Assembly (NCBI GenBank): GCA_951406725.2
Contig: OX597816.1
Coordinates: 83,762,001-83,826,000, forward strand
Origin: Octopus vulgaris
Taxonomy: Eukaryota
DNA: 64,000 nt
Direction of reading: 5' to 3'
Positions 1-64,000 of the stretch are shown here, one piece after another. The position numbers and the translations under genes are program-made. Each line of letters starts with the position of its first letter. Position 1 is the stretch's first letter. The notes under the pieces are model-generated. The model was not told the DNA's origin and ran no database searches. It saw only the letters and a list, made by a program, of their open reading frames with translations.

Positions 1-100
1 CGTAAAAGACTTTTTCTATTCCTGAGCGTTATACTAATACATCTGTTTGTTTTCTACACCATCTGTCTTCGTTTTGTGTCTTTTTCGTAAACTCTCCCTA
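1..100 (+). mobile_element. Terminal fragment of a dispersed repeat (probable Penelope-like pseudo-LTR)
   Basis: GAGCGTTATACTAATACATCTGTTTGTTTTCTACACC...TGTCTTCGT matches the reverse complement of 63930-64000 and resembles 33210-33320. It ends in (TA)n. Family assignment is inference. Confidence 0.45.
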
Positions 101-104
101 TATA

Positions 105-150
<46 letters not shown>

Positions 151-462
151 CGCGTGTGTATATGTATATGTATATATATGTATGTATATTTGTATATATT
201 AATTAATATTCAGGACAAGCAAGTAAGTACTCAGGCTTAACCACATGCTTAAAGGAGACGTCAAATGTCTTTAAGCTACCTTAAAAATATCACAATAAAT
301 ACGCGTCGAATTCGGGCAAATATACAAAAAAGATTCATGAAAAGGTTTAATTACGCATCAATTGATTTCGGGATTAAAGGGAACCCCACTTTTTCCCATC
401 ATGAGTGTAATACAACCCAGTGCACATAAAAACGAACAATTATACACACCCCATATATGTAT

Positions 463-577
<115 letters not shown>

Positions 578-904
578 TGTGTAGTATGTATTACTTATAA
601 CGTGGACGCAGTAACTTAGCTAGCAAATTCCCGCTGAAGTCAGTCACCGCCTTAGATTCCATTATCACTTTTGTGTATTTCGCTTATTTTATAAAAGAAG
701 GAAAAGCATCTCAAAATCATATTCTTTCATCTTTGGTTGGTATAGGATTACCAGAATGGCTATTGAGTGTACCTTGCTATTAAACTATTGAGAGTTAATT
801 AAAATCCTATAAAGTTAAGTAAATTTCGTCCGTAATATTTGTGCCTGATTTCAATAAATATTTGCTCTCGTATAGCCGCGTGTGCTGTTTTCTTTGCGTT
901 GCTA

Positions 905-1085
905 TTTTAGTTGTTGTTGGGCTTCACCTCCACTCTGATCGCGCATATTTACCTATAGGCATTCCGGTTGTGACCAGCCCGTCTTTTAATATGAATGTTG
1001 AAATACTGAGTTAGTTTTAGTTTGAAATAATAAAATGTGATTTGATTTGATGTGGCTACTGTTTTGAGCAGGTCTCAGTATTTGT
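905..1085 (+). repeat. Copy of an abundant degenerate short interspersed repeat
   Basis: The motif GGCATTCCRGYYGTGACCAKCCYGTCTTTT followed by TGTGATTTGA...GCTRCTRTTTYTAGCAGGTC recurs, partly or wholly, at about 4490-4880, 22770-23040, 42190-42420, 52900-53000, 55100-55260 and 56780-56830. It recurs in reverse at about 3760-3860, 25960-26120, 31960-32180 and 58760-58895. Confidence 0.5.
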
Positions 1086-3178
1086 TAAATTACATCAAAA
1101 TATACGTAAAGCGGTTCCGTATTACTGAATGTGACATGTATTTCGTTAAAGGTACTAACAACTGCAGTTATACAGACATAATTATGCAGTTGCTTGAGTT
1201 TTGGTTTGGAATTATGCATGCATTTTTTAATATTTTCGAAATTCTGACTTATGTTTGACATATAATACTTGAGACACTGCGTGTAGCCTTATTAAACATA
1301 ATTTTTTTTTCTTCTTACTGTTTCTATCGTCAAATTTTGGTGACAGCTCGTAGACATAAAGAATTTTCATAACATGATATTGATACATTATCAACAGGCT
1401 AAAAATTCAACTTGAAGCAAAACCTGGTCAAGAGTAGTATGTTATCGAAATTAATCAATCAATAGATAAAGACAACAAATAAACTCGAATAAACATCGGT
1501 GCGTGCACGACGGAGAAAATATGCATTCTGATTTCAAATCCCATCAGAAGCGATTTTAATTTTCACTATACAGTATTTTAGATAATTACTACCAAGCGAG
1601 AACTGAATGGCTGATTTTTGCTATAGTATGGCCATATTTATAGAGTTATGCCTACAGTACAGATTACTATTATTATTTACTTTGCTTTCTGTCGAAACAA
1701 CCATAAATTACTGCAGTAAATATAATTTGCAATACTCCTTACACAATGCCCGTTGTTTAATACATAAGTTTATTATTATTGAGTGAGAGAGCAGCAAATG
1801 CCATCAAAGCAAAACTGGGATAAAATATTCGAAGTCCAATATACCCATCACGAATGTTTAATTACAAAACTAAATGATGGCTTAAAAGGTCTGTATTAAG
1901 AATAGAAGCGAAACGTCATATTTTAGGTGCACATGATAGTGCTTCGCTCAAATAAATACGAGAACAAAATAATGAAATAAGAGATTACCATAAAATGCAG
2001 ACAGTTCTATCAGTACAATTAAAACAATTGACTATATTTCTGAATGCCTAATCGTTGCAAACCTTTTGCTTATCCACACACACAATCGACTCAATTGTTA
2101 TGTCAACTATAGCATCATTTCGACGTGGAAACGAGTCAGAAGTGGTATAAATATGCTTCGACGCTGTATATAAATATATTTCAACGACCTGGTTATAGTC
2201 ATTTCAGATATGCTTGTGCAGTCTGACTTGGAAATAAAGGCAGGCGTTCAGATATAATTATTGAAGGCTAACGCTACCATCTCTGTGCGTTGATAGATAA
2301 ATTTATCATTTCTCACCAAAATATCATCTAAAAATGAGGTCAAGAAACGGTTAAAGCATAAGAAACTTAATATTGAAATAAACAAGTTATCAAATATGGA
2401 AGTAAAATCACTGTCAATAATAATTGGATGTTTAAACAAATAATTAAAGGATATACCACACGGCTCTGAATGGTTCTCGACAGAGTGCAAAAGAAAGCCC
2501 TGGTTGGTATAACCGATATCTTGTACAGTTCACATTCAGTTTAATAGAACAAACCACATTCTATGCGTTGTCTATATATTCACGACACACGAAAAAAGAA
2601 AAGGAACACGAAACAATCATTGCCCAACAAGATCCATATCTATACAATAAACATAACACCATAAGTAGTAAAACAATTGTAACAGTCCCCCCCCCCCATT
2701 ACTATTCCCTAAACAGATACTACTGTAAACATCTCAGAAACACGACTGTCCTGATGAAACGGTTGAAATTTATATAAAATTGCTGAAAACAAGATTAAGA
2801 ATACGAATAATAATAACAAAAAACAACAAAGACAAGCTACGGAATAAAAAGTAACAGTTAGAGCAATAATGATGAGAGAGAAAAATGATATATATCAGGA
2901 TTTTTTTTTTTACTTCAAATGGCAAAACAGGCAACTAATTCATAATAATACCATTGTAAAAATATAAAGCATTGTTATCAATTCTGAAAGAAACACATGT
3001 CTTATAAATGCAAAAGGTATACCTGAAATTGCAAATCTATAAAGATGACTTAACAGCATAATCCAATCAAATATAACATAATAGTATACATACATATATA
3101 AATACATATACATATACATACATGCATGCATACATGCATACATACATACATACATACATACATACATACATACATACA

Positions 3179-3243
<65 letters not shown>

Positions 3244-3409
3244 ATATGTATGTATTCATATAATATTAAGTATGTTATAGAAAGTATGGGCTATTTACGG
3301 AGTGCTCGCAGAGAGCCAACGCGAAAAAATACAAAGTAGAGGAAAATGAAAACGCAAATCCTAGGCAGTCAACCAAATTCCTGAACGCATAAATTTGTAT
3401 TAAGTATGC

Positions 3410-3440
<31 letters not shown>

Positions 3441-3495
3441 ACACACACACATACACACACACTGTACAGAGTATGAAATAAAATGTGTCCATTAC

Positions 3496-3568
3496 CTCGT
3501 TTTTGCATAAAAGAAAACAGATCATCTAAAAATTCTTTCCTCTTTGGATCTTCACTTAGCTCGTATAA
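3496..3568 (-). CDS. ARID3: Internal coding exon (73 bp) of an ARID3/dead ringer (retained)-family transcription factor, N-terminal part of the ARID domain
   Basis: Encodes LYELSEDPKRKEFLDDLFSFMQKR(G), nearly identical to the ARID3/Dri motif LYELxxDPKRKEFLDDLFSFMQKRG. On the minus strand it is bounded by a pyrimidine-rich acceptor ...ATATTCTTGCAG (AG at 3570-3569, phase 0) and a donor G|GTAAT (GT at 3495-3494, phase 1). Neighbouring exons were not found in the window. Confidence 0.93.
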
Positions 3569-4325
3569 CTGCAAGAATATATTGAAACAAGTTGACAAAA
3601 TAGAGAACAGAAAAGTACCGGAAAAAAGTGTGTGTGTGTGCTGTTTTTTATAGTTAAAATTGTGAGAAGCAGTAAATAAGGGTTGAGTGATGTGTTTGTA
3701 TAGGTGTCATGCGGGATGCATGTGGTTTGCAAGATAAGAAGGTGTTATGCATACGTTGACCATGGAACACGGCGTTACTGTGTCCGATATCAAGGTAGAA
3801 ATGCGACAATCTGGAATGCCTAGTGTTAGCCATGACATGTGTATCAGTCAGGCAAATAACCTGCCATTGAGGATGTGTGTGTAGAATTCAGGTGAGGTAG
3901 AAATATATGTTTTCATGCACACATAATTTACATACACACACGAGTGTGTGTGTGTCTTTTCATGCATATTTGATTTTGCTGAATGTTCTTGTAAGTGAAA
4001 TTGGTGGTCATGTGATGAATTGGAATACGTGTGGGGTAATTTTTATCTAATGTGATTATGGAATCTGACGTCGAACACATATGAACTATGAATGAATATA
4101 TTGGTTAATTGATGTACTTCAGGTGTTTATATAGCCTGATACTAGGTCAGTAGTTCTCAATTTTCTTTTTGTTCTATGGACCCATTTTTATTCCTATTTT
4201 ATTCGAGGAGACCCATTGCATTTTTATAATTAAATATTATTACGAATTGCAATAAACAAAATATTTTGTGTATTAGAAGTATAACCAATTTATTGCCATA
4301 AATTTTAACGATAAAGTCGTATAAG

Positions 4326-4455
4326 TAATTTCAAATTTTGCACAAGGCCAGCAATTTTAAGGGTGGGAATAAGTCAATGACGTCGACCCCGGTGATCCAC
4401 TGGTACTAAATTATTGACCCCCGAAAGGGTCGATAATTAATTATATCTCGGTGGT
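4326..4455 (-). mobile_element. SINE family B fragment
   Basis: Matches the reverse complement of the 3' half of the 58138-58352 copy (CACAAGGCC...GTCGACCCCGGTG...CTGGTACT...GACCCCCGAAAGG). Confidence 0.65.
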
Positions 4456-5686
4456 AGGTCTACCACATAGAACTTTTCAACAATAAACCCAGCTTAACTC
4501 AGTGCCCATTAAGGAAAGCTTTGATTGAAAGGCTTTCCAGCCATAATAATCCTGTATTTTCGTATATTAGACGTTACATTTTCTAAGAGGTTCTCTCTTT
4601 TCTAATACAGTACTAAAAGCATGCGTTGGCCACAATATCTATCACATTTATCGACCGCAGAGAAGCTCTCGTTTAACCGTTGCTGTTTTAGTCATTGTTT
4701 AAACCTAGGTGAGCTCAGACTAAACATATCTAGGATAAAAACAACAAAGGTTCCAGCTGTGACCGTCTTGTCTTTTGGTATCCCAGGAACTTCATTATTC
4801 AAAAATGTGTGAGTTGAGGGAGGTGTTCTGGGTTCTATGTATGAGCAGATTGGATTACCTCACAGTGGTTTCTCACTGGCTGAGATCTGCTAATTGTCAT
4901 TTAGTATATTTATATACATACATACATATATACATACATTCATACATACACACACACATACATACATACATACATACATACATACATACATACATACATA
5001 CATACATACATACATACATACATACATACACACACATATACATACGTACAAAGGGGGGCTTATTAGCAATTAGGACCTAAAAGTAAAATTAATAGAGGTC
5101 ACAAAAGTAACGGAGGGTACAGATATAACACACACACACATTCTTGATAGTGGAAGCTTATGATCAAAAACATTCATTTCACACGCACGTGGTTTTTCCC
5201 TATGACCAACGAAATCAGGACTATGTTATGCATAGTGTCCAGTTCTAACCCAGCAGGATATCCCTTTCTCTCTACATGTGTGTGAAGTATGTGTGTGTGT
5301 GTGTGTGTGCGTGTGTGTGCATGCGTGTATACATGTGTCTGTGTGTGCGAATGTGCATCTATATATGTTCATGTATGCCTGTAAGCCTCAGCATACAGAG
5401 ATGCTACATTATGCATGACGGTGCCCTTTCAGTTTATTGTGATGACGATGAGGAGGAAGAGGAGAGTAAGAAGAAGCAGGGGGAATTATAGTCGCTACAT
5501 TCAAGCATCATTCAAGAGACAATAAAGGATCGTATTAATGCCATACAAAACAGTATGACTGCTTTATGCTTTATTAAAATATTCACAGCAAGCTGAATTT
5601 ACAACAGAAAAGACCCCCCACACACTCAGATCTTGCTTCACCTCCATTCGTACACGGCATACATACATACACACATACATACATAC

Positions 5687-5752
<66 letters not shown>

Positions 5753-5899
5753 TATATTTATAGTTTAATGTACACGATAACAAGCCTACTGTATCACTAG
5801 GAGTGTTATGAATAACTGCCTTGATAAGATCTCCACTGTATGCAACTATCACTAGCTCCTCATAACTATACATTGTATACATTGAAGAATATTTATCTC

Positions 5900-6360
5900 T
5901 CACCAGATGAAGTACCTTTTTTGTACTCTAACGTATTTAGGTATGGTATTAAAGAGAGATGGACCGGTTGAGGTAAAGTAATTGCGACATAATTTTGCTA
6001 TGTGTACCGTGTTCGGTTTTTTGTAGTAGGTGGATAGCACGGGTGCAAGTCTTGGATGGATTTTAAAATTGATACCAATATCATTTGTGTAAGATTGATG
6101 GAATATTTTACACATAACACAAATGATGTGGCGCTCCCGGCGGTGTGGGAGAGAGTAGAGATTGAGTTTTTTAGTCTACCCCAATAATCAATGCATCTCA
6201 TGCCGTCTATCTTTCTTGTTATTGACTTCTGGAGTGCTTCTACTTTCCTGAGTTGCTTCGTATGGGGGACCACAGTGGGCAACAGTATTCAAGGTGGGGT
6301 GGGGCAAAAGTAGAGTAGAGAAGGATGATGGCGTAGGCATCTCTAGACCGGAAATTCTCA
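5900..6360 (-). mobile_element. Decayed CR1/L2-group LINE, ORF2 C-terminal fragment
   Basis: Frameshifted pieces LLYSTFAPPHLEYCCPLWSP / LRKVEALQKSITRKIDGMRCIDYWGRLK / YFTSTGPSLFNTIPKYV are typical of the post-RT region of CR1-like ORF2. Confidence 0.8.
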
Positions 6361-6393
6361 TATATGCATGTATGTAGGACCACTCTGTAGGTT

Positions 6394-6694
6394 ATGACGA
6401 CGAGGGTCCCAGCTGATACGATCAACGGAACAGCTTGCTAGTGAAATTAACGTGCAAGGGGCTGAGCACTCCACAGACATGTGTATCCTTAACGTAGTTC
6501 TCAGGGAGATTCAGTGTGACACAGAGTGTGACAAGGCTGGCCCTTTGAAATACAGGTACTACTAATTTTTGCCAGCTGAGTGTACTGGAGCAACGTGAAA
6601 CAAAGTGTCTTGCTCAAGGACACAACACGTCACCGGAAATTGAACTCACGACCTTGCGATCGTGAGCCGAATACCACTAAGCAATGCGCCTTCA
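6394..6694 (-). mobile_element. tRNA-headed SINE, family C (tail type 1)
   Basis: The minus strand starts GAAGGCGCATTGCTTAGTGG (A box)...GAGTTCAATTTCC (B box) followed by GTGTCCTTGAGCAAGACACTTT. Head and core are shared with 19352-19690. Confidence 0.8.
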
Positions 6695-7857
6695 GTATGT
6701 ATGTATACATATAAACATGTGTATATGTATATATGCATACCTACATGCATAAATACAGAAATTCATATATTATTCTCTGCATATATACCTACATATCTTC
6801 ACACATACACTTTCAGGCATATTTACAAATACACATTCATCTACGAATATAAGACACATAGATAATCTATGTGCATTCCCTTCCCACACACACACGCCCA
6901 CGGTGAGACACGTACATGCATTCATAAATATATGAATCTAAATGGCTTCTTATACGTCAGTGGATGCTGAGATCAAATTTTCTTCAAATAGAAGACGATC
7001 ATATGTCTGGTGAACAAGTTTAATGTAAAATTTTTCCTAAAATAATATCTTCTAGTCTTGAAGAACGATCAAATATAAAATTCTGATCTTGGACGCCCAA
7101 TTTTGGGAGAACATGCCACTACTAAAGAAGAATATCAATGTTAAACCACAATATTAAACGTTTAACTCGTTTTCCATGAATGTACGGATGCACATACTTA
7201 GATACATTATTAATATTGCATCATAGAGTCTCTGAGTATTTTTGCCCTTGCTACTTTCAAGTTAGTCCTGGTCAGTGTTAATCAACTATATATCTTATAT
7301 CTTTATATATATATATATGTAGATGAGTATAATTTTACGATGTTAATATATGAAACTTTATATTTTGATGTCTCTAACTTATTTATCCCAACATATATTT
7401 CTATACCTGCTCAAGTTTAATTCTCTTGAACACTACAAAGGGTATTCTATACGGAGAATATCTGATCTCATCTTTGAACTATATATATACACACATATTT
7501 GGAAAGGTATGACTTGGTATGGGGGACACCAAATGTTCACAATTGCCCTTTATTTTTTTCCCTTCAGATAAAATGGCTAGTTTTCTTTATGTCTGTTTAT
7601 TGGTGGCATGTTAAGTCAAAACTAATTCCTTGCGATTGTCTCATTTCGAATTTGGAATCGGTTCCAAATGTCGCTAGTTGTTTATTTACTTTCTCTCGAA
7701 GTGAAGATGATTTAATTAAACGAAATATTTATCTGAAAATCTACATAGTGTATCTTCGGTTTTGTTTTCGAAATCCACGTCACTGATCTCTCAGAGAAGG
7801 GGAGGGGGAGAGTGAGTGAGAGAGTGAAAGAGAGCGAAAGAAAAAGAGAATGAGAGA

Positions 7858-8025
7858 AGCACTGGTGTGGTTGTATGGCTAAAAAGTTTACTTCGCAAAC
7901 TAGGTAATTCTGGGTTCGGTCTCACTGCGCAGCGTCTTGGGTAAGTGTGTTTTACACAAATCCGGACTCAACAATACCTTTTAAAGGGATTTTAGTAGCC
8001 GGAAACTGAGTGGGAGATATAGCTA
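7858..8025 (+). mobile_element. SINE family A, degenerate 5' part
   Basis: TGTGGTTGTATGG...GGGTTCGGTCTCACTGCGCAGCGTCTTGGGTAAGTGT...GGAAACTGA aligns to 62580-62740. Confidence 0.65.
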
Positions 8026-10709
8026 TAACACATACACACACATTCACATATTCACACACGCACACACGCACGCACGCACACACACACACGCGCATGCACT
8101 TTCTGATATCAGATATGTGACCTTAGAAAAGAAGTATGTTAAAACATTGAAACAGTCAGCGATTTGTAAGGTGACTTACATTTACATATATGCAAGTATA
8201 CATATGTGTGTTCTGTTAATGTTCATCCACAATTCGAGTGATTGACTCCTATTCGTAGTAAACAACCAGCTACCCTGGACATGAAGCTAGCTACAACATT
8301 CTAGAGAATAATGGTGTACTCAGCTTCAATACCATCTCATCAAATCTACTTTTAGTGTTACGTTTTCATTTTACATTTCTTCTTCCACTATCTCATATTC
8401 AGGAATATGTAGTTAGGGAATATGTAGTTATTTCTTATCAGTTTAATGACCATACCTGGATTTTACAGGTTATGAGTAATTTAACTTCTTGACAAAAAAA
8501 AAAAAGAAAAAGAAACGAAGCAATTGCTTCCTCAGTAGAGTTGTTATTAAGTCAGTGTAACTGAGGAAATAACTATAATCGCTTAATATGATTTCCTAAA
8601 TGTGGGCTCGGTGAGACTGAAGATTTCAATATCATACATTTTTTAATACTAAGAAACGGGAGGTCACCAACCTCAGGATATATATGAAATTTTCACATGA
8701 ATTCTAAGAAATGAGGTGAACTCTGAAATTGATCCCTCGATCAATAATAACCGAAACTTCAATTCACCCGCTGCCATCTTAAATAGTGGCATATACGTTG
8801 TACAATGTTTCTTATGATCAGGCCCAGTGTCAGACCTTAGCGCCTGGGAATGCTTTAGAATATTCTGGGTTGGCACTAATTTGTAATAATGTTAATGTGG
8901 AGCTTCGATATAAGAGCATCACTATAAATCTGAGTGTACACCATTGAATAGTGAAGGGATCATTGCCGTCCAGTACAACCCCTTAGCGACGGGCCTGCTC
9001 ATGATACCTCAAAAAGGGAGGGATTTAATTTGAAATCAATAAAAGATTCACTAGTACAAAGTTCAAAAAACAACAATACAGTCGACTCACACATATAGAA
9101 AATGACAACAGGGGAAGACACAGGGGATTTACTTTTATATATTAAACTGACAAGCATAAACTTATGACTCAGAAAAGAAATGCACAAAGGAAACAAAAAC
9201 AAAACATAAAAACATAAAAGAAATTAACTGAGAGAAAGGCGTTTCAGATTTATAATATTTTTACAAATAATTTTCGATAAATAGAGGGTAATCGTGTTTG
9301 GCGAGGTCACTACAGTGGCACTAATTTTGATAATTCACAATAGGCCGTAATATTTAGAAATAAACGGGATGTGAATTCAACAGTTCTTGTGAATTATTAA
9401 ATGGCCGAAATGACTGTTATAGGATCTACACACACACTCACACACACGCACATGCATATGAGTGTGGTGTGTGTGTGTGCATGTACGTATGTATGTATGA
9501 ATGTATTTACAAATACATTTACATAGTTTGAAAGGTAGCTCAAATGGTAAGATAATATAGCAAAGCGTATATGTATTTTTAAAAATTATTATTACTCTTG
9601 TAGTAATAATAATATCTTGTAGTATACAACTCCTGTAGTATTCTCAGTTAGTATTACGTGCCAAGACACTTATGAGACTGAAAAATTCACCTTCATTCAC
9701 TCCTACACATGAACTAATTGCAGCTATATCTCTTCCCCACACACCTCTGACACCTTTGCAAGCATTCAAACAGAAGAAGAGCACCAAGAAAGAAAAAAAA
9801 TCTCTGCATATATTAGCTCCTGCACTGCCTTAAAGAATACAAAAAGGAAGCTGTATCCAATTGCACATGTACACGATTACGATTCACACCCAGTATAATA
9901 GAAAAATGTAGATAGATGTAAATATGAGTGTAGTGAATACATATATGTAAATGTATGTGTGAATGTATACTAGCATGTGTGAGAGTGAGTACATGTGTCT
10001 GCATATATATACACATGCTATCGTCATCTAAATTGTGCAGTTACCAGTATGTAGAATTTATGAACATAACTCGTCTTCTTAAAACCTGAACGAGGTAGTT
10101 ATGCGTTTGCATACACGCGACCCTAGGATGTACAAAATGTATGGATGGATGATACCTTAATACACATAACTATATATACCTCTATATGATGGAATGTTCC
10201 TGTGTATTTACATGCATCCGTATGATTGCATGTATGTGTGCGTAAATTATATATGAGACATGTTCTTGACCCTCAGACAGAAGATAAACTGTCTTTACTT
10301 CAATTTTTTCATGAATTTTTACTTATGATTGATAAGGGGAGATTCATTGATACCAGTAATATTTTCTTTACATAATTTTAAATAATCCTTTTTATTAAAT
10401 TCCCTCTTAGATTGAAATGTCTTTGACTTACTTCTGTGCTATTTCCACCTCCATCTTTTATATATAAAAATTTGGTTTGTATATATATAGTGAAAGGGAT
10501 GGCAGTCTTTATATGTGTGTGCGTGCGTGCGTGCGTTGTGTGAGCTTGCTTGTGCACGTGCGTGCGTGTACATATGTGCACTCTCTCTTACACACATGCT
10601 TTTATATGCTTTCATTATCTGGTTAGTTTCAGCTCGAGGTTTACAATCATGCTGGAAAACTACCTAAGCAGTTTGCACATTCATTACTCAGTTTAAATGA
10701 ATGAAGTAG

Positions 10710-11250
10710 CTTGATACCGCTTGCTGTGGCGTTGGTGTGTCTGTAATTGCAGACAAAAGATTATCCAAGTGCTACTTCAGTACATTTGCATCCTCTTCAT
10801 GTAGATTTCTCAGTATGGGAAGCTATTGAAAAGCCGTGGGCCTGTAAAACCTATGTGTGAGACCTTCAGCACTATGCAGCGGCGAGCAGTTCGTAGATTG
10901 GTATGGCTCTCAATACAAATGTTTGCAGCAAGTGGTATTTATGAAGCATCGTTGGATTACTTCTGGAGCTGCTTCACTGCTTTACTTGTGACAAATCGGA
11001 ACAAATATTCTCTACAAAAGCAACATGGCTACCTACTCTCTCGTACTTAATGTTTTCAGGATACCTGCCCCTCAGCCTTTCATACATTGCTTCCGCCTAT
11101 GTACAAGAAAAGATATTTCATTACTCAAATTTATCCTTAGACCACTCACTGGCTGCGTCTCTCGAATTGCTATCTCTCCTATGTAACATGGTTGTGGAGT
11201 GTTTGTAGGCTTTTAGCAAAGTGTTTGAAAGATTACAGGGTTAAATTGCG
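10710..11250 (-). mobile_element. Highly decayed CR1/L2-group LINE 3' fragment
   Basis: Manual minus-strand translation gives broken motifs GILKTLSTRE*VAMLL and GFTGPRLFNSFP/LRNLHEEDANVLK*HLDNLLSAITDTP, similar to the fragments at 5900 and 49240. Confidence 0.55.
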
Positions 11251-12240
11251 CGCTATTTTCATCAATCTAATTGCAGATTGTGTTTAAGTCTTGCTGTAGT
11301 TTTGTCTCCACAATTCTACTTAGCTATGGTTCCACTTGTTTTTCTGCATATGTATTTCCAATATTGACTTGATATAGGAGTATATATATATCATAACTTA
11401 TATACACATATCTGCTTATCGATCTTTTTTTCTCGACCTTTTAAAGGCCATACTACCTCAAAGCCGCTTATTTTTGCCACTCTCTCTCTCTGCTACGATG
11501 CTGTAACATACATAATTTTCTCTTTCGTAGTTCTTCTTTTTTGTATGTAACTTATATAAACTTTTCATTTGCACATCACAGGTGTGAGTATGTGAGCGTA
11601 TGTGCTATGTTTGTCATGAAGTACGTGCAAGTAAAACTTTTCCGCTGTACCTATTTACAAAACGAATGTTTGTATGTTGGAGTTCACATATATGTACTTA
11701 TGGATCTATATATATACTTATGAATCTATATATATATATATATATGTAATACATTTGTGTGTGCATGTTTATTATATATGTGTGTTTGTATATATGCGTA
11801 TGTGTGTTCTGTACATTTGTGTGTGTTTGTGTGCATGTGTATATATAAAAACATACCTGCAAGTGTTTACATGCTTATTTTTTTCCGCATGTTGGTGTGG
11901 CCATGAGAGCATGCATGTATGTATGTATTACATATATGAGTGTACGTGTGTGCGCGTACATTCCTCATTTACTAATTAATTATAATAAATGTGCTGTGCA
12001 TGTATACACATGAATGCGTATTAGCAAACGCCACACCACATTCACCATTCCATTTATCAGCCAGTTTTCAAAATTATGTACTACAATCATGTAACATTAA
12101 GTATCATTTTCTTTCATATTCAATTTCATATTTTCTTTTTCTTTTTGTGCGAAACAAATCTTACTTGCTGAATTTTCAGTTTGCTGAGTGCATCGGTACG
12201 AAGACTTGGGCCACACACTAGCGCTATGAATATTTCCAAC

Positions 12241-12242
<2 letters not shown>

Positions 12243-12281
<39 letters not shown>

Positions 12282-12297
12282 CACATATATATGTATG

Positions 12298-12355
<58 letters not shown>

Positions 12356-12394
12356 CACACATATATATGTATGTATATATATATATATACATAC

Positions 12395-12468
<74 letters not shown>

Positions 12469-12530
12469 ATATATGTATATGTATATATATATGTATATAT
12501 ATACACACACGCTCTCACTCACACACACAC
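12243..12530. repeat. Compound (TA)n/(TG)n/(CA)n microsatellite
   Basis: Directly visible; source of several spurious YIYI ORFs. Confidence 0.95.
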
Positions 12531-12728
12531 ATACACATCAGTGTATATAGGGGAAAGTCTTATTGTTTTGTACGTATATATACGTATATAAACGCATACT
12601 TATATGTAGATTAATTGTGTCCGTCTTCCTATCTGTATACATGTGGCCGCGTATGCATGCATGTCATATACGGTTGTATGTATGTGTTTATTAGCTAATG
12701 AATGTGTGTGTCTGTGTGTGTCAGTCAG

Positions 12729-12776
<48 letters not shown>

Positions 12777-12958
12777 CATGTGTAATAGCGAAGAAGCAGA
12801 AATATTCGAGAAGTTGAATCTCGTTTTGAAGGTTGGTAAAAAACGGGCTTCTACTTACTGACTTCAATAGGGACATTTCGTTCGGCATCTGCAGAGGAAA
12901 GGAGAAGTGCTTTGGCTAGTTAAGTTTTTTAAGGCACGGTGGTCAAGTTCATAGTTGA

Positions 12959-13048
<90 letters not shown>

Positions 13049-13633
13049 CATCATCATTAATATTATAATCATCAATATTACTGAAGATCCCCCTATCTTA
13101 GTTATATCTATTCATATAACATTTGTCAAATATAAACAAATGCACAAGAACTATACATGTGTATACACATCTACAGAAAAACTCAATCGTACACACACGC
13201 ACGCATGCACACACACTTATATGTATATATATGTATATATAAACATACATAGGTATATATACATGCATTCATACATACATACATGCATACTCACATACAT
13301 ACAAACATACATTCATACATACATACATACATACATACATACATACATACATACATACATACATACATACATACAAACATACATATAATTATATTATTAT
13401 AATTATTAGGGAATATTACTTCCGAGTACACAGGAAAAAGACATTCAAATTAGATGTACTAAAATGAACATCTCTCAATGTTTAATTCGTATATATAAAA
13501 GTAATTTTAGAGATAGAAGCACCTTCAACTCAATCAACACTGAAATATTTTATACCCGACCACTCCATAAAATGTTAAAAATTAAATCTTATACTAACTA
13601 TATCTATTCTGAATCCTGTATTTTCCATTTATA

Positions 13634-13733
13634 AGATTACACGTGTTTCATAAAAGTACGTCGGTATTGATTAGATACGAGCTATCTATTTTCAATACTT
13701 ACTCGGGTCGACATACTCCCAATCTTCAGGTCT
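13634..13733 (-). ncRNA. Second hammerhead motif (inverted copy), helix I mismatched
   Basis: The minus strand reads AGAC CTGAAGA TTGGGAGTATGTC...GACGTACTTTTAT GAAAC ACGT GTA ATCT. The core is intact, but the first helix I pair is C.A instead of C-G. Confidence 0.6.
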
Positions 13734-13816
13734 GGATTGCTCAACATTTTTCGCTACCCCTAACTCTTATTTAGTTCCCTGATACTCCATATCTTCCTCT
13801 ATATGTTGAGGAAACC

Positions 13817-13916
13817 AGACCTGAAGATTGGGAGTATGTCGACCCGAGTAAGTATTGAAAATAGATAGCTCGTATCTAATCAATACAGACGTACTTTCAT
13901 GAAACACGTGTAGTCT
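13817..13916 (+). ncRNA. Type I hammerhead ribozyme motif (minimal palindromic helix III, extended helix II)
   Basis: Helix I AGAC (13817-20)/GTCT (13913-16). Core CTGAAGA (13821-27). Helix II TGGGAGTATGTC (13829-40)/GACGTACTTTCA (13888-99), extended by GTATTGA/TCAATAC and TAGATA/TATCTA. GAAA at 13901-04, helix III AC-ACGT-GT, and cleavage triplet GUA ending at 13912. Confidence 0.75.
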
Positions 13917-14044
13917 TATAAACGGAAAATACAGGATTGTGAATAGATAGAGTTAGTATAAGTTTTAATTTTTAACATTTTATGGAGTGGTCGGGTATAA
14001 AATCTTTCAATGTTGATTGAGTTCAAGGTGGTTCTGTCTCTAAA

Positions 14045-14104
<60 letters not shown>

Positions 14105-14107
<3 letters not shown>

Positions 14108-14290
14108 CAGTCGAATAAGCGAACATTAAAATCAACAATAACAAAACAACTAGTAGTGAACGTGGAATGTATTAGACGCTCGGTATAAATGATAAAAAAG
14201 AAAGTCGTTTTGACTTTCCGAGCACAGCTCTTCGTCAGAAAGGAAAACGGAAAAGTTCAGAGAAGAAAAATCATGATCAACAGCACGTGT
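14105..14290 (-). mobile_element. Penelope-like pseudo-LTR remnant with a degenerate hammerhead core
   Basis: The minus strand reads CTGACGA A GAGC TGT GCTC G GAAA GTC AAAAC GAC TT (14238-14201), followed by CCGAGCGTCTAATACA, similar to the repeat at 1-100. Confidence 0.45.
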
Positions 14291-16185
14291 GTCGTTACAT
14301 ACATATGCACATGTATATATGTGTGTGTATATTACATAAACACACACGCACATACATGTATATATAAATATATATATATATACTTATATATACACATACA
14401 TACAAACATACGAAAGAAAGGATCACTCAGCGCATTTGGTTAGAGTAAATGTATTTAAAACAGTTTGTGTCAATGTGCATGTGTATAGGTGTATGTTTAT
14501 GTATGTGTACGTGGATAAACCTACCTATATAGAATCATACGTATAGACATATAAAGTAAGTATACATGTATATATACTAGGTATATGAAAGTACATATAA
14601 CGTTATGTAGGATCGAAAGTTTCCCTAGAATATCAGAAGTGAAAGAAGAACGCCCTATATAGACAACAGAGCTGAATGTCATCATTAATATAATCTACAG
14701 GTACATTTGGGCCTACATTGGAATTTGAAATCCATAGTTGTAAACAATTATATAATGCGTACGTTTCTTATGGATCTCTCGTCAGTCCCAAGTAAGAAAG
14801 TGATATCCCTTGATGAATTATATCCCTTTGAATCACATGATTTTCTAGTTAACATCGCCATCTTATTTTGGACTGATGAGACTTCCTCGAAAAATGTAGG
14901 CATTAAATAACTGTCAACAATTATGGATTTCTAAACTAAGGTAACGCTAATTGTGCTGGTAGGCTATATTAATAATAATATATCGTGGTATATATATGAG
15001 TAAAAAAAACATCACGATTATACCTAATCCGGCCTCATATGTGAAGATACGATCATGCACACGCACTCACTCATGCACATGTTATATATGAAGACTTTAT
15101 GTATGCATATACGTATGTCAGTATGTGTATATCTAAGCATATATGCATGCAGGCATATATAAGTTTTTTGCATGTGTAGTCTGTTGCTACAAATCATTGA
15201 TTAATATTTACATCGAATCCAGTAGTATTTTATACAAAATTTACAACTAAGGAGCAAATCGTTTTTGGTCCCAAATCTACTCAGTTTTGGTCCACTACCA
15301 ATATTTTATCTGTCTCTAGCCTTCATAAGATGGCTTGCAGTTATTCGTCTTTATTCAGGCTCTATACACATGAAGTGAAATTCTAATAAAGCAGTTCAGA
15401 TTATTCAGTTATGCTAACTAATATATATTACACTCTATTACGTTTTCCTATTTAAAAAAAAAATCGTGTCAGATAACCAGTTGTAACAAAATATTGAAGT
15501 AACAAAATATTGATTTAGTTAATTGGAAATGACCAAAAGATGTTGAAACACACACACACATGCACGCACAGACGCACACACACACACACACGCTCACACA
15601 CACATACAAATACACATTGGGGTACACAACAGACACACATTTAAGCAGACGTTTGTAAAATTACACGCACAAACATTATATATATATAAATTATATATCT
15701 ATGAACCAATATATATAAAAATACATATATACATACGAATATATACGTATACACACATACATATATATCTAGACTAATATACATATATATCTAAACTAAT
15801 ATACATACATATAAATATACATATACACATAGATATTTATACACCTTCATATACATATGTACACATACCTAATTGATATAAATACCCACAAACATATACA
15901 CAAACATACATATTAGTACACTTTCGCGTACTCACACTCACTCACGCACACATACATACATTATACGAACATACATACACACACAGACATTATTGTGTGT
16001 AGAACTAGAGAGATATTTGCATGTAGCTATCGATGTAGATATATAAATCTCCATATTCTTATTTAAGGCTTTTAAGGTAATTTTAAGGAGTAACAACAGT
16101 ACATTTCTCAATGGAGGGAAACAATGCTAAAAATAGAATAAAATTTATCATAAATTTAGCTTCGATTTAAATCCAGTCAAAGTTT

Positions 16186-16227
<42 letters not shown>

Positions 16228-16515
16228 GTATCGATATATATATATAACGACGCGCATTGGCCTCTATATAGATTACGCTTTGCTATTTTGCAATATTTTA
16301 CTAGCTACCAGAATACACGAGCAATTTAAAGCCCTAATTATTTATCTACAAATGGTATGGCGTATCTATATGAATTTTTTTCTTTATTAAGTGTAAATTC
16401 TCTTCCTCCCCCAAGCCTTCCCCGCCACACCAATATAAACGAGCAGAAATATTTATTCCACTGTATCTTTATATATCTGTGCCTCACTCTTTCTCTCTCA
16501 CATTGTATATATGCT

Positions 16516-16562
<47 letters not shown>

Positions 16563-17308
16563 GAATACACACATATAGAAAGATATAAAGAGGAAGAAAC
16601 CGGTAGGAAGAATGGGACATATATATATACATACACACACACACACATACACACATATATATACATATATACATACATACAGATATATGTATAGTACATA
16701 TAATACATATAATGTGTGTGTGCGTACGCACGCGTGTGTGTGTGTGCGTGTGTGTATTTATGAGTAATTTTCTATTAGAACTCAGCTACTAGAGACTTTC
16801 TAATGATTGACGAAAGAGCTATTCATACGATTTAGACAAGTAATTAGCTATCCCCAAATTACCTCATATATATACATTCGTAATTACTGCTGTGAAATGA
16901 ATTATAAAATATTTATTGACTATATATATTCTTGCTTACATTATAAATAGAACCTTGAGTGTTTCATTAACGTATGTCACAGTTTGTTGCTATTTAGCTA
17001 TAGGCTTTATTAGATATGTTTTGTAATATATAAGCTAGTTGTGTCTGTGTACGTATATGGCTGCATATATTTGTTTTACTTTATATCAAGCCACGTAAAT
17101 ATCGATCCAAATCTACGTACGCGTACCCACACGAACATATATGTATATCTATGTGCATATATATATATATAAAGATATACCTTCATAAGTATGCATGCAC
17201 ATATATTCTTTAACATACACGCTTCTGTAAACGCATGCATACACACACACATATACATGCATACATATATATACATGTATATATGTATATATATGTATAT
17301 ATACATAT

Positions 17309-17359
<51 letters not shown>

Positions 17360-17465
17360 ATATGTGTGTATGTGTGTGTATGATGGCATAAATGTATAAT
17401 GATCTATGTTTCTGCCTATCTCTTTAACTGTCAATCAAACCCTTCTGTCTATCTCTATCTCTTTC

Positions 17466-17528
<63 letters not shown>

Positions 17529-17883
17529 GTATGTATGTTTGTATGTATGTAAGTATTTATGTTTATTTGCATTCATACGGATATACACCCGCGCACACAT
17601 GTGTCTATGTGTGTGTCGGCGTGCGCGCATTTATGAGTGCGTGTTTATCTTTTTGTCTGTGTTTGCGTGTTCATGGGGGATGATGTATGAAATCATCATA
17701 TATACTGAAACAGTAATTATTAATGCCTGTGCTATCAGTTTATTTCTATGAGTGTGTGTGTAAATATACGTATGTGTGTACCTGAGTGTGTGGTACCTCA
17801 GCCTGTTTGAACGAATGTGAATTTACTTTCCATCCAATTATTCAAACATTAATCTTTTCTCTAAGTATTATTATGCCTTTAGA

Positions 17884-18102
17884 AGGCAGCGAGCTGGCAG
17901 AATCGTTAGAACCTTGGACGAGATGTCTAACGGTATTTCGCCTGTCGCTACATTCTGAGTTCAAATTCTGCCGTGGTCGACCCCACCACTTTTATCCTTT
18001 CGAGGTCGATAAATTATGTACCAGTGAAACATTGGGTCAATGTAATTAACTAGTCCCCTCTCCCAAAATTTCAGGCTTTGTGCCCACAGCAGAAATGATT
18101 AT
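17884..18102 (+). mobile_element. SINE family B, near full length
   Basis: AGGCAGCGAGCTGGCAGAATCGTTAG...GAGTTCAAATTC (B box)...GGTCGATAAATTATGTACCAG...CAGGCTTTGTGCC aligns with 58138-58352. Confidence 0.8.
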
Positions 18103-18628
18103 TAAGCCTTTACTGTCTGTATATATATATTTACACATACATATAAGTGTAAACACACACACACACATATATATATATATGAATGCATCTATATAAACAT
18201 ACGCGTCTATCTTTCCTGCTATCTCACTTCACAACATACCTCTGCTTGTCCATGCACCTACCTACCTATACACACACACACACATATATATATTTAAATG
18301 AATATGATTAATTCTCAGCTCTACATAAAATTTGGTGGGTGTAGAAGGCGTCCACATTAGCAGATGTTTTCGGAGTCTGACTCTAAACATCTGATGATGA
18401 GACCTATTCAGCGCCCACGAAACATCAAGAAATGTGGAGCTGGAAAAAGTTGTTAAGAAATACATTTAATTACTTCAAAATGTTCGGCGCTACTGTCTTT
18501 CGTTTGTTTACCAACTCATATATCTTTTTCTCTCTTTGTCTCTCTATATGTAGCCACACACACACACACGCGCGCGCGTACAAACACACAGGTTATCTAT
18601 CTATCTCCTTTCTCTATATATATGTGTT

Positions 18629-18672
<44 letters not shown>

Positions 18673-18712
18673 AGTGTGAGTGTATATACATATGTAAAGA
18701 TACATGCATGCA

Positions 18713-18760
<48 letters not shown>

Positions 18761-19254
18761 TTTTCATACTGTTTTGCAAGAATTTTGATACGAAATCGTC
18801 TGTTAAAACCAATATTGTTATATTTACAATTGTATTGAGGTATCATTAATATAATCTATAAACACACCGAAAGGTGAGCATTTAAATGAGAAAATTTATA
18901 CCCATTGAGAAAGTTGCAGATTGGTGCGCCAAAAAATATTTTTGTGAGTGCTCTGAGAGAAATGAGCAGGATACAAAGACCCAAAAATGTGTTCAAGCAT
19001 ACCTCTCTCTCTCTTTCTCTCTCTCTCTATTTATACACACACACATATATATATATATGTATATATACATATATGTATATATATACATATATTTATACAC
19101 ATACAATGGAGAAATTATACAAAATCTATAAGTAGATGATGAGTAAAGCACCGACACAATTTCGATTACTTGTTGTTACAGCGGTACGTAAAACCGAATC
19201 AGAAAATCTCTGTCTCTCTGTCTCTGTCTCTGTCTCTGTCTCTCTCTGTCTCTC

Positions 19255-19351
<97 letters not shown>

Positions 19352-19353
<2 letters not shown>

Positions 19354-19690
19354 GAGACCCCCTTCGGTCACGACACAGACCATGAGATTGCACCTAGAAA
19401 GTTACCCTCCCAGGTATAAATCCGGGCAAGGTTGTTTATGGAAGACCAGCAGTCGCCCATGCATACCGGCCTCCCCTCTCCACGCCACCAGTGTTATCCA
19501 AGGGAAAGGCAACGGCCGATACAGCTTGGCACATGTGACGTCGCAACCGATTTCTACAGCTGAGTGAACAGGAGCAACGTGAAATAAAGTGTCTTGCTCA
19601 AGAACACAATACGCAGCCCGGTCCGGGATCCGAACTAACAACCTCACGATCGTAAGCTCGACGCTCTAACCACTGAGCCATGCGCCTTCA
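19352..19690 (-). mobile_element. tRNA-headed SINE, family C (tail type 2)
   Basis: The minus strand reads GAAGGCGCATGGCTCAGTGGTTAGAGCG (A box), AGTTCGGATCCC (B box), TGTGTTCTTGAGCAAGACACTTTATTTCACGTTGCTCC. It sits between (TA)n and (CA)n tracts. Confidence 0.85.
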
Positions 19691-19701
19691 CACACACACA
19701 C

Positions 19702-19733
<32 letters not shown>

Positions 19734-20083
19734 TTAGTTGAGGTGTGTTCTGTTAAGAACGATTAAGTGTACAAATAGAGCTAGTTCACCCTTAGAATTC
19801 CCAAATAGCCGTTAGTATTCTTATGGTATGCTACCAATTCTAGTCTTAGGTATTCCTCTTGTGTGAAAATAAGAAGCCATGGATGTTGTAGCTTGGAAAT
19901 CTAGATTTACTTCCAGAGACAGCAGTTGAGTATCGCCTGACATACAAGTAAGTCGTTGCATAATTTAATTTTAACTTAACTTTAAATCTTGTATATACGA
20001 GGATCTGTATGTATCGAAACATTTGTAGTGATTAAAAAGCTGCCTAACCGTACTTACTCTTTCTTTTGATTCTTTTACTTTTT

Positions 20084-20133
<50 letters not shown>

Positions 20134-20850
20134 ACACACACATGAAATGCTTATGTGTGCACACAAACGTATATAATAATCACATTCACACACAGATTTC
20201 TATAAGTCTTCGCCATTTTCTCTGAGTGTATGTATGATCTATGTTCTTACTTATCTTTATATCCTTTTGTACTTGTTTAAAATTATATCCTTTTGTACTT
20301 TTGTTCGTCTAAGTCCCGCCTCGCATATGTGCGCGCACAATTCACTGTTTGTGTATTTGCCTGTGTATATGTGCCTACGTATGCATGTGGTATTGTCTAC
20401 GTGATTGTGCGTGTGGTTTATTTACGTCTGTGCATTACCTAGCATTACATATCGATGCAATTTTTGTGCGATAGACACCTGGCCACTAAATTATATTTTC
20501 AGAAATCATCAAAATATACAATAATGTCTCGATATACGAGTTAAAATGCAAGGAGAAGATGAAACATGTAAATTATCCCATGGGTGAATTGAAGAGAAAA
20601 GGAGGTGCAGGAAAATGTACGGCTTGAAGCAATAACACTAAGAATTGATGAACAAATACAAATACAGACTCCGTCATTTTTGACAGGTACTACACTACTT
20701 CAATGAAAGACACATATATACACATACATATTCACATTGAGAGACAGCTTGAAAGAACTTTGGCAAGTGATACTCTTGTGAATCGTGACTTTGTTTTGAC
20801 TCAACCTTCATATTTATTTCTTTAAGTTTTCTTACAAAGCTTGGGCATAT

Positions 20851-21312
<462 letters not shown>

Positions 21313-21442
21313 TTAGATTTACATAGCCGTCATTTTTTAGTATGCACAAACTTGTTTATATATATATATATATCAATGCGTATGTACGTGTGTGTGTATA
21401 CTTTCATCCATATGTACGTATAATTATATATATAACTATATG

Positions 21443-21485
<43 letters not shown>

Positions 21486-21859
21486 CTGTGTTTACACGTG
21501 TGTGCCTTGGTGATTATGTGTGCGCGCGCGTGTATGTTTATTTATGCTTTCACTATATATTTAATTTCTATTTAATCACATTTTACAGTATCATTTTGAA
21601 CAATGAGACTAAGAAAATAAGGAGCCATGTAAGAGGCGTCAGCGGTAACGCAGAAAAAAGGTTGAAAAGCTTTTTATTGGAATATGCACCCAAATGGCAC
21701 TTATCAACACATATATATAACAAATATTTGATATCATCACCGCATTGACACGTTTCTTTCACCCCTTTTCCTTTTCTATTCCTATTAATATCGTTGTTGT
21801 TCTTAATCCTGTTGTTATTATTAGTATTATTGCTGTCGTTGATGTCGTCGTCATTATTA

Positions 21860-22410
<551 letters not shown>

Positions 22411-22548
22411 GTTTTTCTTTCAATTTTGTTTCCATTTCTTGCCGATTCTGTTATTGTTATTGCTGTTGTTGTTGTTGTTGAATTTGTCGTTGCCGTTGCT
22501 ACTGCAATTGTTGCTGTAGCTCGCATTACTTTTATAATCGTCGTTGTT

Positions 22549-22579
<31 letters not shown>

Positions 22580-23342
22580 TCTATTTTATTTTCCTATTTA
22601 TATTCTTGCCTTCGTATGAAAGCTTCCGTCACCGCCATCGCTAAACCCTACGCCATCATCATCATCATCATCATCATCATCGTCGTCGCCGTCGTCGTCG
22701 TCGCCGTCGTCGTCGTCGCCGAATAAGACGCGCAATGTTTTTTTTTTTCCTTTTTCCTGAGAAACATTAAGTTGTGTGATTTGGTGCTGCTTAGGTTGTT
22801 ATAACTAGCATTTCAAACGACCGTGCAAGAGGGAACTTGCTACTCGAGTTCACCACCACCACCACCACCACCACCATCACCACCGCCACTATCACTATCA
22901 TCGTGATCGTCGTCGTCGTCGTTGTTTAGTAGTGCAATATTTTTCTTAGAAAGATAAGATGTGACTTTAACTTGGGGTTTAGTTACTATATATAATCAGC
23001 ATTTCGAACGACTACGGAGAGAACCTTGCAAGTTGATTTCATCGTCAACGTCATCTGCTGCTTCTGTCCTCTCGTTCTCCCGTTCCTCTCTCTCTCTCCT
23101 CTTCGCTCCTTATTTTGTCCTCAGTCCACCATTTTAATTTCTCCTTCTCCTCCGGCTTCACCCCTCTCTTGATTCCTTTCTTCCCTCTACAATTGCGACA
23201 GAAAGCTACGCAATATCAAAAGTTTGATCCGCACCATCGAATTACATAAACAAACACTTAATATGTACAGAACAGGCTGCGCCCATGTTATAAAAAATCA
23301 TTATCATCATCATCATCATCATCATCATCATTATTATTGTTA

Positions 23343-23443
<101 letters not shown>

Positions 23444-23756
23444 AGTAGTAGTAGTTGTATAAAACATTATCGTCATCATCATCGTTATTATGATTATTTC
23501 TTATTTACATAGTGGTGACATTATTGATAAGGGCAATGTTTATGGCGGGATTGGTTACGATGCAGATACTTAAATATAATACTTCTCCCTGCCATATTCC
23601 AAAACCTCACCAAAAAAAAAAAAAAGGAAAAAGAAAACAGATCAGGTTTTTGTTGAATACACCCGCGCAAACGACATACTGAGCTTGATGTTGTCAATAA
23701 TAATAATAATAATAACAATAATAATAACAATGATAATAATAATAATTATGATAATA

Positions 23757-23965
23757 GTTTCAAATTCTGTCGCAGGGTAGCAATTTTGGGGGAGGGGATG
23801 AGTCGATTACATCGTCTCCAGTGTTCAACTGGTACTTATTTTATCGACCACGAAATGATGAAAGGTAAAGTCGATCTCGGCGGAATTTGAACTGAGAACG
23901 TAGAGACAGGCGAAATACCGCTAAGTATTTCTTTCACCTAAAGATTCTGCCAGCTCACCGTCTTA
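23757..23965 (-). mobile_element. SINE family B copy embedded in (TAA)n
   Basis: Reverse complement of the family B body (GAGTCGATTACATCG...CTGGTACTTATTTTATCGACC...CGGCGGAATTTGAAC...TTCTGCCAGCTCACCGTCT). Confidence 0.8.
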
Positions 23966-23969
23966 ATAA

Positions 23970-24027
<58 letters not shown>

Positions 24028-24099
24028 TAATAATAATAGTAAACAACCAACAAAACACAACGATTAACAAAGAGATTAAATCAACAATATGCTTCCCCA

Positions 24100-25700
24100 A
24101 TAGGGGGAGTTTCACGGTAAGATGACGAAAGAGACCTCATGCACTTCGGACCTCTTAAAAATTGCCCTCCCTTCCCGGCCATAGGAAGGAGACGGGGCGA
24201 TCTTCACTATGGACTCGGATGATAGCCAGATCCGTACTACATGTGACAATAACTGTTCGACAAAGCTCCACAAGTCAGCAATGTGCGGACACTGTACAAG
24301 AGCACGCACAACGGTTTCATGGCTCCGCGTGCATCTCAGGCAAGCCCGACTGACTGCAAACCCGTGCCTGCAGAGCTTATCTCTAACCGGCAGTGCCCCC
24401 ACCCCAGTAGTACTGGCAGGCCAGGGATTTTTGGAAGTTATCGATAGTTCCCGACCCGAAAGTCCTCCGGGAGAGACCACCAGTTGTTCCTCTCGAGGCC
24501 CAGGACTCGCCGAGTACGTCGTCGATCTTGCCCCCTCCCCAATAATACTCTATAGAATTACAAGCTGGAACTCCCACGGACCGCATTGCCCGACTGGCCG
24601 AGGGCTGTGAGCGCTTGGAGACACTCTTGGTGCGAAGCGCTCTGACTCGGTCTACGCCTGATACAGGACTGTAGCTCCGTCAAGGAGACGAGCTGTTGGA
24701 AAGTGCGTTCAATAAACGGTATCACACCTGCTTACCGTTGAGGTATTGCTGGAGATGTCGTAGCCTCTGCGCATGTCTAAATTGGTTCAGAGCCTATCTC
24801 GCTACCAGCACGTCGGTCGCTATGCCCCTACTGAGTGCCTCTTCTAATTTCCTACTCTAGTCTTCTATATCGTTAGCTCTCTGCGAAATTCTAGAACTTT
24901 TACTCTCATCGCCTGTTTTAGGCCCCCCCCCCACCATCGGTTGTTGACGACTGCACCTGTCAACTTTCGATGGACTAACTTGCTAAGCCGGTCTCTGAAA
25001 ACTTGACTCACCGGGAAGGACGCGTTCACCTTCCAGTATCCCGGTCCCTGCCTATGGAGCCTATGTAAGTCAACCGCACAGGCCACAAATTTGTAGTCTG
25101 TGTAGTTGACGAATCCAAACTGTGGACATTCTAAGTTATTACTATCTTCTGGCCTACAAAATACCCTGTCTAGATAAGATCTGGTCAACCCGGCATCTAT
25201 TTGCCCATGTCCACACTGCAGTGTTCAAGAAATCCAGTCTGAATCTGTCCGCCAGCTGGAAACGACTGAGTAGGTTTGCAAGGCTTGCACACGCCCCTTT
25301 CCTATCTGCCAGCCCCAACCAATCCAAATGTGCATCCAAAATGGCGTTTCAATCGCCCACTAACACTAATGAGCGAGACGTCCCTAGGAAGGCATCCAGG
25401 CATCTGAAGAACTCCAGGTGCCCAGCTCCAGTTGGTGCGTACACTGCGGCCAGTCTAACAGCACTGTCTTCGTTGTCGTTCACGTCCTGGACCACTGACT
25501 TAAGTTCTGGATCTAGGAAGACAGACCGTATCTCGAGATCCAAGCCTTTTCTGAACAACATTGCCATCCCACCCCACCATCCCCGGTCGACTAAGAGATG
25601 CAAAAGTCTCAAAGTCATCGAAAATGGGAGCTAAGGTCTGTGTGTCCATGATCCTGGTCTTTCTGACGGCCATTACATCCATACTTATGAATTTTTATAT
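24100..25700 (-). mobile_element. Decayed, internally deleted L1/Tx1-clade LINE
   Basis: APE-endonuclease motifs GGMAMLFRK, RLAAVYAPT, LVLVGD, SYLDRVF and GPGYWKVNAS (25618-24865), plus a C-terminal zf-RVT-like segment LPVRDKLCRHG...CLRC..SHETVVRALVQCP..ADLW (24480-24112). Many stops and frameshifts; no RT core seen. Confidence 0.82.
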
Positions 25701-27009
25701 TTTATTTATCTATTTATTTGTGGTGTTGTCAGAGGGTGGAGGACTGTCCCATGTTATTCTCGCATAGTTTACGAGAAAGCTGGGGGAGAAGAAAAGAAGA
25801 AATTGGACAAGTGATCAGATTATTTGGTCTTACCACTGGAGTCTTCTAAAAGTAAGCACGTGCTAAGTTGCCGTGCTTATCTGAGCCATGAGTTAAGTTT
25901 ATCACATGGAACTAATATCGATCAACAAGGTTCGGATTGACAACCGGTAAAGCAACTTGCTGATATTGCCATATAGCAGGATGATATAAAAAACACGTGA
26001 CTTTGAAACAAAAATCTTAAATCAGACGGCTATGCTTACGTCTGGTTTCCTTATTGTGTAACGATTGATGACATGTAATCCATCATTTGGTCTGGTGAGC
26101 ATAGAAAACAGATTGAACAAAATGAACTATACGAACGGTAAAAACAGAATATTCGTTTAGGCATAAGTCAGTATTGGTATTGAGGGGAGAGGTTGGATAT
26201 AACAAAAAAAGAATTCAGTTGTGATTTTGAGTAACGTATGTCATAAACTTTTCCATCGACCAATATCACCCTATTGTCTTTTATTAGAGAATACAGTCCA
26301 AGATACTCTTTGCCAAAAAGTCAATTACATTGTTCTGGATAGAAAGCATTTAATTACAATTCTGTTCTTTAGGGCTAACGTGGGACGAAATAACAACAGC
26401 AACGTCAGAAAGCAAGACTCCTCGTAAAAGAAGAATAATAATTGTGGAAAACGTCATCTTCTAGAGAAGACGAAAATAGAAAAGGAAAAACAGTGAAATG
26501 AATAGCAATATGGGAAACTGAGAATGGACAAGGAGACTTTTGATTTAGAAAAAAAAAACTATTGATATGGGGAAAAGTAAATGTATTGACGATTATTGCA
26601 ATTAAGATATTGTTATAGTTGTTTAACTGATGAGTCCAGATCGAAGTACATTCAAGAGCATATATACCGGTACACACACACACATACACATACACTCGCA
26701 CGTACACACGCACACACAAGCACATTCACACACATATACATGTATATGCGCACACACAAGCACATTCACACACATATACATGTATATGCACACACACAAA
26801 TTACACAAGACTCAGATGCAGAAGGTTGTGTTAGATTGTATAATGTAATCCTACTTACAACTTAAGAGAGAAACTAATTATGACTAGCGTCCTTTAATAA
26901 TAGGTCTTCTAAATTAGGTGTTTACCTTGAGTTAAACAGCAACAGCTTCAACCTAATTTTCTAAATAACTGTAACAGAGATCAATCCTTTAAGTTTTTTT
27001 TTTATATCT

Positions 27010-27207
27010 TTTACATATTTTAGTCATTAGACAGCAGCCATGCTGGTGCACCACCTCGAAGAGTTTTTGATCGAATGAATCGTCCCCTCCCCCGTAACTG
27101 TACTTATTCTATCAGTCTCATTTGCTGAACCGCTAAGTAACAGCAACATAACCACATCAGTATCTGCGGTGGTGGGGAATAAACGCAGGCACAAAGACAC
27201 GCGCAAA

Positions 27208-27248
<41 letters not shown>

Positions 27249-27395
27249 ATATATGTTTCAATTTCCGTTTACCAAATGCGCTCACAAGGCTTTGGTCAGT
27301 CTGAAAGTATAACAGAAAACATATGTGCAAGATACCATGCAGTGGGACTGAACACGGAACGTGTGGTTGGGAAGCAAGCTTCTTATCACCCAAAC
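27010..27395 (-). mobile_element. SINE family A copy
   Basis: Reverse complement of 62580-62995, including the internal (CA)n and the head CAGTGGGACTGAAC...TGTGGTTGGGAAGCAAGCTTCTTA. Confidence 0.8.
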
Positions 27396-27825
27396 AACAT
27401 ATAAAATCCTAGGTTTATATTTTAAATGTCTATTAATTTGTTTATATTGAAATGGACACTCTAAGGGTAAATGAGCTTAATCTATCGCTTAACAGATATA
27501 CGAGTATTAGACGCCGAACATTTTAGAAATAGATCGGACGATTATTCACTTACAGACGTATGACGCACGCGCGCATGCGCATGCATGATTGGTCACAATC
27601 ATACGCTTGCGTACCCTTGGGTGTGCACGCGTTCGGTTATTGTGTTTTCTGCTCACACCCATTTTTTCTGTATAAAGGATAGTTCGGTCAATATTCTTTT
27701 ACATATTGTTACATCACAGTGCAAAGACCAGCCAGAAAAGAAAGGCGAGGGAAGCATAAACAAGAAATGGAGGTCAAAAGTGTAACACTCAGATAGAGTA
27801 AGAGAGATAGATACATATTTAGAGG

Positions 27826-27835
27826 AGAGAGAGTG

Positions 27836-27905
<70 letters not shown>

Positions 27906-28128
27906 TGATAGTGACAGAAAAGTGAGATATGAATAGACATAGATTGTGAGTGCATGTATGTGAGTGCGCGTAGGTGGGAACAAAGAAAGAGAGAGGGGGA
28001 AGATAGAGGGAGAAAGAGGGAGAGAAAGAGGAAGCGAGGGAAAGAGGGAGAGAGAGAGAGAGAAAGAGAAAGAGAGAGACAAAGAGGGAGAAAGAGGGAG
28101 AGAGAGAAAGAGAGAGTGAGAGAGAGAA
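27826..28128. repeat. Polypurine (GA)n-rich tract
   Basis: Directly visible. Confidence 0.9.
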
Positions 28129-28333
28129 ATTGCAATTGACAGACACTGAAAACTGAACTCAATTGGGTGGAATAACATTATTTGTTCAAAGTTAAGTCTA
28201 CTCGAATAATTTTTTGCTGTAATTTTTCATTTGCCTGGGGACAAACTAAGGAAAACACTGAGTAGCGACTGTCGTAGAATCAGCTTTGAGTAAACGATAC
28301 ATACATACATACATACATACATACATACATACA

Positions 28334-28370
<37 letters not shown>

Positions 28371-28393
28371 ATGTATATATATATTTATATGTA

Positions 28394-28798
28394 TACTCTT
28401 TTTACTCCTTTACTCTTTTACTTGTTTCAGTCATTTGACTGTGGCCATGCTGGAGCACCACCTTTAGTCGAGCAAATCGACCCCAGGACTTTGTAAGCCT
28501 AGTACTTATTCAATCGGTCTCTTTTGCCGAACCGCTAAGTTACAGGGACGTAAATACACCAGCATCGTTTGTCAAGAGATGTTGTGGGGGGGGGGAGACA
28601 AACACAGACACACAAACATATGCACACATACACATACATATGTATATGTATATACCTATATACGACGGGATTCTTTCAGTTTCCGTCAACCAAATCCACT
28701 CACCTGGCTTTGGTCGGCCCGAGGCTATAGTAGAAGAAACTTACCCAAGGTGCCACGAACCCGGAACCATGTGGTTCGCAAGCAGGCTAGTTACCACA

Positions 28799-28801
<3 letters not shown>
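28394..28801 (-). mobile_element. SINE family A copy
   Basis: (TTTTACTC)n tail, CTTGTTTCAGTCATTTGACTGTGGCCATGCTGGAGCACC body and tRNA-like head; flanked by TA-rich repeats. Confidence 0.88.
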
Positions 28802-28836
<35 letters not shown>

Positions 28837-29894
28837 CAAACACACGCACACACACATGTATGCTGAGAGAGAGAAAGAGGGAGAGAGAGAGAGAGGGAGG
28901 ATAGGAAGAGCAAAGAAGACCAATTCTTTCACCATGCTGCACTCAAAGCATGAGCCTAACTTGATAGCTTTGGCCTTTATCTTGTACAGATGCACGCATG
29001 TTCAAATATATGAAAATATATACACAAACATCAGCATCCCTGCTATTTCTTTCATTTGCAAAATAATTAATCGTACACTTGTGTCTATTACACACACAAA
29101 CACACAAGCACAAATGTACACTTGCGGGCATAGACACGCACACTCGCACGCATACACACAAATTTATGCGTTTATATGAATTAACAGCTACAGTTTTAAT
29201 GTAAATGATACGAGGCATTAATTGCAGCAATTTGAGAGGCCAATCTATGTATTGCTTGCTGAGATACCGCGCCACAGATTAAACTATAGAACACCTACAC
29301 ATTAAATCTTCTTAAATGTGGTACTGTGAATCATTTTGTCTACCATTTTAAAAGTACTATTTTGTATCTACATGTACTATCTTACATCTACAATTCGTTA
29401 TCCAATTAGTGCTGCCAAGACAGGCTATTCTACTAATGTATATCATAGCTAGTACGTAACATGTGTTTCAGTTTACCATTAGAAATAATCCCAAGAATCA
29501 AACAAAATAATTCTTGATTTTATTCAAAATATTAGTAATGATAAAACTAAATATGTATCAAGCTTGTGTAACCTTGAATCTAATAAGCCTAACTTCTTTA
29601 TAGTTTACCCTTTCATATATGCTTTGGCAGTCACTGGTAGCCATTAGTGAGCGCAAATAAAGTACTCGCAATTGCTGGATATTTCACGCCCGCCTGAGAG
29701 TGACAACTGAAGCAAAAGTGTAAACACTTACGACGCTGTGGTTGACTTAGCTATGAGGTCCCACGATCCGTTAAAGGAAAATAAACATCACTCCATTTAT
29801 ATATTCACACAAAGTGCAACCATTCGCTTAAGAGCATCAAGCATGTATCCAACAGAATATCTCCTTTATTCACAGACGAAGCGACATTTACTGC

Positions 29895-29960
<66 letters not shown>

Positions 29961-30562
29961 CATTATTATTATCATTATTAACCACTACGCCATATGTGTG
30001 TGTTTGTGAAGCTATGTGAACTACAGACTGCCGGTTCGGCAGGTTTCCTTGACAATTTTAGTCACAATGCGTCAGTCAATGCGAAAACCTGCTGGAAGAC
30101 TTGTCCAAAGTGCTATTCAGTAAGTTCGGACCTTCGTAACTGCGAAACAAATTTCTAATCATTTCGCCGTAATTACGCCTTGTTATCAAAACCCTGCTTG
30201 AAATATAAAGGTCTCTATGGCTAATCGAAGAAATTCGAGCTTGTAAATTTGAATTCCAAAGAATAAGATGTTCGCTCAATGTTTTTAATCTGAACTCAAA
30301 GAAATCCTTCAGGATCTCTTCTGAATATTTGTTCCAGTAGATCAAGCATACAATAGTACCATTTGCATGAAACTATAAATCCGCCTCTTCCTCCATATGT
30401 CGTAGTAAACCGTGAAGGAGTGAAGTTAATAAATAAACAGAATAAAATGATTTTAAGGATATGTAAGTCGTACATTAAGGGGTAAGGTATTGAGATCTTT
30501 CAACTTGACCCAGTACTGCCAGCAGCATCACCAGCATCACCACCACCACCACCACCACCACC

Positions 30563-30596
<34 letters not shown>

Positions 30597-30936
30597 TCAC
30601 CACCACTGCCGAGGACAGCACCAACAGTTCCACCTCACTCATTTACAATAAAGCGGAAGCTATTGAAATTTGATCAGTGTTAGAGGGGGAGCATTGCCAG
30701 TTTGTGTCTCTGTGTCTGCCAACAAAATGTTTGTATGAGGGATGGAAGCAAAAGATAGGGGAAAAAAATAAACTTTATCGTCTTTTTATTATATCGAAAT
30801 AGGCTATTAACCTAATCATTAAAATAAAGACTAAGCACCATATGAGATAATTAAGAGTGTGATACAAAAAATATTGTCTGTGCATATATATATATATGAA
30901 CATATTCTGTGTGCGTGTATATATATGAAAATGGTG

Positions 30937-31003
<67 letters not shown>

Positions 31004-32361
31004 TTCTTGGTGTTTGTATATGTATATGTATACGTACCCATGCTTCTAAACAGTTCAATTTACGTCGTATTATTGCGAATTATTGAATGTGAAGACACTG
31101 GTTTATGCATGTGTGAGGAGATGAGTGTATGTGCGTGGGAGTGTGTTGATATTTGTGTGTATATGAAAAAAATAGGAAGAAAGAAAGAGTGAATGGAGAG
31201 AGAGAAATAGACAAAAAAGAGTAAGAAAAAATTCAGAGAAAAGCGGGAAAGCAATTCTCATTGATTTATTAAATCAGACATCTTTTATTCTAATCTTTTC
31301 TCCCCCCCGCCGCCACCTCTCACTCTTTCTCACTTTCTACCTCGCGCTCACCCACACAGAAGCCCACAGTCTCTATTTCCATTTTGCTATCTCAAATTAA
31401 GACTGGTTACTTGAAAATGATTCCGTCCAACCTAGCTGTAAATAACTACGATGGAGCATATGAAAACAGATGTATGTAGGCAGAAGGAGCACTACATAAT
31501 TTATGAGTTTTTCAGTCATTTCCTACTTAAGTCATTACATTAGCCTGCGGAACGGAATAAAAATTCAGACTCTGTAAAATTTAGCTTCCAGAACACAAAA
31601 TCAGTAATCATAATTGTTCATTATCTTTCAGTTATATTGGGTAAACAAGATTCTCGTGATGGATAGCGTAAAACAGTACATTACCGGATGTTAAACTTAA
31701 AATTAATATACACGCGCCTCAGATGGGTATTTTCGTCAAAAAAAAGGGCCCACCAATCGGTTGCATTATTGAGCTCAACTTTTCTGTTAGTCGTCAGCGA
31801 CAGACTAACAATTACTGTAAGATATACTATCAAGCAGACAAGGAAGGTCTTATATTTGGATTCGAAAATAGATTCAGAATCTGTGAATCCTGCCTAAAAT
31901 TTGTCATTGACTAGAATGCATCGCAGTGCCTATTAAATACAAATGCCTCAAGGTCAATGAGGAAGCCTTTAGGCGGTCGATCAATCTGTTAAATTTGATA
32001 ACCTGATTTACCTCAGATCAACCCTACTATCTTGAAACAAGAAACCAACTAAGGAAAACGCTGGAGAACTGTATTGTCAAATACACTGCATCTCAAAGCT
32101 TTGGAATGCTCATGGCTGGAACGCCAGTGGCAATAGGAACATCATGTTCTGGATTGTTATAGAGCTAAATACCAACATCAACATCAACAAAAAAGGAGTG
32201 GTGCTATCATGTAGCAGTACAAGGGATCAGTACTACTAATCATACGAAGAAAATGATAGGAGTCAACTCCAGAGTATTATTTCCTTGAATGTTTCGTCTA
32301 GAGTTACACAAGAGATGTTGTTAGCACGCACAAATGCACGCACCTATGAATTTGCACTGAA

Positions 32362-32396
<35 letters not shown>

Positions 32397-33439
32397 CACA
32401 TACACACACACAGTAGCTCCCTCGTTGTTCATCTCCTCCAATCTCAATAGTCACTTTTAATTCATTGAATTCCTTTTTCTTCACCACTCTCCCTCAAATA
32501 TGAATGTGTATTGGGAATGCGTACTTAGTGTGTGAATGTGCGCGCGCGCGTGTGTAATCTGGATTTATGTGAGATGGGGTGAATGTATTCCTATACAACT
32601 TAAAGATGTACACACACACACACGGACGCACGCACATGCACACACCCACATATCAAATACTAGACAACATAAATTCTTCTGTTATCAAAATTACTTCCAC
32701 GTCAAGACGATGTCAGTTACCAAAGAGCAGTTAAGATCATCTTCATATGAGAAAGGAAGATAATCTCAAGAACCAAGATTTCGCCAAAGCTGTCATATTA
32801 TGGAAAAGAACGAGATTATTGTGTGGAGATGGGAGGACAACACTTGTGAACACGTGTTTCTACCACAATGGTCATCATCAGCACGACAGTTGTCAAAACT
32901 TATATCCAGTTGTCTAAGGACACAAGTGTGGAAAATGATGCTCTACGGGCAAGGCGGTAGCGAATGTGGCGGTCACGACTAAATGAAGGAATGGTTGGAA
33001 GAGAGAAGAAATGGAATTTGCAGAGTCATGTTTTAAGCTGTTGGAAATGTGAAGAATGGTGCGTAGTAGAGGCAGGGTGATGAATAACAGGTAATGGGAT
33101 CGAGTGTCTCCTTTACTTTTCTGCAAAACTTTTTCTGCCATGTTTAGTGCAGAGGGCCGAAAGTGTGAAGTTGTTCGTCAATTTAAAGCATAGAATGAAA
33201 CAAATGAGATGAAGGGCTAGCGTCCGAAACGTTAACAAAATTTCCTTTCGTTTTAAAGAGTAAAACTAATACAAAATTTGTAAAAACTTGTCCCTTTTGT
33301 GTTGAATTTCTGTTCATTGCCTTCAGAACATACTTTTTTTTTCTACGCTTACACAGACCTCTTATCTTTACACTCGTGCAAACACAGAAACATGCACACC
33401 CAGAGTTCTATTGTTATAAAAAAAATGTATTTTCACTAA

Positions 33440-33630
33440 TAAATCTTCGACAAGGCTAAAGAGTATGGCAACGAATACAGTTGATTACATCGACTTACTT
33501 GATTTCGGGGACTGTATGATATCGACCCCTGCGGAATAAAAGTATACTTGACCCTAGCATGTGACCAACCGCAAAAAATATCGCATGACTTCGTATTCGA
33601 CGTTTGATCGATTCTGCCAATCCCGTTACC
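33440..33630 (-). mobile_element. Degenerate SINE family B copy
   Basis: CAAGGCT...GATTACATCGAC...ATCGACCCC...GATTCTGCCA aligns to the reverse complement of family B. Confidence 0.55.
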
Positions 33631-34449
33631 CTAAAATACTTCTTTTGATAACCCTCCACAGTTCGAGACTTTCTCTGAAATGTCTCCGTGGACAGATACT
33701 CCGGGGTCGTTCTAAACGGTTTCAGTTCTGCTTGGAATTTCCCCGGAAAAAGTACAAAAGACTTCCTTTCTCCACATACCAATTTATATAAAGACAAACC
33801 AAGACATAGCTAAACTGGTGAGTATAATTTGCATAATAATGCATTTCTAATTATCCTGTAAACAATGTCTGTGCATTATTTATTTATTGATTAATTAACT
33901 AGCTTGCCAGCAAATGCACTATTGTGCAAGCTATATTGAAATTAATATATAAACAGATTTGCATTATGTAATGTGTCCGCTTTCTTAAACGATTCGGCTG
34001 TTGTTGTAGCTATTGGTATTAAAGATGACGGCGATTACAAGTGCAATAGATTACAGAAGGCAAGGCAATGAAAGAGACGAGGCAAAGACATGTGGCAAGA
34101 AGAAGGGAGAAGAAGATTAATAGAAGAGGAAGAGAGGGACCAAGCCGGAGAAAGTAAGACCCGACAGAGAGACACTGAGAGAGAATTGTTTAGTGTGGAG
34201 TGCCAAAGGTGTGAAGTTGTCCGTCAATTTGAAACGTGAGATGAGACAAATAAGATGAAAAACTATCCAGCTCCAACTCTCTTTCTCATCTCACTCGCGA
34301 ACCCTTTCACCCTCTTACTCACTCTCTGTCTCTGTCTCTATCTCTTTCTCTTCCTTTCTCTCTTCTATCAACTGTATCATGTTTCACCTATGAGTTCGTT
34401 GATGTTAACGTTATCGTCACAGCTGTTGTTCATTTTGTTGTCGTAATCA

Positions 34450-34629
34450 ATGTTGTTGTCATTTATAATAATGGTAATGATGATGAGGATGATGATGATG
34501 ATGGTGAGGATGAGGACGAGGAGGAGGAAGAGAAGGGGGAACTCAGTCATTGTTGCCGTTATAAATATTGCTGTCATCGTTTCGTTGATCGCAGCCGAAA
34601 ACGTTATTGTTATTGTTGTTGTTGTTGAC

Positions 34630-34672
<43 letters not shown>

Positions 34673-34763
34673 GTAATGATGTAATGATGATGATGATGAT
34701 GATGATTATTATTATGATTATGATTATGATGATGATAATGATGACGACGACGACGACGACGAC

Positions 34764-34799
<36 letters not shown>

Positions 34800-34895
34800 A
34801 ACGATAACGGCAGCGATGAGGAAGTTGAAGGAAATGGCGGCAAAGATGATGGTAACGATGATAATATAGCTGCTGTTGCTGTTGTTGTTGTTCAT
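34450..34895. repeat. Compound (GAT)n/(GAC)n/(GTT)n trinucleotide block
   Basis: Directly visible. Confidence 0.9.
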
Positions 34896-35157
34896 CTTTT
34901 CGGCTACAGTTTAATATTAGATATGACACCTTGTTGTTGTTTTAACACTAGCCATTTAGGGTTTAGGGAGCAGTTAACTCCCTGAGGAAAAGTGGCATTC
35001 AAATAGAAACGAACACAGAAATAATGCACCAAAAGAATATTGGTAGTAAACAGTTTCGCACACAGTCAGGGAACATGTCCATGCTACATTCACAAGCATA
35101 CTCATGTACTGACACATGTAAGTATAAATGCATACACACATATACATGTGTAGACGA

Positions 35158-35285
35158 AGGCACGGATGAGTGGTTAGGAGGTACGAATTGCAACCATGAG
35201 ATCTTAGGCTCAATCGCATTGTGCAGCATTCTGAGCAAATGTCTTCCATTGTAGCTTTGATCTATCGAATCCTGATTAGAATATA
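35158..35285 (+). mobile_element. SINE family A, degenerate 5' head
   Basis: AGGCACGGATGAGTGGTTAG...GGCTCAATCGCATTGTGCAGCATTCTGAGCAAATGTCTTC resembles 62580-62680. Confidence 0.5.
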
Positions 35286-35467
35286 TCACTTACAAGAATC
35301 GGTCATATATTAGACTAGCTACACGTTAATTTCAACATCGAATGTACGAAATCCGAAGAGAAAGCGTTTACGGTCTTATTTAAGAAACAACGAGACTTTT
35401 ATCATATTTAAACCTTTCTTTCAGCTTTTTTGATTTACGCAGATATTCTTTCATTCACGAAGAGCAG

Positions 35468-35549
<82 letters not shown>

Positions 35550-35676
35550 GATACATAATTGAGACTCGTATAAAAACCTTGTTGAATGCTGTACAAAGCT
35601 CGTCCACAGTTATTGGCTAGCTGATGTCATCATACAGCAGAAATGCACATACACCTGAATTTAATTTCTGTGCCTG

Positions 35677-35945
<269 letters not shown>

Positions 35946-36899
35946 ATACACATATACATACATACATGCATACATACATATATATGCGTGTGCACGCAAA
36001 AGTGATCCAAAATTGAACAAAATTTAGAAAAAGTAAAAGGAAGTGAACGAGTTTGGTTGATAGTCGGATGACCAGATGATCGGATAGATTGCGGGACGGG
36101 CTGAAGGAGAAATAGATGGGTGGATGGATGAGGAAAAAAACGTAAGACGTGTGAAATAAATAGAAAATAAAAATAAAAATAAAAATAAAAATGAAAACGG
36201 GGTAAGAAAGGTGGCGGTCTGGAAGAAGGCATAAAATTTGTGGGATCCATGAATAAAAAAAAAATGAGATGAGTTTGATGACTAGAAGATTAAATGACTG
36301 GATGGAATGGAATGGGTAAGACAGAGGTGAAGTGTGAAATAAAAAAAAAAAATTATACAAAGGGAAAGTAAGGCGGTTCTATAAGAAAGAATAATAGCGA
36401 TGCGATGATCGGAAAGGAAAAGACGAAGAAGTTTTAAGCAGAAAGAAATTATAATGTGTTATAAGAAGCTAAAGGACTGGACAGAACTCACATCTGCCTT
36501 CTTCCCCACTCGCATCTTATCTCTATGTGTGTAAGTTCATTGTCTTAAACTACGCATGCCTTATCCTACGTCCGCTCCACACCGAACACTAACAGTATTT
36601 CACACCTTTATCGCTCGATTTCTTTGCCTGTCTTCTGCTGCACCTCACACAACCACCACTACCACTACTATCAACACCACCGGCCAACCAAGACGAAGAA
36701 ACGAAATACAATAAGAGCTACAGATAAAAAAAAAAAGACAGAAAAAGAACAGAAAAAAAACCCCGCTTTTATTTCCAATTATATTTCGGTTCTTCCATAT
36801 GTTCAGTCTTTTGTTATCCTCTCATTCGTTCTCTAACCCCTCTCTTCCCATATAGCGTTATTTCTCTCTTATATGAATGTATTATACATACATACATAG

Positions 36900-37060
<161 letters not shown>

Positions 37061-38188
37061 GAAAGAGAGAGAGAGAAAGAGTGAGAGAGAGAGAGAGAGA
37101 AAGAGAGAGTGAGAGTGAAATAGAGAGAGATTCGCCTGCCTGTTATCTATCTGTTTCTGTCTGTCAGTCTCCTCTCTCTCTCTTTTTATAGTATGAGACT
37201 GTTTGGTCGACAGCTGACGAGGAACAGCGCGTTTGCTTTCGTCTGAGTGAATTTTTTTCCGATTTTCAACATTTATTTATCGTCCCTATGTGCCATCTTC
37301 TATACTACTACTACACACACACACACACATGGAGACGTAAACACACCAGCATCAGTTGTCAAGCGTTGTTGGGGGACAAACACAGTCATACAAACACACA
37401 CACATATATATACCGCGGTCCAGTTGATAGCTGGGAGTGAAATTTTACATAATATATCTGCAAATGTGTGTGTGTGTGTATACATAAGTATACATAAGTA
37501 CAAAGCACTATACTCAGGTACACACTCTCATATACGGATTTAATTCACAAGTACGAATAATATTTGCATATATACACCTATATCTTTCCCGCTCCACTTT
37601 CCTTTGGCACTTGCTAACCATTACCGGGAGGCTGTGTGATATTCCTTAAAACTTGGAAAGAAATCTCAATATAAAACAAGTTTCTGTTTTGATGATATTC
37701 AGTACACCACCCTTTAAATAAATATGTTAAATCCATACCATTGGCTACTTTCAATTATTTCCCTGGGTTAATTGTACTTTGAGTTTTCTGAATTATTTTT
37801 GGCCAAATATATACTCAAAACTTTTTCTGTATGTACCGAGCAGCAGGCCTGTGCAGATTGTACAACACTGACGAGGTCAAATAAACCAAAACGTATTTCT
37901 ATTTTCGTTTTTTTGTCTGAAAAAAAAAAAATGTGTGTGTGTGCACTTTTCCCTGCTCCAAAAATTAATTTCCCATTTACTTTGGGAGTCATTGACAGTA
38001 TACGCTAATTTTTCTAAAAAAAAAAAAATAATAATAAAAGACGAAGGAATATCAAATTAGGAATAATAGACACACACACACATACATATTAATCATACGT
38101 AACTTGGGACGCAATTGTTTTCCGCATTTAGTTATGATTATATAGGTTTTGAGTTCAAATCCCATTCAGGCACTATTTCCATTATCAG

Positions 38189-38257
<69 letters not shown>

Positions 38258-38882
38258 CAGTCATATACTGAGGTCGAATAAATAGACTGTTATTTTCTTG
38301 TGTCAATGGAAGAAACCATTTTTATATCATTTTTTCTCTGGATGAATAAAATAAATGCAATGTTGGCGTTAGTGATGGACTTGCTGATAAAGATGGCGAT
38401 GCTGGCTTTCATCATATCGCTAGCATTGGTGGTCAAGATAAAGGGGATGATGATGAAGATGATGGTCATGATTAAGATGGTGATGGAATTGGCGGGAAAG
38501 ATGATGATGATGCTCTTGTTGTTGGGGTGTCAGTGGTGATGATAGTTGCAGCGGTGGCGCAGGAGGTGGTGATACTGGTGTTGCCCATGATGGTAGTGGT
38601 GATGTTGGTGGCGGTGATGACAGTTCTGGCGGTGTTGATGTTGATGATCTTTGTGTGGAAATCGCTGCTGGAGGTGTCGATGACTGATGGTGTGATGACA
38701 AGGTTTGTGACCATCCATCAAAAGAGATGATGTGGATGACTTACGGTACCAATTTCCAATGGAAGGAGCAGCATGACACCAGAAGAATCCTATGACTGGA
38801 TCATCGTCATCGTCGTTGTCACCATAGCTACTATTATCGGCAACATCATCCTCGTTAAATTCGTCTTTCAGATTCTAATTAT

Positions 38883-39280
38883 TCTCTTTTACTCTTTTAC
38901 TCTTTTACTTGATTCAGTCATTTGACTGCGGCCATGCTGGAGCACCGCCTTTAGTCGAGCAAATCGACGCCAGGACTTATTCTTTGTAAACCTAGTACTT
39001 ATTCTATCGGTCTCTTTTGCCGAACCGCTAAGTTACGGGGACGTAAACACACCAGCGTCGGTTGTCAAGCAATGTTGGGGGGGACAAACACAGTCATACA
39101 AACACACACACACATATTCATATATACGACGGGCTTCTTTCAGTTTCCGTCTGTCAAATCCACTCACAAGGCTTTGGTCGGCCCGAGGCTATAGTAGAAG
39201 ACACTTGCGCAAGGTGCCACGCAGTGGGACAGAACCCGAAACCATGTGGCTGGTAAGCAAGCTACCTACAACACAGCCTA
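38883..39280 (-). mobile_element. SINE family A, full length
   Basis: High-identity reverse complement of 62580-62995, from the (TTTTACTC)n tail to the head ACACAGCC. Confidence 0.9.
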
Positions 39281-39636
39281 TGTTGTTAAAATTGTTATGA
39301 ACTTAATGTTCTGTTTGATGCTTGTGGTGGTGGTTGGAGTCAAAGGGTGGAGTGTTGAGATAACAGTTGTTGGTAGTGATGTATGGAAGGTTGTAATGTC
39401 AATGATGTTTGGTGAAGGTAATGGTGTTGGCTATAGCAGTGATGCTGACGGCGTCAGTGGATTTGACGATAGTGTTGCTGATTATAATAGCAGTGGTACC
39501 AGCAGCAACGACAGCGACAACAGTAGTAGCAGTAGTAGTAATAGTTGTAGTAGTAATAGTAGACGGTGAAATTTTGAGAATGTGGAGGTTGTCAAGTAAT
39601 ATTAATTATAGTAGTTAGTGTAGTTATTGTGGTGTA

Positions 39637-39678
<42 letters not shown>

Positions 39679-39839
39679 CATGATGATGATGATGATAATG
39701 ACGACGATGATGATGGTAATGATGATGACGGAATTGGCTGGGAGTGTTTTTTTTATTGCACATCCTTCGTTGTCATCATTGCTGGTGATAATAATGGTGA
39801 TTAAATTAGCAGCAGCAGCAACCATAACAACAACAGCAA

Positions 39840-39892
<53 letters not shown>

Positions 39893-39959
39893 GATGATGA
39901 TGATGATTTATTATCATCATCATCATCGTCGTCGTCGTCATCATCATCATCATCATTAT

Positions 39960-42000
39960 TATTTATTGTCTTTGTACAACTTCTAACGCTAGAAATATAC
40001 TACGGTGCCAGCTGTTCTCTACCAGTGAACTAAAGTAACACCCCTTATTTTTGGAGCACCATCCGGAGTATTCGAACGGTTCCAAACAGTGCTGTTTTCT
40101 GCAAGTGCTCACTATTCCCAGGGCTCCGACAATTATTGGTAATACTACCACCTTTTTCATCGACCACAACAGCTTAACCTCCCAAGCTAACCTGTCATAT
40201 CAATCGACTTTTCTTTCTTCCTTATCGCATACTTTGTTGTCAGCTGGGCATGCTATAACTATGATCCAGCATCATTTCTTTCTTTCCCAATTAACACTAT
40301 GTCTGGTTTCCTATTCTCTGTCTCACGATTGCACTGAATCCTAAAATCCCATAGGATCTTTGTATTATCATTTTCGATGATGCCTTCGGGTTTCCGTTCG
40401 TACCACTTTTTTGCTCTGTGTGAAGTCCATACTTTTCAGTGACCACAAATTTTGCACTTACCACTTTCTGATGTGTTGTCTATTCCATATTTGATGTAAT
40501 TGGTTCTTAATGCTGGCTCTTGGGCAGCACAGATTAGAGCCCCCGTTTCCGGTTTTAAATCACTTTTAGCCATCCATAGCCATCATTTTTCTTTGTCTGT
40601 CTTATCTTCAACATCCCCATGAAATTGTCCATGCATTCTTTTCTTTATCCACCTATTTTCAGTTTCATTCATTCTCAAGTGTTTGTACTTTGCTGTATCT
40701 TTGCAATCGTCCATCCTACACAAGCCTGACCTTCTTCCAATAATAGTGGTTCTGTGGTATTTTTTACATATCTATTCTAATGCTGTGCTTGCATCCAATC
40801 AGTTCTCTTCCCCCTCTTTTCTTTTTTGGTGCCTACAGTCTGTCTGTGTCACTTTTTGGGTGGAGTATCTCATATCTAGTCAGCAACTTCCTTGTCTTTC
40901 TGTCTAATCTGTTTAGTTCGTCTACTGTCAATGCGATTACTCCTTCTCCATATCTAAGAAGTGAAATTGCTCAAGTGTTGATAACTTCAATCTTATTCCG
41001 TCCGTTTAATTTCGAATTAAGGATTAGTCACAGTCTGCGCAAGTATTCCACCTTAAATTTTTCTCTCATTTCTTTCTCCGTGAATTTATCCATTTCCAAA
41101 ATCTCCAAGTACTTATAGTCCGTCTCTTCTATCTGCTTCATAAACATCTCCCGACGGTATCGTTAGCCCGTCCATACATTTGATCTTGCCTCTCTTCAAG
41201 ACTAACGCACCACACTTTCTCAGTCCGAACTTCATTCTGATATCAGCACTGAGAGCATACACCGTATCAACGAAAGAACTGATGTGGGATTAATTTTTAC
41301 CAAAAAGTTTGAGGTCATTTTGTTGACGGCTTTTGAATACTTACCCAGCTTTTGCTTTCCTCAGAATCAATGTTAGTGGTATCATGCACAGTACAAAGAT
41401 CAGTGGGGACAGGCAGCACCCTTGGTAGGTGCCTCTCCTGATTTCTATTGTCCCTAAACGTCTTCCATACACTATCAGTTCCGTCCTCTACTTCACCATA
41501 ATTTTTCCAAGCCATCGCTCAACATTCGATGCAATACCAAATATGTTCATACATTCCATAATCCAAGAATGTGCGATCATATCGTACGTCTTACGGTAAT
41601 CGATCCATGACATGGCTAAGTTAATTTTTCTCCTCTTGCAGCCTCTAAGTGCAGTTTTGTCTACCAGAGTTTGATCTTTGGTACCTCTGCACTTACGCTT
41701 GCACCCCTCCTGCACATGTGACAGGACTTTATTTTTTTCCAGATATCCGTACATTGACTCTGCGACAATTCCAGTCAATAATTTCCACATAAGTAGCTAG
41801 CAGGATATCGGCCTGTAATTGTCTACCGTATTGTCGTTTTCGATGTTCTTCAAGCACTGCAATTTCCAACTCATTGTTAACGACTCTGGTGTTACTTCGC
41901 CAGCATTTAACAAGGTGTTGAGTTGTGCAGCTATTCGTGCATGACATTTACCAAATCTTTTGATCCAGTAGCCTTGAACTCTATCTGATACCTGGGACCT
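39960..42000 (-). mobile_element. Decayed R4/Dong-like (restriction-like endonuclease) non-LTR retrotransposon, RT to 3' end
   Basis: Minus-strand fragments MWKLLTGI...[19 protein letters not shown]...[20 protein letters not shown] and the C-terminal MWSMKKVVVLPIIVGALG are typical of R4/Dong ORFs. Flanked by (TAC)n and (TTA)/(TCA)n repeats. Confidence 0.85.
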
Positions 42001-42002
42001 TC

Positions 42003-42095
<93 letters not shown>

Positions 42096-42157
42096 TTACT
42101 ACTGCTACTACTACTACTATTATTATTATTAGTAGTAGTAGTAGAAGTAGTAGGAGC

Positions 42158-42188
<31 letters not shown>

Positions 42189-45100
42189 TAGTGGTCGTAG
42201 ACTCAGTGATGATATTTTAGCCAGGGTCAGGATTGATGAAGCAGACCTGATAAAGCATTCTATCCATGACCACCCCCGCTTTATTCTGTGTGTAGGGAAT
42301 CTCGGAGTCACAATATCCAACATGTACATTCCTCTCAACAAAAGTGGAAGTGTGATTTGAGGAAAACCCGGGTGCTAATTCTAGCCGGTCGTGAAACGAC
42401 AGGCTCCGTCATTGACTCCTCTGGAGGTAGTTAGGGTAGGTAGTACTAGTTTTTGTTGTTAGTGGTGAAAGAAATGGCAGCACAGTGGTGAGGTAGCGGT
42501 GGTGGTGTTGGTGCTGCTGCCAGTGGTGGTGGTGGTGATGGGATACAAGAAAAGGTGTCACGCCGTCAAGTGTGATGTCACATATCAAAAATATAATTAA
42601 AGAAAAAAAAAAGAGAACGTCAATGAAGGCGAGAACAATGCAGCTTCCATTTTAGGTAACTTTGTCACCTTTCCAAGGCCAGTAGGGAAAAAAGATAATG
42701 AAAAAAAAATCAGACTTGCCCAATCACTCATACTTAATAGTTCCCCTGCCTTACACTTCCGCATTACCATCATCACCACCACCACCATACAAATAGCTAT
42801 TCTTAGCCATCCACTGAACCTCCAGTAGTCTTGTCTTTGATTCTCCAAATTACTGTTGCCTCATCTTTAATACTTCTCGTCGTACACTGCTTCCCAGATG
42901 TCATGCCTTCTTCCTCTTCCACTGTTTCGTCTTATTCTATCATTGCCGCTTTTGTTCCTGCCGTTCTTGCAGCGGCCGCTGCTGCTGCTGCTTACAGCAT
43001 CCATCTCACCTTTCACCTCTTGTCTTTTGTCTCTCACCTCTCGCCTATCAGTTCTCAAATGTTGCCTGTCTCTTTGATTGTTTGTATGTCTTGTCTTTCA
43101 CTATCTGTCTCGCTAAAACCAATCCTCTTCCCTTCAAAAGCTTACTAAGTCAAGATTACCAAATTAATTTCTTGAAAAGCAGTGCAAAATATTCAAAAAT
43201 TAGTGGATTGTGACAGAAAGTAAGACAAAATGAAAATTTTCCTAGAGACCGTTAGACCAAACATGCAACCCTGTAATGCATACATACTGGCATATATATA
43301 TATATAACTGCAGGCAAACATAAGGATTCCAATATAATTTGCTGATAATTCAATATTTTGATATGGATTCTTACCTTAGAGATAAAATTTAAAGTAAATT
43401 TTGTTTTTTAACGTAATCAGGAAACAAAATGTTACATATATTCGAGAAAATAACGTAATCTCTGACTAACATGTAATCCAATGTGGCAATCTTTGGTAGA
43501 ATTTCTCTCTCTCTCTCTCTCTCTCGTCTCTCTCTCACTCTTTCTGTCTGTCTGTCTCTCTCGCTCTCTACCTGTCTACCCCTCTAACTTTCTCTATTAA
43601 TTCTTGGAAACCCTTTTATAAGGAAGGAACTGATTTCTAGAAAGAGTTACCAAGTTGAATTTTAGAATCTGATTACACATTGAATACATACACACACACT
43701 CATGCATACACTTATGCACTCACAAATACGCACACACACAAATGTGTGTGTATATATATCTATACACACACACATATATATATAAACATATAAGCTCATA
43801 CACACACACATATAGGATTTACATCTGTACATATATGTGAGCACCCTGATACATGTGACAGATATATTGATATACATGTATGCATGTATGTTACACGTAA
43901 TCGGGTCGTCGGCGACTAAACATGCTTCTCACCAGGCTATCCAGCACGACTAATGGCAAAACCTCTCAAAAGGTCGGATGAATCCAGATAAAATCGGATA
44001 CGTAATGAAGTGTATGGAACATTTTAGAAATCTTTTGCTTGCGCTTAAGACCATGGCACTCTCACTTTACTGAAACTGCAACCCATATTGGCAGCAGATA
44101 TTTTTCCTTGGTTTGTCTTTGGATCATATCAATAAAGTCGGGAGGGTGTATAAGGTGTTGTGCAGCCCTTATTGGCCCCCAAAGCGTTTCAATAGGCCTT
44201 CATTTGTCAGAGCTGGTTGTGCTCGTCTACTTATTTATATGCATACCAACATATATACATGGCAAATGTAAAACGCATCTTAATGGACGTTTTGTCATTA
44301 AGTATAACTTTAAGTCTGTGCTGCAGTCTTTCTTAGTCTAATTTTATGATTCCTGCACCGTTGCTGCCCATTCTTGGTTTCTTTTTTCTTTTATATTTTG
44401 ACCGAGAGAAACTATGTTTTTTCACTCGGCGTGTTCCATCTGCACTGAAGACATACTGTAATCACGTTTTATATGACGTGTTGCTGCACTTTTTCTGCTA
44501 TTGACAACTGTAAAATATTTGATGTAAATGGGAATGAAACTATTTGATGACCAGTCGAAGAGTTGTGGCACTTAGCAGATTTGCTTGTTCTGTCAAGTGA
44601 TTCATGTCCACTTATCTCAGAAAATTGATACAAAGCTTTCTGGACAGCACAAGTAAATGTATCATCAATCTGAGCCCTTTTCCCGATATTTATTCCATGA
44701 ATTCATTAAATATTAATGTATCTAGCAAGTATCAGAAATGTTAAACACAAAATGCAATTATGGAATAATTTTTCTATCAATTATACATCATAGCAAGCAG
44801 TATAATCTGACTTGAAAATATTTATAAAGACGCTAAATTTTACCTTTATATCAAAGCTTATTTTCATTTAAAATGTACTAAGTTACATATCTCAGATGAT
44901 ACTTTTCACCAGAGCTGTGTATGAATACACCCACGAAAAACATCTGTAATCACAACACGCTGCCCACAAATACCCACACGAATACACAAACACAGATAAT
45001 AAGTATGGATATGAATGCTTACAAAGCAAAATATAAAGAACGGGTGACATTTCCAACCTTTTATCATTCAAATAGTTGATATTAAAGAACTTGTTTTCAT

Positions 45101-45420
45101 TCAAAATAACGTATAATGAACATATAATGATAGGTTTTATGAAGAATTCTATTCAAAGTTTTCACTTGTAATTTCATATGACCTAGCGCCCATTGAAACG
45201 TTATTTTAGTTTTTGTATTTTCGTACCCATTTTACTCTCTTTTCTTCTTATTCTTTGACACTTTAGGTGTTTCTCGATCAGTCGCTATTGGTTTAATATG
45301 GCATACAATTTTGTTACACCAATTTCAATAAACGCACAAACGGGCATCCATATGGTCTTTAACTTCTTAATTATTTTCCATCATTATTTTGATAGTACAG
45401 TCGCAACAATAAAAGAGAAA

Positions 45421-45480
<60 letters not shown>

Positions 45481-45695
45481 CCTCATCATTATCATCATCG
45501 TCATCGTCATCATCGTCATCGTCATCGTTATCATCATCTTCGTCGTCGTCGTCGTCCTCCTCCTCCTCCTCCTCCTCATTATAAGCATGATGATGATGAT
45601 GATCATCATCATCATCATCATCATCATCATCGACCTCAATTTTCTGGTTCTACTACATTAGTAACAATTTCATATATATATATATATATATATAC

Positions 45696-45745
<50 letters not shown>

Positions 45746-45853
45746 CAACACGAACAAAGGCCGCTACCAAATAGAAAAAAGAAACCCACTGGAATATTGC
45801 TTCTGCTGCTAATGCCGTTGTAGTTGTTGTTGTAGCGGCAGCAGCAGTAACAT

Positions 45854-45895
<42 letters not shown>

Positions 45896-46391
45896 AAAGT
45901 TGCTAGAGATGAAGATGAATAGAGCTATGTAAATAATATGTGAATGGATCCAGTCTTTATGCATTTGTATAACAAGTGTTACTCGCTCACACCGTGTAAA
46001 CACACACTACCCTATGTATTTATACATAGACATACACACAAATAAGTAAACCTATGCACCAAGAAACCGGCTGACTACGTACGTACATACACATGTACTC
46101 AAATAACAACTGACAAATATAAAGAAACGCAGACTTGCTCTCTCACACACACGTTGAAAGTATTACGATGAAACGAACATAGAGTGCTCAATACATAAAG
46201 TAGAGTAAAAACATTAATCATTCGTTAATGGCTGTTGATCTTGTATGTCCCTTACATGAGAATATAATGTAGAAATCAACAGAGGGAAATAAGACATTTG
46301 TAGTCGGAGCAGACGCTGCTTGCTCAGCACGTCCGAAGCAACGGATACTACCGACATCTTATATAATTACAAGTATATACATGCATATATA

Positions 46392-46451
<60 letters not shown>

Positions 46452-47307
46452 GATAGATAGATAGATTGATAGATAGGTGAGCATGTGTATTTATGTATGT
46501 GTGAGTGTACATACACACATACGCACGCATGTATATGTATATACATACATGTAATATATATATGTGTGTGTATGTGGGATGGTAGTAGATAAACATATAT
46601 AAATATATATATATATACATATATATGTATATATATATATGTGAATATAGATATATGAATGTATATATATATGAATATATATATTTTCATATATATGTGT
46701 ATGAACACATATACGTATATGATTATGTTTGTAAGTATTGTATGTATGTGTAAATTGAAACAGAAACGCATACGTGCATATATAGAGTGCATACATATCA
46801 TTTGTCAGAGGGCATAATACAGCCTGCATTTCACAATCTTCGATATTTACTATTGACATTAGTACAAGTATGAATTTTAACCATATATTTCAAACTGCCC
46901 ACACCAATTGCCATATCATAAATATCATTCATAAACAGAAATCGTTAATTAATTAGTCATTGAATAAATCAATGAACAAGCGATCTAATTAGTGCCATTC
47001 ATACCAAATAAAACAATCGATTAGTTGTGTTCTTTTAAGATGAGACCAATAAGGCTAAATAGCGAGGTAGAAAAGTTCATATCCGGGTCAGAACAATTGA
47101 CGGCTCTACGATATTGTTTACAAACATCAAATAAATGGTAGCGGAGTTTTAAAACGCACTTACTCATTGCTTTTAGTGTGTGTTTGTATGAAAAGGGGGA
47201 GGGGCCGTTGTGTTTGTTAGCAATTTCCTTTTGATGCATATCAAATTGATTAGTTTCCCTTTTGAACCTATACAATACGCGTGGGCCTGTCCAACACACA
47301 CATTCAT

Positions 47308-47359
<52 letters not shown>

Positions 47360-47543
47360 ACACATATATATATACAGCATACAAATATGTTTACATGTAT
47401 GTCTGTGTGTATGTATATATATATGTATATATATATAGATATAGACATATATATATATATAATATGCATGTACATCTAACTAGCTACCTGTATATATGTA
47501 TATATATATATACATATATATGCATATACAACTAACTATCTAC

Positions 47544-47603
<60 letters not shown>

Positions 47604-48169
47604 TTATACGTATATCTATAACCTATGCACATGCATACACATATATAAAATAATACAAAGAGTGAAAGGGATAAAGAGAGAGATGGAGAGAAAGGAACAG
47701 AGAGAGGGACGGCGAGGAAAGATTAAATGGCTTTAGAACTCTTACACATAACATATTACTTACGAAAAAAAGCAAATGAGAGCAAACATGAGAAGAAAAA
47801 TACAGAGCAAATAAATGCAAAAATACTAACTACCAACCAGCGTTTATTCAAGGTTACATATTCTGTAAGTACCATTTCTAAGAGCGAACAATAAACCAAA
47901 GAGATTCGTTTTCTCTTTACCCAATGTTTCGGTCTTCTCCTCTGCCTACACCCAACCACCTATATTTGTTTGTGTTTCATGTAGCTTTGTCGGCTTTGCA
48001 TGAATGTTTGTGTACACAAGGATTACTTTTGCGACAAAGAGATCGTGTGCGACTTAAAATGGATTTTGTTCAGACGGGATTTACATGTCGCTGGTTTTTC
48101 GTCAACTGAACGGTATTTTCACTCTGTGTTTGTGTGTGTGTGTATGTGTGTACATCCATGTATGTATGT

Positions 48170-48206
<37 letters not shown>

Positions 48207-48243
48207 TGTACGTTTATGTATCCGACTATATAAGTCGACATGT

Positions 48244-48282
<39 letters not shown>

Positions 48283-48399
48283 AGTTTTAAAATTTTAACA
48301 TCTCCATTTTTTAACATACTTTTTGAGTCTCTATGGGATACATTTTCATAAATTCTCATAACACACAATATACATGTAATAATTTCATATTTGCAAAAA

Positions 48400-49210
48400 T
48401 CTTACGCAAGTCAGCAGAAGAATCTTTGTTAGAAATCGCCCTTTGGAACCCTCCAAAATAAAGGATGAAGTATAATTCAACCTCTCTCCATACACACACA
48501 TGTATATATAGTCAATGATAAAATCCTTATAAGATTTTATCAAGTAGCCAGCATGTAATGAAACCATATGGGTAACAATTAATACAAAATATCTAATTAT
48601 ATAACTACAATTATAATAAAGGCGCTAATGAGTAGCGCCACATGCTAGAAATAGACGCCAAATGGTTCTAAGGACTAAAGTTATTTACCACATTGGTACG
48701 GGCTGAGAGCGAGGGAAATGAACAAAATCTATTTTTAAAAGGATTTAACCATAGACCAATTTCTAGTTTAGGGGTGTAACTCTCTTTACCGTCATGAGTA
48801 TGGTAAAACTCAAAGTACATAATTATAAACATTTATACATATCCATACGAATATTACTTATCCACAAGCGCACATACAAATGTTCACATTTATATATAAG
48901 CTAAATCTAATTCATCCACCACGTGCGTATACGAACAAAAATTAGTACCGGAGTGAATATATTGGTCGAAGTAGTATATATTTATATATAATCAAGGATA
49001 AAATCTTTATAAGATTTTATCACGTAGCCAGCATGTAATAATAAAGTCTTATGTTGTCATTAAAAGAACGAAACAGGGAGTAATATCACAGTCGACAACT
49101 GACGAGGGGTTAAAATCTTTTGGTATTTTGCCCGTACTTATCTCGCGTTGTGTGCTTACGTATTTTTCACTCGTTGGTGACGTCTTGACTTAATGTGTAT
49201 TTTTCATTTA
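48400..49210 (+). mobile_element. Repeat remnant with a 44-bp direct repeat (probable Penelope-like element)
   Basis: GATAAAATCYTTATAAGATTTTATCAMGTAGCCAGCATGTAAT occurs at ~48517 and ~48997, followed by CTGACGAGGGG at 49099. Classification is inference. Confidence 0.4.
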
Positions 49211-49239
49211 TATATAAATATATATATATATATATACAG

Positions 49240-49445
49240 GATCACAACGCATAAATACATTGCAACACAATTTCTTCTCCTCAACAGGCCCTGCCCTATT
49301 TAACATTAGCCCAAAACAGATCAAAGAGGAAAAGGATCCCATCACCTTTAAACAGAATCTGGAAAAATTTCTTCAAGGAATACCCGATAAGCCACCTATA
49401 CTTGAATACAACTCACTCAACAAGAACTCCATACTCGAGTGGATA
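49240..49445 (+). mobile_element. CR1/L2-group LINE extreme 3' coding fragment
   Basis: QHNFFSSTGPALFNISPKQIKEEKDPITFKQNLEKFLQGIPDKP...LNKNSILEW; related to the 5900 fragment. Confidence 0.75.
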
Positions 49446-50025
49446 AATAGATAGATAGGTAGATAGATATAGATAAATGTATATAATTATTTATGTATAT
49501 TTATAGAAAGATAGATAGATTAAATAAGTAGATAGATATAGATATGTAAATAGATAGATAAATAGATACATAGAGATAAATATATATAGATAGGTAGATA
49601 GATGTGTATGATCAAATTTATGTATATATATTTATATAAATAAGTGTGCAGATCTTTGCGTATTCATGTCTTTATGTACAATCGTATTTCTTTCTCCCTC
49701 ACCTTACGCTCACAACTACATAATACTTTAGATGGAAGTAGCTCTTTTTTGTTTTTATCCCTTATGGTTGTATTTATTTAGACAAATCCACACGGTGTTG
49801 CTAAAACAGTTTGTTACCGTAAATGGAGCACCCTGCTCAAAGAAGCACTTAACAGGACACGATACCAAAATAACAATTACTGTAACAACAACAGCAATTA
49901 GTACACCACGAAATGAAGGTGATGATGATGATGATGATATAATGGTGATGATTATGATGATTATGATGATGGCGAGGATGATGATAGTGCTGCTGCTGCT
50001 ACTTCTACTACTACTTCTACTAATG

Positions 50026-50059
<34 letters not shown>

Positions 50060-50349
50060 CATTAATAATAATAATAACAAGAAGAAGAAGAAGAAGAAGG
50101 AGGAGGAGGAGGAGGAGGAGGAGGAGAAGAAGAAGAAGAAGAAGAAGAAGAAGAAGAAGAAGAAGAAGAAGGAAGACAGACCTGGTCTAAATAATCATGT
50201 AGACCAGCACCAAACAAACTATCTGGAAAGAATAAATTCACTCCAAAAACATAGACAAAATGTAAAAACATTTTCGTAACAAATTCGATGAGAAGGATTT
50301 TTTAACGAATACCAAAAAAGAAATATATATATGTACACATAAACGCACG

Positions 50350-50411
<62 letters not shown>

Positions 50412-51299
50412 CGAGTGATTATTGTCATATGAAGTATATCTTCTACTCATGATGTCTCGTCTCAATGAGGCATGTGCGAATAACGAGACTAACGCCAGAA
50501 ACTATGACGAGATCAGTAAACACTGAGGGAACGACGAGAATAAGTATGTAAATTAATTACGTACATATTTTAAGTGTTTATACGATTACGTATGCAATCT
50601 AATGGTTATACAACTACAGAAATAATGTCTACACAACACACACACACAGGCGCGCACATACGGAAACATATGACGCAAGCGAGGTAAAAAAAAAGTCTTC
50701 TTAGAACAAACACAAAAGGTGTGAATAATTTCCACATCAGTCTTCAAAAACAACACCACTAAAGAATTACACCTGGAGATAAATCCAATAATACATTCAT
50801 AAAAGAAAGAAAAAAATGGGGCGAAATTCGAACTGCAAGCCTCATGCAATCACATTACGAAAATCGTCTTCATATGAGATAGACTAAACTGACAGAACTC
50901 CCTGCTAATGTGAATGATCAAACGAAACGTAAGACAATGCTAGACATATGATGACTATATTGAAGTGATTGAGTGATTCTACACTGCAACATTCTGCTCC
51001 GAACGTAGAAGTATCATAAAAGAGAGATATGAACTAAGGAGGGAAAAGAACATAGATTTCAAACTTGAAAATATGGGAAGGTTAATTTTAAGTGAGACTA
51101 AAGTATCCCAAATCGAAATAGACAAACTTATAGAGAGGATACTTACTGAAACTAAAACCGAACATAAAGCAATGAGCTACAAATAAGCGAAAATTGCACA
51201 GAACCTACCTTTTCCTTCCCCCATACACATAAAACCCCGTGAAGAGAAATAAAAGAATATAACAGAGACAAGCACACATGCAATAAATGAGAAGCCGAA

Positions 51300-51570
51300 C
51301 GAAAGTTAACTAGCAACAGAGCTGTTCTTACAAGACGTGAATGATACATTGTAGGAAAGCAGAAACACAGAGGAACAAAGCGAGAAACAACACAAAAATT
51401 AGAGAACATAGAAACAGACAACAAAACACACAGGTACATGCAAAGTATACTCTCAGCCTTACACCCGACAAAATGTATAACAGCATATATCACGACAGGT
51501 CTACAAGAACTGTTTTTGAGGACCACCTGATTGAAGCAATAAACAATGCAAGTGGGGATTAAAATCAATA
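51300..51570 (+). mobile_element. Possible decayed Penelope-like GIY-YIG endonuclease fragment
   Basis: The peptide ...RNNTKIREHRN...VHA...IYHDRSTRTVFEDHLIEAINN follows the spacing of PLE GIY-YIG C-halves (RI.EH...H...R...E..LI...N). Weak similarity. Confidence 0.3.
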
Positions 51571-52759
51571 CATAAGAATCAGTGTTTCCACCTCTGTAAA
51601 CTACAAAGGACTAAACATTTGTAGGAAAGAATAAAAACAAGTAAGAGTAAGTAATATGTGCATACTGAAATACTTTCTTGGAAAATAAATGTAAATCAAT
51701 CAACACCAAAAGACCTTCACATTGTACATAATTGGTAAAATATTAATTCAAATGTAATTTAAACAAACTTCAAAGTTTAGCGTGCTAAAAAAGCAGCGAT
51801 CATATAGTTATTATTGCAAGGCTTATAGCGTTCCAAACAGTCATACCAACAAGATCACTTCTTAATTTTATAAAAAATATACCGGTATATTAAAAGATTT
51901 TCATTTTATCAAAAATAAACCTCAAACATACAATAATATATCTTTTTGATATACTAATGTTAAAATCAATTTGATGTTCGATATATTGAAATACAATTAA
52001 TGAAAATATTACCACAGACGATCTAACTATGTATAGAAGATCAAAATAGAAGATTTACTAGCAGAAAGTCCGCCCGGAGGACGGTCTTTCTGCTAGTCAA
52101 ACCTGGAGTGTGTATGTGTTTATATTATAGAAGAGACACAGTGAGACTGTGCATGTGTGTAAAAGTTTTTGTATTTATTGTTTTTCACTGCTTGATGCGT
52201 TTGTTTTTATTACGTCAACGCAAGTTTAACAAAAGGAAACCAACAGAGACAGTGAGTGAGTGAGTGAGTGAGTGAGTGAGAGGACAGAATATTGCAAGCA
52301 ATGAATGAAATAAATATGAAACGAAAAATCGTATAAATAAAAGCTTGTACCGAATATCTAAATTTGCGAACTTGGAATATTCAATAATAAAAGTAAGTTT
52401 AGAAAGTAAATTTTCCTGAAAACTTCAATTTAGAAAAAAATCTCGATTACTTAGTAAGTATTTCTTTCAGCAATTTATCGTAGTTGTAATATATCTTCAA
52501 TTTAAACTAACTTTAAGATTTAGCATGCTAGAAAGTTATAAGTTAATACTAAGCCCCAACTTAATCAAGTAATGCGCTTTTAATATTAATGAATGATTTA
52601 TACTGCAGTTATGGAAGTATGCATATATTACTATTTGTTCTGTTGTATTTTATTACTTTTAGGAAAAACACCGCACATTTACAAATCATATGTGTATCGA
52701 TATAAAGTCAACTTACACTACTAAGGTTACTGCTTCATAGAACGGTTTCTGGTATATTT

Positions 52760-52802
<43 letters not shown>

Positions 52803-53054
52803 GAAACCTCATGGCATACTCAGATTGTTGAAAAAATAGATAATAGCGCCCCTGGAAGGGGTCCTTATATATCTAATATATTTCATTTTAACAGCCAAGG
52901 GAAATAACCTAATCATTTTCCTAAATCAATGGGTATAAATCAAATGCATTAGAGCACTTTAGCTCTTATTTCTAGCAATATGAGTATTGCAACACCCTTC
53001 CTCAGATTTAATGACAATTATTGTTTTCCGATATTCTTTTATTCCATTATTCTT

Positions 53055-53258
53055 ATACCTGTTTCAGTCATTTTGACTGCAGCCATGCAGGAGCACCGCC
53101 TTTAGTCGATCAAATCGATCCAAAGACTTATTCTTTGTAAGCCCAGTACTAATGTTATCAGTCTCTTTTACCGAACCGCTAAGTTACGTGGACGTAACCA
53201 AACCACACCTGCCCAAGGTGCCACGCAGTGGGACTGAACCTGGAAGCATGTGGTTGCA

Positions 53259-53260
<2 letters not shown>
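53055..53260 (-). mobile_element. SINE family A, internally deleted copy
   Basis: The 3' body (GTTTCAGTCATTTTGACTGCAGCC...GAACCGCTAAGTTACG) is joined directly to the head (CCCAAGGTGCCACGCAGTGGGACTGAACC). Confidence 0.8.
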
Positions 53261-53327
<67 letters not shown>

Positions 53328-53714
53328 ATAAAGATAGATAGATAGATAGACAGATAGGCAGACAGACAGACAGATATCCTTCCCTGTCTACCTGTGCATC
53401 TCTGTCCATATTTGTGAGTACGTGTGGGTGCGTGTATGCGTGGGTGTGCGCATGGGTATGAATATTTGTATTTATTTTGTGTGTATTCACTTTACCGATA
53501 CGTGATGTTTCGTTGTTTTTGTCCCACCGTGCAGACACATCGTCTGACGAACAAGAACAACAAACTAACGAGAGAGAGAGGACAGAGACAAGAATACGTG
53601 CAACTAGTTCGACATCAACAATGGGGTGAAGATGGTGGAGGAGTGGGAAGCGAGGTGGTATAAGAGGAAGGTCAAAGAGAAAGTAGCAAAGGTATAGTAA
53701 TAATAATAATGATG

Positions 53715-53781
<67 letters not shown>

Positions 53782-53794
53782 CAATAATAATAAT

Positions 53795-54188
53795 GATAAT
53801 GAAGAAAAAATGCTTTCTAATTTATGTATCAATACCAGCGTATGACAACGTCTCTCTAAAAGAAATGGAGAAACTTTCAAAATACAAAGACCTAGAGATA
53901 GAGGTAACTCGAATGTGGAATCTAAAAACAGAAACAATTCCTATCATAGTAGGCGCATTAGGTATGATTAAAAATAATTCAGATAAATACATAACAAAAA
54001 CACCAGGACTTACAAATATATATAAGATACAGAAAGTTGCACTACTGGGCAGTGCACACATCCTACGCAAAACACTTTCAATACAGTAACCATAAGAGCA
54101 TCACAGCAAACCACAGCACATATCCAAGGCACACCGAGCTGCGCTCGATAGTGAAGTGAAAGCACGTTATAAAAATAAAACTACTGAC

Positions 54189-54190
<2 letters not shown>
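53795..54190 (+). mobile_element. 5'-truncated R4/Dong-like LINE 3' end with 3' UTR, in (TAA)n
   Basis: KKCFLIYVSIPAYDNVSLKEMEKLSKYKDLEIEVTRMWNLKTETIPIIVGALG...IQKVALLGSAHILRKTLS* (RLE domain end), then a ~100-bp UTR and a long (TAA)n. Confidence 0.88.
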
Positions 54191-54275
<85 letters not shown>

Positions 54276-54472
54276 TAATAATAATAATAATAGGGAATGC
54301 ATACAATGCCCTTCTCTGCCCTAGGTGTATGGAAAACACTCGGCGAGAAATGGAAGAAAATTTGAAGAAAGAAGGAAGAAACATAATAATAATATTGCTG
54401 TTACTACTGATGATGATTTGTTTTATTTAATACAGGGATATCGAATGGATGTGATATAAAGAAGAGGCTAGG

Positions 54473-54515
<43 letters not shown>

Positions 54516-56129
54516 AGGGGGAAGGTGGTTACATAAAATGAAGCGATGAGCTAAAAGGAGGGAAAATACGAAAAGCATAAATATTTTATATAAATATATG
54601 GCTGATTTCTCTTGATTGAAGAGAGCTTCCGACTTTAGGCAATCAAATAACGATACTCGGGTCTTAATTATTGTCATAGGGGAATTTGCAAGGAAATGTT
54701 ACAAAAGAATCCTGCAGGTTTACATATAAAAAAGAATGAATGAATGAATAAGTAGATAAATAAACAATATTATGTACAAATGTGATAGTTCCCAGGGTGA
54801 AGGGCCGTAATTAAGAAACTCGCAGAATCAAGATGTAGATAATATTTTGATCTCTTTGATAGACTGAACTGGCAGTTGGATCTTTCTTACACGTAAAACC
54901 ATTAATCTGTTCGATATAACGCTGCAAGTCAGAAGTGCTCGGACACTGAATATGTATCAGTAGAGAACTGCTTCATGACTCTGTGTCTATGTGGAACAGG
55001 CGTAGCTGTAAGCTCCACTATGCCTGTACATTATATTAGAAACCAGACCATTAATTATATCTCTGCTCGATCAGAGATTTCTGATAGTTATCCCTAGTCG
55101 CTTGACTGAGCGTTCTCTGGAACATACAGCTCAGTTTATCCTCGATGACTCATAGAGTAACTCTAAAACATTGATGCTCTAGACCTCCAACAACCCTTCG
55201 TAGAACGTAATAGAAAGATCTAAGAGAGATTGGGATGCTATTTCTAGCCGCCATATTAACTCCGATGTAATAACCCGGAAATAAAGAAAAGGAATGGAGA
55301 TCGATGATATACTAGTTTTACTACCTCCTTCCAGCTATCATAAACAACATTCTGCCATAGTTACAATAGTCGTAACCATAGCACCCAAAATAGCTTTAGC
55401 TTCTTGTTCTTGTATTTCATCAATTTTCTTTGATCTATTATTAAAAAAATACCACTGCTTAAAGAAAAATAAATAATTGATCCCCTTAATTTTGGTGGAC
55501 AAACATTGTATAATCAATAAAGATATTAATTGTTCTATGGATTAAGGGATAAACAGATTTCACTGTACCTAAATGGGGAGTATTTCCATATTAGTCCATA
55601 CGGGCATTAAAATACTAAAAAAAGATACAAAAACAAAAGGTAACAAAGCCATCCTATGATAAATCAGTTTTGCATTGTTTGGATTGCTTACTTGTTACAT
55701 TTTCTGCTTTAATTCATTTGTACTTATTTCTCTTGCTCTCCATATACATAAATTTATTGAAGTTACGTGCCCTAGAGTTTATGGTGTTGAACTCATGATT
55801 ATACAGTCAAGGGCTCCCTCCTGGACCGAGCGTATTTCACTTTGCTTTAATGTATTCAACTGACAACAAGTAGTAGCCTAGTGATGGTGCAGACATCCAC
55901 CTCCGCCCTCTTTAGATGTCACATCTCCGATGTTTGGGATCGATGAAAGGGAAGGCTGTTTAAGTCTGCTCTCTACTATATAAGCATCTAATGCAATTGG
56001 TTATAGCATGGTGAACTCTACCAAACTTGCGAGAGACGGCCATCACACACACGCACACAAAAATACACACACACATATATATATATACGTACATGCATAC
56101 ATACATACATACATACATACATACATACA

Positions 56130-56201
<72 letters not shown>

Positions 56202-57316
56202 CGCTCCATATTTTCTCCAAAATGTCTAAAACTCTTTCCTCCCACCACTGCCATCATCAGTATCATGACCACCACCAAGCCAACCACTAGCAAACCCACC
56301 ACCAGCACCACCGCCGCCATTATCTCCACCACCATCTCCCCTCCCACCAAACCTCACGAAATACAATTCTTTTGTCACACAATGACGTCTACTCTTACAA
56401 ATGTACAAATATTGACGTATGTTGACACCTCCATCAATTGTGTTATACACACATACGTGTGTATGTGTGTGTATAAGCTTACACATGCGCAAATACACAC
56501 ACCATCTCGAGAAACACGCACACGTATACAAGATGCGAGTTACTGACATCAGCATTCAATCCATACAGTTGATGATGTACATCTACATGTAATCCATCAC
56601 TGTTTTTCTTATTATTTAATTCCAGCATGCTCTGACCTTAACCCTCTCTTTCCCTGCAGATTCCCAGCCTCCCTCATTTAATCTTCATCTACCTATTTCT
56701 TTTAAACCGATACAGATATTTACACGAAATATTGATTTCTGACATTGCTATATTGAACTTATCTCCTTATAGATGCTTTATATTGGAAAGAGCTAGAGCT
56801 GATTTGAACGACAGCAGTATATTACTGACAGCCAGTGTATCAACAATCGTGGAGAGTTGAACGAAATGCACTGTCAAGGCGAGATTTCAGTATAATCCTA
56901 GAATAGCGACGTCAGCTATATCTGGAGAAACCTTGTCTCTCACACAAACAATTATCATTTAATTTTTCATATAAAAATATCTTGTCTTTCAGCGTTGTGG
57001 CAAAAAGCCAACAAGTTTTATGGTGATGCGTATAGGCGATTGCCAATACCTTCAATTTATAACAGGTATTGAAAGGCTAATTGGGAATCAATGCTATTTA
57101 AACTCTTTTTGCAAACTGACTAATCTGAATACCACAAATTATAATGATTATATACTAAAATCATGGTGGAGGACTCTGAAATCCTAACGGTGTCACAGTG
57201 ATGCCATAGTAGTATACGGAACATCTTGGGCATCTTAAGATTAATCTCTCTCCAGATTTAATCACAGCCGATTTCTTAGAGACAGGTAGAGATAAAGATA
57301 GAAAAAGTAGCGTTAC

Positions 57317-57357
<41 letters not shown>

Positions 57358-57710
57358 TTCTCACTTTCTTTCCCGTAGTTCCAAAATTAATTCAAATTTA
57401 GGAAACTCACTAAATTCACTTCGTCTGGTGTGTGCATTTTAGAAATCCATATTGGCAAAATCAGTAAGGTGCTGTCTGAAACAAGTGTTGCCTTGCTATG
57501 TTCCGAATTCAAATCCTATTAGGTTTAGAATTGGCATCTGAATGTTTCTAGATCAGGGATCGATAAAATAGATGCTACTAGCAAGATTTTAGATCTTTGT
57601 GACCAGTGTTTTTTTTTGTATTATTTTTCTTTAAAACTCATCATCATTGGAACCAATGGGTCTCGAAATTAGACGGAATGAAAGTTTTGTCCATCACATT
57701 TACATTCCTA

Positions 57711-58075
57711 TTTCCTTTCTACTATAGGCACAAGGCCTGAAATTTGGGGGAGGGGGCTAGTCGATTATATCGACCCCAGTACATAACTGGTACCTAATTT
57801 ATCGACCCTGACAGAATGAAATGCAAAGTCGACTTCGGTGGAATTTGAACTCAGAACGTAGCGGCAGACGAAATACCTATTTCTTTACTACCCACAAGGG
57901 GCTAAACACAGAGAGGACAAACAAGGACAGATAAAGGGATTAAGTCGATTATATCAACCCCAGTGTGTAACTGGTACTTATTTAATCGACACCGAAAGGA
58001 TGAAAGGCAAAGTCGACCTCGGCGGAATTTGAACTCAGAACGTAGCGGCAGACGAAATACCGCTAAGCATTTCGC
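57711..58075 (-). mobile_element. Two tandem SINE family B units
   Basis: The segment GTCGATTATATC...CTGGTAC...AAAGTCGAC...GGAATTTGAACTCAGAACGTAGCGGCAGACGAAATACC occurs twice (57760-57878 and 57944-58061). Confidence 0.85.
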
Positions 58076-58137
58076 TCAACTAATCGCTTTTTTTTACATT
58101 CCTATACCGTTATAATCATTATCATCATTTGTTACCA

Positions 58138-58352
58138 AGGCGGCGAGCTGGCAGAAACGTTAGCACGCCGGGCGAAATGCTTAGCGGTATTTCGTCTGCC
58201 ATTACGTTCTGAGTTCAAATTCCGCCGAGGTCGACTTTGCCTTTCATCCTTTCGGGGTCGATTAAATAAGTACCAGTTACGCACTGGCATCGATGTAATC
58301 GACTTATTCCCCCCACAAATGTCAGGCCTTTGTGTCTATAGTAGAAAGGATT
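58138..58352 (+). mobile_element. SINE family B, full length
   Basis: AGGCGGCGAGCTGGCAGAAACGTTAG (A-box-like), GAGTTCAAATTCC (B box), body and TATAGTAGAAAGGATT tail; multiple copies in the window. Confidence 0.88.
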
Positions 58353-58986
58353 GTTATCATCTGTCACCATATTCTTTATCAACAAATCTGTAAGCCAATG
58401 AAGGATCCTCTTATATACGATCGATCGATCTGCTGTAAAAAAAACCAACCAAATTTGCATCAAATAATATATTACTTAACCAATGTCGTCTCAAGGTGGA
58501 TGTTGTGGCGATGGTCACGACATCACTTGTGAGAATAGACTGACCGAACGACTATGAATAGTAGCAGACTGAGTGAGGCAGGTACAGAGTGGGCGTTAAT
58601 GGCGAGAAATCGTTAGGTGTCGTTTTGGTAGTTTGTCGGAATATCGTTTGTTGGTTCGTTTTAGTTCGTGGAGAGCTTGTTGGGTTGTTACGTTGTTGTT
58701 ACCCGGCTTCGTCACATATTTTATTGCTACTACACGGTTATAGTGTAAAGTCTCATCATAACAATTGGCAATACAACAGAGGGCCTCATCTAACTGTAAA
58801 GGTTTAGAGGCATAAAAATGTCAGAATGATCAGGAATGGAACGGCCTTGATTATAGGCCCATCTCATCAAAGCTAGCTTGAAGCTAAACGACATGGTCAA
58901 ATCTATTTAGAGACAGTTTTGTTTTCGTTTTCTTGTGATTTTTTCATGTATATTTCAATATATCTTTTGTTGTATGTACATACATT

Positions 58987-59110
<124 letters not shown>

Positions 59111-59529
59111 ACGCACGCATATGCTGTACCTTGTGCAGTAAAGCATTACTTGACATTACGCAGGTACATTTGATCTGTACACATCAATGAGGAGACCCCT
59201 GCTCCATGTGAGTCACTATCAACAAACATTCACGTTCTCACTGCAAACAGTTAAACATGATTCGCTTTAAACTCTCACGTTCAACAGTTTGTTTCGAATA
59301 GAGACGAACGGTTGTCATTAGCGAATCAACAAACGATAATGATGTGAGCTAACCAAGTCCCCCTCTCTCTCTCTCTCTCTTTGTATGCTTATGCGTATTT
59401 ATGATTGCATGTAGTTGTGCGAGATGTATGTATGCGTTTATTTGTAAGCCATGTGTCTAACGGTGTATAAGTAAATCTTTGAGTATGCATTTGTAGTTTA
59501 TAGTATATGTATTCATGCATATATGTGTG

Positions 59530-59641
<112 letters not shown>

Positions 59642-59883
59642 TAGATATTGGGGAGCGAGGAGAATAGGAATGAAAAGGAGGAGGGGAGAAAACTGAAGAA
59701 AGAAAAGTGGGTGACAGAAAGACGATAGAAATAATATGATCGTTGGATATATGGGTGGACGTGTGACTGTGTAAGTGTTATTGCGTTAGTGTATGTATTT
59801 GCATAACTGTGATAGGTACAAGATTGTTGAGAAATGTACATAGAACCTTGTATGTGAGTTGTGTGCGTGTATGTACGCGTTTC

Positions 59884-59915
<32 letters not shown>

Positions 59916-60169
59916 TGTATATATGCATGTATGCCTTTATTCAGTTTTATCTCAAGATTTCTTGCCAATAAAGAGCCGGTTTCTCACCTAGATCCAAAGA
60001 TCCTTCATTGGAATTTCAACATCAACAACAGGGTATTTTTGTTGTATGTATGTATGTATGTATGTATGTATGTATGTATGTATGTGTGCAGATTTGTATG
60101 TTTTACTTTATGTATGTACTCTCATGCATATAGTTACATACCTAGACATGTTCATATATATCTAAATGA

Positions 60170-60365
60170 TAAACTTGTGGAAAGTTTTACAGATTTTTAC
60201 TGTTCCAATGAAGAATTGGATCTGTAGTCTTCGAATTAGCTTTTCCTTTTCTGGTTTTGAAAAGCATAATTTCCCAAGATTGGTATTTTGGCAGTGTATT
60301 GTATACCCAGTGCTCCAATAATTACAGGTATAAACCTGAACTTGTTATCTGGGTTGAGTAGCTGT
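60170..60365 (-). mobile_element. R4/Dong-like RLE 3' fragment
   Basis: IQLLNPDNKFRFIPVIIGALG motif, similar to the IPIIVGALG motifs at 53930 and 40120. Confidence 0.55.
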
Positions 60366-60389
60366 ATGTATGCATATATGTATTCTTTT

Positions 60390-60745
60390 GCACTTTTGCT
60401 TGTTTCAGTCATTTGACTGCGGCCATGCTGGAGCACGACTTTAGTCGAACAAATCGATCCAAGGGCTTATTCTTCGTAAACACACGAACATTAGTTGTCA
60501 AACAATAGTGGGATGATAAAAACAGACACACAAATGCACATACACACACACAAATACACAGATACACACATATCTATATACATATATATAATGGTCTTTC
60601 AGATTCTGTCCATCAAATTCACTCACAAGGCTTTGGTCGTCCGGAGGCTATAGTAGAAGACACTTGCTCAAGGTACCACGCAGTAAGACTGAACCCGGAG
60701 CCATGTGGTTGGGAAGCAATCTTCTAATAACACAGCCACTCCTGA
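60390..60745 (-). mobile_element. SINE family A copy
   Basis: Reverse complement of 62580-62995 with an internal deletion. Confidence 0.82.
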
Positions 60746-61261
60746 GGAATGAGAAGCAGCGCGAGTGTAGTAAAAGTTATCGAACACACATACACTATAT
60801 ATTTGCTTCACTAGTTCGCCGGTCGGTTACATGTCCACGCGGCGTAGGTTGAGCCTTTTAAAGCACTGGGCGTTAAAACGCTTGAAAGTCATAGTAATAG
60901 ACAGGCGAAAGAACTCTCATTCAGGGGCAGTGAACATCGAAGTTTCACCGTTTTTGTGGCCTATCAATATCACGTACCTGCACCGAACCGGAGGCAAATT
61001 GAATAGCTTGCCCATGACTATATGTAACCTCCATATATATATATGAACCAGAATAGATGGAAACTGTACAAAAAGGGCATCGGTATCACGTTGATTCTTC
61101 CTAAGAATAACGTTACGAGTATATGTATCTGTGAAATGCTGAGGTACATTAAAATAGAGAGCAGATAACTGTGATCGAACAACCGAATCCCCATCGTCAA
61201 ACGATGCATATCCATCTCCCCAACACACGTAAGAATACATATGTGAAAAAAATGATTAATA

Positions 61262-61413
61262 TAGGCACAAGAATGGGTGTGTGATTAAGCCACATGGCTT
61301 CAGATTTCAATTCCACTGAGTGGCACCTTGAGCTAGTGACTTCTACTATAGCTCCGAGCCAAACCAATGTTTAAGTGAGTGGATGTGATAGAAAGAAACC
61401 GTATTGAAGCTCA

Positions 61414-61416
<3 letters not shown>
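61262..61416 (+). mobile_element. SINE family A, 5' part
   Basis: AGGCACAAGAATGGGTGTGTG...CCACTGAGTGGCACCTTGAGCTAGTGACTTCTACTATAGC...GTGAGTGGAT, ending in (TG)n. Confidence 0.7.
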
Positions 61417-61467
<51 letters not shown>

Positions 61468-61903
61468 TGGAACACGGTAGAAAAACGATGGAACACTGGT
61501 AGATTAGAATAACTCTAGGATTGGCTGCAAGTTAAAAATATGAAGATTGTATTTAAAGAAAAGTGAGGAAGAAAAAGAAACGTATCAAATAAAAAAAAAA
61601 AAAGAAACCGAGGTAGCGCAAGTACACATTTAGAAATTGTACATCATAATAAAATACATATTGCACTACACCGACGAAACGACATTCAGAGAAGGCACAC
61701 ATACATATAGGCACATACAGTTACACATACAGTTACATACAAACACGTCTGTGCATTATATACATATAGACGCTCTCAGTCATCTATAATCATGTTTTGT
61801 ACGTCTGTAATAAAATATAATAGTGAGGAATTTAGAATTGTTAAGATTTGTGTCGCCAGTCGGATTTTTTAGTCAGATATTTCAAGGTAAATTATGAACA
61901 GTC

Positions 61904-61989
<86 letters not shown>

Positions 61990-62475
61990 ATGTGTGTGTG
62001 TAAGTATAACGTTATGATAAAATACATTGGCTATTGAAACTAATTCCTTTCATTCTGAAAGAGATTAATCTGCAAATCTTGTTAACTGAATAGAATACAA
62101 TATAGACGACTATGGCTAAATGCCGTCTTGATAAGCTTTTGTGGTTCTATCAGTATATAAACCTATGCACACACCTACAAAACATTATACAATTACGTCT
62201 ATCTATCAATACACCCTCCTCCACACACACACATACGAACATTTACATACACATACGCACGCACACACATATGATTTTGATATTTTACTGGTTTCAGTCA
62301 ATGGAGTGGGACTATGCTGGAGTTGCTTTTTATAGGTGTTTTGTCAGTTCAGATAAGCCCAGTGCGTTTCATATTTTATAGACCTCAAAAGATGACAAGG
62401 AAGGTAGTTGAATCGGATCAAGTACAGCATTCTCGTTGATCCACTCATTTTATTATTGCTTGCGCGCGTGTATGC

Positions 62476-63029
<554 letters not shown>

Positions 63030-63140
63030 CACACACGCATACACGCGCGCAAGTAATAATAAAATTGGTGGATCAACGAAACCAGCCGAAATTGTAAAGA
63101 TAATCTAGAACTCGACTGAGGAAAGAAAACTCCGAATGAC

Positions 63141-63883
63141 CCGTCCTTGTTTATTTCGTATCGTCTGTCTGGATGTTTTGTTGTCCTTTTTTGTATCACC
63201 TAACTGTCTGGATGTTTTGCGTTCTTGTCTCAGTTTTGTATTTCTATATATAACAAAATATAGCGGCATACGTATACTTTGGTCTCTTATATGTAAGTAT
63301 ATATATATCGAAATTTTGTACTACTCTATTATTATTTCTATTCTTTCATTCTGTTATCATCCTTTTCACACTTCATTCCCCCTCTCTCACATTTCCTGGC
63401 CTTCTCTTCATGCACATTTCCCCTCCCCTTTCACATCCCTCTGTCCCTTTCATTTTTCCTCGCCCCTCCTTAATTCTTCTATCTCTCTGTCTCTACCACT
63501 CTCTCTTCTCTCCCCATGTGACAGACGTTCGGCCAGGCCTGACCTTACTTTCTTGGTTCGACTACCATCTGTGCAACATCTATATTCCACCCTGTGCCTG
63601 TCAAACCCTATGTCCCTGCCGTAAGGCTTTACTTCCACACACGCCAGCTTAATTTAATTCGTCCTTAATCGAAGGACACCTGTCGTTATGTCTTGTTATT
63701 GACATTTGTATTTGTGTAACATTTCTCCGTTTTTTCCGTCCTTGATTTTTTTTTGTATCGTCTGTCTGGATGTTTTGTTGTCCCTTTTTGTATCACCTAA
63801 CTGTCTGGATGTTTGCGTTCTTGTCCCATTTTTCTATTTTATATATATAAAAAATATAGCAGCGTACGTATACTTTGGTCTCT
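63141..63883 (+). repeat. ~145-bp direct repeat pair (63141-63287 and 63736-63883), probable pseudo-LTRs
   Basis: Both copies read CCGTCCTTG...GTATCGTCTGTCTGGATGTTTTGTTGTCC...TATCACCTAACTGTCTGGATG...AAATATAGCRGCRTACGTATACTTTGGTCTCT. Confidence 0.8.
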
Positions 63884-63924
63884 CTCTCCCTCTCTCTCTC
63901 TCCACACACACACATATACATATT

Positions 63925-64000
63925 TAGTTGAAATTTACAGAAAAACAAGAGACGAAGACAGGTGTATAAACAACAAGCAGGTGTATTAGTTTGACGCTCG
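63925..64000 (-). mobile_element. Terminal fragment of the same repeat family as 1-100
   Basis: The reverse complement reads CGAGCGTCAAACTAATACACCTGCTTGTTGTTTATACACCTGTCTTCGTC. Confidence 0.5.

What the first reader, a model, noticed from the sequence alone, without database searches (positions are those of the whole stretch)
13502..14048. 547-bp foldback carrying two back-to-back hammerheads
Seen: 246-bp arms with 15 substitutions, no indels and a perfect inner stretch of ~70 bp, separated by a 55-bp pyrimidine-rich spacer. No ORF is present, and (TA)n follows on the right. Known: Penelope-like insertions often carry an inverted pseudo-LTR copy. Inference: this is a non-autonomous ribozyme-bearing element. 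Transcription from either strand gives an RNA that can fold either as a ~250-bp duplex (an ADAR or Dicer substrate; coleoid cephalopods edit RNA heavily) or as the ribozyme, and the two folds are mutually exclusive.
Basis: partly seen in the sequence, partly recalled or inferred. Interest (0 to 1): 0.72.

Follow-up and report, generated by a model that had tools for sequence, protein, structure and literature searches.

The report
Inverted Penelope-like stub with long-armed hammerheads
The hairpin is two back-to-back end pieces of an old, decayed jumping gene inside an octopus gene's intron; each piece carries a predicted self-cutting RNA motif with an unusually long, conserved arm, and the hairpin would likely keep both motifs folded shut.

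Summary
The inverted repeat is real as described (246-bp arms, 15 substitutions). It is not a separate non-autonomous element. It is a 5'-truncated insertion of a Hydra-clade Penelope-like element: a terminal repeat with a 93-bp tail (13397-13796) joined 5'-to-5' to an inverted, tailless copy, between microsatellites, in an intron of ARID3/dead ringer. Such inversions are known and common here (20 of 50 sampled insertions). Nine of 18 tailed/tailless pairs are non-nested, which favours priming from both target strands. Each arm holds a type I hammerhead core with the U·U junction usual in published Hydra elements. New here is a 68-78-nt domain II (at most 26 nt in the published Hydra table) whose basal helix covaries across six subfamilies. 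Rfam misses it; cleavage is untested, and 1 of 54 copies starts at the predicted cut. The left ribozyme has lost pair 1.1. In read-through RNA from either strand the antisense arm comes first and predicted helix II pairing is about 0, so a two-state switch is not supported. No editing or small-RNA data were available. The scan noted similar inverted-repeat palindromes in other families of this genome.

The parts
13397..13489 (-). Element 3' tail, on the left copy only; abuts an (ATAC)n/TA-rich target
   Evidence: Shared with many family copies up to a fixed end
13490..13796 (-). Left pseudo-LTR copy, 5'-truncated at 13796; includes 49 bp of the 'spacer'
   Evidence: 89-93% identical to other copies over query 1-295; junction
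13634..13733 (-). Left hammerhead; pair 1.1 broken by G>A at 13637; same strand as the host pre-mRNA
13664..13735 (.). 72-bp stretch identical in both arms, with two shared changes seen in no other family copy
13797..13802 (+). 6-bp junction filler that repeats a motif lying just upstream in the family sequence
13803..14048 (+). Right, inverted pseudo-LTR copy without tail; ends at a recurrent secondary 3' end
13817..13916 (+). Right hammerhead, core intact: helix I 13817-13820 with 13913-13916; CUGAAGA 13821-13827; domain II 13828-13900; GAAA 13901-13904; palindromic helix III 13904-13911; predicted cut after 13912
14047..14104 (.). (TA)n target microsatellite
3494..3577 (-). ARID3/dead ringer exon; the foldback lies in the roughly 112-kb intron 5' of it

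Best explanation
The foldback is two 5'-truncated, inverted copies of the terminal repeat of a decayed Hydra-clade Penelope-like retrotransposon, likely made in one insertion when both nicked strands of an AT-rich target primed reverse transcription and the two unfinished cDNAs were joined. One priming site was likely the end of the tail and the other the internal start about 105 nt upstream, which would explain why one arm has the tail and the other not (inferred, about 0.65). Each repeat carries a type I hammerhead motif with a U·U junction, a palindromic 2-bp helix III (predicted to need a dimer or the element's protein) and a 73-nt three-tier domain II kept by compensatory change across six subfamilies. 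At this locus the motifs are likely inert: the copy on the host gene's strand has lost pair 1.1, and in read-through RNA both are predicted to be locked in a ~245-bp duplex, which would be an incidental dsRNA in the ARID3 pre-mRNA.
For: Family of at least 418 candidates. Fixed 3' ends and scattered 5' ends. Longer copies run into RT then GIY-YIG on the same strand (4 of 4 chosen long family-A loci with a hammerhead). Hydra motifs RLKW, DKT, CxCx5C, no second Cys inside the GIY-YIG core (against the definition). Inverted partner in 20 of 50 insertions. Of 27 joined inversions 18 are tailed+tailless, 0 tailed+tailed, 9 of the 18 non-nested. PMC11167929 shows a PLE protein nicking and extending both strands, with two RT starts that bound the tail. 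Core: majorities of subfamilies A-C differ at 50 of 131 columns, in the core only at N7 and H17. Helix II positions 3-13 paired in 58 of 66 cells across six subfamilies against 47.2 shuffled, 0 of 50,000 shuffles as high. Predicted helix II pairing about 0 in read-through RNA, 0.49 and 0.93 in the arms alone.
Against: No Rfam hit. RNAalifold gave no consensus structure and covariation on 64 individual copies was not above shuffles. Subfamily B has two mismatches in helix II and its majority does not fold it; the C and F representatives also fold otherwise. Subfamilies D-F were found through core patterns, so their core conservation is circular, and the six majorities are related, so the shuffle p is not a strict probability. 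Only 1 of 54 copies begins at the predicted cut. This locus itself is nested, so self-primed foldback is not excluded for it. No tree with named Hydra proteins was built. No independent read spans the element.
Confidence: 0.8

Rival explanations
1. Same element, but the right arm arose by self-primed foldback: the first cDNA stopped, folded back and copied itself to the (TA)n end.
For: At this locus the tailless arm lies wholly inside the tailed copy, as in 9 of 18 pairs; 6-bp templated filler at the junction; both arms share two private changes.
Against: 9 of 18 pairs are non-nested and some barely overlap, which self-copying cannot give; tailless 3' ends recur at the same sites in solo copies.
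Confidence: 0.25
2. The hammerhead-like motif is no longer catalytic in this lineage; the long domain II is kept as a protein-binding or RT-start structure.
For: No pile-up of 5' ends at the cut site; no G10.1-C11.1 pair; in PMC11167929 cleavage was not needed for insertion.
Against: All catalytic positions stay fixed while N7 and H17 vary across subfamilies A-C; H17 was G in 0 of 161 classified copies.
Confidence: 0.2
3. A non-autonomous ribozyme element (retrozyme or MITE-like) that moves as a foldback and switches between duplex and ribozyme.
For: Hundreds of short copies; two hammerheads; no ORF in the locus.
Against: No second copy with the same arm ends among 27 inversions; copies extend into the PLE ORF; duplex dominates by over 250 kcal/mol.
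Confidence: 0.04
4. Assembly artefact (false inverted duplication).
For: No contig from four public runs spans the stretch.
Against: Arms differ at 15 sites, each with its own departures from the family majority; the same layout recurs at many loci with similar arm divergence, about 8%.
Confidence: 0.02

Closest known systems
Hydra-clade Penelope-like elements (PMC8557442; section 11, File S1/S2 and passages read)
   Same: C-terminal GIY-YIG, RWK-type, DKT and CxCx5C motifs, (TA)n targets, 3' hammerhead; 14 of 26 Hydra rows in File S2 have the same U·U junction; Hydra-1_cRog has a nearly identical core; Penelope-13_HM has an inverted 5'-truncated copy.
   Different: Domain II is 68-78 nt against 26 nt at most in those rows (54 nt in the non-Hydra PLE-X1_sMoe row); tail about 93-105 nt against the 30-40 bp described; the listed octopus family Hydra-1_Obim has a different hammerhead.
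Minimal PLE hammerheads (PMC4209133; parts 1-2 of 4 read)
   Same: Type I, short helix I, long helix II, palindromic helix III, predicted dimer activity; pairs on opposite strands 100-700 bp apart already reported in Schistosoma.
   Different: No G10.1-C11.1 pair; helix II 11-13 bp topped by two more helices, against 7-8 bp.
Poseidon PAc mechanism (PMC11167929; passages and second half of the main text read)
   Same: Two RT start sites bounding the tail, both strands nicked and extended, no reads ending at the ribozyme cut.
   Different: Other clade; PAc priming is non-homologous, whereas ends here fall in TA-rich motifs like the target; that paper, in the parts read, does not tie the two starts to inverted insertions.
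Animal non-LTR retrozymes (10.64898/2026.07.22.740005; abstract only)
   Same: Short hammerhead-bearing PLE-derived repeats.
   Different: Those are tandem non-autonomous units; this is a truncated, inverted piece of a coding element.

Membership tests
Hydra-clade PLE | Single ORF with RT followed by C-terminal GIY-YIG, 5' of the pLTR | tested here: met
   (broken frames in longer copies)
Hydra-clade PLE | RWK motif and DKG changed to DKT | tested here: met
   RLKW in L085/L090, DKT in L087/L090; definition
Hydra-clade PLE | CxCx5C linker; CCHH absent; CxxC and CxH around conserved E and N | tested here: met
Hydra-clade PLE | (TA)n insertion preference; tail at one end; inverted 5'-truncated copy | tested here: met
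Hydra-clade PLE | RT phylogeny within Hydra | not tested
   No named Hydra proteins were available as tool sequences; only motif comparison by eye with the supplement
Neptune or Naiad PLE | CCHH motif and Cx2-5CxxC linker (both); N-terminal EN (Naiad) | tested here: not met
   One Cys only inside the GIY-YIG core, CxCx5C linker, EN is C-terminal
Type I hammerhead ribozyme | CUGANGA, GAAA, NUH in standard order with helices I and III | tested here: met
   64 exact full-core genomic matches, control 0; left arm lacks pair 1.1
Type I hammerhead ribozyme | Helix II supported by covariation | tested here: met
   Across six subfamily majorities; not on single copies
Type I hammerhead ribozyme | G10.1-C11.1 closing pair | tested here: not met
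   U·U in 153 of 161 classified copies, one U fixed by the search motif; usual in Hydra elements
Type I hammerhead ribozyme | Rfam hammerhead model match | tested here: not met
Type I hammerhead ribozyme | Self-cleavage at NUH | not testable with these tools
   Genomic proxy negative: 1 of 54 copies starts at the cut
Retrozyme or MITE/foldback DNA transposon | Unit mobilised whole, as tandem monomers or with TIRs and a TSD | tested here: not met
   Arm ends differ among 27 inversions; arms are pieces of a coding PLE; no TSD resolved in the microsatellites

The most novel reading that the evidence does not exclude
An octopus lineage of Hydra-clade PLEs carries an active hammerhead variant with a 70-80-nt three-tier domain II that standard searches miss, and primes reverse transcription from both target strands at its two start sites, so that about 40% of insertions are born inverted: a recurrent source of long intronic dsRNA in which the ribozyme is silenced, so that the host pre-mRNA is not cut.
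Probability: 0.35. Interest if true: 0.55.

Novelty: new variant of a known kind. Interest (0 to 1): 0.32.

Why it matters
The locus itself is a dead insertion of a known layout. Two by-products are useful. First, six subfamilies give a natural covariation series for a hammerhead with a very long domain II, a ready test of whether U·U-junction Hydra hammerheads cleave and what the extra domain does. Second, the tailed/tailless, often non-nested arm pairs give genomic support for two-strand priming as the source of inverted PLE insertions, a question PMC8557442 names as open. Any role in cephalopod RNA editing remains untested.

Tried and rejected
Rfam at gathering score and at E up to 10: no hammerhead; the MIR5380 hit at 67 of 150 bits only reflects the hairpin. 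A strict descriptor that needs a paired 10.1-11.1 missed the motif. An alternative core using the inner GAAA was rejected: that GAAA is absent in subfamily C. Neptune was my first label (recalled) and was rejected. RNAalifold and pair counts on single copies were negative. 5' ends at the cut site: 1 of 54. Pfam found GIY-YIG in 1 of 15 proteins scanned and no RT family. Sequencing runs: no RNA holder listed; four runs held as contigs gave only short family pieces, none spanning the stretch, so editing, small RNA and assembly checks stay open. A degenerate pattern for the upstream ARID3 exon found nothing; tblastn on 200 kb then found it. A link to the ORF was seen in 2 of 31 B loci (one place), 1 of 25 C, 2 of 21 D and 0 of 20 E/F loci, most held with 1.5-kb flanks. 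Paper searches showed no description of this long-domain-II variant or of twin priming in PLEs; the library lacks most subscription papers and Repbase was not searchable.

Full report
Observation. The inverted repeat is as reported: arms 13502-13747 and 13803-14048, 15 substitutions, no indels, a 72-bp perfect run and a 55-bp spacer, followed by (TA)n. Rfam found no hammerhead and a strict descriptor missed it, so the ribozyme claim had to be tested by comparison.

A dispersed family. The left arm plus most of the spacer has at least 418 candidate matches in the genome; the 40 scored are 89-93% identical apart from the locus itself. Copies share fixed ends on the left, one about 105 bp beyond the arm and one at a TA run at the arm's edge, and end at scattered points on the right. 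So the sense strand is the minus strand of the left arm and the plus strand of the right arm. The insertion starts at about 13397, runs to 13796, has a 6-bp filler, then the inverted copy. Copies differ from the family majority by a median 5%: an old, decayed family.

Parent element. Longer copies continue into broken frames for an RT followed by a GIY-YIG nuclease on the same strand (Pfam GIY-YIG in 1 of 6 pieces). The RT piece has full-length relatives at 41-48% identity, one from Argonauta. The motifs RLKW, DKT, CxCx5C, a single Cys inside the GIY-YIG core and flanking CxxC/CxH match the Hydra clade as defined in PMC8557442 section 11, not Neptune or Naiad. No tree was built. That paper describes inverted 5'-truncated copies and one-sided tails as usual for PLEs, and PMC4209133 reports hammerhead pairs on opposite strands 100-700 bp apart. 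The layout is therefore known.

How the foldback arose. Of 54 exact matches to a motif just 3' of the cut site, 24 copies, or 20 of 50 insertions with this locus included, have an inverted family piece at their 5' side. Among 27 directly joined inversions in all loci fetched, 18 pair a tailed with a tailless arm, none pairs two tailed arms, and 9 of the 18 are non-nested; those loci are not a random sample. A non-nested pair cannot come from one cDNA copying itself. PMC11167929 shows a PLE protein nicking and extending both target strands from two RT start sites that bound the tail. I infer priming from both strands with joining of the two cDNAs. This locus is nested, so self-primed foldback remains possible for it.

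The hammerhead. On the sense strand the order is helix I (4 bp), CUGAAGA, a 73-nt domain II opened by U·U, GAAA, a 2-bp helix III within an 8-nt palindrome, GUA, helix I. The hammerhead fold of the right arm is 1.9 kcal/mol above the minimum, which already holds domain II; the palindrome self-pairs at -10.3 kcal/mol. Subfamilies B and C were found by DNA similarity; their majorities and A's differ at 50 of 131 columns, but in the core only at N7 and H17. D, E and F were found through core patterns. Across all six (53-84% identical) domain II is 68-78 nt and helix II positions 3-13 pair in 58 of 66 cells against 47.2 in shuffles, 62 of 66 if one bulge is allowed in F (161 of 163 motifs classified, F only 5). 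Against: single copies show no covariation above shuffles and RNAalifold finds no consensus, B folds helix II poorly, and 1 of 54 copies starts at the predicted cut. File S2 of PMC8557442 shows the U·U junction in 14 of 26 Hydra rows, so that is a clade trait; domain II there is at most 26 nt (my count). The long domain II is the new feature; nine paper searches showed no description of it.

This locus. An exon at 3494-3577 matches ARID3/dead ringer proteins, one from Octopus vulgaris at 100%. Downstream exons lie to the left and the preceding conserved exon lies about 112 kb to the right, ending at a GT donor, so the element is intronic and the host pre-mRNA reads its minus strand. One database gene model instead starts at 12888, left of the element; it lacks the conserved N-terminal exon. 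The minus strand carries the left hammerhead, which has lost pair 1.1. On either strand the antisense arm is made first; predicted helix II pairing is about 0 in read-through RNA against 0.49 and 0.93 for single arms, and the duplex is -366 to -370 kcal/mol. The locus is thus best read as an inert ribozyme pair in a stable hairpin. Editing or dicing is plausible from general knowledge of ADAR and Dicer but was not testable: no RNA holder was listed and contigs did not span the stretch.

Inner perfect run. Both arms share two changes from the family majority inside the 72-bp run; the motif carrying them occurs at two other places, neither with family sequence around it. The run alone has p=0.07. 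Across 15 A-family inverted pairs shared rare changes are 17 in 2487 sites against 0.0009 per site between loci; in B 1 in 1460. A common template or later conversion between arms could both explain this; undecided.

Verdict. A real feature of a known layout, in a likely new family of a known clade, with a hammerhead variant not found in print. Papers seen: PMC8557442 (passages, section 11, supplement parts 1-2 of 59 and passages; figures not visible), PMC4209133 (parts 1-2 of 4; supplements not read and may show long-helix variants), PMC11167929 (passages, second half of main text), 10.64898/2026.07.22.740005 (abstract only). Hammerhead numbering and the L1 term 'twin priming' are recalled.

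Noticed in passing
window 14105-14300, minus strand: A second, unrelated repeat starts right after the (TA)n; it holds a compact hammerhead-like motif (CUGACGA at 14238, short helix II, GAAA) and looks like another PLE terminal repeat in the same microsatellite.
   Followed up: partly
window 14868-14900, plus strand: CUGAUGA followed closely by GAAA, a possible degenerate minimal hammerhead.
   Followed up: no
L092 1232-1646 (G000:C9 near 16.217 Mb): Foldback with a spacer of a few bases whose arms differ at 2 of 127 sites and share 4 rare changes; the best candidate for inter-arm conversion.
   Followed up: partly
window 3494-3577; L247 1169-2030: ARID3/dead ringer gene spans over 330 kb; database model P0038 lacks the conserved N-terminal exon found about 112 kb upstream.
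   Followed up: yes
L026 1865-3250 (L031 8474-9424), plus strand: A second, different PLE-like frame begins just beyond the (TA)n of this family's copy.
   Followed up: no
helix II position 4 in subfamilies A-F: A G-U wobble is the majority pair in all six subfamilies while neighbouring pairs change; possible tertiary or protein contact.
   Followed up: no
L045/L084 and L063/L064: Direct tandem pLTR copies about 1.1-1.4 kb apart, the arrangement that would allow a dimeric hammerhead.
   Followed up: no
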